From Dimorphilus gyrociliatus (Eukaryota; Animalia; Annelida), in NCBI GenBank assembly GCA_904063045.1, contig CAJFCJ010000014.1, positions 1,361,643 to 1,425,642 of the forward strand: a stretch of 64,000 nucleotides of DNA, written 5' to 3'. The notes beneath the pieces were generated by a model. The model made no database searches, was not told where the DNA came from, and was given only the letters and a program-made list of their open reading frames with translations. The translations under genes and the position numbers were made by a program. Below are positions 1 to 64,000 of the stretch, piece by piece. Numbering within the stretch: position 1 is the stretch's first letter; each line of letters opens with the position of its first letter.

Positions 1-50
1 CCCTCTGACAATTGACCCAAAACAGAATGAGCATAGTTTTCGGCTGACAT
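1..50 (-). CDS. Possible start of a gene running off the left edge (MSAENYAHSVLGQLSEG...)
   Basis: ATG at 50 on the minus strand is open to the window edge. An upstream minus-strand donor (CAG|GTAACG near 262) and acceptor (near 154) suggest a 5'UTR intron. Only 16 codons are visible. Confidence 0.3.
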   Translation of the reverse strand, partial: MSAENYAHSVLGQLSE

Positions 51-389
51 AAATCGGTGGGGGTAAAATTGCTACAGTAACTTTCTCGTGGGAAAATGCA
101 ATTTAAACACGCTCCATCCGTTTTCCAAACACGACTCTCGGAGGAATCATTAACTAAGTGGGCACTACTTTTTTCCCTCTCTAAATAGTCTTTTAACAGC
201 TTTTCCTAATTATTAAACAATTATTTATTTATTTTTAAATTAAAATTAAATGACCCGTTACCTGTATACGATCAAACGCTTTTCACGTTAAGTTGACCTA
301 AGGTCCAGGCCACAAGCGGTTTTTTTTTGAGTATTTCAAATAAAAGGCCTTTGAAAATGTAAATGATTTAAGCCTATATCAACTCGACG

Positions 390-415
390 TCTATTGGTCG
401 GAAGTTGGCGCGTAG
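390..415. promoter_or_regulatory. GC-richer promoter patch with CCAAT box (ATTGG), ETS core (CGGAAGT) and E2F-like TTGGCGCG
   Basis: The sequence ctattggtcggaagttggcgcg packs three consensus sites between the putative left gene (-) and the RTK gene (+). Confidence 0.45.
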
Positions 416-944
416 ACCACGTAACCGGGTTATTCGGTACACACGTTAGGCCTCACTAGAAAGCAGTTCTGCTCAACGAGGAATTGTAGTGTTTACAGCT
501 TCGGAGTATACGAATTTAGCTTGAGTCTTTTTTTTTTTACTGAAGGCAGTTTTTTTAACTTCAACGCATTTTTTATTTGCTTCGGAAATTTCCTCCTTCC
601 ACGTAAGTATAAAGTGAAAAAGTTTAATATTTTAACCTAATACATCATATATATATGACTTGTTTGAATAAAATACGTGCTTAGTCTGCCTTTTAACGGC
701 TGCGTAGTCTAGGGTAAGGTTTTTTGAATAATAAATAAAACTAATAATAGAAAAGTGAAGCGACCTATAGATTTTTAAGTACCTTATTTAATCAGTTGTT
801 TTTTTTCTTGTCACGATCAACTATTGTATGATTGGTTTTGACTAGTTGTCTTTCACTCTTTATTTAATCAACGCAATTTTTCTAAGGGATAGAAAGTTTT
901 AATAATAATTTCAAAAAGTCTTTTGTCTTTCCTTCTCTCCCTAC

Positions 945-962
945 TTTCTCTCTCTCTCTCTC
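945..962 (+). repeat. (CT)n microsatellite / pyrimidine tract
   Basis: tctctctctctctctc run in the upstream region of the RTK gene. Confidence 0.7.
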
Positions 963-2568
963 CATCTTCATTCTTTATTTCTTTCAACTTAAACAACAAC
1001 TCACTACTAGGAAAAAAAGACTAGGTTTCTCTCGAGAGTGAGGCGGATGTAAAGTAATCACTTGGTCTACTCTTCGCCGTATGCTATGAATAGTGAGAGT
1101 TTTTTTTGGCTGTAAGATGTAAGAAAGAATTTCCTACAACCGGCTGCTGTGCGCCGTTTGGATAATTACAAGTAAAAGAATTTCCGCCAAACGAGTCGAA
1201 AATTAGGAACGACAGAGTTAAAAAAGAATTTTATCGCATAATTAACTTTAAACTATTTCCGGTTTCATGCCATTAAGACTTTCAATTTTATATTAGTAGT
1301 ATTAAAATTTTCAGAAGGATGTGGAGAAAAGGGTAGGCGAGATGCACAATAGTAAAATATATAAAGTACATTTTTAATACTGTATTAGAGAACTTACTAT
1401 GCTTATAAACGATATATATCTTATAAGTAGTATAAATATGTGTTTCTGTATATAATATACAGTTTATTTCTTTTTATTTTACAGTAAACAGAAGATCGGG
1501 TAGCGGTCCCGAAGAAGAGAAAGTATGCTAGTAATCCGCCAACAGCTTGTTCTATTCTCTCTTTTTGTACTACTATTCGACGAGTCGACCTGTAAAGTCG
1601 GTAAGAAATGTTTTTTAAATGCACATTCCATCGACGAATTACTTCAATGCAATCATTGTTATTATAACAAGACTATTGAAAAAAATCCTTTTCTTTGCAC
1701 GTTTTACTCTTATTATAAAAAGAGAAAAAAAGAACAAAGATTAGGTATCCTGGATATTTTTGTTCACCCTTGCAAGAAAAATAGTAGGCAAACCTTTACC
1801 TATGTCTGAGTGTACTCTATAGACATTCCGAATTTCGATGGATATATAGAACAGGGAGAGAGATTTTAAGCCTATTTTTCATTAATAATACTACTAACTT
1901 GGATTGTTTTCTATATTTATTTCTCTAATCAATTCTATTATTTTGAAATATTTTCCCTCTTAATCTTTCCCTCCCTCCCTCCCTCCTCCTATCATTACCT
2001 TTCCCCGAATGCTTCATCTTCGGTACATTCCGAAACTTCAAACAGATAAAAAGGAATGATTAAAAACAATAGGTCTTTGTAATCGGAAGCTTTGAAAGAT
2101 CAGCTAGAGAGAAGTGGACGCGTACGTAGCGGATCTCAGTCAGATAAGGCTATGGGCCTCTGTCAACACTTGACATCTTTTTTCGTCGTTATTCCTTTTT
2201 ATATTTTGTCAAGAGTTTAGAGGGGTCACTGCCTAGATTTATCACTTTATTGATAATATTAAGTGAATTATAAAGGAAGTACTAGAGTCTACTTGGGAAT
2301 AAGTCAAAAGTATAGAAAAAGTAACTTAGCGCCTGTCATATCGCTATTGGTGGATTACTACTCGAATTGGCAGCGATAAACTGATGTTACGTAAAGAATA
2401 CAATTAACACTGCGGCACAAAATTTGTTTAGGACAGGTACAAAATTTCCTTTTAGGCCCTTGTCGCACCTGCAGAGATAGAATAAAAAGCGTAATAGATA
2501 ACTAGTGTCTTCTTGTTGACTAGTAGAGCGGTGAAAAAGGGTCAAAAGTGTTTAATTCTTTACCGCAG

Positions 2569-5021
2569 CGGGATGTTTATTACTTGCCCCTCTCCTCTTG
2601 ACCATTAACGCCGTAGGTGGCGAAAATACAAGAGAGAGTTGAAAAGATACGCTATATAAATATATTAAAAGATATATTTCTTTTCAAATAGCTGACCGTC
2701 CAAGAGTTGAAATAAAAGGCGATCTCACTGTCAGAGAAGTATCTACTGGACAGAATATAACCTTCGAATGTATTGTACATGGCTTTGACAAACCAATGGT
2801 ATTTTGGAAAGAGCATCACGACCTTGAAAACATTCCATTATTAGATTCTGCACGAAAAATCCTGTCAAATAAAAACAAAACAATGACAGTTCTCAATGCA
2901 ATTGAAATTGACAAATATAGATGTTTTACCTGTACTGCCATGAATCATAACTTACAACTCACGAGTAAGAAGAATTGCATATTTGTACAAGACCATGAAG
3001 TTCATTGGAAAGAGAGTAAATCTCCAGATACTATCTCAAAGACAATTGTGGAAACTCTTGGATCAAACCTTACTTTAAACTGTCCATATACATACCTTGG
3101 AAAACAATCTGATATAAAGAGGTCATGGTTTTTTGGCGAAACTTTGCTTACGACAAAGAAGAAGTCCGGTAGATATGATTTTCCCCTGTCAATTATTAAA
3201 CAATTTCGTGCAAGATTCGAAAAGCCTTTCCGTAAACCCTTTGTTTATATTAAGAAGAAAACGATGTCAATAAACTCTGTTGATCAGTACTTTACGGGAA
3301 TATACAAATGCGAGGTAAAAAATAAGAGATCTAATAAGAAGCTGACGTACATCTACGATGTCCAGATCGTAGCACCCCATATGACATCTCCGGTATTTAC
3401 TCATGCAAGTCCAAACACAACGGTAAAGGTTGGTGGACGTTTTGTATTAACAGTAGATATATGGTCTGATGACCATCCTCTAGTTCGATGGTTTCACAAC
3501 CCAAAAACGGAAAATTTCGAAAAGGAGAAACCGTTCAAAATGAACGATATTAGCGATACAACTCCTCTAAAACATGTCGTGGAGAATGCAACGTTGAGTG
3601 ATACTGGAAGATACGTTGTTGTTGCTAGCAATAATATGGGTAGTCGGATGGTGGAGATGTTTGTTAAAGTTGAGAATTTAACAACACCTCGAGCTGTTAA
3701 AATTGAACAAAGCGTACAGATATCACGATATCCGTTCTATATTGTATTTATTGCTGGTGGAATTCTACTTATTTTTTCATTCGCTTTCGTTTGGTACTTT
3801 TTCCAACATAAGCGTGTTTACACTACAATGAAACAAATTGTAGTAATGAGACCCAATCACGTCTATCAGGTTACCGATGAATTTAACCGTAACCTAGTGA
3901 ACGATGTTGTTGTTTCATTACAACCTCTAACAAGGGCCCAGTGGATGAAAAGGAAAAAGAATGCCCTATATGGAACGTCAATAGCTCACATTCCAATTGA
4001 ACACGATTGGAAAGTTTCGTATAAGCGCCTCGAATTTTCTGAATTATTGGGAGAAGGTGCCTTTGGCCAAGTTTACAAAGCTAGCCTAAAGCCAAAAAAG
4101 AAAACATCGAAAGTCAATTCACGTTTCGTAGCCGTAAAGCAGCTAAAAGATGGCGCAAGCGATGAAGAAGTTATCGAATTGGTTAAAGAAATAGAGACCA
4201 TGAAATCTTTAGGCCATCATAAGAATGTTTTATCTTTTATTGGTCAAGTAACCGACGGTGGAAAGCTATTAATGGTTATGGAATATGCACCGTACGGAAA
4301 TCTTCAAGAATTTATGAGGAATCGCCGACCTCATTTAACTACTGAACAACCTGTTGAGCATTTCCCTTATCTATGTTACAGAGATTTAGTTACTTTTGCC
4401 AGAGACATTGCTTGTGCTATGACGTACTTAGAGAGTGTCGCTTGTCTACATAGGGATTTGGCAGCACGAAATGTTTTAGTATCTGATAAAATGGTGCTGA
4501 AAATCGCTGATTTTGGGATGTCGAGAAGATTAAATGAAGAAGACACTGAATTGAAGAACTATTATCGAGTGCATCCTGGCGGTCGAGTACCAGTTCGATG
4601 GATGCCGCCTGAAGTTCTTACAGAAGGCCGCTTTACTTTCAAAGCAGACGTGTGGTCGTATGGTGTAGTTTTATGGGAGATTGGAACACTGGGAGGTAAT
4701 CCTTTCTCCGACGTTGAGCCTTCTCAATTAGCGCACGAATTGCTTCGGGGTAGAACGCTGACCGCTTCTCCCTATGTTGCACCCTACTTGTGTCAGACAA
4801 TGTCCAATTTATTAAGTGATTGCCTTAATATAGACGAAAAAATGCGTCCGTGTTTCAGGGAACTTTTGCACAAAACTGATTACTTATTAGAAAGTTTAAA
4901 CGGCCATTCTGGATATATGAATGTTGATGGACCAATTCGTTCTCCTTCTCCAGATAGTCAGTGCTTTTCAGCTGGTACTCCTTCCCCACCTTACGATGAG
5001 ACGACAAACGCCTCTATTTAA
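2569..5021 (+). CDS. FGFR-like receptor tyrosine kinase (3 Ig-like domains, TM, TK); start-codon exon lies upstream and is unresolved
   Basis: Exon 2569-2616 encodes GCLLLAPLLLTINAV (signal peptide part). After intron 2617-2691, one exon 2692-5021 follows. Motifs: GEGAFG, VAVK, HRDLAARN, DFG, PVRWMPPE. FGFR-like stretches: IPIEHDWKV, HKNVLSFIG, EYAPYGNLQEFMRNRRP, NYY in the activation loop. TM: FYIVFIAGGILLIFSFAFVWYFF. Confidence 0.85.
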
Positions 5022-6913
5022 TAAAACATATGAAAAAATTATAAACTGCTGAACAAATTTTTGTTTTTCTTGGACTGATTGAACATTTAAAGGAAAACAA
5101 TTAAAAAACAAGGTGCTTCTTCTGTTTCGTCTCCTCCTCCCTTTTCCGCTTCTTATTATCATCTCAATTGTATAATAATTAACTTGTTCAATACCACAGA
5201 TGCATTTGAAAAAATTACTTTTTATTTTTTTGTTACGGATTTTTTATTATTCACTTTTTTTATTCTACATGTGTTCGTTTATCCTTTTTTTGCAAATATG
5301 TACATAAATGATGTAAATCTAGACTGTTCCGGTGTCGGACATATTGGAATTTTTTTTGTTCTATTTCTTTATTATTTTTCTCTTTTTTTTAAGTTTAAAC
5401 GAGTTAAAAAAGTTCAATTTAAATATAATTATAAAATTTCTAAGACTTATTTAACTTCTATTACCTTTAAGGAATGATGTATAAAGTGTTTTTTCTTCCG
5501 TAGGGTAAAATAACTGGTCTGACCTGAAATTTAATATGATATTCGATACCTTATTCAATTTTAAGGTTAATACCTTTATTTTTCGTTTTTATTATACTAT
5601 TAGACCGGATGCTGAATAGACTTTATATAAGGCAGGAAAGGAAGCGAGGCGAGGTAAGAGAACGAAGGTTTATTTAGAAATATCATGTTACTTATTATTT
5701 TTCTTTCAGTTTCTAACCTTTTTAAAGGTTCAAAAGTTTAATTTGACAGATAATATCCTATTTATTAGCTTCCAAATTATTGTTCGCTTGCGTGATTATC
5801 AGATAGCATCGTATCTGTACTCAAAATCTTAGTTCTAATAGAACTGGGAAAATGATTTTAAGTGCTAGGCGCAATTCACCTGCCATTTTTTTCTTTTCCT
5901 TTCGTTATCTTTTCCACTCATACACGAATCAGTTTACTATCAGAGCCGTCAATCAACAATTTAATTATATTAGAATAAAGAACAATGTAATTCTTGTTAC
6001 ATAAGATGCTGTAAACAGGGCATAGAATGGACTAGTCTTTTTATGATCTAGTTTTATGGAACAGAATCCTTTTACCGTCCATGATACTTTCAAAATTTTG
6101 TTTAGTGAAAGTTAACCCTTTCAGGTTGGATGTATTTTATACGAGATAAGCTTTATGAAGTGTCGTTTGTCAGTCCTTCATGTATTTTTTCATGTTATCG
6201 CTTGACTTTTCCATTCTATTCAGGATGATCTTTCTTGTTATTTATTTTACAGTAAATTTGTTGAATAAAAGAAAGTTTTTCTTTAATAATGTCAAACAGT
6301 CTAAATCATTAGCATAGCTGATTTAAATGGTCTTAATAAGAGGACGGCTTCTTCAATATATGAAAGAGACGAAGCTCAACTCAACTGCTCTTTGATTCTA
6401 ATTTTCAGAATTTCAGACTAATTAAGTTAATTGTTTTCTCAGCTTGTAAGATCCTTTCATTTAGACAATATATCATTAAATGCTTTTGAGGAGATTGTCT
6501 GAACAAATATTTTGTTTAGTCTTAGACATGTTTATAACTTTAAACACTATCCATTAAGTATTGACTAGAAATAAATTGACTAGTTCAAACGTTGGACTCT
6601 CAAGAACACCCTTTTATGACCGTAATTATCTATTAAATAAAATATAATTTTTTTGTAACAAGGTTCTGAGCCGTTGTATCGTTCTTCTCTTGAATCCTTT
6701 TAACATTCCCTCCTCGTTTCGTTGTCGTTTTAAATAATTTTCCCCAAAACATAAGTTAATGCTCTTTGATTTGGACAGTTTTATATTTAAAAAACATTGA
6801 AAAAGCTAAAAAATTTTATTATTAGGAGGTATATTATGAACAGTTTGATCGAGGAGAACAACTACAGAATGCAATGTTGTTTTATCTATACACAAATAAG
6901 CTCTTAGAGCGAA

Positions 6914-7505
6914 CTAATCATCGTCGATAGTTTCGGTGGCTACTTCAGTGTCGTCTACTAATTCGGAATCTTCATTAATTTTATTTGCTTCTTCCCCTTT
7001 ACTTTTCCGTTTTTCCTCTTTCTTTCTCTTTTGTTCTTCCTTATATACTATTAGGTAATTCAATTAGGCGGTGAAAAACTCTTTTTATATAAATGTAAGT
7101 AATTGTTAACAACCTTCTAAGTTGGATTTTAAAGGTTCTATAAACTGTTCCAAGTCCATTTCCGTAATAGCTTCAAAAACGTCTTGAGTGCTTATTGTTT
7201 TTCTTTTATTTTTCAAAGCATTATTATTGGCTCTAGAAAAATATTGATAATCAATTATAAATAAAGTCTTAGAATTCTAATACAAATACATACGTAGATG
7301 CTACATAGAGAACAAATACACTAGCTGCTTTTGCCATTGCAGATCTCGCATCTTTAGCCACAATAACACCGTCTGGTAGCTGTTGATTAGTGTTTATTAA
7401 AGGAAAATTTTCGATTTCTCTTATTTTTATACGACGTACCGCTTCTTTAATTATTCTAGCTATTATGGAATTGGGAAGGTTTAAATCTTCGGGTTTCTCT
7501 GCCAT
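6914..7505 (-). CDS. POLE3: DNA polymerase epsilon subunit 3 / CHRAC17 (histone fold)
   Basis: Four short exons join to [22 protein letters not shown]|[25 protein letters not shown]...|[35 protein letters not shown]...|acidic tail ending TIDDD* at 6914. Confidence 0.93.
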
Positions 7506-8101
7506 ATCTCTTAACTCGAAATCTAAGGCGTGAGCGATAAAGCATTAATTAGGTATTTATTATTTAAAGAAGCAAAAATTTCACCTAAATATTAGAATCG
7601 AAAATCTTGGTGGGGCTCTTGGAATTAATAGATCAATTTCTATTAAAGTGGATACTCTATATCAACCACAGCCCAACAGAATTCACGACGAGAAGATTCC
7701 CGCTAGTTTTTTATGCGCGTTTAAGAAATGAAAGGGTTAATCGTAAAAAATTGTAAAATATCATTAAACAATCGAAGAACGTTGATATAATTTTATTTAG
7801 AAAAATGTTATTTTTTAAATTATTAATACCAAATTTAGGACAAGAAACAAAACTACATTGATTTCTGAACTCTTTAACAAATAAACATAAAAAAACTTCA
7901 CAATACATACTTAATAAAGGTGTAACTCTCTTTCAGAAATTACAATTCTTTCTTCATTCACTATAATAATCTACTAAACAGTGCCCTTACAAAAAAGAAA
8001 ACTTTTATATCTTTTTGTTCTGCAGGTAAATCAATTCCAACTCATATATGTTGGAGGATTTAAACAGAATAATGAAATAGTTTTTTAGTCTTAAGAATTT
8101 T

Positions 8102-9318
8102 CTATACGTTGAATTTAGGATGCTCACGACTGTCTTTGCTTATTAGACTACATGGCGAGTTGGATCTTACTTGAAGTCCTTCCTCGACAAGGGCATCTCC
8201 TGTTAAATTATTTCATTAGAATAATGTATAAAATAGACGTATATATATATATTTATATGAGCATACCTATACTTGGGGCGATACTCGGTTCGGGAGATAT
8301 TGAGCACAGCGAGCCAACAGCAACCCTTTGAGAGAGAGATGGATTCGATGACCGCGTTTCAACAGTGTCTACAGTCACTGTTGTTGATGTTGCATCACTC
8401 ACATTAACAGTTTCACCGCTAGCTATAGATGTATTATCTCTCAATAAGTTTGGTCGATCTCTGCGAATGTTTGTAATTTGGCGATTACGATTGTTGGACA
8501 AGCGATTAGAAACCGCTTCTTCATAAGTAGGGGGCTGTCTGCCGTGGACTGAAGGGATATCGGCAAAAGCCATCAACGCCAATCTATCCAAATCAGTTTC
8601 GTAAGGTAGTCCATTTGAATAAGGATTGGAAGGTGTAGGTGGTTCAGATGGAATCGTACCCTCAGTAGGTCCGCACTGCTTGTGATATTTGAAGAAAACG
8701 CCTAATATGATTGCCACTAAAACAGTTAGTAATCCAAAAGCCACGGATACGATTATAGTTAATGATTGTCCAGTGAAAGTTTCCGGTATTCCTGCCGACG
8801 GTGTGGAGACTCGTTTCTGACATGTAGGAGGCACACTACTCCAACCCGAAGATGTGCATTTAAGATTAATATTACCATTTAATTCATAACCTGGATCACA
8901 TTCATAGGTAACTTGACTGCCAATACTATTTGGCTGACGTAAGCATTTAAGTTCACCATTTTCTTGAGTACAACTGAATTCCCAGTTTCCATTTTCAACT
9001 TCGGGAAGAGTTTCGCATTCAAATGTTCGTCTCCATGCATGGCAAAGGCGAACTTGATGGCTCTTGCCACACCAATTTATAGTTGTAGCTGTTAAATCCT
9101 CTGTATATCCTTCTGCACATCTCGTTTCCCATTTATTAGACTTCAAATATAGAGTTGTACCATCGTTGAAATTATATACCCCGACTTTATTACATTGAGC
9201 TATATTAAAATTTTATAAAATCATTCACTAAAATTGAAGGATTTTAATCAATTCTAAACTTACTTGATACTATTTCGAACAATACACATACAACCAATAG
9301 CTTATATAGGTTGGTCAT
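8102..9318 (-). CDS. Single-Sushi (CCP) type I membrane protein, SUSD4/SUSD6-like cytoplasmic tail
   Basis: Signal exon MTNLYKLLVVCVLFEIVS (ATG 9318) is followed by intron 9200-9263. Sushi domain CETLPEVENG...YECDPGYEL...CTSSGWSSVPPTC, then TM IIVSVAFGLLTVLVAIILGVFF, then LDRLALMAFA and PPTYEEAV (PPxY). A phase-compatible final exon 8102-8199 ends ...HPKFNV*. Confidence 0.75.
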
Positions 9319-10943
9319 TTTTCTTGCCTTATAGGCGTAGTTGCTAATTGTTCTCGTGTTTCTTGTTGATTTTTTGCGATGTTATATTCTAGCTGAATAT
9401 TCACGAAAAAATAACACGCTAGAATTTCTTTTAGGCAGATTATAGTGGTTTGATATTTAAAGGCAAATGTCTCACTGGTTGAAAGACTTAAATATGTTGC
9501 AGATGGCTACTTTCTGCGCAGAAAAACAATTCTTTCTACGTCCACCATATTTACTATCACGTGACAATCAGTTCTGTTTGTTTCTTACCCTAACCTGGTC
9601 CGTAGTGCGATTTTTAGCTGACATTTTGAAGCGGAACTCGAACTCAACTTTTTTTTTAATAAATGTAGCAATACTTATTTTGTTTATGATAGCATAAATA
9701 GTAAACAAAATACGACTTACAGTTGATAATAACGGAGGGAAGTTTAGTAAAAATGCTGAACTCATGAATCATCTTTCACTAAACCTGATTTCATTCTACA
9801 AAGTTAGAAATATTTGTCTTATGGCCTATTAATCTCTTTTTCCAAATGGCTAAGATAAAGTATATAGACTATAAAATTACCAAGAGCATTTTTGTTATCT
9901 AGGTTACCAATGAAGTACTTAACAATCTGACTTCATTATTTATGACAAGAAAACTTGGCAAAATATATATCTGAGTTGACGCTAACATCCTATTCTATAC
10001 AATATTATTAAAATACCTTTTTCTGTCCTAAATGTCGGCCCCCTTAGTGGATAATAAATACAAAGATATTGATTCTAAAGGGATATTATTATGCAGAAAT
10101 GTCTTATGGAAAAGTTGGAGTTTATTCTTTTTTTTAGTCTTTTTTCAAAATCTCCAAGGAATTTATGTTAGCACTTGTATATTCAAAGTAGTGATGAGGG
10201 AAATCACTATTTTTACCCATTGTAATTACCCCTATTGGTACTTTTCTTCATGGTCAATGCGTTTAAAAGAGTAAATACCGGGCTCTAGCTCCATCCAGGG
10301 TAAACTTAATTGTACGTTACATAATACCGTACCATACTAATTAAGACACAATTTTGAAAACTGTTTGTTTTTAACGCGGGTGAAGTTGAGCACTGTTTTA
10401 AAGTTTGTTTAATTCTTACTAGACTTAAAATGACTTGACTAATAAGTATATATCCTATAAGGATAGCGTCGGCGATATTTTCTACATTTTAAGTATTTAT
10501 TAAAAAGCCTTATTTCAGTATATAATTGAGCGATAATTTAATTAGATTATTTTAAAGAATCACGCGTTGAAACTTTCCACTTAAAAGTTTTTTAACACGT
10601 TTTAAGCTTTTTTATCCAGAGATTTTAATAAAATTTTATATTTTTTTATCGAAATTCCATTATTTATGTATCTTAAAAAGTGATTATAACAACGTTTAAT
10701 GAATCTTACGTAAGTCGCGTGCTAACAGACTATCTGGGGCAAATTTCTCCCCAAGTAACGTGTTGCTCAATAAAGTTTTACTAAGATAAAATAAACAAGT
10801 TAACCTTTTCAAAAAATTTTGTACTTTCTATAGATATTTGCTCCTATTTAGTAGTTCACGTTTTCTAAAAGGATATAAGAATATATCGCTTAGTATTTAT
10901 TGATTATCACTAAATGATTGATGTAATTTTACACTTTCAGAAC

Positions 10944-13900
10944 ATGAATAGCACAGATACAAAAAAAGAAAATTCTTGTTTGTATAGCCTATTTTTTATA
11001 AATGAGAATAAAACTGTAACGTTCTTATTAAATTGCAGATAATATACATAAAAAGTATCTGATTATATCAATATCTGTTTGCGTAGTTTTTGCAATAATG
11101 GTTTTTGTTTGTATTTACTGGCAATGGAAAAGATTCAAGAAGGTACAACAATTTATTTTCATTATATCCATATAGCATAAAAACCATTTAATGGTAATCA
11201 CTTCACAGAGAGTTAAATCAACGATAGAAAGAACCAATAGAAGCTCAGCAAATTCTCGCTGCAGCATTTCAGAAATTAGAGGTAAAGTTAATTAATGAGT
11301 AGAGAATCCTCTAAAAGTTATCATTAATTTTTATTACTATAATTTTCCAGCCTCGACAAGTGAAGGACGGAATACGGTTTGTTTTTTCAATTCTATAGAC
11401 TTACAATTCTCTCGATATCCTAATTACATAATATATATATACATTCAAATAACTTTTAAGACTCTCACTCCTGAAAGAAAGAAATTTGAACAAGCTATTA
11501 AAGCCCGTCAAAGGTAGAAGATATTTTCAATTAACGAAACTATTTTCAAAATAATTCACATTCCAGATTCAATGAGGAACGCGCAGCTAATAGGTTAATT
11601 GATTAGCTTCTATTTTGAGCAGACATAGTCTATATTTAATTATATGTAGCTTTAATTCTGTTTTTTTTTTCTACGTATACATAAGATCCGTTCATTGGGA
11701 ATCAACACCTAGAAAGCAAACTTCAGGAAATAAGTAAGTAGTGTCAAGTACAAGAACCAAAAAGCCATCTTTTCATACTTTTATTTGTATATTTTTTTCA
11801 GAAGTCCTCAGTCGACATATACTGTTCAAACACCTCATACACCTTGTCAATCGGGCGAGCTTGCTGTTGAAAAAGGAGACGTCCTTTCTCCGATTGAAGA
11901 GAATTCTGGTTGGTTAAAAGCAGAAAATGTTAGAACTGGTCAATTGGGTTGGATTCCAAAAACTTATGTATCAACATCTGTTAGTATAATATAAATACTA
12001 TTTCTCAAAATATTTAAAAACTTGACGAGTTTTTCCTAATAGGAGCTCTTTCCCTTACAGCTAAATGGCCAAAATTTAACTAGTCTCATAGTCGAAGATG
12101 GGCATTCAACTGGCGATGAATTAGATTTTGATACTGATGATTTAAATGTTAGAGGAGTAGGTATGTATCAAATTACAAGACTTTGGTTGAGTATAATCAT
12201 CAAGAATATTTATCTCTTAATTCCAGTATGTCAAGCTAAATATCCATTTCAAGCTCAACAACCAGGCGATTTATCATTCTCAAAAGGTCAAAAAATTCTT
12301 GCTTATCCTAATAAATTAATGGATAATGGTTGGTGTAGAGGATGTGTAAAAGAAAGCCACGGTTGGTTTCCCTGGGAATATATCGATGTTCTTCATCTAG
12401 ACAGAAGTGATGATACAACTAGTTTGTGGACAACTAATTTAGATGAAAGTATTAGAATTATGAAAGAATCTAGAAAGTTTAGCGAAGTTAGGAGTAAATG
12501 GACTGAAGTAATGAAAGATTTGAATGAGACTTTAGAAAAACCGTCACTTAAAATGCTCTCCTCAAAAACCTCTTTATTAAACAAACCATGTAGAGTTTTG
12601 AGAAAATCTTCCTTTTCTAGGTAATGTCTTTATGCTGTCTATTTTATCTTGTTATGTAATTCATAAATGTATTTATTAGCCGACCCAAAGTACCTCCGCC
12701 GAGACCTCCTTTACCGAATGTTAGTAGACTTGAACTAACAGGCGATAAGACATCTCTGGGTCGTATAGAAGCTTATACTCAAACTCCCATGTCTAGAAAT
12801 GTCGACATTCAAATGATACCGGTAAGTTTTAAGGATTCTTTCGAAATTCTTTGTTTGTTTAAAGGTAATTGTTTTAAATAGAAGAGACTTGAATTACAGA
12901 ATGACAAGATGGAAGAATCTCAAATGTCAAGTATAAGGACTTCATCTCAAGATTATGTAGAATATATAAAAACTCATTCAAAGACTACTTCTACACCAGA
13001 GAAATTTCAATATCAGAGAGCGGAGCATTTAAGGAATAGTAGTTCTTCTGCTTCTCCAAATACTCAATCTCTTGCTAAGTTCCTTATGGTAGAATATAAA
13101 AAATATCAAAGGGAAAAGAAGGATAAAAAAAAAGTGAGCGGTTCGTACCAGTCTTTAATTATGGATACAGGAATACTATCTGGTCGAATTCCTCGCGATC
13201 GATGTTCTGCAGAAGACTCGATGAATCTTTCAGAAATAGCACGAAATAATACAGAATTGGCTATAAAAGCAAAGAAGATTGCTGAACGACCACCAAGACC
13301 TCCTCCACCTCCCTTAAGTAGGCAAATTGGAATGAGCAATTTGGATAATTCTACCAAATTGAAGAAGCGACTCTTCGAAGAATCGAATGAAGCTAATTTA
13401 TCTAACTTTCCTGGACTTGTTAAAAAAGTTTCAGAGGATGGTAAGCAAAACCAGAATTCTTTACGATCACGTAGCTCTAGCCATGAGAGTATAAAGACAA
13501 CAAATAGCATAAAAAGCGCTAATTCTACGCAAATCCCTAAAGAGCCGATCGAATGGTCTAAAAATAATCAATGCTCACTTAAGACAGAAATAAGTTATCA
13601 AGAGACCGACGTTAAGAAAATACTTGCTGACAATGAAATCCAACAAAGGTTAAATGGAGGTGAAAAGATTACAACCACCGATAATTGGACGACTATTGAG
13701 AGTAATAATTTTGTTTTGGAATGTGCTTCTCAATGGGATAAGGCTCAAGCTAAAGAAAACGGATTTAATAATGAGGATGATGAAATCAGCCAAAAGCCGA
13801 TAACTGAACAATGGACAGAGGAAAACTGGAATAAAGCAGAAATACAGGAAAATGGATGGACTGAAAAACAAGACGTAGATAGGGTTGTTTTTCCCTACGA

Positions 13901-15714
13901 AACGGCTAAGGGTAACTGGTATCTCGGAAGCGAGAACGATGAGGGTGAGAATAGCGTTAGAGCAGAACAACAAAATGAAAATTGGGATGAGGTTGATGGA
14001 AAAAGTAACGAATGGGCTTCGAAGAAGGATGATCATTGGTTTGAAAATGAAAAGAACAAAGACAATTGGGAGAGAAATGACGAAGAATGCTCCACTGAGG
14101 AATGGCCAGATTACAAGATGCCGTGTGATGTTCATTTTACAATAGAACCGTGGAGGCCAGCATACGATAATGAAGATTTACCTAAAGACAATGGCTGGGA
14201 AACTGAGGATGAGGCTAAAAGTGTAAAAACATTAGACAGTAATGCTGTTCAACATGATACTGTTGTCGAGAATTGTAATGACGACCACAGCAGTCTTAAA
14301 AGCGAAAGAACAGCATATTCCTGGAGACCTCAATTACCATCCTTCGTCTCTAAGCAGATTAAACGCTTCGAAAATAAATTTTCAGAAGCTTTAACTCATG
14401 TTCATCGATCGCTTTCTAAGAATGAGTCAGATATTGACAGAGAATTGCAGAAATCACGTCAAGATAAATTGAAGACTTGTGGAGTATCTACACTAAATCA
14501 ATCAACTGAAAATACACCCTTAAACTTTGTTACACCGGCTGGCAGCCCAACGCAAATGAAGAAATTTCCAAAAGACAAAGAAGAGCTAAGGGAATATAAC
14601 GATTCAAACGTTAGCGGAATGAGGCATGATTGGGATGATCACGATGAACCAAGTGAGCATGATGGAGAAGTTCCCCAACAAGAGGTTGTGGAAGAATTAT
14701 GCTTTGAAGAGCAAGTAAAAAAGACAGAGTCGAGCAGGCTGTCTCTCAAAAGAAGGGAAGCTGATAATAGAAGAAGGGAAGACTGGTTTTGGGAACCTGA
14801 AAGCGCAACTGAACCAGAACGTAACGATTGGTATGACGAATCTGACAAAGAGATTGATTTGGTCGAAGAAAAATTGATAGAGGAAGAAAAAGTTGAAGTA
14901 CAAGAGAAGCCCCCACAAGCGGAAAATGATGTAGACGATCTAAAAGGCTTTAAAATGTTAGAAGAAAATGAGCTAAGGTGGGAGAAATTTCGTAAAACAA
15001 GAGCTATCTGGACAAAAGAATCCGATGAAAATAAACAGCAGGCTTGCAGTACTCACAGTATAAGTAAAGATACTAAAAGGTCAGCTACTTTAGATGATAG
15101 TCCTGATGAGGTTTGATATCTATAATATGGTTTTGTGGATTAAAAACATAACCTAACCATTCATTTTATAAATCAATAGCAAACAGATCACGATTATAGA
15201 GTACCTATAAATTCACATTATTCTGTTCCGAGTCGGCATATTTATAGAGTACCACCTAAGTACACTTATACGAAGCCGAATGTTCCTGAAAAAAGAGTAA
15301 GAAATCCATTGTCGAATTGTCGTCTTCCAGTTCCACCACCTCCGCTACCACCTCGAGATAGGTGAAATATTAATCCATATAAATAATGTCGTATTAAATT
15401 ATTATCTTATAAAAACATATATTTTTTTACAGAGCCGATAAAGTGCTGAAAAGTAAAATTTTAGTCGTTTGTACAGAGTTTCAGCCGGTGAATAAAGGTC
15501 AACTAAAATTGGAAAAGGGTCATTACGTTAAGGAATTAGGTCACGTTAGTATCAATAAATAAAAACTCTCTTAGTTTTAATGTTTATTTATTGTTCAAAA
15601 TTATAGAATCCGAATAGAAAGGGGTGGCTATATGGAATGAAATCGACTGGTGAAGCTGGATATTTCCCTGATAATTGCGTAAAGCCAGCTGTTATAAATA
15701 CATTTCGTATTTAA
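10944..15714 (+). CDS. Orphan single-pass membrane protein with three SH3 domains, proline-rich motifs and a long Trp/acidic disordered region
   Basis: Thirteen exons with mutually compatible phases. SH3 signatures: GELAVEKGD..SGWLKAENVRTGQLGWIPKTYV; AKYPFQAQQPGDLSFSKGQ..NGWCRG..GWFPWEYI; GQLKLEKGH..KGWLYGMKSTGEAGYFPDNCV. The TM exon is 11039-11142. The 735-aa ORF 12909-15116 is one internal exon. Confidence 0.7.
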
Positions 15715-16281
15715 CAAAGTATTTAATTTAATTATTTGATGACAAAAGCCGAAAGAAAAGAAACAAAGTTGAATTTTTTCTTCATCGTTTTTATTATTAC
15801 TTTGTTGAGATTCTAGTTTATCATGTTTATTGACGATAATAACTATATATACTTTTTGTTGCCTATATATATAACTATATATTTGACTTGTATTGTATAT
15901 CGATTGATGTGCTTATCTATTAGCTTGAAAAAGGAAAAATATGAATAAACATTAATTAAAAAAAATATAATTTATTATGGTCTCTAATTGAGAGATATTG
16001 TAGCTTTGAGGTTGTTTGTCCTCTCCTTACTACTTCCGATTGATAAATATTCTCCTAACTAAAGAGTAGAATACTAGAATATACTTGATCTAATGTTATC
16101 GATAATGTACATTCTTCATTATCTTCTTGGCTTCTACATAATTTAAATACCTTATTTGTTTGTCACTTTATCTTCTGTCTCTTTATGACCTTGTTTTTTT
16201 TTTGTTTATTTTAATTCGAACCAAACAATCAATTGAGATGATGACAATTGATTATTTGAAAAGATTCTCCAAAAATACTCC

Positions 16282-16314
16282 GTATATATATGTATATATA
16301 TATATAGATATATA
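16282..16314 (+). repeat. Imperfect (TA)n microsatellite abutting the coiled-coil gene ATG
   Basis: A TA-dinucleotide run with two single-base interruptions, ending directly at the ATG at 16314. Confidence 0.75.
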
Positions 16315-19300
16315 TGGATCCTCCAAATTATGAAGGTACTTTGGAAGATTGTGACATCTTCCCTCAAATTCCTTTCTATTTTAACGAAAATCAAAACATA
16401 GAAGAATTACTTCTGGATGATCATCTCACTTCGAAATTGAAGGAGAAAACTACACAAGAACAGAATTTACGTGGAAATGATGACATCTTCCCTTTAGAAT
16501 TAGAACAATTAGAAAGGTTCGAAGAAGGTAATGATATCAACAAAGATTTACAAGCAAATGGAAGATTACGTAATCGCAATCGAATAACAGAACATTGCAA
16601 TAGCGTTGTCAGGCCATTGGAAAAAGATTTAATGATAGAAAAAAGGGAAAATAGAATGATGTTGATCGGAGAAAATGATTTGCTACCTAACGAAAATGAT
16701 GTAACGACGGAAGAGGGGAAAAATCGACTAATAAATTTTACCAAGTCGGAAGACTATAGACAAATGTATAGTATATTATCGAAAGCGTACAGCAAACAAT
16801 CCCTAGAGTCTCAGGGTATTTATTCACCGTTTGCCAAGTGTGATACGGATCGTAAATCGCCTACTAAATCGATAGGAAATGGTAATGATTCCAATTCACA
16901 TGTAATATCTAAAAACCAATCGGATTCGATAACGGATGATAAAGAAGAGAGAGTATCCTCATCTGAAATTGAAAAGAAGGATTCATTGATTTCCCATATC
17001 GGTGACGACCTTTATAAATACGCCAATTCATGGGAAAGCAACGTAAATCGAAGATATTATCAAGAACCAGTAAGAGCGACACCAAATTTGATTGAGATTA
17101 CTGAAAAGTCGTCCTCTAGAAATTATTTATTGGATTCGGAGATTACAGAAAATTCTTTATCGATCGATAAGAATAACGTCCCTTCTTTAACAGAATATAA
17201 ATCAACCCCAAAATCAGTGGGCAGTAATAAAAGCCATGAACGTGAATTGGAGTTGCTATGCTATCAGAATAGAGGAGGCGCAGGAATAGAAAAAGGTAGA
17301 AAAGAGGAAGATGAAAGCAAGAAAAAATCCTACAATAACAAAGAATTTAATGTAAAAAAGGTAAGGAAACTCATTAATTAATTAATTAATTAATTACTTA
17401 AATAACTATGTCTTTATAACGAACCACGACGACAGATCAATTTGGATAAGTATTTTCATTACACTAAGAAGTTTATAGAAGAAAAGAATAAATATAAGAA
17501 TAAACTATCTAACAGAGGTATCAATAGTTGGACGTCGTCGTTGGATAATCATGTTCTCTCTCAATCCCCCGAAGGGAAAAAGTCTACTGATCATTTCTCC
17601 TTCGCCTCCATACCGAAACCTGACGAAACTTCTTCTCCGCTAATGCATCTTTTTACAACAAAAATGGTTCAATGGCAGAGAAGAATCAACAAGGATGTAG
17701 ATGATAAGGTTATCAGTGAATTTTTCGATATGGACTCTGATAAGAGTTTCAAGAACGTACAAGAGGATAAGAATATCAATTCTAATAATAACATTAAGGG
17801 CGAAAAGGGAATGGATGAACTGGAAATCGCGAAAAAGTATCCGGACGTTAAAGTTGCTAGAGAATTTGCTGAGATTTTAAGAAATTTCTCGCCTAAAATA
17901 GAGTGAATTCCTTTTTTCTTTTTCCTTTATCTTCAATTCCCTATAATCATTATTCTTTCTATATATTAATGAGGATAAAAAAATACTCAATTGTATATAA
18001 ATCTTACGATTAATAACGCTTTTCTTTCCGAATAAAGATCGACGACGAGAGACGGTAATAATTTTAATATGAATAATAGACGCCCAACGAACGCCAAAGT
18101 TAATAGAAGGTCACGATCGCACGAGGAAAATAATTCTGAGCACAATTCGAGCACTAGTACTAGAAATAAGGATACGATAAGAGGGCGTTCAGTTGATACT
18201 CTTTCAACGGCTATCGATGAAATTCGATGCTGCTCAAACATTTTCCCATTCAATCGATTAATTGTCAGGAAACGGAAGAGGAAGAGCGATAAGAAGAGAA
18301 GGAGGAAGAGAGTGAAAGGAAAGGGTGCTTCTAGTTCGAAAACAAAGAATTTGAGGGATGTTAGTACGTCATTCGATAAGATAAAGACTACTGTATTACA
18401 TTATCAGGATAAAGTGGAAAAATTGAACTCTGAAGTAGGTGGAAAGATTACGTAACTAACGTAATTGACTGCCATTTCTTTTGTTCTGTAAACAGCTTGA
18501 ACTTCGTAAAGAGATTGAGAAATTAAACAATTCAAAGATAAATAATGACGTATTTAAATTGACAGAGGAAAATGTTCAATTAAGGCAGATGTTAAAAGAT
18601 GTAATCTTTCAAATGAAAGAAGATGGAAATTGCAATTATTCTTTAGACGCTTCTCCTCTGAGAATATCTAATAGTTAGTGAAACAGCTTTTCTCATAAAT
18701 TTAATTTATAATAGATAAATTTTTTCTTTTCCTCTTAAGAACAATCTTCCGATATCATTACTCCAATAATAGATTATAATCCAGTCTTAGGGTATATTTA
18801 TTTAAGTAGGCCTAAAGCAATTTCTAATCCGTAGTTTTTAACATTTTTGAAGGTCATCTGAAGATAATAATCAAAAAGATGAGTAAGTATAAAGAAGATC
18901 AAGCTTTGTTTTTTTCCACCGTTCTAGAGTGAATCATATACATTTTACCCATTTTCTTCGAAAGATTAATCAGGAAGAATGAAATTGAAGGGAAAGGCGA
19001 GAACTTTAAAATCTTGCCTGAGAATGAAATGAACAGCGATTCACATATCATTAGGAAATGCGAGATAGATGAACATGAAAGTCAACTGCATTTGCAGGAG
19101 AAAACTATTGATGTTTTGAGGCAAAGAAACGAAGAATTATGCCAAAAGTGTCTTTTGCTTCAGAATGAAAAATATACATTAAAAAATCAAATTGACTGTT
19201 TTGAAATTATGGTAAAATTTGATTACGTCATTCCATAATCCCTCTAGTTAATCTTACATTCCTTAAAAGAGAAATTCAGAGTTATCCGAAGGATTAAAGG

Positions 19301-22300
19301 CTACTATTGGTATGGAGAAAATGTACGATAAGATTAAAAAAGACAAACAAAGGCTTATCGATGAAATCTCCCAATTAAATGATCATATTAATAGTTTAGA
19401 GGTGAAGTTAACTAATTAAAATTCATAGATAATATTCTAATTATTTGTTAATTAATTAAAGGAAAAGTTAACAAATTCCGAATTAAAGTATCAAAGAGTC
19501 AATGGAGAATTGAAAATATGCGAAAATAACGTACGAAAATATCAAGAATCAAATGCATCTTATGAGTTAATAGCTCAAAAGGAAAAGTGTAAAAACGTTG
19601 AATTGCTATCCGAAAATGAACAATTAAAATGCGGTTAATTAATTAATTAATTGGTTAATTAACAAAAATTATACTTGAAATATTTTAACAGAAATTAGCA
19701 ATTTTCAAGAGAATAATGAAAATATTAATAAACAATGGGAAATGAAGGAAAATTCATTAAGAAAGCAGTTAAAAGATTTAAATGAAAGCTATGAAAAGAG
19801 AATTTTATCATTAAATGATGAAAATGAATATTTTAGGGACAGACTTGATAAAACAGTTAAAGAAGGAAACAAGTTAAGGGATGAATTATCAAATGTTACA
19901 AAAGATAAACTTGATCTCGTTGATCAAGTATTCTATTTGAAAAATTATCTTGATAAGTTAATTTTTTTGTTTCTTTAAAAAAAAAAACGTCTATAAATAT
20001 ATTCTCTTCTTTCTATCTTAGTAGAAAATTTAGAGAGTTTAACAAAGAAATGATAGAAATTGATAAAATTAAAGTGTCGACGGAAAAGCAGAAGAAGAAG
20101 AAGGAGAGAAGAAGACATTCTATCAATTGTATTTTATCGTACGAAAGGGATATGGAGAATGATAATGTCGATAAATCACTTTCAAAGATACAGTCGCAAT
20201 TGTTAAAAAGTAAAATTTTCTTCGGTTTTCCTCTTCCTTATAAATATTCATGTTACTTAATTCTAAATGCTAGGCTTAGAAAGTAGTAAAGAAGAAATGA
20301 ATAAGCTAACGAATTGCACTCATATCAAAGAGTATGTAAACAATTACTATATCATATTTATTACTTATTTGGCATAAATTTGAATATTCATTAGCCAATT
20401 ACAAAGTTTATCAGAAAGTGATTGTTATTGTGAAGATTTTGATGTCTTAAGGTAAAATAGAGTAACGAGGGAGAATTACTATTTAACGTACCAATTAATC
20501 CCCTTATTAGATTAAAGATTAAGAGACAAAATGAAGCTATCGTAAAATTAACTACTCTACTTGAAGAGAGGGATAAACTACTTGAAGAAGTTCAGTATCA
20601 TCAAGACCTTACTGAAAAGGAACTCCGTGAGAAGGAGGATACCATTCGAAAGATGACAGATGAAAATGTTACAATTGTCAACAACAATCGTTTAAATTTA
20701 AATAAATTATCTATGGAGACCAACGAAGAGTCTTGTTGTAGATCTAGTAGAATTGATGAGAGCTTACAGGCAACAACCACAATAAGAGATTTAACAAATA
20801 GAAACGAACAAGTAGTATTCCAATTATCCGATTATGAAGATGACAAAAGATTATCTTCTATCAAAGATTCTCATAACTTAGAGAAGGGTTCTATAATTGA
20901 AGTTATAAAAGAGTTTGTAGATAAGAGAATATCGGAAACGTTTGATTATTTTCATAGGATTATTAACGATAATGAATTTAACGTTAATTTACAAACAATA
21001 AAGTGTAAAACAGTTGCCGATGGAAAGGAAGAGATTGAAACTTGGTTTAAAAGAGTTGGGAGTGATTTTAAACAATTGAAGAATGTCGCTAATAAATTAA
21101 AGGAAGCATTACAAACATCTTCAAGCAGAGTCTGTAATATTATATATACACTGTTTAGTTAAACTTCAATAGATTTATGTTCTTATCTAGGAAGAAAAGT
21201 TAAATGGAAACGTTGTTGACTTAAGGACTAAACTAAATTTTCAAACAAATCAGATAAATGAATACGAAAAATTGATTAGGAAAAAGGAACAATCTATATC
21301 AAATTTATCTCAAGCTGTACAGGATTGTCAACAATCCCTTAACGAACAGATAAACGATAATCCAAGTAAAATGGAAGATAAAACACATAAGGAAGTTAGC
21401 GTTCTAAAGGAAACATTAGCCGAAAAAGTAGATATAATTAAAGGTCTCGAAGAGAGGATAAATACTATGAAAGAAGATATGACTAATATTTTTAATGATA
21501 AGGAAGAGAATAGGCGTAAAATTGTCAAACAAGATATGAAAATATCAAAATTAACACAAATGAATAATTCGTTAAAAGAGAATCTAAAAGTTTTATTTAA
21601 ACAATATAAAATTGATGGCAAAGAAGATATTTGTAAGAATGAAGTTGAACAATTAAGGATGGACTGTGATGATAAATGCAAAGAAATTGAACAGTTAAAG
21701 ATTACTATTGCTGAAAACCGAATAAATGAATTAAAAAACTTATCCTTATCTTCTAAAGATGATAATGAAGATTACAAAAAGGAAATAAATAATCTTCAAG
21801 ATGAACTTAAGGCCCTTAAACAGGAAAACGAATTTTTGGACACCGTTGCTAGAAATCTTAGAGATAGGCTAGATAGTGCTCAAAATAGTCTTCTGACAAA
21901 CAATCCAATGAATGTAAACAAATTACTTGATCAAGTTACGGAAAGTCGTTTGAAAATTGCTAATTTAGAAGCGAAGTCATTGGCGGATAAAAATTCTATA
22001 GAACAATATAAAAAACTTATTAATAGACTTCAGATGGAGCTACTGAATGGTAAAACAAGAAGAAATGAAAGAAATATTGAGGAGTCTCCTGAGACCGATG
22101 TAAATGAACGGTTAGTTCTTGAAAGGCTGGAAGATAAATTAAAGATGTGCAGGGAAGAGAAAGAAAATTTCCATTTAAAATATAAATCAATAAAATTAAA
22201 ATACGAAGAAAATTTAAAAATCCTTCAATTAAAATTGAAAGAGACCGAAAAGAGATTAGCTTTAATCCTACATTCTAGCGAAAGGTTAAAGAAGAAGGAC

Positions 22301-22651
22301 GAATGTTCAAGAATGAGATTAGAGAAGAGAAAGAAACAAGTTGAATTTTTAAAAATGAAATATTGCGAAATGAAACAGAATGTTACAATATTAGAAAAAG
22401 AAATGGAGTGTTTACGATACGATAATACGAAATTAAAAGTATTTTTATGACGTCATAGATTCTTAATTCATTTTCCTTTCATTTATTTATTACAGATAGA
22501 AATAGCAGAGATGAAAGGTCAGATTCCATTGGAAGAAATTCACCCTCGAAAATCAAATATTAATCTAGATAATGTAGCTTTTCTAATTTATTCTCATTAG
22601 CAATGATTCATTCATTCATTTTCTTTCCTTTTCTTCAATCAATAGGAATGA
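16314..22651 (+). CDS. Very large multi-exon protein: disordered N-terminal half and long coiled-coil C-terminal half; family not recognised
   Basis: The ORFs at 16314, 17442, 18069, 18481, 19014, 19742, 20050, 20653 and 21272 are colinear. The junctions I checked are phase-consistent (e.g. AAG|gtaagg..cag|ATC; GA|gtgaat..aag|A). Composition is heptad-rich K/E/L. Probable last exons: 22496-22573 and GAA TGA at 22646-22651. Confidence 0.65.
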
Positions 22652-23114
22652 TTCGAAGATTCAAAGAAGAAAATTGATAAAATAGACCGTTTGAAAGTTG
22701 TTTTACTTTTTAGCAAAAAGCTAAACTTGTCATTTTTCACTGATTGAAGAAATATTTTGTTATTGTTTTCTTTTCTTTTCACCTTAAATAAACTTTTACA
22801 AACTTTTTCCATTTAACATCTTTTTATTTAAACAAAAACAGCCTTTAAATTAGCATGTAAACACCTCCGAGAAAACTCGACTATCATCTTGCTCATTGAA
22901 AGAAGTTATTGGTTACTTCTTTCACTTTTCTTATGAATAAAATAATAAATAATTTTTGTCCTTTTCAGAATAAGTTGATAATCAAACTATAGATGAAATT
23001 CAAAGTAACGGAGGGAGTTAATTTTACAAAGAGAAAGAAAAAATTGTCAAGTTTACTTGAATAAATGAAACGTAATATTGTTAACTGTATAAAGTGGGTC
23101 AATGTTTTTTTTTC

Positions 23115-25787
23115 TTATGATGTATATAGACGTATTGTTCCATCAGCACCAGATGTAAATAACCATGGTTGGAATGGATGAAAAACGCAATCCAAAACAC
23201 CTAAGCCTTGTGCGGATGCATGTCCTCTAAGAATTTTTAACGGCACTATTAATGCATTTGTCATCAAGTCTGAATAAACTTGTCCGTGACAGACAATTGC
23301 TGAACAGTCGTCGGAGGCCGATGCAAATAGAGGATATTTTTTATGAAATGCAACCGATCTTATAGCCTTCTTATGATGACGCAAGTTTTTATATGGTTTT
23401 GTGGACATATCCAAATCAAACCAGCACAAACGGCGGTCGTAGCTTCCAGCAATAAGATTGTCCCCTGTTAAAAATTTCAAAACAACATTTATAACGTTTT
23501 AAAACTTCGTAAAGTTATTTTTACCTTGTGGATGAATTTCCAGACTTGATAACCATTTGCAGTTTGACATACATTTCTTAATGAGCTCTTGTTTTGCCAA
23601 ATTATATACTCTAATATACCTTTGCGTCTATTAATAATTAATAATATAGTTAATATAATTATAATTGTGGTACACATTATTAAACTTACAGCGACAAAGA
23701 AGAATGGCCTAATTGGGTGAAAAGCGACGCATTGAACAAGGCCTTTAGGTTTTTTAAACGGATGTTGCGAACGTCTTTTGCTTATTTGATGAATACAAAC
23801 AGAGTGTTTTTCTGCGTTTGGTATAACGACAGCTAAATAATCTCCCTTAACGTGCCATTTAACATCACTTATATCTTTGATGTGAGAAATTCTCAATCTT
23901 ATTCCGTTTGCATAATCTTCACCGCTGCTAGTTTTCCATTCAACCTTTTCATTCGTTTCGCCGTTTTCAAATGATTCAAATATGGAATCCGTGTTGGATT
24001 TTACAACCTTATCACCAACCAAAGAGTTCAGGATTATAAGTTCTTTATCTCTACAAAATTGAAAAATTCAAAACTAAAGAATCGTAAAAACCAAACAGCT
24101 TTTATCAACTATTTATTTATATACTTACACAGCAACAGCAATAAGTGAGAGTCCTGAATTAGGATTAAAAGCAACTCGCTTAACTTTTCCCTTAAATGTA
24201 AGTGTTCTAAGGCACCTAGCCGTGCTGACCTCCCAAATTCGAACAGTACCATCATCTGATCCAGAGACTAACCATTGTCCCATAGGATGAACGCTAATAC
24301 TGCGAATAAGATTCTCGTGCCCCTTATAAATGAGGGACTGTACACAAGGAAAAGGTTGTAAGTCTTGCGGAGATGGTAGTTTCGGAATTAAATCGTTGGG
24401 ATCAACGTTTAATTTCATTTTACGTTGTCTTGGACACAAATACAAATCTAAACATCTCTGGAATCTTTCGTTAACGAACTTAACATAAGCAGGAACAGTT
24501 CGCAAACTATCGTACTTTTTAGGCTCAAACTGAATGCGTCTTTCTTCTGATTCCTTAGCCTCCCATTCTTCTTTCTATTAAAAGAAAACATTTATTTACC
24601 TTTCAAAACAATCAACAAACATATATAAGAAATAAATTATGTTTCACAAATTAAAATTACTCTTCTTACCTCTTTTTCTGTGAATAGATATTCAGGAGCA
24701 GGATTGTAGGACTCGGCATGTCCAGGTAAGGGTAATTTAGGGGCAGGTATATGAAATCTTGGTTTTCTATTATCCTAAAAAATTTCAAAATTGATTTTAT
24801 ATTAATTTTTTATGCTTTATAAACATATTCAATAATAATTAAACAAAAATCATACCTCAGTTTTAGCCCACAAATCATAGTATTTATATCCTTCAGCTTC
24901 ATCATCAGAAGTTTTCTCTTTATCGATTTTAGGTTTTGACCAACCCATCTTGATTGCATGAACCATTTTACCGACTTTAACTTTTTCCCAATAGCTAGGA
25001 ATAAAACTACGCTTATCTCTTGGTTGATTGGTAACAGGATGTTTCATAACTTCATGAGTGAAAAAATCTATCCAAGGAGCAAAAGGATTAGATGCATCAG
25101 GATCAGCAGTTCTCCCAGCTTTCAGTTTTTCAATAAGCTCTGTGTCTTTATCACTTAATACAACGTTTTGGCCTGTTAATTTATCCTTAACGGTCCGCCT
25201 ATACAACAAAAAAGTTAACAAATAGTAAAGTTTTTTCAGACCACAATTTAGCATTAATTTATTGAATTGTATGAAAATTAACACAAACCAATAATTTGGA
25301 TCGTCCATCTTAGCCAAAAAGTCATCAATTTCATTACCAGAAACAGGCCTCATAATTTTCTTTCCTGCTATATCATAACCAACGTGCTCGTAATCTCTGT
25401 ACCATTGCATAGGAACATTCCCAACAGTATTTCGTATATCCTCTTCGTCTGAAGAATCAAATTCGTATTCGTCTTTTTCCTGTGTCAAACTCGTGCTAGG
25501 TTCATTGGGCGTGTTAGTGCTATTTTCAACTTCTTCTTCAGATTCATCTTCTTCGTCAACAGAAGATGAGATATCTCCTCCTTCCGATTCAGAATCTTGA
25601 CCATCGGTTTCCGAATCAGAGCTATCCTCATCCGATTTATTTTGCATATCTCTTAAATCAAATGTTTCTTCTTCACTCCCCTGAAAAATTTCACGTGTCC
25701 TTTAAGAATATTATTTATCGCTCAATAAATACATACTTCAATCTCTTTCTTCTCCTTTGAATTACCTACTGAACGTTTTCGTTTCAT
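23115..25787 (-). CDS. BOP1: Ribosome biogenesis protein BOP1/ERB1 (BOP1NT + WD40)
   Basis: Conserved motifs [112 protein letters not shown] and [19 protein letters not shown]. First exon [10 protein letters not shown] starts at 25787. Confidence 0.95.
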
Positions 25788-25948
25788 ATTTACTTAATAA
25801 ACTCAAAAATTAGCAATTGCTAATAATTTTTTTTACAATAAGTAATTAGATATTTAGAAAAAAGTAATTTTTAACAGAACTTGAATTCGACCATGCATTC
25901 GACAAAACATTAGGCTGCCGGAGAAAGCTGGTAGAGTATTTTTTTTAA

Positions 25949-25956
25949 TCACGTGA
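25949..25956. promoter_or_regulatory. Palindromic E-box TCACGTGA (CLEAR/USF-type) upstream of the acid lipase
   Basis: Exact TCACGTGA about 80 bp upstream of the lipase ATG, in the 247-bp gap between BOP1 and the lipase. Confidence 0.5.
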
Positions 25957-26034
25957 GCTATTCTGATAGGCTAAAAAGTATGTAACAAAGTTCGCTAACT
26001 TCGATTTAACCAAAACATAAACATTTGTTAAGCC

Positions 26035-27430
26035 ATGATGAAAACATTAAGTGGAGTAATTTTGTTCGCACTATTAGTGTCCACTACAAATGGTCTGGTG
26101 TTTTCCAGTATAAGTCATTATTTTAATCAATTTTTCCAATTTTTTGGTGATGAACATTTTTCTTCTATAAAAATTGATCCAGAAGTAAATATGAACGCTG
26201 TAAGTCAATTTTTTATTATAATTACTAAATAAATTTTATATTTTTATGCTTAATTAATTTCTCTAATTGACAACCAAATAGGCCCAATTGATAAGAAGTA
26301 AAGGATATCCATGCCTAGAATACAAAGTTCAAACCTCGGATGGTTTTCTTTTGGGCCTACAAAGAATACCTTATGGCAGAAAGGATCATGGGATGAACAA
26401 AAATAGACCAGTTGCCTTTCTCCAGCATGGTTTATTGACTGCTTCCACTAATTGGATAACTAATCTTCCTAATGAGAGTTTTGCATTTATACTGGCTGAT
26501 GCAGGTTATGATGTTTGGCTTGGAAATATGAGAGGTAATACTTATTCACGAGAACATGTAAAATATTCTGTCGATAGCGATGAATTTTGGGACTGGACTT
26601 GGTACGAAATGGCAGCCTATGATCTTCCAGCAATGGTCAATTTTGCTACAAAAACTTCAGGTCAAAAAGATTTGTACTACATTGGCCACTCTCAGGGGTC
26701 ACTCATCGGATTTACTCAGTTATCTAGAGATAAGGAATTGGCAAAGAAGATTAAGCTATTCGTGGCTTTAGGACCAGTAGCTTATTTGGGTCATATGAAG
26801 AGTCCCCTCAAGTACTTGGCCTGGTTCGCCCCAGAAATGCGTGATATCTTCAAAATATTTGGAGTTCGCGATTTTATGCCGAACGATGCACTTATGAAAT
26901 TTTTAGCTCGTTTTGTTTGTGATTCTAAAACTAGAGTATTTTGCGAGTGCTTCATCTTCTTAATATCAGGCTTTGATGCTAAGCAATTGAATGATTCTCG
27001 ATTACCTGTTTATGTAGCTCATGCGCCAGCAGGAACGTCTGTTAAGAATATGGTACATTTCGCCCAAATGTATGAAACAGGAAAGTATCAAAACTTTGAT
27101 TACGGATCTCCCGAAAAGAATCTAAAGCACTATGGTCAAAGTTATCCACCACAATTCTACCCAGAAAACATTACCACACCTATTGCTCTCTTCTCTGGAA
27201 GAGATGATTGGTTAGCTGATCCTAGAGTATGTCTTAAATTAATTATAATTGTTAAATGTAATCTATTCGTTGTTTATTCTATTTAAAAGGATGTACGTAA
27301 ACTGAAGAGAAGACTAAACACTATTGAACATTACTCAATGATCGATGATTGGGATCATCTGGATTTCATATGGGCAATGGATGCGAAAAAAGTAGTTTAC
27401 GAAAAAGTTATGGCCTTAATGAAGAATTAA
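26035..27430 (+). CDS. Acid lipase, LIPA/LIPF family (alpha/beta hydrolase)
   Basis: Signal peptide MMKTLSGVILFALLVSTTNG, then IDPEVNMNA, GYPCLEYKVQTSDGFLL, FLQHGLL and GYDVWLGNMRGNTYSR. Catalytic triad: GHSQG (Ser), GRDDWLADP (Asp), WDHLDFIW (His). Three exons, stop at 27428-27430. Confidence 0.92.
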
Positions 27431-27758
27431 TGAAGAAAGGGAAGAGAATTGAATTGTATTTCGATATCTTTGACTTTTGAATTGCACCGTGAATAAACTT
27501 GAAACAATATTCTAATTTATAAATTCATATACAAAATAGAATAAGAAAAGATTAATTTGCCAAACGAGTTCATCCTTTAACCACATCATTTAATTTATTT
27601 AAAAACAATTTACTATCCTATTTAAATTGATATGAATAATGAAAACAAATACGATAATAATAAATAATAACAAATAATTAACACAGTCAATTTATTAATT
27701 AGATATTGAATGGATATTATTTTAACATTCATAGTAACCTTTTTGTTTAGTTTAGGTG

Positions 27759-28792
27759 ATGATATTTGAGTCTATTCCATTGGCAGAAATAACAAAACAT
27801 AAATTATATAACGCTAAATCGGAAGAAAAGTTTATGGAGAAAACATCTATCTCTAATCCTCCAAAAGGGATCGGAGAAGAGGAAACAAAATATAGAGTTT
27901 TAGCTCAATGCGGTTTTAAAGTAAAGGATACCTTAGGTTCAGGCAGCTATGCTGTTGTTAAATCTGCATTTTCAGAGAAACATAATCGAGAAGTTGCTAT
28001 AAAGATTATATCAAGGAAGAAAGCTCCTCCAGACTATTTACAAAAGTTCTTACCAAGAGAATTAGAAGTTGTAAGGATATTAAAACATCCTAATATTGTA
28101 ACATTTTATCAGGCTATTGAAACTGATAAAAACACATATTTAGTTATGGAAAAAGCCGGTAATGGGGACTTACTAAGTGAAGTTAGACAGCAAAAATTTA
28201 TAAAAGAACCCCAAAGTGGCATATGGTTTTGGCAGTTGGTAGATGGAATTGAATATTGCCATAATCACCAAGTTGCTCATAGAGACTTAAAATGTGAAAA
28301 TTTACTTTTGGACGATAGGCAAAATATTAAAATAACAGATTTTGGATTTGCCAGAGGAAGTATCTCCAGTAGGAATGTACTTAGTGAAACATACTGTGGT
28401 AGCTATGCTTATGCTCCACCAGAAATCTTAACAGGTCAGCCTTATCATCCTTTTATGGCTGATATTTGGTCTATGGGTGTTGTATTATATATTATGGTAA
28501 TGGGAAGGTTTGTTACTCCTCTATTACTTGTTTAATAGCCCTAATACAGAAAACTTACACTTTATTGACAAGACTTCCCTTTGATGATACGTGCCATCAA
28601 AAGTTACTTAAAGAGGTTAAAAGAGGACCAATTTTCCCCGAAAATCGAGGTGATTGTGGTGTTGATTGCAGAGCTCTATTGTTAAAAATCTTAGTAAAGC
28701 GTGAACAACGATTAAACATACACGAAATTAAATCTGACAACTGGGTGGAAAAGTACCGAGATCAGACGATAGCCAGGCGAAAAAACAACTAG
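27759..28792 (+). CDS. TSSK: Testis-specific serine/threonine kinase (TSSK family)
   Basis: LGSGSYAVVKSA, VAIKIISRKKAPPDYLQKFLPRE, HRDLKCENLLLD, DFGFAR, LSETYCGSYAYAPPE and DIWSMGV. One intron near 28509-28570 leads to LPFDD. The true start (27759 or 27834) is uncertain. Confidence 0.88.
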
Positions 28793-29048
28793 ATGACGTC
28801 ATCAAACATTTAATTAATAAATCCTTGTCCTCTCTTGTCTTTTTTTAGTACGTAGACTTGATAAGATTGTATCAATTCATAGGTCAGATAAAAGACAACA
28901 TCCACAACCAACACCACATTATTAACGCTGCCTCGCCAGATTTAAGAAAAAAATATTCATTACATAACAATTATACATTGAACAATCAACTGAATATTTA
29001 ATCAATATCTAGATCTATTTTAGTGTCATAATACAACAATGTAAATCT

Positions 29049-31488
29049 CTATGAAGTTAAATTTTTTAAATTTTCAATAGGTAATTTAAAATAACGACTT
29101 TTGCCTGTTTCAAATGAAAAAAGGGTTGATAAGCCTAATAGCTTTTCAGCCCTATACTTTTTAACAGCATCCCTTCGTGCCTTTAAGTTATTGGAATAAC
29201 AAAATTCCTCCTTATTTTTCATACAATTCTTATCACAGTCAACATCATTCGATTTCATGATAACGTATGTCTCATATTTAATCCAACCTTCTAATAGAGC
29301 TAATTTATCTCTAAATAATAGTTTTTTAATAACATCTCTCTCCATTTCACAGTATTCAATTTTTGTAGCTATTAAATCATCGTCAGCCTTGGGAAAGAGA
29401 ATTTTCAATCTTTCTATTGCAGTTGTCTTCCTCGATGGAATATAGGATCTACAAAATTCATCTAACATTTCAAATGACTTATTCATGTCTGATATTCTGT
29501 CATCCAATCTTTGATGAACGTATAAAGCCCATTTATCATTTTCTAGTAATTGTTTATATGATAAAGTCCGTGATTGAAAGCCCTCTGAAGCGACAGGGTC
29601 TCTTTGCTTACTTGTCAAATACATAAAGACACCTAATACTAGAACAGTTATAGAAAACATGACATAGAACCAATTATTTACAAATCGGTAATTTCGAAAG
29701 ATTATCTCCGCATCGTTAAGTTGTAGTATATCATAATTAAGAGGCAATGATACACATGTATTTAACTCATCGCAATATCCAGAATAGCCGTTACATTGAC
29801 TACCATAAATCTTATAGACGGTGGGTTTTAAGGGTTCACAGGTAACGTTTGAACAGCAGATGATACATGGATCAAATGACGGTGGACATTTACATTCTCT
29901 TAGATTATAATGAATGCAAATACTTGCTGAACATATCCCATTCTGGCATGCTTTCATCCCCGCCGCACAAATCTTACCATTTGGCAATGGTTTACTTGGA
30001 GGACATTCAGAGCTTATACCATTACAATAAGAAGCTTTTTGACATTCACTTTCATACGAACACTCTTTACCAGACTTCTCTATCTTACAGTCAGATGTGC
30101 AGCAACGATTCAGCAAAGGACTACATTCGTATTTGAATTTGCATTGAGAATTGCAGCATGGATCTATAAGATCGCAAATATCTTTAGAACCGCAATCACA
30201 GTCTTCGCCCTGTTCAACGATACCGTTGCCACAAGATGAACCCTGCTCAACACTTAAACATCCCCATCTCAATTTTAATATTTTTCTCATATGGTATTTA
30301 CTACAAAGTGAAAATTTCCTATTGTTCGGTTTGTCTCCCATAAGAGAGAATGGATGCATAAGATATAGATCTTCAGAAGTTTTAGGAGAGCAAAATCCAT
30401 CGTTTGGGTCATCGTGCAAAGCTGCCATTAAATGTCCCAGTTCATGTGCAACTGTTGTTAATCGCTCAGCCCTAGTCAGTGGTTTTCGATAAGTAACGGA
30501 AGTCATTAGTGCAACGTTCCTCCATTGACCTAATAAATTAGAGTAGACAGCACAAATTCCACTGGTTGTGTCCCTAGGATTTACACTATAAGTTAAGCCT
30601 TGAACGGCTATAAAAGATAATATGATAAAAATAGTTTGTTTTATAAAATTTCATTGTTCAATTACCTCGATCATCTTTAGTAAAATCCCTTCCGGTAAAG
30701 CCGAAACCAGCACAAAAGCCAGTGAAATTCCTCTTTGATAGCGTTTCTAAGTACTTTTTACTACTTAAGATGTTGTCATTGATAGCGTCAACAGAAGAGT
30801 TTGTTGTAAAAACAGTAATCTTGCTCAATCTTACGCCTAAAGTAAAGTCGATTCTTTTATCTAACCAATCGGTTGTTGAATAAATTAGGTCAACTTCTCC
30901 AAGAATACTATAAACATCGGCAACGAGATTAGCAAGATTTCTTCCATGGAAATTGTAATATTGTACATCTGTTATAACATGAACTTTACATATTCTATGA
31001 CCCCAATTTATGCTTCTTTTTTTCCTTCTTTTCTTATCGGTTACTTTAAATTTGTTCTTAACTTTATAAATGATAAAACCTCTGATAGTCGGAATATAAA
31101 TGCTGGCTGGTTCAATATGCAATGTAAATTTTTCAGTCATAATTGATCCTATAAATGAACTATTGACTATATTACCAGATATTTTTGAATTTAGTAAGAA
31201 TGGATGAGAAGCTTTTAAAACTCTTCCAGAATAGAAGTTGATTTTCCTTCTATGATGTTTTTCTTTACTAACAACCTTAATTTGAATGTTTTCATCCAAT
31301 ACTCTATTGAGAATAATATTAAAAGAAAAATTGAAAGCTAAAATGGAGAATTGATATACATTCGATGAAAGTTTTTTAGATAATTTCATGGAAGGTTTAA
31401 GTTCGTAATTTGTAAAATATTTTGCCAAGTTTAATTTGTTTTCTCCTAAAACGGGCAATAATAAAAATAAATATTCCCACACCTTCAT
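29049..31488 (-). CDS. ADAM10/17-like metalloprotease-disintegrin
   Basis: Signal MKVWEYLFLLLPVLG (ATG 31488), furin site RRKKR, HELGHLMAALHD, Met-turn YLMHP, disintegrin CGNGIVEQGEDCDCG, Cys-rich domain and TM. A single intron near 30610-30664 joins DDR|AVQGLTY in frame. Confidence 0.88.
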
Positions 31489-31605
31489 TTGAAAATATTG
31501 GCAACGGAAGTTTATCACTTCCTCCGAAAATAAAGGCGCCATGATCCTTTATAACTCCCATATATAATCACTTTGCTCGGAACGGGCGTCCTCACTAGAG
31601 CAGAC

Positions 31606-32634
31606 ATGGCGGCCAGTTTATCTTCGTCGGACGTTTGGAATAAATCTTGCGAAATTTTTCTGGAACGAATAGAGTTAGCCGTTCAAGATATTGTCAAGGA
31701 CTTTTCTGATAATGGATTTCATGTAATATTCGCTGCTGTTCACGACAAATATAACCAAAAAGTAGCAGTTTCAACCAAACATGTCGCCCAATTAACAAAT
31801 TCGATATTTGACCAGCTACAAACTGTTGTTTCACAAGAAGAGACAATTCCTACAAAAGTTGAAGAAGCCGATTTGAATTGTATCGAATTGGAAATAGTTG
31901 AAGACGTTGAGAAAAGAAAGCGAGCTCGAAAAACAGATGTTCTCTCGTGTGACTATTGTGGCTATAAGGCATTATACGAAAGAGTTATGGAAATTCACAA
32001 AAGAAAACATACAGGCGATAAGCCTTATAAATGTGACCAATGCTCTAAACATTTCAAGTCGGAGAATACTCTCAGCCGCCATAAACAAGAAATACATGAT
32101 CAAATTCGAAATTGGAAATGTGACATTTGCAATTCGGCATTTTTTAACAAGTATTCCCTTACTCATCATGCTCTAGTTCATACTGGCGAAAGAAAGTATT
32201 CCTGTAATATGTGCTCTAAGTCGTTTATGAGAAAGGGCCATCTCGTTGCTCATAAGAAAGCCCACTTGCCCAGTGATAAGAAAGAATTTAAATGTTCTGA
32301 TTGTAATGCAGTCTACGCCTATAAGTCATCTTTAAGAGAACACATACTCAGGCACACAGGAGAGAAGCCTCATAAATGTGAAATGTGTGACGAATCCTTT
32401 CGCTATCGATGGCAATTGAAAAGACACCGCCTATCTGTTCATGGTAAAGTTGTTGATAGACCATATATCTGTAAAATTTGTGGATTAGCTTGCGTATCAG
32501 ATACAACCCTTCGAATTCACACAACCCGTGTCCATGAAGCTAACAACAGTAACGTAACAGAAACTGTATTCTATGATACCAATGTCGATGGAATCGTCGA
32601 CGTTGAATCTGTGCAACATGACTTTGATGAATAA
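31606..32634 (+). CDS. Intronless C2H2 zinc-finger protein (7 fingers)
   Basis: Seven CxxC...HxxxH fingers with TGDKPY, TGERKY and TGEKPH linkers. First ATG is at 31606. Confidence 0.88.
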   Translation: MAASLSSSDVWNKSCEIFLERIELAVQDIVKDFSDNGFHVIFAAVHDKYNQKVAVSTKHVAQLTNSIFDQLQTVVSQEETIPTKVEEADLNCIELEIVEDVEKRKRARKTDVLSCDYCGYKALYERVMEIHKRKHTGDKPYKCDQCSKHFKSENTLSRHKQEIHDQIRNWKCDICNSAFFNKYSLTHHALVHTGERKYSCNMCSKSFMRKGHLVAHKKAHLPSDKKEFKCSDCNAVYAYKSSLREHILRHTGEKPHKCEMCDESFRYRWQLKRHRLSVHGKVVDRPYICKICGLACVSDTTLRIHTTRVHEANNSNVTETVFYDTNVDGIVDVESVQHDFDE

Positions 32635-32817
32635 ATATAGAAGTGCTAAAAATTATATAACATTCTATTCTATAAACAACTCGTCTGAAATTAGTGCTTT
32701 CAACAACAACAAAAAATAAAAGTATATAAAAGCTTTGTATTTTTTTGTTGAGTCTGAAAACTTTCTAGGTCAAAGCCTAGCTCTCTGCTTGAATTTTCGT
32801 TGTTGTTCTCAAAATAT

Positions 32818-35026
32818 TTAATTATCAATTTGACAATCTTCCACCTGCTTGCTAGATGGATAATAGACTTTAAACCCAAAGGAACTCCGAGGAAAAGATC
32901 CCTGGTAAAAAAGAGCAATTATAAAAAAATATTCTAGAATGTTTAAAATTCTAACCGGATTAATTATATTGCATTCCGCTACCGTACAATTATAAGCTTT
33001 GTATCTATCCGCGATTACAACCAGATCAGGTAGTGGGTACAATCTTAAGGCTGCGTCATGTGACCAAAATACAGGCAAAACATGAAGTGGGAGAGGAGCC
33101 AAATGAGCTTGCGAAGCTATTGTTCGAGCTATATGATCTGTCAAATCATCTTCTTTAGGGAATTTAACGCAATTTCTGCACAACTTGAAAGTTAAGTCTT
33201 CTCGAAAGAATACTATTTCTTGGGTGCAATATCGTATTCTCGCAGGATTTGTCGCAAAGAAAACCTTTTCTAACTTTTCTTCTGCATAGGCCCTTATAGA
33301 TTGAAAGAGACCGGCTTTCGGTACTAGTCTTCCTGATGGTGTTAAGTCATCTGGTCCGGGCACAAAAATAAAGTTGGAATTGGATCTAATCGATGAAAAT
33401 TCACAAATGATATCAACGAAAACTCTAAAAGATTTTAGGATTGTTGTGAAGTGATCGCTTCCATAAGGCTTTGAACAAAAGTTACCACCAATTACAAATG
33501 CTACTGGAGCTATAGACTCAAAACCAGTGAGCATAGTTTGAAGTTTGTCTAGTACAGTTGTGTCATCTAGCCATACATCACTTAAGAAGACAAACATTGC
33601 ATTTTCATTATGTTTCTCATAGTTAAGGAGGATCTCATCGCCGCGAACACTCTCAGAACCTGGACCACCAAAGGAATTTATATTACCAATATATGCTTGG
33701 GTGTTAGTCGCGGACTCAGGGGGAGGAAAACCTAAATTCTTTATATCAAAAATTCCATCATCAAAAGTTCCTTCGGCTAGAACGATGCAACCTTCAGTAA
33801 ATAAACCAGTATGAAAAAGCTAACAAAAAAATAGCTAAGGAACCAAGTTAAAAGCAAAAATTGATTGTAGTTTAAGTAAATGCAAATTATATTCATTAAA
33901 GGATACAGCATTATGTAGATTGAGAGGAATTGAGCCAGTAGCATCCTCGAGATACCATTTATCCTGCGATGATTATTTATATTTTTACAAACATTAGATA
34001 CTAAAATATTCTTCTTTGTATCCTTACATGTTTTAAACGGCTAAGTAGTCCTAGCACAATAATGTCTCCTAACTTAGCACTACTTCCTAATAAATATTCT
34101 ATTGGTTTTAACTGTAATCAACAGCATATTAGTATGAGATTAAAATATTCTAGTTGCATCAATAACTTTATATTTTTTATTGGAGGAAGGAGCAACCGTT
34201 CCTGTAGATTCAGAAAATAGTTCGTGACGACTGATTCTCTAGATGAAATTTCAAAGGTTGCAAAACTTTGCTTATTCAATTTTAATTGCTAATCACCTGA
34301 TGTATAAGATTAAAACGTTCCAAAAATACAGATGTTTTTGCCGAAGCATCGCCAAAAAGAACGCCATCTTTCGTTTTTTTTCTAATACAGAAAAAACATA
34401 TTAATTGTAGTTCTAATACATTAAAAGGAGCCTTACCCGGTTTTTTTAAATAAAAGTTTTGGTACTTCGAATGTGTCAATAACGTGAAGAATATCTTCTC
34501 TAATAACATAGGATAATCAAGATGAGTTTGTAAATAGTATTTCTAATAACTTTGTACCTTTTACTTCTTTGTTCTGAGTTACAGTCTTCTACAGCCGCTT
34601 CACACAATTCCTTAGTTATTAGTTGTGTATGCACTAGAAAATTTAGAGAAAAGGAAATAGAAAAAAGGCTCGACTTTGCACAGATTGGAAAAGTTGTTAG
34701 TTTTGTAAAATTAAAACAGAGTGTACGAGTCTAGGAGAGAAATTTTACTATTCATATCAATATATTTACTAAATCGTGTAAATCAAAGTAAAATACAGAC
34801 GTGGTTGTTTTTCTATTACTTCTATCAACCTATCTATACAATCTTGTCTCGAAACGTCAGTGATAGGCTCTAAAATCTCTATCAAGTAATGCATAGCATC
34901 GCTGAAATTGAGCGATAATTTAATAAAAACATCATTCTGAAGAAAGAATTCCTATAAATACCTTTTCAAAGTTAAGCCATGAAGCTTGAAACCTTGTATT
35001 ATTTCTTTTCTTATCTGATTGGTCAT
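32818..35026 (-). CDS. POLE2: DNA polymerase epsilon subunit 2 (B subunit)
   Basis: Exon 1 MTNQIRKEIIQGFKLHGLTL, then FHTGLFTEGCIVLAEG, LGFPPPES, FVFLSDVWLD, FIFVPGPDD, NPARIRYCTQEIVFFREDL, LPVFWSHDAALRLYPLPDL and NPGSF..FKVYYPSSKQVEDC. Confidence 0.93.
33820..33906 (-). other. U12-type (minor spliceosome) GT-AG intron in POLE2
   Basis: 5' splice site GTATCCTTT, branch sequence TTCCTTAGC about 16 nt from the 3' AG, 87 nt long. Removing it restores NA|LFHTG in frame. Confidence 0.85.
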
Positions 35027-35372
35027 ATTTTATATTTTCTATTAAGCAATTCGGATCATTTTCTCTAACAACAAATGCGCGCTAAACTTTTTAAAAACAA
35101 ATGTCTACCCGTTTCCAGCATTATGGGTAAAGTTCGAACCTTTATGTTCTTTTCACGAAGCTCTTGTATGTGATTTTCAAGTTATAGTCAGCTTAGCTGT
35201 TTCAAATTGGATTTTTAGCGTGATTTATTATGCTTTGTATTTGATTAGATAAAATTTAATCAAATTTAGAAATAACTTTTGTCAATGCCAAAAATTAACC
35301 AAACAAAAAAAAAATACTGATTCGGTCTTGTGCAAAAATTATAAGAAAACTAAATCTTTTTGTAACTTAAAC

Positions 35373-36929
35373 TCATGCTGACTCATACTCTTTCTGCCAA
35401 GCTTCATACTTATTTGCTAATTGTCTTGCAGACGGTTTGGTTCTCGATAAAGCCACTTGAACGTCGTTTGTTGTGATGACGTCTAATTTGAAGTGTAATT
35501 CTTGTCCCTCTGAATGTGTTTCCAGAGCATCAAAAATCTTGCGAACAGGTCTCATTGCCGCTTCTTTACATACTAATTGAATATCAGATCCAGAATAGCC
35601 GTCTGTTGCAGATGCCAACTCTGAATAATCCAAGTCTGCTCTCAGAGCTAAGCCATTTGGAGAAGTTGTAACTTGATGAGGAAGATAATGTTCAAACATG
35701 GATTGACGAGCTGCTAAAGTTGGTAAGCCGACAAGAATTCTCTTCTCTAATCTTCGCAGCATGGCATGATCCAGCTCCCAGGGCAGATTAGAAGCAGCTA
35801 ATAAAAATACTAAGTCATCGCTCTTCGATAAACCATCCATTTGTACAAGAAGCTCAGTCTTCATTCTTCTAGATCCTTCATGCTCGCTTCCCCCTCCTCG
35901 CTGACCCATAAGAGCTTCAAGTTCATCAAGGAATATTGTTGAAGGAGCATGATATCTTGCCATTTCAAAGAGAACTCGAACTAATTTCTCAGAGTCTCCT
36001 CTCCACTTAGAAACAATTGTAGATGCACTGATATTGAAAAATGTCGTTTTACATTCAGTTGCTACAGCTTTAGCTAGTAAAGTTTTTCCTGTTCCCGGAG
36101 GACCGTATAATAGTAACCCTTTCCAAGGGCTTAAAATTCCCGTAAATAATTGAGGATATCTTATTGGGTAAACTACAGCTTCTTTTACAAGACTTTTAGC
36201 TGAGTCAAGGCCTATAATATCATTCCATCTTACGTTAGGACATTGTAAATATATATCTCTAGATATTACTTGGGCTAAGTCACGCCATTCAGTAGAATAA
36301 CCTGTATAACCTCCAAGGGGTTTAAGTAGCTTATCACTCGAACCTTCTTCAACATTTAACCTTGTAGCTTCATTTAGCATAGCCCTCATATCAATTATTT
36401 GCCCCACCCTCTTTTGCTGAGTTTCAGAGTTGGTATGAACTGCTTGACCGGTGGCCTGAACAACAAGACCGTTTCTAATTTCTTCACTATGATTAACCGC
36501 TTTTTGCTTTGAACTTGATCTAGGCCTGTTGACATTGGTTCCAGGAGGAATTTTCGGCAGTTGTGGAGTTGTATTTGCAGTTCGTTTTGCCCTATTACTA
36601 TTATTAGCAATAGTTTTTGATATTCGTTTGGCTAGTTCACCATCAAGCTTTTTGGTAATTTTTGGATACTTTGAGAATTTTATATAATGGAAAGATTCAT
36701 ATTCCATGAGAACCGTTTCCAAGTCAACATTATCACATACTTCAAATTTGTTCATATCCAAATTGGTCTCTTTAGATAAAGAAGTTGCAGCCTCAAGATA
36801 GCCCTCTTCAGACAAATAATGCAGGACTAATATAAGCAAATTACGTTTACGAGTTTCAGTTCTATGCTCATCAGCTTCACGAGCTTGATTTGCACTTCTC
36901 AGAGATTGGTAGCTCAAAGCTTCGGCCAT
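35373..36929 (-). CDS. KATNAL2: Katanin p60 subunit A-like 2 (LisH + AAA ATPase), intronless
   Basis: [27 protein letters not shown] (LisH), [67 protein letters not shown]. Likely start MAEALSY at 36929; the ORF opens at 36938. Confidence 0.93.
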
Positions 36930-37307
36930 AATGTTCACAGGCTGTTATGAAATTTAAACAATAGAAGGAATTGGTGAATTCAATCACCGGACCGCCTGAT
37001 TGAGCGATAATATCAGATTGTTTACCGTTGTTGCCAACTGTCTAAGCCGTTGCCGACGAATAATGCGAAAAAAATTTAAACATTAACATTGCATATATTA
37101 ATTAACATACTACATTCTTAGTTCATAAGCTTTATGTAATAAAATTTCTACGAAAATTCACACAACATAATCCATACCTAGGTGGCGTGTGTAATAAATA
37201 AAGAAAAAATCAGAAAGTGATAAATCTCATATATAGTTAATTCCTTTTTGCTAGCGTGTTCATAATACATATTATCGTTCATAGTTTACATAATAAATTT
37301 ATTAACA

Positions 37308-37953
37308 ATGGCATCCAGAGGGGGTCCAAGAGCCGCTGGTACTGATGGTAGTGATTTTTCCTACCGAGAGCGAGTAGCGAGTCATTATGTAGTTAGGTAT
37401 ATAAATTTGTTCTTTTCATTGAATAGATTGTACAATTTTCATAACATTTAAAACAATTTATGTTTTCAGTTCAACAAACAAAGCTCGTCTTAAAATTGTA
37501 ATGATAGCTCATATTTTACTAGGAGTTTTGATGACACTGCGTCAAACAGTTTCCATCTGCGCCGCCATGGGCATCAATCCACCAAAATTTCTTTACCATT
37601 TAAATTTACCGCAAGTTCTTGGGTGGGAAGTTTGTTGGCTCCCTAGTATTGCCACAGTATTGTTTGGCTTTGCTGCACTTCCAAAAAACCAAGTTTTCCT
37701 TATGAAACAATACATTCTTGGAGTTTTCGTTCTGGGAATTCTTCCAGTTTTATTTGGAGTAGGTTCAATTGGTGAAGATATAATCAGCTATGTAAAAAGT
37801 GGACAATCTAGAGTTACGTTTAAAGGATTTCCAATGGAAGTAATATGGGCAATATTTCTCTTTATTGCTGCTCAAGTTCATGTTATGAGTGTAGTATTCG
37901 CTAGGAAATTAGTAAATGCCTGGAATGTCATACCAGGTAAAAAGAATAAATAA
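37308..37953 (+). CDS. JAGN1: Protein jagunal homolog
   Basis: Exon 1 (37308-37396) [27 protein letters not shown] is the jagunal N-terminal signature. Exon 2 encodes four TM segments and a C-terminal KKNK dilysine-type motif. Confidence 0.92.
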
Positions 37954-38379
37954 GACTTGAGATCATATAGAATATAATTTCAGTGATTGTTTTATTTGTT
38001 TATTATGTCATAAGGAATCATATTTATTTGTACTAAATGCAGTATATTGAAAAATAAACTTAAAGTTTAAAATGAAACCTACTGTCTCATACTTCGTTTC
38101 AATATGAAAAAAAGAATATTTAATGAAATCTAACTCTAATTGAATATTCATAAAATCAACCTTATATCTCTATGAATTTAAATCTGCTGTTCAAAACTGA
38201 AAAAGTCTCTTCTAGTGGGAAATTACATACATTAATAAGGTAGTAGATGATTTTCAGCAAATATAAAAACATGAAATTTTTGTAAGTACACATTTAGATG
38301 AAATTCCCCTTGTGATACAAATTAAGCAACTAATATTTATTGTTAAAGTTTAGTAAAAGTTGTGAATAAAATTTATAAG

Positions 38380-38443
38380 ATCCGCCATTACTGCGCATGC
38401 GCAAGATGAACACTATTTAAGTTGTTACCCGCCCTGATCCAAT
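38380..38443. promoter_or_regulatory. Promoter cluster: YY1-like CCGCCAT, NRF1/EWG palindrome TGCGCATGCGCA (38392-38403), GC box, CCAAT
   Basis: These consensus sites sit about 150-200 bp upstream of the ATG at 38586. Confidence 0.5.
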
Positions 38444-38585
38444 TGGCATATTTTTTAAAACAATTTAGTACTGGCGGAGAAAGGAGTAATACATAAATTT
38501 TTAAACTGATTAATTATTAGGGTAAATATCATTTATCATATCATGGTTTCAAATCTATTTCGGTACTGGTTAAAAATGAGAATCA

Positions 38586-39785
38586 ATGAACAATTTCGTG
38601 ACTACTGCGAATGGTAGGTAGTTGATTGGAAAACAGGATGGGATATACAATACACTCCTTTGCATCTAGATATTAGCTTCAAAATTAATTTTCTACTTTT
38701 TAAATTTTAAAATTTCCTTTCTAATTTTTCATTTTATCATCGATTTACTCTCGTTCAGTTCCCGAACTCCATCCGAGCGATAATATGGACAACAATGAGT
38801 TGAGACTTGATGAATTGAACATTCCAGAAGACCTAAAATGTCAATTACAAGAGTTGCGTGATGAAGATCATGATAAATTTAAGAAGGTTAAAAATCATAT
38901 AACAATCTTCTTAAAAACTGTATCGAAATGGAATAGGAGTAAAGTTCAATCAGAACTAGACAACATCCGAGAAGACGATTTAGTCAGAAAAGATGTATTT
39001 AAAAGAGTGAAACGAGCAATTTTGCAACAAAATTTGGAAGCCAATTTTAAAGAACCCGCTCCTCATATTGATTCCCCGCCTAAAAAGAAGGTAAATATAA
39101 TTAATTTTATGCCTCAATCATTAATATTGCATCTTGTTAGAGTCGAAAATCGACAGTCGTTCGAGAACCAAAAGCTAATCGAAGAAAATCGGTAATCCCG
39201 CAAAATGTAAATAAACGAAAGAGGTCGCCAACACCCCCTCCAGAACCGTTTGTACCCCCTCAAGAGCCTTTGACTCCTAAGACTACTCGTTCATCTAATG
39301 AGTCGAATACACTGAAAAGAGTGGTTTTAGGGAAAGGAAAAAAGGGTGAAATTTCTCAGTATGTTATCTACGCTCAAGAATTTCTGGATTCATCATCTGC
39401 GGAAGATATTATACATTGTTCATCGAACGCTTCAATTTTAGCTGTAACCCGATTCCATAAGTTAGAAGCAGCACAACAATATGTTGCTACATCAATGTTG
39501 AGATCAAGCTATGCTGTAAGCTTTTATCAATATAATTTAAAATTCACAGGAAAATTTATGTTATTCTATTTTGCGAACTTTGCTCGATTTCAGGTTCCTA
39601 CTAAGGAATCGTTAATGGCTCTACGCAATTTGCTATACAGAAGAGACGTTCCACATATAACTTTTGAAAATTCTGGAGATAATTCAAAAATTGATATTAT
39701 CATAACGGCTCCCGCAAGTACTGACTACTTGAACAGTAACCTTCAAGATTCATTTTTATATAAACCAAAATTTACAACTAATTAA
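38586..39785 (+). CDS. Uncharacterised, probably nuclear protein (4 exons)
   Basis: MNNFVTTAN|VPELHPSDNMDN... (phase 1 matches) | SRKSTVVREPK... (phase 0) | VPTKESL... The joins merge ORFs 38785 and 39270. Basic NLS-like PPKKK and NKRKRSP are present. Confidence 0.6.
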
Positions 39786-40016
39786 AAATAAAGTTACTCG
39801 GAACAACTGATCCTTTAAAGTTAAAGAAAACAGCTTTACTTTCGCATTATTTTTTATCCTATTTATTCGAAATTTGCTTTGTTCACCGTTGATTAAATTA
39901 TTTACGTATATAAAGGTTTAAAAATTATTGTACTCTATATTATCTGGAAATGTTTCAAAGAAACCGATCGCATAATGTATAGAAAGTCTGTTTCAGTTCG
40001 ATTTTTTATCGATATA

Positions 40017-40027
40017 GCGCATGCGCA
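40017..40027. promoter_or_regulatory. NRF1/EWG-type site GCGCATGCGCA
   Basis: Consensus match about 370 bp upstream of the SLC35A ATG, directly next to a TATCGATA at 40007-40014. Confidence 0.45.
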
Positions 40028-40398
40028 CTATATAATTCGTATGAACTGCCCACGAAGTAAGTCTCCATATTAACTTAATATCGCTCTCGGTTTAGACAAT
40101 AAGAAAAAGAATAATGCATAGAGGTAAGTCGCCAACAGCTGATATTCTTACAATATACAGATAAAGAACGATAGGTGTTGTTTTGGTGAAAATTATTATT
40201 GCTTTTAGTTTTCTTCCAACTAAAAACAATTATTGAATTGACTCCTCACAGAATTGTATTTTATTTTAGAAAAGATCTTCTCGTTACTTTAGCGCATAAC
40301 TAATAATATTTAATTCACAGCGAAAAGTAGTATGTGCTTCTAAGGCCGAATAGTTTATAAACATTCAAAAACTATATTTATGTTAAGAAAAAAGCAGA

Positions 40399-41878
40399 AT
40401 GGCTGCTGAAGAACAATCAAAAAAAGACATTCCATCTCCTCATTTAAACGACGGAAATAATCTCGAGAGTAGTAAGTCCTTGAAAATCAGTCTTTTTTAA
40501 AAACAAAATATGATAGATTTATTTTGTTGTTCATTACAAGTCAATGGATAAAGAGACTTGAATAGCACTAGATAAAAACTACATCAATTAAAATATATAT
40601 ATATATACTGTATACAGTATATAAGAGAGTGAAATTCGTCTCTGTTTATAATGAATACGAAAAAAATAAAATAACAATGCTTCGTAAACTGCTTTTGCAA
40701 ACCTTTTTACCCATGCCTATTCGATTATTATTGAATAAAGATGTCCAATGTTTACAATGTTTAGAGTATGTTTAACACTTTACATAAAACATATTCAAGT
40801 TTATCAATCAATAAACTAAACATTTGTACATAAATTTTTTTCAGATATAATTCAAAAGAATCTCAAATACATCTCGTTAGTTCTTCTAACATTTCAAAAT
40901 ACTATTTTGATCCTGTTGATGAGATATGTTAGGACAAGACCGGGGGATCTATTTATTTCATCAACTGCTGTTGTTATGCAAGAACTAACAAAAGTCCTTA
41001 CATGCGTTATAGTAATGTATTTTCAAGAAGCGAAGAGTATCTCTCATCTATTAAAAATTTTGCATGAGTCAATTATACTACAGCCAATTGATACTTTGAA
41101 AGTCTGCGTTCCAGGAATAATATATACTATTCAAAATAACTTGTTATACGTTGCTGTTTCGAATTTAGAAGCTGCTACCTATCAAGTATAAATTTTAATT
41201 TAGATATTCAATACTGATACTTAATAGACTATTTTTTTACAGGTGTCATATCAATTAAAAATCTTGACGACAGCTCTCTTTAGTGTTTTTATGCTCCAGA
41301 AAAAATTATCCCGTATGCAATGGGTTTCTTTAGTAATATTATTTGTAGGTGTTTCTGCCGTTCAACTCCAACCTGATTCTAAAAAAGGAAGCTCTACTCA
41401 CGAGCAAAATGCCATAATTGGCTTGTCAGCTGTATTGATTTCTTGTATTTTATCAGGATTCGCTGGTGTTTATTTCGAAAAGATTTTGAAAGGTTCTAAG
41501 GGAACAATTTGGTTGAGAAATGTTCAGTTAGGCGGGTTTGGAATTTTGGCCGGGTTAGCTACTGTTTATACTAAGGATTGTTCAACAGCTTGGACAAATG
41601 GCTTCTTCTTTGGGTATGACTATTTAGTTTGGATAGTAATAGCTATTCAGGCAATGGGTGGTCTAATGGTAGCAGTTGTCGTTAAATATGCAGATAATAT
41701 CTTGAAAGGTTTTGCTACATCAGCGTCTATCATAATAAGCTCCATCGCAGCAATATTTTTGTTTAACTTTCAACTGAGTGTACAATTTATTTTTGGAGCA
41801 GGTTTGGTGATATCAAGTGTATATATGTATTCTGTGTTTGTTTATAAAGTTACTCCTGTAGCTTCATCTAAAGTTTAA
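40399..41878 (+). CDS. SLC35A2: Golgi nucleotide-sugar (UDP-Gal/UDP-GlcNAc) transporter, SLC35A2/A3 family
   Basis: [80 protein letters not shown] and [15 protein letters not shown]. Three exons; ATG at 40399. Confidence 0.9.
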
Positions 41879-42310
41879 ATCTTTCTAATCTGCGTATGGT
41901 ATTTTCTCTAAGAGAGAATAACCGGTTTATTATTAAACTTGTATCTGGTCCTGTAACAACTTGTGATACATATATATATATATATATAGACTACAATTTT
42001 CTTTATATGAATTTACATTATATTAAATCTAAATGAGAGATAGGGAATAGCAATTAAAAAATTTAATGTATATGGAGTTCTTTTCTAAACTTGAGAATAC
42101 AAAGTTATTAAAATATTAAGAGATGAGTTAAATTGAATTATCCTACGAAAAATATTTCGTTGATATCTAAATAAGTTTTGAAAATTCCCGCATTTTATTT
42201 GAAAAAAATAAACCGGTATATTGGGAAATAGTAAAACATACACTCTGCACGTTGTTTCAGCTGAACCGGCTATTCTTCAAAAAACCTGAAATTTAATTAA
42301 ATCTCTCAGA

Positions 42311-44435
42311 ATGTCGTGGCTTTTTGGAATGGGAAAGAGTGAGCCTCCACCTAATTTTGCTAATCTTGGACTTCCTCCTCCTCCTTCTGGTGGAGGTGAT
42401 GGTAATGACGGTAAAACTTCCCAAGGTCAGTCGAAGATGGAAGCTTATCGTTTTGATTCTGGAGCTTTGGAAAGAGCTGCAAAAGCGGCAAAGGAATTAG
42501 AGAAATCGAGTATGTATAAGATTTTAAAAATTTGTAATTAATTGTAAAAATTAGGAATGTTTCAAATTGATGCTTCAACGCCTTTGCGTGTTTCTGAAAC
42601 TTCGTTTTCCAGCTGACTGTTGAAATTAAAACAATTAAAATTTCTATATTTTTTGTAAATCTTTTCTGAAACATAATATATCTGTTAGCATATTTGTTTC
42701 AAAATGGAATAATTTGAATGATGAAATTATTATGCAAGTTTTGTCCTCTAAACTGAACTTTACTTCATAATTTAGGTCATGCTACAAAGGCATTCGAAAT
42801 AGTTAAAGAACAAGAGAAGTCAACTCAAATGAAAGCGCAAACCCAATATAAAGAATATGAAGTTCAAGTAGAGCAGATGAAAATTGAACAAATAAAGGTT
42901 CAACAGGAAGAAAGACGGAAGACTATGGGAGAAGAAACTAGACAACAAAAGGCTAAAGCTGATTATCAAGATCAGCTAGCCAGAAGAAGATATGAGGACC
43001 AGTTGGCACAACAGGCCAGAATCAATGAAGAGAATTTAAGAAAGCAGGAAGAGTCTGTTGCTAAACAAGAAGCCATGAGGAAGAAAACTTTGCAACAAGA
43101 AATGGAAATGAGACAGAAAAATGACTTACTTCGAGTGGAAGCTGAAGCCAAAGCCAGAGCGAAAATGGAAAGAGAGAATAGAGATATTATATTGGAGCAG
43201 ATCAAATTAAAGGCTGAAGAAAGACGTAAAACTATTTTAGATTCTATCACGTAAGTTTATTAATATTGCTGTTACTTGAGAAATTTTATTTACGCTTAAA
43301 ATTTTTCAGGACTGCGGGATCTGTTCTTGGCTCTGGATTTCAGGTATTTATTAAAGACTGGGATAAAGTTACTGCAACAGCCCTTGGTATAACCCTTTTC
43401 GCTGGAGGCATTTATGGTGCCAAGTTCGGAACAGGAGTCATTGCCCGTTATATTGAGTCCCGTTTAGGAAAGCCATCACTAATTCGTGAAACATCGAGAT
43501 TCACTCTAGCTCAGGCCTTAAAACATCCCATCTCCACCGGAAAAAAAATATTAAATAAATCACAAGATGCTCTTAAAGGAATAGTTCTGCAACCTCAAGT
43601 TGAAGAAAGACTTCGAGATGTAGCAATTGCTACTAGGCACACAAAGGCCAATAAAGGCTACTATAGGAATATTTTGTTTTATGGACCTCCAGGTACAGGA
43701 AAGACGATGTTTGCTAAATCCTTGGCCCATAATTCGTCAATGGACTATGCCATTTTGACTGGAGGAGACATAGCTCCCATGGGTAGAGAGGGTGTTACAG
43801 CTATGCACAAAGTATTTGACTGGGCAAACACTTCGAGGCGAGGTTTGTTATTATTTGTTGATGAAGCTGACGCATTTCTTCGTAAGCGTTCCACTGAACA
43901 AATATCAGAGGATATGAGAGCGACCTTAAATGCTTTCTTATATAGAACTGGTGAGCAAAGCAAGAAATTTATGCTTGTTTTGGCTTCTAACCAACCGGAA
44001 CAATTTGATTGGGCCATAAATGACCGTTTGGATGAAATGGTTGAATTCCAACTGCCAACTCTACAAGAAAGAGAGCGACTAGTCTACCTCTATTTCGAAA
44101 AATTTGTTCTTCAACCTATCGCTGAAGGAAAGAAGAGACTAAAACTTGATCAATTCGATTATTCAGCCAAGTGCTCAGATATTGCACATAAGACAGAGGG
44201 ATTATCAGGGAGAGAAATAGCTAAAATGGGTGTTGCTTGGCAAGCTGCTGCATATGCTTCCGAAGATGGTGTTCTCACAGAAAAAATGATTGACGCTAGA
44301 GTCGATGACGCACTCCAAGGTCATACTAAAAAGGTTGCATGGCAAAAAGACCAAGAACTAAGTTCTCCAGCTAGTTTATTGTATACCTCCCAAAAAGCAA
44401 GGGAATCGTTGCATACAAAGTTAAGTTCGGAGTAG
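42311..44435 (+). CDS. ATAD3: ATPase family AAA domain-containing protein 3 (mitochondrial)
   Basis: [23 protein letters not shown], a coiled coil, [50 protein letters not shown] and [13 protein letters not shown]. Confidence 0.95.
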
Positions 44436-44747
44436 AACTAATTTATACATATATACATAAGTATATATATGTGTGTCTAATCAATTTTTTTTTCAGAATA
44501 AATCAGCATTAGATATAATATAGAAAAAAAAATTATAATAAAAATTATCAGTATAAAAATGTTCTCCAAAACCAAATATGTTACATTCATATAGCAGATT
44601 ACAAGAGTTAATTAAAAGTCGTGAAGTATATGTTTCTCTGAAGGATTACGCTTTTAGTAGAGATGGTTCATGCTTTTTTTGAGAATCAATAGATTTTCAG
44701 ACTTTTTAACAGTAAATATGATTTTCAGTTTGTATAGTATATACTGT

Positions 44748-45045
44748 TTAGATCACCATAACTCTTTTAATATGCTTTCGACATAGCGGACATTCGGAAC
44801 TTCTTAACTGTTTAATACAATCTGAGCAACAGAGATCATGACCACAAGGTTCTAAGACAGTGTTGGGCTCTTTTTCATAACAAATGACGCAGTAATCTGT
44901 ATCCTTTGATCTTCTTTTCTTTCTGTATCCGTATGGCCTGTGATATAGATTTGACTCTTTCACGCTGTAATATATAAATAGGGCTGTAGCAATTCCTATT
45001 GCAGCACCAACTACCACTTGAATAAAATTCATAGGAATGGGCATC
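44748..45045 (-). CDS. Small (~98 aa) TM + C3HC4 RING putative E3 ligase
   Basis: TM FIQVVVGAAIGIATALFIYY and RING CVICYEKEPNTVLEPCGHDLCCSDC...CPLCR. The ATG directly follows an acceptor (cgacag|ATG). Confidence 0.75.
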
Positions 45046-46019
45046 TGTCGAAAATAAAGAATCAATTAATAAATCTTGCTTGTAGTAAATAGACATTAAT
45101 CATTGTAACCTTGTACAAATATTTAAAGACAGACGAAACCTATAAGATGTAAAGACAGTGATCCTTGAAATCTCAAAACATAAGTTTCATTTGAATGCTT
45201 GTTTTTTTGTATTCTGTATATAAAGACAATTCCTTATTGCGAAAAGAACGAATTCAAATCGACTAATATACGGTGTCCATAACTGATATCCTATCGTTTA
45301 CGTGCAACTGTTTCACTTGTTAATAGTTGATTTAAATATGATCATAAGAAAGTTAAGAAATTTAACTGTGAAAAAAAATTCCCAGCTGTTTATAATACGT
45401 CAGAGTAGTGAGTCAATTCAAACGAAGATAACAAAGGGCACTTTCATTACTAAAAATTGAATTCTTTTGTACAAAATCCCTTGAATAGACAGATATTTTA
45501 ATAGTTTTCAGTTAGATTAGAAATACATGTCAAGGACGTGTTAACATATAGGGTAAGAAAGTAGCTAACTATTGAAAAAAATACAAAATATATAAATTTT
45601 AGTATAAAATAGATTTTAAAGATGATGAATGAAAAATCGATGAAAAAGATGATATTAAAGTGAATAACATACCCAAATTTTGACAAAATAACGTAAGATA
45701 ATTCTCAAATTTTATACATTAAAAATATTTTCATCTCCACATCGTTGAAAATCGGATACAAAGTATAAAATAAATTTCATTATTTAAGATTCAATACTTA
45801 TTTAACAAGTGCTAGATTTTGAATAGCGTCGTCCTCTTTTAATACAGTGCAAGGTTACATGTCGGTGTAGTAAATATGATTGAAGAAAAAAGTTTTGTGT
45901 GATAACTAGAAGTTTTGTTATATTCTATTTAATGTCATCAATAATGCAATCAAAGAATATTTTTTTTACTTTTTGATTATTTATGTTCGATGAATGAATG
46001 AAATTTAGGCTTATATTTT

Positions 46020-46832
46020 CTATTTTGTAGCTGTTCCAGCTATTGCAGGCTTTAAGAAGAACATATAATTAAAAACTGGTAATTGACAGTCTATTATGCT
46101 TGTCTTTGAAAATCCCGCATTGTTGATAATCTTTTTTGTATTTGATCTTGTTCTACATTCGGATAAAAACCACCAAACTGGTTCAAGTATTATTTGAAAT
46201 AGACTGGTAACTCCTCCAGAAGCTTTAACGTGTTCGTAGAAGTAGAACGAACCTCCCTATTGATATCATGAAAAACCATAATTGAAGGCGTATTTAAAAC
46301 TTTGATAATGTCAACTTACCGGTTTTAGAATTCTTTTCACTTCATTGACTGCCTTTTCTTGATTCCCAACTGAGCAAAGAACTAACGTGCTTACAACAGC
46401 GTCCATTGAATTGCTCTCTACTGACTCTATATTTTCTGCTTTTGCAATCACAAACTGGATGCTATCTTTAAACTTTTGGGGACAATTTGACAATAAATAA
46501 GTATTAAATTGGTCATTAGGTTCTAGGCAAGTAATTTCTGAATTATCTGGATAGAATTTAAAATTTGCTCCAGAGCCCGCACCAATTTCAACTATTTTCA
46601 CTTTCGACGTCTCTTTTTCTGGTAGTTTTATCAAAGGCGAAAAAATTTCTCCTTTTATTTTATTATAGTATTTTGATTTATCTAATGACTTTGCTAGTCG
46701 ATTCAATATCATAGCATAAACTACATCTTTCACTTTAGAGCTGAATAATATCTTAAGACATAATACTCCGGATGAAAATATTATAATATATTTTAAATTC
46801 AAATACTGCTGTATGTCTCTTAAAAGTATCAT
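46020..46832 (-). CDS. METTL7: METTL7/TMT1-like SAM-dependent methyltransferase
   Basis: N-terminal hydrophobic anchor, VEIGAGSGANFKFYP, DAVVSTLVLCSV and EVKRILKP|GGSFYFYEHV. The second exon ends AIAGTATK* at 46020. Confidence 0.88.
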
Positions 46833-47042
46833 TTTGAGATACGAATTACAAAGAGCAAAGTTGAGGATATATAGGTCGCCGAAACTGATTAGACGTTGTT
46901 AGTATTTAACTAATATCTAAAAGTAGCTCAGTCTAGCACATGATTTACACCTTTTACTGATAATGGCCAGATGTCGCCAGTGTATAAAACGGAACCGGAA
47001 GTCATTCAAAACTCCCGGGTTTATTATTGAAACAAGGCAGCT

Positions 47043-48132
47043 ATGATAAGCATTTTAAGGCGATCTCTAGGGAAAATTCCAAGCAATGTCCTACATGATG
47101 AATTACGAGAATGGAATGCTCTACCAGATGATTTTATCGTTAATTTAGCAAAATCCAGTAAAAGTTATGCGATAGACGAAATCGTTCGAGAAGCACAGGT
47201 TTATATATGTCGTGTGTTGTGGAGTAACGGCTTAATATTTGTCTTATATTTATTTCAGAGTCGTTCTTCAATAACAGAGTATGACATCTTAAGGCTGGAT
47301 CTTCAAACTCTTATAAAATTTTCCAGAGGTGTCATGTGGAATACTTTTCTATTAGATAATTCCAATATTGAAAATCAACAAGTGGATAAACTTCAACGTA
47401 GTATAGAATCAGTTGATGAACTACGAAAAAAGGCGATATCTTACGTGATGGAGTCGAAAGATAAACTTCTTTGGATATCTTTACTATTTCGACGAGAAAA
47501 GAAGCTTTTCTATGCCGTGTGCCATCGGAAATGTGATGCTATTCTAGTTCATGGAGGAAAGGAGTCTCTTCTATCTCAAATGTTGAAGGTAAAATTGGAT
47601 TATCACGAGTCTATTAAACAAATTACTGATAAATTTTCTAAATAGGGACTCCGAATCATATTTCGATCTACAACTATTAAGAAAATTGCCTTATCTGGAA
47701 AATGCCCTCGCTCCCTTCTCCAGATTAGACTGAATAAACTGGTAGGAGATAAATATTGTTTTTATTTTTAACTATTCATATATTAATTTATTCTTTTAGA
47801 ATACTTCACTTAACATCCTACCAGAGAGGAGCAACCAAGCTCCACCCGAAGAAGAACAAGATGAAAGTTTCATTTACGATCAAAATCCAAAGAAAGAAAA
47901 GCTATTTACAAAGGAGAATGAAAATGTTATTCTAAACGAAGTTACTTATGAGATATCTCAACCGAAAACGGAGACGAATGACGAAATGTTTTGTAAAATT
48001 TCTTTTAAAGGAAATAATGTTTTGGCCGGATTAAGAGAGCTTCAAGAACAAGGAATTTTAACTGAACCTATACCCGAACCTATAGATCGCTTGCCACAAC
48101 TCGGAAGGAATACTATAAAATTACGATTTTAG
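47043..48132 (+). CDS. CENPN: Centromere protein N (CENP-N/Chl4)-like
   Basis: The N-terminus ILRRSLGKIPSNVLHDELREW resembles CENP-N IKRTILKIPMNELTTILKAW. The C-terminus CKISFKGNNVLAGLRELQEQGI..P..LPQLGRNTIKLR matches the CENP-N tail pattern. Four exons. Confidence 0.7.
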
Positions 48133-48554
48133 ACTGAAGTGATATTATTTGTTATATATTTGTATAGCTTATCGTCGGTTTTCGTATTTATACATGACTT
48201 AGTAGCCTCTGGAAAAATGTTTTTTTTCTTTTCTTTTTGTTCAATAACTAATCTAACTTGTAGCTTTTATTCACGAATGATATAACCTACAACGTTGGAA
48301 AGTTCAAACAAAGTAATATATAATATAAATGCATAACAAGCCAGACTCTAAATGGACGAAAAGTGTACAGTCTGATACATAAGATTTTCTAAAAAAAAGA
48401 AAGCAATTATAGAAAAGTCCTCCAATCATAATTTAAAACGTATTTTTGAAGAAGAATATTAAAAGGGTTTTTTGTAAAGTATTGCGTATTTATAAATATA
48501 AATACAATATTTATATAAAATATTTCTCTATATTATTTGAATTTGTGATCTATT

Positions 48555-51329
48555 TTATTCATCAGAAGACTTTTCCGTTTTGGTTGATCCATCTGACGAT
48601 TGTAAGCCTCTCAAGTGTTCGGCGAAATCAGCTAAACCGTATCTTCTAGCAATGCGAAGGCCTTCAGCTAATAATGACTTTTGACCATCTCTGCTGGAAG
48701 TTGTTACCTCGGATTCAGCCTATAGAAATAATTTGATAAAACCTAATTTCGGTTTGATAGTTGCATCATAGACAAACATATAAATATAAAGAACAAACAA
48801 AATAGAAAACTGAATAGAACCGTGTGAAAAAAGTTAAAAAGATATTTTTATCTATTAGCATAATAACGTAAATGTCTAATGATTTTTACAACCGTTTATT
48901 TGAAAATTTCACCTTTTTTTTAGCTAAAGGAATAAGTTTTAGAATTTTTTTATTGATACATCGATATTTGTCTCTTTTAATCGCTTTGATCGCCGAATCT
49001 CCTCAGAGCGTCGTCTGACGATTTGCTTGATTTCAAAATTGGAGAAGTTAGCCTACTAAATCTGCCCAATCACGGTTCACATCTCATTGTCTTTTTTGTT
49101 TAAGTTTTTCGTTGACTGAATAAAAATTAAATAAACTCCTTTTTGTAAAATCATCATACATTTCTTTTGAACGTAATTAATTGGTAAATAATATTTCACA
49201 TTCTCTTTTAAATACTTATACCAACTTGTTGTATAGGATTTTCTTCAGTTTTGCATTTTTTTGGACAGGTTGGATCTTCATCTCCTGACGAACTACTGGA
49301 ATCCGATGAGGTCATAGTTACGCATATATCACCTGTCTTACAGGCATCTTTAACTACTCTCTTCGCTAGAGGAAATAAATCATCTCTTCTCGTTACAAGT
49401 GCTGGACGATGTTTGCATAACTGGGCCGCTGCTTCATTCGTAAGAACCTTTTAAATAATTAATAAGTATAAAAACGAGGTTAAGATAAAAAGGAAGCTAA
49501 TCAATAAAAATGTACACAATGCCACCAGTATACACAGAATATTAAGTATTTTTTTAAACCATATTTAAAGACTTCGTTTTTATGTCAAATAAAAAAAAAC
49601 ACGGAATTCGATAGAATTCTTATTCAGGCAAAAAATAAATGAATAATTTGTTGATATACCTGATATATTGTTAGACGGCTGTCGTTACGTTCCTCAGAAC
49701 TATTCGGAATATATATAGCTGAATGTCTTCTCAATAATGACATATATTCTGGATGTACTGACGGTAATCGTAAAACGTCCTATAAAATTGTTTATGTCCA
49801 ATTAATTTAAACACTTAAAAAATAGTATGCAACTTACTTCTAGTTCTTTTCCGAATGGTTTTTTCATTTGAATCATTTTAGGGGCAAACTGAGGTAATTT
49901 AGATGCCAAATTAGTAGCTGACCTTTCAATAGCAATAGCTTGTTCTGTTGATAATTCAATGGTACAACTTGTTTGACAAGTGTCATCACTCTCAGGATTC
50001 TGTATTAAGCATTACTAATTAATTAATTTTGCCGCTCAAATTTTCTCAGAACTCACGGAATCATTTGATTTCTCTTCATCTTTTATATTTTGGACGGGTG
50101 ATATCTGTATAAGGCGCTTATTACCGACAGATGGAACGGAGGGTATATAGGTTGAAGGTAGGCGAGATACAGTTGGACTACGATTAAAAGACGCCCATTC
50201 GTGAAGGGCTTTCTGTAATCTTCTGACATGTAATGGTTTACTAGCCATTCCGACAAGAGCCATTATTTCAAGGAATTCTTCCTCGCCTGCTTCAACAAGT
50301 TGACGAACATCGTCACCGCCTGAAATTAATTGATAAAATGTCAATAAACTAATATATTTCTAAATAAATAAAATTATATAATATATGCAATATATATAAA
50401 GATATAAAGTTTTTTTTAAGATCTTTGATTGCAACGTTTACTATGCAAACGAAAATAGCGACACCTATGGGGATACAAAAACTGCTTAGTTTTTATGAAA
50501 GAACTTCAAAGCTTTACAGAAAAAACGTTTTTGTAGTATTGTAGCAAAAGAATAACTCCTCTATCGGATATGAAACACCTTTATAATCTCTAATTAGTAA
50601 AATCAGGCGTGGTTTTTCTTTGCTAAATATTACTATTAATTTTGAAAAATAATTAACAAGTGCTTTTCGTCATAATTATTTCCCATCGAATTTTCTCTCC
50701 TAAAACATTCTAAGTAAAATATTGCGTTGCTATGGCATTTATGATTTTTTACTTTACAAAAAAAGTATATATAAATAAAAAAGAAATTCAAGCTGTTTAA
50801 CGGTTCTATTTTTGAAAAACTACGCCACCTGGGTGGAAAAGGTTTTTTTTATGCGTTTAGTTCGTCGTTCTTAACTATACTTTGAGTGTTTTAAGGGAAA
50901 TAATGATAATTTCAGTCTATCTATCAATTCGTGGAAGCAGCTTTCTTTTTCTTTGTTACTTATCACATTTTTTATAAAGTTTCATTCATTAAGTGTTCTT
51001 TTTTATTCATTTCTTTTTTATTAACACACCTTTAACATGAATAACTTGGGTTTTGTCAATAGGCGGTAACTTATATTTTGCGGTTTTATAGAATAACCTC
51101 TCAGCAGAGATGCTTATTTATTGTTTAAAATCTTTTGTTCATTACGTAATAGTTTCTTTCTAAATATCCTGTGTTGTTTTTATCAGTATTGCTAAATCTT
51201 TATTTGTATATTACATGCTTATATTTTAAACTTACCTTGAGAAATAAAGACATCGTAGTATGACAGTAGATTAGCTCTTTGAAGTATTTTGTACAATTGA
51301 AGTTCAGACGTTGTTTTGGGTTCGGACAT
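48555..51329 (-). CDS. NAB: NGFI-A-binding (NAB) transcriptional co-repressor
   Basis: NCD1: [25 protein letters not shown]..|[42 protein letters not shown]2: [23 protein letters not shown]. The last exon has [11 protein letters not shown] and stops at 48555. Intron 1 is 916 nt (50320-51235). Confidence 0.92.
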
Positions 51330-53892
51330 CTTTTCATACCAACGTTGCCTTTGCTGCGACTGAACTGATATCAAAAAGATACATACAAACTTTTTAATCC
51401 ACCTATAGTCGGGTACTGTGCTCCACTGCACTAGAATATGAATAATAATGTATACTAACCGCTAGTTGTTTGTCCAGTCTATACAAGCGTTTTCTTGTCG
51501 CAAAACTTCAAAGAAATCATAAAAAATGCTTAGGATTTACAAGAAAGTTATAAGTTGGCCAAGCGATAGTTTCATACTGTCTACGCCTGGGTAGTATCAC
51601 GTGACATACTGCCGCTACGTTCCAATTGGTATGTTATGTTCGAAGTAAAACCTACAAGCGTCTGTGCAAAAATGTGAAATTTATGAGGAAAAAGCATTCG
51701 GCTGCTTTATAAAACACGCTTTCTCTGCATCACTTTTTAAGTTCGTAAAACTTGCTTGTGTGGCAGGCTATATAAAAAGTATCTTTGTCGATCCCTTCCG
51801 TCGTTATATACTTACTTATTTATGTTTATATTTTATATTTTATCATTATTATTTATCATTAAATTTTTATAAAGTATTTTTAAAAGAAATTGATTTTATA
51901 GTAAAAAATTAAGTAAAACCTTCTTTTTATATTTTTTCCTTTCCGTTAAAAAGAACTTATAGAAAATTAAATTTCTTTCTTTGTTTTTTGGATATTCGAA
52001 GAAAAGCTGAAAGAATTTACCAAAAGTATTATTCATTCCATGTCATAATCTCTGAAATCCTTTATATGATTTGTTCGACAGATTTTATGATAATAGTAAT
52101 TTAATATTCTAAACACCTCTACTGTGTCCCTCAACTCTTTTACTTGGTTTAAAAAGAAAAAAAAAAGAAAGAAAAAAAGAACCCAGATCACGTGACTTAT
52201 ATAAAAACCTTCTACCAAACGTAATAAACTGTTTTAAAAAAAGCTATATTCTAATTAACTTATCTGTTAAAGTGATGATATTGTAATTACGTAGATGTAA
52301 AAATTTCTAGTAAAAATATTAAACTAAAAAAATTCTCAAGCGACAAGAAATTCATAGAACATTCTTTGCCGCCATAACAGGTTTTTTTTATGTTTTCTTT
52401 TTTTTTGGAAAATTATCTTTCTGCCATATTGATTTCAATTCTTTTTTGTCGATAAAAAAAACACACACAGTTCTTGGGACTATACGCTTCGATAATTGAC
52501 ACAAGGGTAATATAAAAAGAACTAGCTATCAATTAATTATTAATATGAAATGAACTCCAAAAGTGTAGAAACAGTTTTTTATGGGTACCTTTTTTTATAC
52601 CAATTTTTTATATGTATATCCGATCGAAGAGTCAATTCTATTCAGTTTTCCTAATATTAATACTAATAATAAAACCGTCTGTTTACTATCAAATTATCCT
52701 TTTTCTGAATATCGTACCTTTTATAAGATACATTGGTTTTTAATGACGAACTACAAATCACAAGTTTCGAAAGACAAGTGATTTATTACATTACCCCTCA
52801 AAAAAATAGGTGGAAATGCTACGGTTTTTGAACTTATAGGCAATAAATCTTAATTTATTCCTTTAAGTATTTTGAGACATGTGCGCTTTCGAACTTTTTA
52901 AGATACCAAAATAGAAAAGATGAACAATTATCTATTCCTTTCAAGGATACCCAAAAGGTGGCGCCTTGTGATATATATTTTCAAACAGTGTTTTAAGTCC
53001 TTTGAAGAAAGAAAACTTCTTAAATAAAAAGTATAATTATTTTGCTACTGTTTTAAAGTTCGATTTATTTTATTCTTATTTCTATATAAACTAGTAAAAA
53101 TGGCAACGACTGATATACGAAAAAATAAATTAACTATATTTGATAGTTTGTTAATTTTTGTTTTTTTGATTACCTTCTTAAAGTAGTGTCATATGAGTTA
53201 TTCAAATTTCCATTTTAATAATTCCCTAATGATAAAAATTTTTCAATGGCGCCAAAAAAATAAGGGTCCAGCTAAATTCGATTTATATTTGTTAAAATGT
53301 AGTAAATATTAAGTGAGATATAATTACATTATTAAAAAATTTAAAATACTGCCTTTTATATTGTTTTTAAGCTGTAAAAAGTTCGAAATTGTTATATTTT
53401 GAGAAATTCTTACATTATCGCTCACCTTTACCAACCTAGTTTTAGCGATAGCCATTGGACAGAGGATACATCTTACCCTTACCAAACCGGTGAATTAACA
53501 TTAATTCTCTATATAATTTGAGCTTCTTTCATAATAGTTACATTTAAGCTAAATAATGTTTGATTACAAATACCTAACAATTGATAGGATAGACGTAATA
53601 GCCTTGTTGAACCTTTTTCTGTGGAGAACTTTTGAATCGTTAATTTTTTTCAATATCGAACGGTGCCATGTAGTTTTTTTTATTTATTATCTGATAAATT
53701 AATGTGGTTGTTTTACATATAATTGAAATAAATCAAATTTTTAAACAAAAAATCAAAATTTACTGTTCTGAAATCTTTTAAAAACCTAATATTTGAGTAT
53801 TATTATTAGAACGTCAAACAGGAAATCCTAGTCTGTCTAATTTGCTATATATCTAAACGATTAAAATACTTTCTTTACTTTAGACTTCTATA

Positions 53893-55686
53893 ATGAAAAG
53901 GAACGAAAAGGATAACAAGAAATTTGAGCTTGAAAAATATCAAGCAATTTTGATGGACCTACTGAGAAGTGATGATAATAATTTTTGCATTGATTGCAAT
54001 AGTAAAGGTTATTATAATATATTTGTTAATAATAATTTAGTTTAAAGTATTTCATTTTTTCTACTAATAGGACCACGTTGGACATCTTGGAATTTAGGAA
54101 TATTCTTGTGTATACGATGCGCTGGGATTCATAGGAAATTAGGAGTTCATATATCTAAAGTGCGATCAGTAAATTTGGATTCATGGAACGCAGAGCAAAT
54201 TGCGGTAAATAATTAAATAAAAAATATGTAAATTAATTACTACATTTATATCTAATAAAATAGATGATGCAAGAAATAGGAAATAGTAGGGGAAGGGCTA
54301 TATATGAAGCAAACCTTCCCGATTCATTTGCAAGACCTCAGACAGACTCGTGAGTGATGAGTTACTTTAACTGTCTGTATCATATTACTAAGCCAATTTT
54401 ATCGGATATTTTTAGATCTTTGGAAGAATTTATTAGAAATAAATATGAACACAAGAAATACATAGCTAAAGAATGGTGTCCTCAAAAACCAAAAGTGAAG
54501 GTATATTATATATTTAAACTATTAAGGTGAATGTAAAACAGTTATCTAATTTTTCATTATTTTTTAAAGCCAACAACATGTTCTCAAAAAGAGAAATGTG
54601 GTAAGAAGAAAAAGACTAAAGCTCGATCTGATGACCGTGTAGTTGACGTAAATTTCAAATTTTATATCAATATAATAATAGAATTTGCTCTATGCAGACA
54701 ACTACAAAGTCCCAATTAAATGATAAAAATGAGAAAACAAAACAGGATGATAAAAATAAATGTGAAATAAAAGAGTCACAAAGTCAATCAGCTTTGGTAG
54801 ACTTATTAAGCCTTGGTATACCAATTTACATACAGAATATTAAGGAGATTTAATGTGATAAATAAATTCACTTTCTATAGACGATTTTTCTAAAACTCCT
54901 CAAACTAATAACGATTTGACTGATCTTTTGGGAGATTCAACGACAAGTGATAAAAATTCCAAATCATCTTCACCATCTGGTTAGAATCTTTAAATAAAAC
55001 TAAATACATTAAACAAATTATTGAAATTAAATTTTTTTACAAAAGGTATACCAAGCGATCTATTAAATATTCAGGAAGAAGCAAACAAGAGTAAATTGAG
55101 TACTAAGGATATAATGGCATTATATGGTTCAAAAAACCATTCGTCTTTTGGTATTTAAAAAACTAATAAAATAATTTAGCAAATGCTAATTATATTTTTT
55201 TCTTATTTATTGAAAATTAATGAAATTTCAGCAACAACTGGTAATAATTCTACAAATCACGCTAATAATTATAACTCGGGGTTTTACGTTCAACAACAAC
55301 AGCAACTATCCAATACTTTCCCCAATCAGGTTAAATCTTGTTCATAATAGCTTTTATTCGCTAATTTTGATAATTATTCTGTCTAATTTCATGTTTCATA
55401 CTTTTCATATAGATACAGAATACGACATCGATTTATGGATTTCAAAAAAATAATTTGAACAATTCTCCGAATTTCTCAATCATTCAGGTAAATGTTTTTT
55501 TTTGATAAGAGAAATTATTGTTTTAAACAGATTAGAACAAATGTTTATGAAATTTTTGTTTTTCCTAAGGCACAAAATGGAATGACAACCTTGAACATAT
55601 CTCAACAGATGTCCCATAACGAACAAAGTAACCTTCAATCCGAACCGTCTGCTGGACAAACTTTATCGGAAAAATTGTGGAGATAA
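53893..55686 (+). CDS. SMAP: Stromal membrane-associated protein (SMAP1/2) ArfGAP
   Basis: Short exons missed by the ORF track: CIDCNSKG|[72 protein letters not shown]. The C-terminus QTLSEKLWR* is typical of SMAP. Confidence 0.9.
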
Positions 55687-57195
55687 CGATTTCTATATGT
55701 AGCTTAATTTGAGGAATCTCTGAATATAATTAGGAAAATAACGATAGTTTAAGAAATAAATACTTGATTTTTCAATTTTTTTTTCTTTAAAACGTGTATT
55801 TCATGGTTTTTTCCTCTGCTTTAGAGAAGTTGCGTGGGACGTTTTGTATAATTTCATGTGTATTTTCTGTCTCTATTGAAGTATACTATATGTATTAAAT
55901 ATTTAAATAACCATCATCTTATTTATTCAATTTTTGTCAATGGTCATTTTGCTTGAATAAGTTATATTTATTAATCAGTGCATTTCCTTTAAAAAAATAA
56001 AAACATACAAAACAGAAAATTTCTTTTCTTATCTGAAAGTGCTAAATAAAAAAGTTGGAAACTGCTTGTCTTGTCTGAAAAGCTATAGTTAGATAATAAA
56101 AAAAAACAACTGTTAGAATCTGAACTAATTAGATCAAAGTAAAAGTAACGTCTGAAAAGTGCGTTATATAGGTTGAAATAGTATAGGAGACTAAGCTGTA
56201 TATTTATTTATGTGTATTTTTTTTTTAATTCAGTTTGATTCGCGCCACCTATGAGTTAGATATCATTTGGTATTCAAGAATAGTGAAATCTTTTTAGCAA
56301 GGTATTGTTTCAGATAGCATTTTTTAACATATAATATTATATAGATCTATCTATATATTGTATAATTATGTGTATATTTACTGTATATTACCAGAAGAGA
56401 AGTGTATTTATATATATATATATATTTATGTAATTGTAATATAAATTAATCTACAGTATAAACATACTTTATATATTAAGTATATATTTTAAAGGTGTTT
56501 ACAACTGTCTATGTAATTCTACTCATCGAAGGGATATATTTATATATTATAATATACATAAGCTCATTATGAAATTAATTAAAGAACTCTTGCTCAATCT
56601 CATTAATATATGTAAATATGTTTATATACTGTATACTTGTATATAAGTTATTATATGTATACCAACAAAACTAATGGTATATGTCTAATATTTTCAGTTT
56701 CAACATAACTGCTTTAAATTTGAATTAGAAGAAGTCGCAGGAATATCATTAACTAACAAGTCTTTATTAACTACATTGACAGTTTAATCTAATATAATTT
56801 AAAGGAAAATACGATTTAAAGTAAGTCGAAAAGCTATTTTGTTTATAGTTATGTTCCTGAAATCTGTTTATTAATCTTTGTAAGAATTAAAAAGTGTGTA
56901 GGAAGACGTACAAGGCAAAAACTTACAGTATTATTACAGTAATTATTATTTTAAGTCGTTAAATTAAAATTTGAATAATGTAAACAAACTGAATAGGAGA
57001 CGATCTTATACACGATATATATATATATTAATATGATAATCTATTGAATTTACTTTCTAACCTCTTGAATACTTTCAATTTACTCAATTTTTTTGCCATA
57101 CTAAAAAGTATAAAACATTTAACAGACCTATTTGTTACTTGGAATAAATAGCACTCTCCCGAAGTGATATTGACATATAATTACTTTTTATTTAG

Positions 57196-58544
57196 ACCAA
57201 AACGAAGGAATGGACAGAGTATTTAAACTTCAGTTGAATTGTAGAATAAAGGTAAAACTGCAAAAAGTTCTTTATCACCTTCAAAGAACTTTAATGGAAT
57301 TTGCTGATATCTTATTAACATTACAAGTTGGCAATCAGCATCTAATAGAGGTTAATGATATTTTGTTGGAAGTTTGGATGCCAGCTCTACCTATTGTTGG
57401 TCGAGTATCTATTTATAGATCTGACGATTATGAAGTTACTAAGGAACTAGATATCTTGGCTAATGTGGATAGATTGATTGCGTGGATTATTGAAAGATTA
57501 TTAACTAATGATATAAATCTTAAAGAAAAGAATCAATTGTCGTTAATACTAATTAAACTATGGAGAATTATCCTAAAATTTGTGGATCGTTTAGAATCTA
57601 TAGAACTTTTATCGATAAGGAAGAGAGAGTTGGATACAATACTGTTAAGTCATTGGAAGACTATATCAAACTTTGTCAGTAGAGTAACAGTACTGGAACT
57701 TGATTCGAGCGATATGGCCGAATTACACAAGATCTTATTCTGTCTCAGAAAGATTATTTCATGCGAGATGGATAAAGTTGAATTAATTGAATTAACTAAA
57801 TATCAGAGAGGAGAAGTTCAAAAGATTCTTCTTTACCTCCGATGGATTGCTTCGTGGTTAGCGTGGACTTTAAGTGGATTTCAATATAAAGATCCATCTG
57901 ATAAACAGGTAATAGATAATACTTTAGATTTCTTCTCAAAAATTGTTTCCTGGTTGGCTGAACATGAGCCGATTTTGGAACGGACTCTATATAATAAACG
58001 AGAATTACAAACTGTGCTATTGATCCTCCAACACAAAGTATCGCATGTAATGGATATTTTACCAAAATTGAAAATAAAAAGGAAGAAGAAGATAAATAAG
58101 AGTTTATTGAATGTATGGGAAACTGTTTATAACCTAGTAGATGAAATACCAATTTTCAAATTGAAAACTCTTAGGGTGGAACGTATAAGGTCAAAATTGA
58201 TTCATTTTAGCGAAAATTTTGATTTTAATTCAATTGAAACGGTTACAGATTGGAAACAAACACAAAGCTCTACATCAAAAATTAACAATAACAATGTTAA
58301 TAATACAACTAATACTACTTTTGCTAAAAATTCAACTAAACCTTCAACTACCGATATACCCACTACTACTACTACTACTACTACTACAAACAATACGATA
58401 GCTAGGACAAACACTACAACTATCACAACTGTAAACAATACTGATGGGCAATCATTATTATATTTTTTTGAACTGTTTCAAATGTTACAATTTCGAGATA
58501 TTTACAAAAGGTTCCTTATTTCGTTTTGGACCAGTTTATTTTGA
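57196..58544 (+). CDS. Orphan protein with ~31-aa amphipathic repeats and a Thr/Asn-rich mucin-like tail; 5' end unresolved
   Basis: A 444-aa open frame is preceded in frame by an acceptor (tttag|ac caa aac, phase 1). Periodic ELxxILxxxWxxI...LxxLEL units are followed by a Thr-rich segment with many N-x-T sequons. Confidence 0.6.
58362..58387 (+). repeat. (ACT)n trinucleotide repeat encoding poly-Thr
   Basis: About eight tandem ACT units inside the ORF. Confidence 0.9.
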
Positions 58545-59581
58545 AATGTTTTCTTTTTTTTTATTTGTAAGAAGTTGTCAAAAGGTTTTTTTTCTGTTTT
58601 TTTTTTCTTTTTTCCTCCGAAGCATCTTCTTTACATAAAAAAAGAGAAAAAAAAACACCAAAATAGGCAAAAAACAAGAAAAAAAAGTATTATAAAAGAA
58701 GTATTTATGCTTTAAAAAAAAAAAACAAAGAATTGAATGTAAATTAATGTAATTCCTTTTTTAGTTTATTTTTTTCCCGCCATTGTAAACGAGTTCTTTA
58801 GTATCTTTTCTTTCTTTAATTTCTACAAAAAGGATACATTTTGATCTGTTTATGTTTTATATTTTATGCAAAAGTTTAGTTTTTTTCATCAATTTAAGTT
58901 CATTTTCAACTCTTTGTTGATATTTTGTTTACGTATTTAGTTTCCTTTTGCTTTTTTATATTTTGTTCTTTTTTTTTCTAATTTTTCACTCATTCTCACC
59001 ATTGTTCCTTACAATTATCTACCTCTGTCCCTTTTTTCCGACAAATTCCTTTCCTCTTCCCCTCCCCGTTTCCCACTCCTCCCTTCCCTCCTTTTTCAAA
59101 ACTTATTGGTTTTAAAGAGAAAAAAAGTGAACTATATGTAAATAACATTTTATTGTAAGAGTAACAATGGTCTGATTATTTTAAGTTGCTTTAATACAGA
59201 TATTTTAAGATGACATAAAGTCAGTAATTACTAATTTTTGTACACTGTTTAACTATACATATACAGTACATCTTAAAAAAAGGACGATAATATAGTAATG
59301 TTCTTTTTCTCCTCCTTCCGTTTCTTAGTCTTATCTAAAGCTATATTCCTTTTGTATCAATAGAACTTGAATATGAAAAGAAAAGAGATAAATATAATAA
59401 AAATTAGCTAAAATATTATTAATATGTTATTATTAATATTATTTCAATTCTATTTTTTATTCGTAAAAAGAGTTCTTGCGTAGTGCAAAAAATATACATG
59501 TAAGAAAATGGAAATCAATTGAGTTACAGCTGTTGTTAAACGAAATCGCTTTGTGCGACTAGAATTGCTAGGTTGTCGAGA

Positions 59582-60574
59582 ATGTTCAAGTTAATTATAA
59601 TTGTTCCCGTTTGTTTGTTAGTTCTATCAGTTTCTTCAAGTCCACCAATTGAATCCCGTAGGAATTCAACTCCGAATATTCAAACTACTCATGAGGTTAT
59701 CCAAACAACTAAAGAATCGATGAAGGAAACTATTTTAAATAGTACAGTTTCTATGAAATCTACAAACTCCACCAACGCGAAAGAACCAATTACTGTTAAA
59801 GGAACAACTGTCAAAGCAACTATCGTAACTGAAAGCGGAGATGTAAAATCAACTCCTTCTACTATTCGTCAACCACCAAAGAAGTTACCATCAAATTCTA
59901 CATTGTCACCAACACCAACGACGACAAAACGAACAGAATTACCTGCAGTAGATTCAGCGAATAAGTCAGAGTCTCTTAAGCCATCGCTAACAGCTCCAAG
60001 ACTGTCTACAAAAAGTACTCCAACCACTGAATCTGAAAACTCAACATCAGAGAATGTTCAGACGAGATCAAGTATACCTTCGAACAAGCAAAATTTTACC
60101 ACACCTTTACCTGAAGTCAAGGTAAACAATGGTACCTTAGCATCAACAATCCCAACAACTTTAACAGCTTCATCAGCTTCATCAACTTCAACAGCTTCAA
60201 CTACTTCAATAGATTCAACAGCTTCAACGGCTTCAGCGACGAAAAACGACCTGCAAGACGGTAAATAAACCATTTAATTAATTAATATATACTGTATAAA
60301 TGTGTATGTATGTTTTACAGATCACTATAAAAAAGTGACTCCTTTACAAGAAGTACCACTAGCAAATCAATCAGACATAGCAGTAAAAGCTAGCGAAGCC
60401 AGTGATAAACTTACTAAAGGGACTCTTATTGCTCTAGTATCGTCCCTAACGTTTGGATTAATTTTCATAATAATTGTTGTGATTGTTGTTGGCAAAAGAG
60501 TATACGAAGGCTACAAGAGACGCCACTACACTCAAATTGACTACCTGGTTGACGGCAATTATAAACAAAAGTAA
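59582..60574 (+). CDS. Mucin-like type I membrane protein with a MANSC1/C11orf24-like cytoplasmic tail
   Basis: Signal MFKLIIIVPVCLLVLSVSS, an S/T/P-rich ectodomain, a phase-1 intron (GAC G|gtaaat..acag|AT), TM LIALVSSLTFGLIFIIIVVIVVG, and tail EGYKRRHYTQIDYLVDGNY resembling the (R/K)xYxxxDYLxxG motif. Confidence 0.75.
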
Positions 60575-61358
60575 AATATACTTTCATGTTTTGTGTTATG
60601 TAGAGGTTATTTTTTAAAGTATGTTCTTTTTATATATGAATCAATGTGTTTACCATCTGGCTTTATATCTTAAAAAATTCCATAAAACACAAAAATGGCC
60701 TTTTTTTCTTAGTCATAAGCAAAATACTAATAACTAAGAAAAGCCGTTTAATCGTCCAATTTTAATTAAATATTTCCAATTCTCTTATGATTTTACTACT
60801 TCTTTTTTTTTGAGTTTGTATATATATTATATATATATACATACATTAATACATTCACATATTAAATATTTACCAAGAACAATAAAAAAGAAGAAAAGTC
60901 ATCAGATGGAGACTTCTCTACTGTTCTTTTTGTGTTTTTTTATTATTATTAAAGATATTAAGATAAATAGTCATACGGAACTTGTAATCAATTTTCATTT
61001 GCTACTCTTACAGAAGGAGATCCATCACTCTTATATATTTTTAATTAAATAATATCATAATATAAATATAATATAATTTTGTTCTCCTCTACTTCCTTAA
61101 CTGAAAAATTCATTATTAATAAATTTGATAGGTCAATGTCTATCAATTTTCATTTCTTTGAGTAGTTTATTTTTAGTCTTTTTGTGCTTAAATTAAACTG
61201 AAGCAGATTTGAATTTTCTAAAATTTGCCAGGGAACCACACATGTCAACGGAAACGGAAATATAAGAAAAAAAGTTGCGACTTATTTGGCAAACTTCCGG
61301 CCTCTGCTTAGCACATTGTTCATTCATTTCGTGCGCGTGTTCGCTATTAACTTATACA

Positions 61359-62552
61359 ATGCCTCCTAAGAAAAAGCAAGAAGAAGAGAAACCTGTTCTT
61401 ATTGGCCGCGTCGGTACCAATTTAAAAATTGGCATCGTTGGCTTACCAAACGTTGGGAAATCAACTTTCTTTAACGTTTTAACTAAGAGTCAAGTACAAG
61501 CCGAAAATTACCCATTCTGCACAATCGACCCAAGCGAAAGTCGTGTCCCTGTTCCTGATGTAAGATACGACCATTTAGTCGAAAGTTTCAAGCCAGCTAG
61601 TAAAGTTCCGGCGTTTTTGAATGTTGTTGATATTGCCGGCTTGGTGAAGGGTGCCTCCGAAGGCCAAGGACTAGGAAATGCTTTTCTCTCAAATATTAAA
61701 GGTTGTGATGCTCTGTTTAGTATGTCGAGAGTTTTTGAGGACGAAGAAGTAACTCATGTGGAAGGTGATGTTAATCCTGTTAGGGATCTTGATATAATTA
61801 TGGAGGAGCTTAGATTAAAGGATGAAGAATACATCAAGAAGAGGGTTGACAGTTTAGGAAGAGTAGCTATAAGAGGAGCTGACAAATCTAAAAAGGCGGA
61901 ATTTGATTTTTTTGCGAAGGTTGAAAAATTAGTATGTGTTGAGAAAAGACCTATTCGATTTGGAAGTTGGGATGCAAAAGAAGTTGAGTTTTTAAACCAG
62001 CATCTTTTCATTACTGCGAAACCAATAATTTACTTGATCAATATGTCGATAAAAGATTATGTACGGAAGAAGAACAAGTGGCTCCCAAAAATCAAAGAAT
62101 GGATTGACTCTCATGATCCTGGAGCAATGATTATTCCCGTAAGTGCAGCGATGGAGTTGGAATTGATGGATTTGGATGAAGAAGGCAAGAAAAAGTATCT
62201 AGAGGAGAAGGGAGGGGTTACTTCTCAACTAGAAAAAATAATTGTGCAAGGCTATAAAGCCTTGCAACTAATGTACTTTTTCACTGCTGGTGAGGATGAA
62301 GTCAAAGCTTGGACGATTCAAAAGAATACCAAGGCTCCTCAAGCGGCAGGAAAAATTCATACCGATTTCGAGAAGGGTTTCATTATGGCTGAGGTCATGA
62401 AATTTGATGACTTCAAGGAATACAAAACCGAAGTTGGTGTTAAAGCCGCGGGGAAATATAAACAAAAGGGAAGAGATTATATCGTAGAAGATGGTGATAT
62501 CATCTTTTTTAAATTTAACGCTGGATCCGGTTTAACTGATAAAAAAAAGTAA
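61359..62552 (+). CDS. OLA1: Obg-like ATPase 1 (OLA1/YchF), intronless
   Basis: [82 protein letters not shown] and [14 protein letters not shown]. Confidence 0.97.
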
Positions 62553-63122
62553 ATCCCGCATTGAATACATATGCCAACTAAGTTAATTATTGAATAAAAA
62601 TTTTACCAAAATATACTGACGTAAATAGTCATTATTAACTAATTAATTGTGCCGATTAGGGACACAACAAAGTTCCACTGATCCTATTATTCCTTTGAGA
62701 ATTCGACTAGTCAAGATTTGATTAATTATCCTTCAAACAATATCTCGTTAGCAGGAAAATATGAGAGAAATTGCAGGACCGTCAGATGGCGTATTAAGGG
62801 CTAAGAAAGAAATTTCCCTTACTTTCTCTAAATCATTCTGACTAGGAAGGAATCTGTCAAAGACGACGTATTTTTCATAGTCTTTCACGGTCTATGGTCC
62901 TCTTTCGTTCTCTTGTCACTTGGTAAACCCTTGTTAAATATTTCAAAAGATAAATCCGGCGAAAAAAGATTTAATTAAAACAAGGAAAACGGGAAAGATG
63001 CAGTCAATTGTCTTAAATAATAAGATATTATCTGGCTGTTTTTAAAAGTTCTATTATGAATTTTCAACCGTGGCCCTTTTAACCATCTTGGAAAATAATT
63101 AGTCATTAATTACAATAAATTG

Positions 63123-63137
63123 GGCGCCACCTATTGG
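63123..63137 (-). promoter_or_regulatory. CTCF-like motif CCAATAGGTGGCGCC
   Basis: Close match to CCASYAGRKGGCRS about 75 bp upstream of the B4GAT1-like ATG. Related copies are listed in findings. Confidence 0.55.
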
Positions 63138-63208
63138 TGCGACAAACAGGCAGAGAAGCGCGATTGCAGATTCGAAGAGCAGGTTGACGGTTTTACGACA
63201 AACAGGTG

Positions 63209-64000
63209 ATGGCGTTTTGTAAACAGTTAACTTTTAGAAGAAGTCGCATAGTTATCTGCTTAGTATGTTTTTTATTATGCATTCAAGTATTGAATTTGGC
63301 ATTATTTCATCGTATGGATTCGAAGAAAACAAACAGTAGAACAGGAACGGATTTATTAAGGAATATATTAGAAACCATTTCTTCAAAAACTGTGATGGAT
63401 ACTAGTGGCTTATATCAAATCGTAAAGGATGTTATTAGTCGAAATCGTTCAGTTAGTTTGAAACAGAAATTGACTATAGTCACTCATTGTTCAGCTGACG
63501 ATTTACATTATATAATCGATTTAACAAGACATTGGAAAGGGGAAGTTTCTATATCAATTTTTGCCTTAGATGGAAAATTAGCGAATTTGGTTAGGAATCT
63601 AGTTAATATCTTCTATTGTTACAATATGGTAAATGTAAACTTTCATATTGTCTTCCCCTTACCCACAAGAACTGTTATTTTGACGGATGTTGATGAATTC
63701 TTCCCAAATTGCACTCTACCAGTTAGGCTGGAAAGGACAAGTCGATATTCTAAACTTCTTTATCCAACCAATTTACTCCGAAATGTCGCCTTATCTAGCG
63801 TGTCGTCGGAATTCTTTCTTATGATCGATGATTCGACCCTGCCAAATTCTGATTTGTACTCCCATTTTCGGTCAGAAATAGATAAGGGTTTCTTGTCTAA
63901 AACAGCCTATATCTTGCCTTCTTTTGAAGGAGACAAAAATTTAAATGTACCGACATCCAAGGCTGAATTAAATCGTCATTGGTTGGCCGGTCGAGTACGG
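63209..64000 (+). CDS. B4GAT1: Beta-1,4-glucuronyltransferase 1 (GT49)-like type II membrane protein, truncated by the window end
   Basis: Open frame from ATG 63209: MAFCKQLTFRRSRIVICLVCFLLCIQVLNLALF (signal anchor), LTIVTHCSADDL, WKGEVSISIFA, YPTNLLRNVA, AYILPSFE and VPTSKAEL. It has no stop inside the window, so it is missing from the ORF track. Confidence 0.8.
   Translation, partial: MAFCKQLTFRRSRIVICLVCFLLCIQVLNLALFHRMDSKKTNSRTGTDLLRNILETISSKTVMDTSGLYQIVKDVISRNRSVSLKQKLTIVTHCSADDLHYIIDLTRHWKGEVSISIFALDGKLANLVRNLVNIFYCYNMVNVNFHIVFPLPTRTVILTDVDEFFPNCTLPVRLERTSRYSKLLYPTNLLRNVALSSVSSEFFLMIDDSTLPNSDLYSHFRSEIDKGFLSKTAYILPSFEGDKNLNVPTSKAELNRHWLAGRVR

What the first reader, a model, noticed from the sequence alone, without database searches (positions are those of the whole stretch)
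10944..15714. Type III transmembrane adaptor carrying three SH3 domains, an architecture I cannot match to a known metazoan family
Seen: the exons join in compatible phases from ATG 10944 to stop 15714 and give MNSTDTKKENSYNIHKK-YLIISISVCVVFAIMVFVCIYWQW-KRFKKR. This is a short N-terminus with an N-S-T sequon, one TM helix and a basic stop-transfer cluster. Two SH3 domains, about 800 disordered residues and a third C-terminal SH3 follow. Known: Nout/Cin transmembrane adaptors (LAT, PAG) carry Tyr motifs rather than SH3 domains, and TM+SH3 scaffolds are known mainly from fungi (Fus1, Sho1). Inference: a membrane-tethered scaffold for endocytic or actin machinery, possibly lineage-specific.
Basis: partly seen in the sequence, partly recalled or inferred. 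Interest (0 to 1): 0.75.

Follow-up and report, generated by a model that had tools for sequence, protein, structure and literature searches.

The report
Membrane-anchored three-SH3 scaffold gene
This small worm's gene does encode a protein with a tiny outside stub, one membrane-spanning helix and three SH3 docking domains inside the cell. It is a cut-down member of a family, for which I found no published study, that is shared with snails, clams and another worm, where the outside part is a long, probably sugar-coated stalk.

Summary
Fifteen exons (10944-15714, + strand) join through 14 GT-AG introns in compatible phases. The product has 1263 aa, or 1269 with an in-frame alternative acceptor. 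It has an 11-residue first exon (M-N-S-T...), one strong hydrophobic helix followed by a basic cluster, two Pfam-significant SH3 domains, about 940 disordered residues and a C-terminal SH3 split by an intron.

A second dinophilid-like assembly (L001) has every exon in the same order. Synonymous sites are saturated and dN/dS is 0.02-0.14, including the transmembrane (TM) exon (0.04). The start codon, the N-x-T sequon and the stop are kept.

The gene is not lineage-specific. It is the orthologue of an unnamed family in molluscs and the annelid Owenia. That family has no signal peptide, a 180-780 aa Ser/Thr-rich N-terminal part, a TM helix, three SH3 domains, a Pro-rich linker and a C-terminal SH3. 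Six intron positions and phases are shared with Gigantopelta, four of them also with Owenia. Domain profiles and a tree match SH3#1 to SH3-b and SH3#2 to SH3-c.

The dinophilid lineage lost the ectodomain and SH3-a and gained a Trp-acidic array.

Function is inferred only: a membrane-tethered scaffold with intersectin-like SH3 domains. I found no paper on the family. The joined protein was never built or searched.

The parts
10944..10977 (+). Exon 1: start codon and 11-residue N-terminal stub with an N-x-T sequon at residues 2-4. Ends in phase 1.
   Evidence: The ATG, the sequon (N-S-T here, N-G-T in L001) and the donor T|GTTTGT are conserved in L001, with an in-frame 6-nt indel. In-frame stops lie 10-11 codons upstream in both species. 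L001 has no upstream in-frame ATG.
11039..11142 (+). Exon 2: transmembrane helix (residues about 18-41) plus the basic cluster K-R-F-K-K. Phase 1 in, phase 0 out.
   Evidence: Kyte-Doolittle 19-residue mean 3.16. 78% aa identity and dN/dS 0.04 against L001. Same phases and same 3' end, right after the basic cluster, as the TM exons of Owenia and Gigantopelta.
11209..11733 (+). Exons 3-7: five juxtamembrane micro-exons (11209-11281, 11351-11376, 11461-11513, 11567-11593, 11686-11733), about 75 residues with no domain.
   Evidence: All are present in L001 with AG/GT kept and only in-frame length changes. dN/dS is 0.04-0.06 where it could be computed.
11802..11979 (+). Exon 8: SH3 domain 1, equivalent to family domain SH3-b. 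Ends in phase 0.
   Evidence: Pfam SH3_1 E 1.9e-8. 95% identity to L001. Profile score 40.1 bits against SH3-b and 26.6 against SH3-a. Groups with SH3-b in the tree (SH-aLRT 80). A phase-0 intron follows it, as in Owenia and Gigantopelta.
12061..12160 (+). Exon 9: acidic linker exon, phase 0 to phase 1.
   Evidence: Same phases as the SH3-b/SH3-c linker exon of Owenia and Gigantopelta. 81% identity to L001.
12227..12620 (+). Exon 10: SH3 domain 2 (equivalent to SH3-c) plus an 80-residue tail with two predicted helices.
   Evidence: Pfam SH3_1 E 2.1e-9. 51% identity to Owenia SH3-c, sharing A-Q-Q-x-G-D-L-S-F and D-N-G-W-x-R-G-C. Profile score 55.4 bits against SH3-c. A phase-1 intron lies three residues before the A-x-Y motif in all three species. 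The tail is 96% identical in L001 but was found only in two dinophilid-like fragments among 1.84 billion proteins. The helix prediction has low confidence (pLDDT 47).
12680..12821 (+). Exon 11: proline-rich motif 1 (R-P-K-V-P-P-P-R-P-P-L-P, 12681-12716).
   Evidence: The motif is conserved in L001. The donor GTAAGT at 12822 was checked.
12900..15110 (+). Exon 12: 737-residue disordered exon (in-frame alternative acceptor at 12882). It carries proline-rich motif 2 (13287-13322) and 21 Trp in acidic or polar contexts (13554-15011).
   Evidence: Acceptor 12900 aligns with the L001 acceptor. 48% identity to P0001/L001 by tblastn, 51% in the global alignment. Trp is the best-kept residue, 18 of 21. 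Trp content is 2.8% against 0-0.9% in the linkers of other family members. No Pfam domain.
15180..15361 (+). Exon 13: proline-rich motif 3 (R-L-P-V-P-P-P-P-L-P-P-R, 15321-15356). Ends in phase 2.
   Evidence: The motif is conserved in L001. The phase-2 junction about 9 residues before the last SH3 is the same as in Gigantopelta.
15433..15714 (+). Exons 14 (15433-15544) and 15 (15607-15714): C-terminal SH3 domain 3 (equivalent to SH3-d), split by a phase-0 intron. Stop codon at 15712-15714.
   Evidence: SH3_9 E 1.7e-4 on exon 15 alone. 89% identity to L001 with the stop conserved. The intron splits the domain at the same place as in Gigantopelta (K-E-[LI]-x-x | five residues, then G-W). The last exon has 35 codons here and 36 there. 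Exon 15 scores best against the SH3-d profile, by a small margin (21.1 against 18.7 bits).

Best explanation
This is a real, single-copy gene for a single-pass, signal-peptide-less (type III, N-outside/C-inside) membrane protein. Its cytoplasmic part is a multivalent scaffold. It contains two adjacent SH3 domains, three Arg-flanked polyproline motifs, a long disordered region studded with conserved Trp residues, and a C-terminal SH3 domain.

It is the dinophilid orthologue of an unnamed lophotrochozoan family found in many molluscs and in Owenia. In that family a long Ser/Thr-rich (mucin-like) N-terminal ectodomain precedes the same TM helix, then three SH3 domains (a, b, c), a Pro-rich linker and a C-terminal SH3-d.

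In this lineage the first coding exon shrank from about 0.8-1.25 kb to 34 nt, leaving only a stub that carries a sequon. The symmetric (phase 1-1) SH3-a exon was lost. The linker acquired a Trp-acidic array.

Shown here: the gene structure, purifying selection, the domain content and the orthology.

Inferred:
- Topology, from the positive-inside rule and from the fact that SH3 domains are cytosolic.
- Palmitoylation of the Cys near the cytosolic end of the helix.
- The mechanism. The protein would tether intersectin-like SH3 domains at a membrane, where they collect proline-rich partners such as endocytic or actin regulators. Its own polyproline motifs would allow auto-inhibition or self-networking.
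For: Gene model: 14 GT-AG introns with compatible phases.

Selection and conservation:
- All exons are colinear in L001. pS is about 0.7 and pN 0.02-0.2; dN/dS is 0.04 for the TM exon.
- The start codon, the sequon and the stop are conserved.

Domains: Pfam SH3 hits. There is a single hydrophobic segment (Kyte-Doolittle 3.16) and the C flank is more basic than the N flank.

Family:
- 16 of the 150 best hits for SH3#2 among 1.84 billion proteins have an internal TM helix followed by a basic cluster and then 3-4 SH3 domains. The named ones come from molluscs, Owenia, a sponge and a choanoflagellate.
- A 6.4-kb mRNA-like contig from a scallop-like sample carries the whole TM+SH3 reading frame, with an in-frame stop upstream of its ATG and no signal peptide.

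Orthology:
- Single-domain BLAST best hits, position-specific profiles (b 40.1, c 55.4, d 21.1 bits) and the tree agree.
- Shared intron positions and phases, compared with Owenia and Gigantopelta: TM exon phase 1 to 0, ending right after the basic cluster; phase 0 after SH3-b; linker exon phase 0 to 1; phase 1 three residues before SH3-c.
- Compared with Gigantopelta only: phase 2 before SH3-d and a phase-0 split inside SH3-d.
- No second copy in the genome. Intersectin lies at a separate locus on contig C6.
- R-x-P-P-P-P type motifs are shared with the family linkers.
Against: - I had no transcript evidence for this species. The joined protein was deliberately not built, so no whole-protein topology predictor or exact-match transcript look-up was run.
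- SH3#1 matches SH3-a best by BLAST in heterobranch gastropods, so the a/b assignment rests on profiles, a weakly supported tree and intron phase.
- Tree support is only 80-91 SH-aLRT on 50 columns.
- The juxtamembrane micro-exons and the SH3#2 tail have no detectable counterpart outside dinophilids.
- No classical endocytic motifs (NPF, DPF/DPW, clathrin box) are present.
- By eye, SH3#1 and SH3#3 lack some canonical ligand-groove aromatic residues, so not all three domains need bind PxxP.
- Subcellular location, glycosylation, palmitoylation and partners are all untested.
Confidence: 0.72

Rival explanations
1. Gene-model artefact. The ATG exon and the TM exon are UTR, belong to another gene or are chance open frames, and the real product is a soluble multi-SH3 protein that starts further downstream.
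For: No RNA evidence for this species was available to me. Exons 1 and 3-7 are very short (26-73 nt), so they could be forced to fit. A possible acceptor lies 1-3 nt upstream of the ATG in both species, so an upstream non-coding exon may exist.
Against: The TM exon is 78% identical at protein level while synonymous sites are saturated (dN/dS 0.04). All micro-exons keep AG/GT and the reading frame in L001. The TM exon has the same phases and boundaries as the TM exons of annotated Owenia and Gigantopelta genes. In a scallop-like mRNA-like contig the TM helix and the SH3 domains lie in one reading frame.
Confidence: 0.04
2. It is the orthologue of a known soluble multi-SH3 adaptor (intersectin, dynamin-binding protein/Tuba, SH3D19 or SH3RF) that picked up a TM exon in this lineage.
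For: NCBI auto-names some family members 'intersectin-1 isoform' or 'dynamin-binding protein-like'. A word search with the Owenia protein retrieves mainly intersectins.
Against: There are no EH, DH, PH, C2, BAR or RING domains. The Dimorphilus intersectin orthologue is a separate locus on contig C6. The best single-domain hits and profile scores favour the TM family over intersectin SH3 A-E: 55 against at most 32 bits for SH3#2, and 40 against at most 29 bits for SH3#1. The TM exon is shared with molluscs and Owenia, so it is not a dinophilid novelty. The multi-SH3 locus on contig C4, which scored higher with the Owenia query, has no TM helix in its single 592-aa frame and has a different build.
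Confidence: 0.05
3. The architecture is as described, but the protein is anchored in an internal membrane (ER, Golgi or endosome) or works as a residual signalling stub, rather than as a plasma-membrane endocytic or actin scaffold. For example, the Trp-acidic array could recruit kinesin light chain, Arp2/3, COPI or adaptor appendages.
For: Trp is the best conserved residue of the disordered exon, 18 of 21 kept against 51% overall. The array is lineage-specific. Classical endocytic motifs are absent. Loss of the ectodomain argues that outside sensing is dispensable here.
Against: The residues flanking the Trp positions vary between the two species, so no defined motif class is met. The family's mucin-like ectodomain and the PDZ-ligand-like C-termini in molluscs suggest a cell-surface location for the ancestral protein.
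Confidence: 0.18

Closest known systems
Unnamed lophotrochozoan TM + 4xSH3 proteins. Examples: XP_041356580.1 (Gigantopelta aegis), XP_067664002.1 (Haliotis asinina), XP_071125571.1 (Mytilus edulis), CAH1776870.1 (Owenia fusiformis). All are uncharacterised or auto-named.
   Same: No signal peptide, and often an N-x-S/T sequon within the first 5 residues. One TM helix with a Cys near each end, followed by a basic cluster. SH3-b, SH3-c and the C-terminal SH3-d. R-x-P-P-P-P motifs in a long disordered linker. Six intron positions and phases are shared.
   Different: The window protein has a 17-residue outside stub instead of a 180-780 aa Ser/Thr-rich ectodomain. It lacks SH3-a and the D-L-W juxtamembrane motif of molluscs. 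Its linker is Trp-acidic rather than Pro-rich. It has a private 80-residue helical tail after SH3-c. It ends in F-R-I rather than S/T-x-V/L/A.
Intersectin (ITSN1/2, Dap160), SH3 domains A-E
   Same: These are the nearest characterised SH3 relatives of the family by sequence. Both have a multivalent SH3 array. This suggests proline-rich endocytic or actin partners.
   Different: Intersectin is soluble and has EH domains, a coiled coil and DH-PH-C2. None of these is present here, and the worm has its own intersectin gene elsewhere.
Fungal Fus1 (O-glycosylated single-pass protein with a cytoplasmic SH3) and Sho1 (four TM helices plus SH3)
   Same: Membrane-embedded proteins that present SH3 domains on the cytoplasmic face. 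Fus1 also has a Ser/Thr-rich outside part, like the mollusc members.
   Different: No detectable sequence relationship beyond the SH3 fold. Each has one SH3 domain. Sho1 has four TM helices. This is an analogy, not membership.
Vertebrate transmembrane adaptor proteins (LAT, PAG/Cbp, NTAL, LIME)
   Same: Type III topology with a very short outside stub, juxtamembrane Cys residues and a long disordered cytoplasmic tail that acts as a scaffold.
   Different: Those proteins recruit partners through phosphotyrosine motifs and have no folded domains. This one carries its own SH3 domains and polyproline motifs.
Tks4/Tks5 (SH3PXD2B/A)
   Same: Membrane-targeted scaffolds with several SH3 domains separated by long disordered, proline-motif-bearing linkers.
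   Different: Tks proteins bind the membrane through a PX domain rather than a TM helix. No PX domain is present here.

Membership tests
Unnamed lophotrochozoan TM + multi-SH3 family (molluscs, Owenia) | Single internal TM helix immediately followed by a basic cluster, encoded by its own exon (phase 1 in, phase 0 out) | tested here: met
   Exon 2 is 104 nt, phase 1 to 0, and ends after K-R-F-K-K. The Owenia exon is 128 nt and the Gigantopelta exon 110 nt, with the same phases and the same end point.
Unnamed lophotrochozoan TM + multi-SH3 family (molluscs, Owenia) | No N-terminal signal peptide; N-x-S/T sequon within the first few residues | tested here: met
   The first exon has no hydrophobic residues and carries N-S-T at residues 2-4 (N-G-T in L001). 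Owenia, Patella, Potamilus, Mytilus, Nucella and Babylonia start with a sequon at residues 3-5. The scallop-like mRNA-like contig has an in-frame stop upstream of its ATG.
Unnamed lophotrochozoan TM + multi-SH3 family (molluscs, Owenia) | Long Ser/Thr-rich (mucin-like) N-terminal ectodomain | tested here: not met
   Only about 17 residues precede the helix here (19 in L001). Relatives have 180-780 residues or more with 27-56% Ser+Thr. I read this as secondary loss within exon 1.
Unnamed lophotrochozoan TM + multi-SH3 family (molluscs, Owenia) | Three membrane-proximal SH3 domains (a, b, c) | tested here: not met
   Only two are present. They score best as b (40.1 bits) and c (55.4 bits). In Owenia and Gigantopelta SH3-a lies on a phase 1-1 exon, which can be lost without a frameshift.
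Unnamed lophotrochozoan TM + multi-SH3 family (molluscs, Owenia) | Conserved intron positions around SH3-b, the linker and SH3-c | tested here: met
   Phase 0 after SH3-b, linker exon phase 0 to 1, and phase 1 three residues before A-x-Y-P/S in all three species.
Unnamed lophotrochozoan TM + multi-SH3 family (molluscs, Owenia) | C-terminal SH3-d about 10 residues from the end, split by a phase-0 intron | tested here: met
   Same split point and a preceding phase-2 junction as in Gigantopelta. The last exon has 35 codons here and 36 there. The profile preference for SH3-d is weak (21.1 against 18.7 bits), because the two halves were scored separately.
Unnamed lophotrochozoan TM + multi-SH3 family (molluscs, Owenia) | C-terminal S/T-x-V/L/A (class I PDZ-ligand-like) ending | tested here: not met
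   The protein ends ...T-F-R-I here and in L001. Of the 24 mollusc and Owenia sequences listed, 15 end in S/T-x-V/L/A/C.
Intersectin | EH domains, coiled coil, five SH3 domains, DH-PH-C2 in long forms | tested here: not met
   No such Pfam hits on any exon. The intersectin orthologue maps to G000 contig C6, 4934306-4943829.
Transmembrane adaptor proteins (LAT/PAG type) | Short outside stub, TM helix, juxtamembrane Cys, multiple Tyr-based SH2-docking motifs, no folded domains | tested here: not met
   The stub, the helix and the Cys residues are present. But the tail carries folded SH3 domains, and only one conserved Y-x-x-hydrophobic motif was found in the 737-residue disordered exon.
Fungal Sho1 / Fus1 | Sho1: four TM helices plus one C-terminal SH3. 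Fus1: type I O-glycosylated protein with one SH3. | tested here: not met
   There is one hydrophobic segment only and three SH3 domains. The only fungal-family hit is a sub-threshold Psg1 match over the TM helix (17.7 bits against a 30.1 cutoff).

The most novel reading that the evidence does not exclude
The window gene may be the minimal member of an old, so far undescribed animal family, possibly pre-animal. In this family a signal-peptide-less mucin-like stalk, one TM helix and an intersectin-like SH3 array form a surface-to-cortex scaffold.

A sponge protein (Oscarella) and a choanoflagellate protein (Choanoeca) have the same order of parts. The sponge's last SH3 groups with SH3-d and its third with the SH3-c group. 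No vertebrate or ecdysozoan protein with this build appeared among the 150 best hits.

The dinophilid form would then be a natural deletion experiment. It would show that the cytoplasmic scaffold stays under strong selection without the ectodomain, and that it has been rewired with a Trp-acidic array.
Probability: 0.3. Interest if true: 0.7.

Novelty: new variant of a known kind. Interest (0 to 1): 0.55.

Why it matters
Animal membrane adaptors are known to scaffold through phosphotyrosine motifs, and multi-SH3 scaffolds are known as soluble proteins. A transmembrane protein that carries its own SH3 array has, to my knowledge and in the literature searches run here, been described only in fungi.

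This gene shows that such proteins exist as a conserved, selected family in molluscs and annelids. It offers a compact, single-copy member of 1263 aa in 4.8 kb in a laboratory-tractable miniature annelid.

It also gives a clear case of genome compaction acting inside a gene. An ectodomain exon of about 1 kb was reduced to 34 nt, while the start codon, the sequon and the intron phase were kept.

It raises a cell-biological question as well: how are N-terminal domains of 200-780 residues moved across the membrane without a signal peptide in the relatives?

Tried and rejected
- Word search with the 743-aa disordered exon found only one relative, the L001 species.
- AlphaFold2 on exon 10 with a 3-row alignment gave pLDDT 47. 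That is too low for a fold search, so only the secondary structure was noted.
- ESM Atlas on the disordered exon gave nothing above 0.78. On a mollusc member it only returned that member's own cluster.
- Rfam on the conserved non-coding block upstream gave no match.
- I looked for SH3-d in Owenia in the DNA from 12 kb to the end of the 18.9-kb locus, which includes the 2-kb flank beyond the gene. Only a chance 11-residue hit appeared. The Owenia model probably lacks its true 3' end.
- I checked whether the higher-scoring multi-SH3 locus on contig C4 is the true orthologue. It was rejected: no TM helix in its single 592-aa frame, and an alanine-rich tandem repeat at the N-terminus.
- Scans for NPF, DPF/DPW, FxDxF, clathrin-box, strict W-acidic and GW motifs found none conserved as a defined class.
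- The E-S-T-P-R-K hexamer shared between exon 7 and the Owenia exon that precedes SH3-a was noted but not relied on.
- Five literature searches found no paper on the family.
- All searches were done exon by exon, by reference.

Full report
**Setting.** The window is AT-rich eukaryotic DNA (about 30-36% G+C) with introns of 59-92 nt. Earlier notes of this scan name the genome as the miniature annelid Dimorphilus gyrociliatus. I did not verify the name. The assembly has 77.9 Mb in 349 contigs.

**1. The observation.**
- I re-derived the exon chain from the sequence. There are 15 exons between 10944 and 15714 on the + strand and 14 GT-AG introns, with phases compatible throughout.
- Two details differ from a naive reading. 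Exon 11 ends at 12821 (donor GTAAGT). Exon 12 has two in-frame acceptors, 12882 and 12900, and only 12900 has a counterpart in the related species.
- The coding length is 3792 nt, giving 1263 aa, or 1269 aa with the upstream acceptor.
- Exon 2 holds the only hydrophobic segment of the gene (19-residue Kyte-Doolittle mean 3.16; every other exon is 0.6 or less). It is flanked by a net charge of +2 on the N side and +6 on the C side.
- Pfam finds SH3_1 in exon 8 (E 1.9e-8) and in exon 10 (E 2.1e-9). It finds the C-terminal half of an SH3 in the last exon (SH3_9, E 1.7e-4). The first half of that domain lies on exon 14.
- The joined protein was never assembled, searched, folded or run through a topology predictor.

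**2. Is it a real gene?**
- The 743-aa disordered exon has a single relative among 5.8 billion clustered proteins. This is a 754-aa open frame on an 8.4-kb Logan contig (SRR23372229, L001), at 48% identity.
- Exon-by-exon tblastn and DNA alignment show that L001 carries all 15 exons in the same order. Amino-acid identities are: TM exon 78%, SH3#1 95%, SH3#2 plus tail 96%, last two exons 89%.
- Between the two species synonymous sites are saturated (pS about 0.55-0.9) while pN is 0.02-0.2. dN/dS is 0.02-0.14, and 0.04 for the TM exon.
- Length differences in exons 1 and 4 are in frame: 6 nt and 3 nt.
- The ATG, an N-x-T sequon at residues 2-4 (N-S-T here, N-G-T in L001), the exon-1 donor and the stop codon are all conserved. 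In-frame stops lie 10-11 codons upstream of the ATG in both species, and L001 has no upstream in-frame ATG.
- A third taxon is represented by a 109-aa fragment (P0003, 92% identical over the exon 10 tail).
- The gene is single-copy in its genome.

**3. What family?**
- A full HMMER scan of 1.84 billion representatives with exon 10 showed that the 80-residue tail after SH3#2 occurs only in the two dinophilid-like fragments. The SH3 part has many relatives.
- Sixteen of the 150 best hits have a strong internal TM helix followed by a basic cluster and then 3-4 SH3 domains.
- Look-ups name them as unannotated or auto-named proteins. They come from gastropods and bivalves (Gigantopelta, Haliotis, Patella, Batillaria, Nucella, Elysia, Aplysia, Mytilus, Argopecten, Dreissena, Sinanodonta), the annelid Owenia, the sponge Oscarella and the choanoflagellate Choanoeca. 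A word search from the Gigantopelta protein added more molluscs.
- The common plan is:
  - no signal peptide, and often a sequon at residues 3-5;
  - 180-780 residues or more with 27-56% Ser+Thr;
  - a TM helix with a Cys near each end;
  - an R/K cluster;
  - SH3-a, SH3-b and SH3-c;
  - a 500-900 residue Pro-rich linker with R-x-P-P-P-P motifs;
  - SH3-d about 10 residues from the C-terminus;
  - frequently an S/T-x-V/L/A ending.
- A 6.4-kb contig from a scallop-like sample carries the whole 1649-aa frame uninterrupted, with an in-frame stop before its ATG. I take it to be an mRNA. It puts the TM helix and the SH3 domains in one message and confirms the absence of a signal peptide.

**4. Orthology.**
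- By best single domain, SH3#2 is closest to the third SH3 of Owenia (51% identity, 58.9 bits). They share A-Q-Q-x-G-D-L-S-F and D-N-G-W-x-R-G-C.
- Profiles built separately from the a, b, c and d domains of 13 family members score as follows:

| Query | Best family profile | Next best family profile | Best intersectin A-E profile |
|---|---|---|---|
| SH3#1 (exon 8) | b, 40.1 bits | a, 26.6 bits | 28.6 bits or less |
| SH3#2 (exon 10) | c, 55.4 bits | a, 43.6 bits | 32.4 bits or less |
| Last exon (exon 15) | d, 21.1 bits | b, 18.7 bits | 16.6 bits or less |

- A 120-domain tree agrees, with modest support: SH3#1 groups with SH3-b (SH-aLRT 80) and SH3#2 with the SH3-c group (87).
- The strongest evidence is gene structure. 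I mapped the Owenia and Gigantopelta proteins onto their loci (L002, L003).
- In the window gene, Owenia and Gigantopelta alike:
  - the first coding exon ends in phase 1 a few residues before the helix;
  - the TM exon (104, 128 and 110 nt) ends in phase 0 right after the basic cluster;
  - a phase-0 intron follows SH3-b;
  - the linker exon runs from phase 0 to phase 1;
  - a phase-1 intron lies three residues before the A-x-Y motif of SH3-c.
- With Gigantopelta the match continues. A phase-2 junction lies about 9 residues before SH3-d, and a phase-0 intron splits SH3-d at the same residue. The last exon has 35 codons here and 36 there.
- In both relatives the whole ectodomain lies in exon 1 (1249 nt in Owenia, 811 nt in Gigantopelta), where the window gene has 34 nt.
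- In both relatives SH3-a lies on a symmetric phase 1-1 exon, which can be lost without a frameshift.
- The worm's intersectin orthologue lies elsewhere, on contig C6. A higher-scoring multi-SH3 locus on contig C4 has no TM helix in its single 592-aa frame and a different build.

**5. Lineage-specific features.**
- The disordered exon has 21 Trp (2.8%) in acidic or polar surroundings. Eighteen of the 21 are kept in L001, against 51% identity overall.
- Family linkers elsewhere have 0-0.9% Trp and 8-21% Pro.
- The residues flanking the Trp positions vary, and no classical endocytic motif is conserved.
- All three Arg-flanked polyproline motifs (exons 11, 12 and 13) are kept.
- By eye, SH3#2 keeps the canonical ligand-groove aromatic residues. 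SH3#1 and SH3#3 have lost some of them. This is my reading, not a test.

**6. Mechanism.**
- Shown: a selected, single-pass, SH3-bearing protein that lacks a signal peptide.
- Inferred from the positive-inside rule and the cytosolic nature of SH3 domains: N-out/C-in topology. The sequon lies 16-18 residues from the helix, which from general knowledge is about the minimum distance for glycosylation.
- Inferred from kinship with intersectin SH3 domains and from the protein's own polyproline motifs: a membrane-tethered multivalent scaffold that gathers proline-rich partners and may self-associate or auto-inhibit.
- The role of the Trp array is open.

**7. Novelty.** Five literature searches found no description of a metazoan TM-SH3 family or of this gene. 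The architecture is therefore present in databases, and I found no study of it. The sponge and choanoflagellate look-alikes hint at an older origin, but this rests on architecture and a weakly supported tree.

**Verdict.** This is a derived orthologue of an uncharacterised lophotrochozoan family of membrane-anchored multi-SH3 proteins. Interest is moderate (0.55).

Noticed in passing
window 10191-10411 (also 9540-9591 and 9781-9880): Non-coding blocks upstream of the gene are 71-87% identical to L001 (L001 711-930, 15-62 and 284-385). All six frames contain stops and there is no Rfam match. They could be a shared promoter, 5'UTR exons of the two divergently transcribed genes, or an unknown RNA.
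   Followed up: partly
window 8253-9146 (- strand): The neighbouring gene on the opposite strand ends in an open frame that, by eye, looks like a Cys-rich (sushi-like) module, a TM helix and a Ser/Pro-rich tail. It was not scanned against any family library. It is transcribed away from the SH3 gene, which limits the room for any upstream ectodomain exon.
   Followed up: no
window 16314-17381 (+) and L001 6692-7678: The next gene downstream (a 355-aa open frame, acidic and Ser-rich) is also present downstream in L001, so local gene order is conserved between the two species.
   Followed up: no
window 12882 vs 12900: Two in-frame acceptors lie 18 nt apart at the start of the large exon. Only 12900 is conserved in L001. 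This could be an alternative 6-codon insertion.
   Followed up: partly
L004 5316-7094 (G000 contig C4, about 1488315-1490093): A soluble multi-SH3 gene has an N-terminus built from a run of near-identical 17-residue alanine-rich tandem repeats (A-A-F-A-A-N-S-G-L-[IL]-Q-K-A-P-E...). These are followed by an R-P-P-R-P-P-P-P-K motif and SH3 domains, all in one exon.
   Followed up: no
P0055 (Choanoeca flexa) and P0036 (Oscarella pearsei): Both proteins have a TM helix followed by three or four SH3 domains. The choanoflagellate protein has a Cu/Zn superoxide-dismutase-like domain in its outside part (Pfam Sod_Cu, E 8.5e-13). The sponge protein has a signal-peptide-like N-terminus and a C-terminal SH3 that groups with SH3-d.
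   Followed up: partly
L002 (Owenia fusiformis locus), 12880-16898: The annotated 3' end of the Owenia gene (two tiny exons, with no C-terminal SH3) looks like a mis-annotation. SH3-d was not found from 12 kb to the end of the locus, including 2 kb beyond the gene.
   Followed up: partly
mollusc family members: Molluscs share a D-L-W-[VML]-[NS] motif 10-25 residues after the TM helix. It is absent from Owenia and from the dinophilids. Its function is unknown.
   Followed up: no
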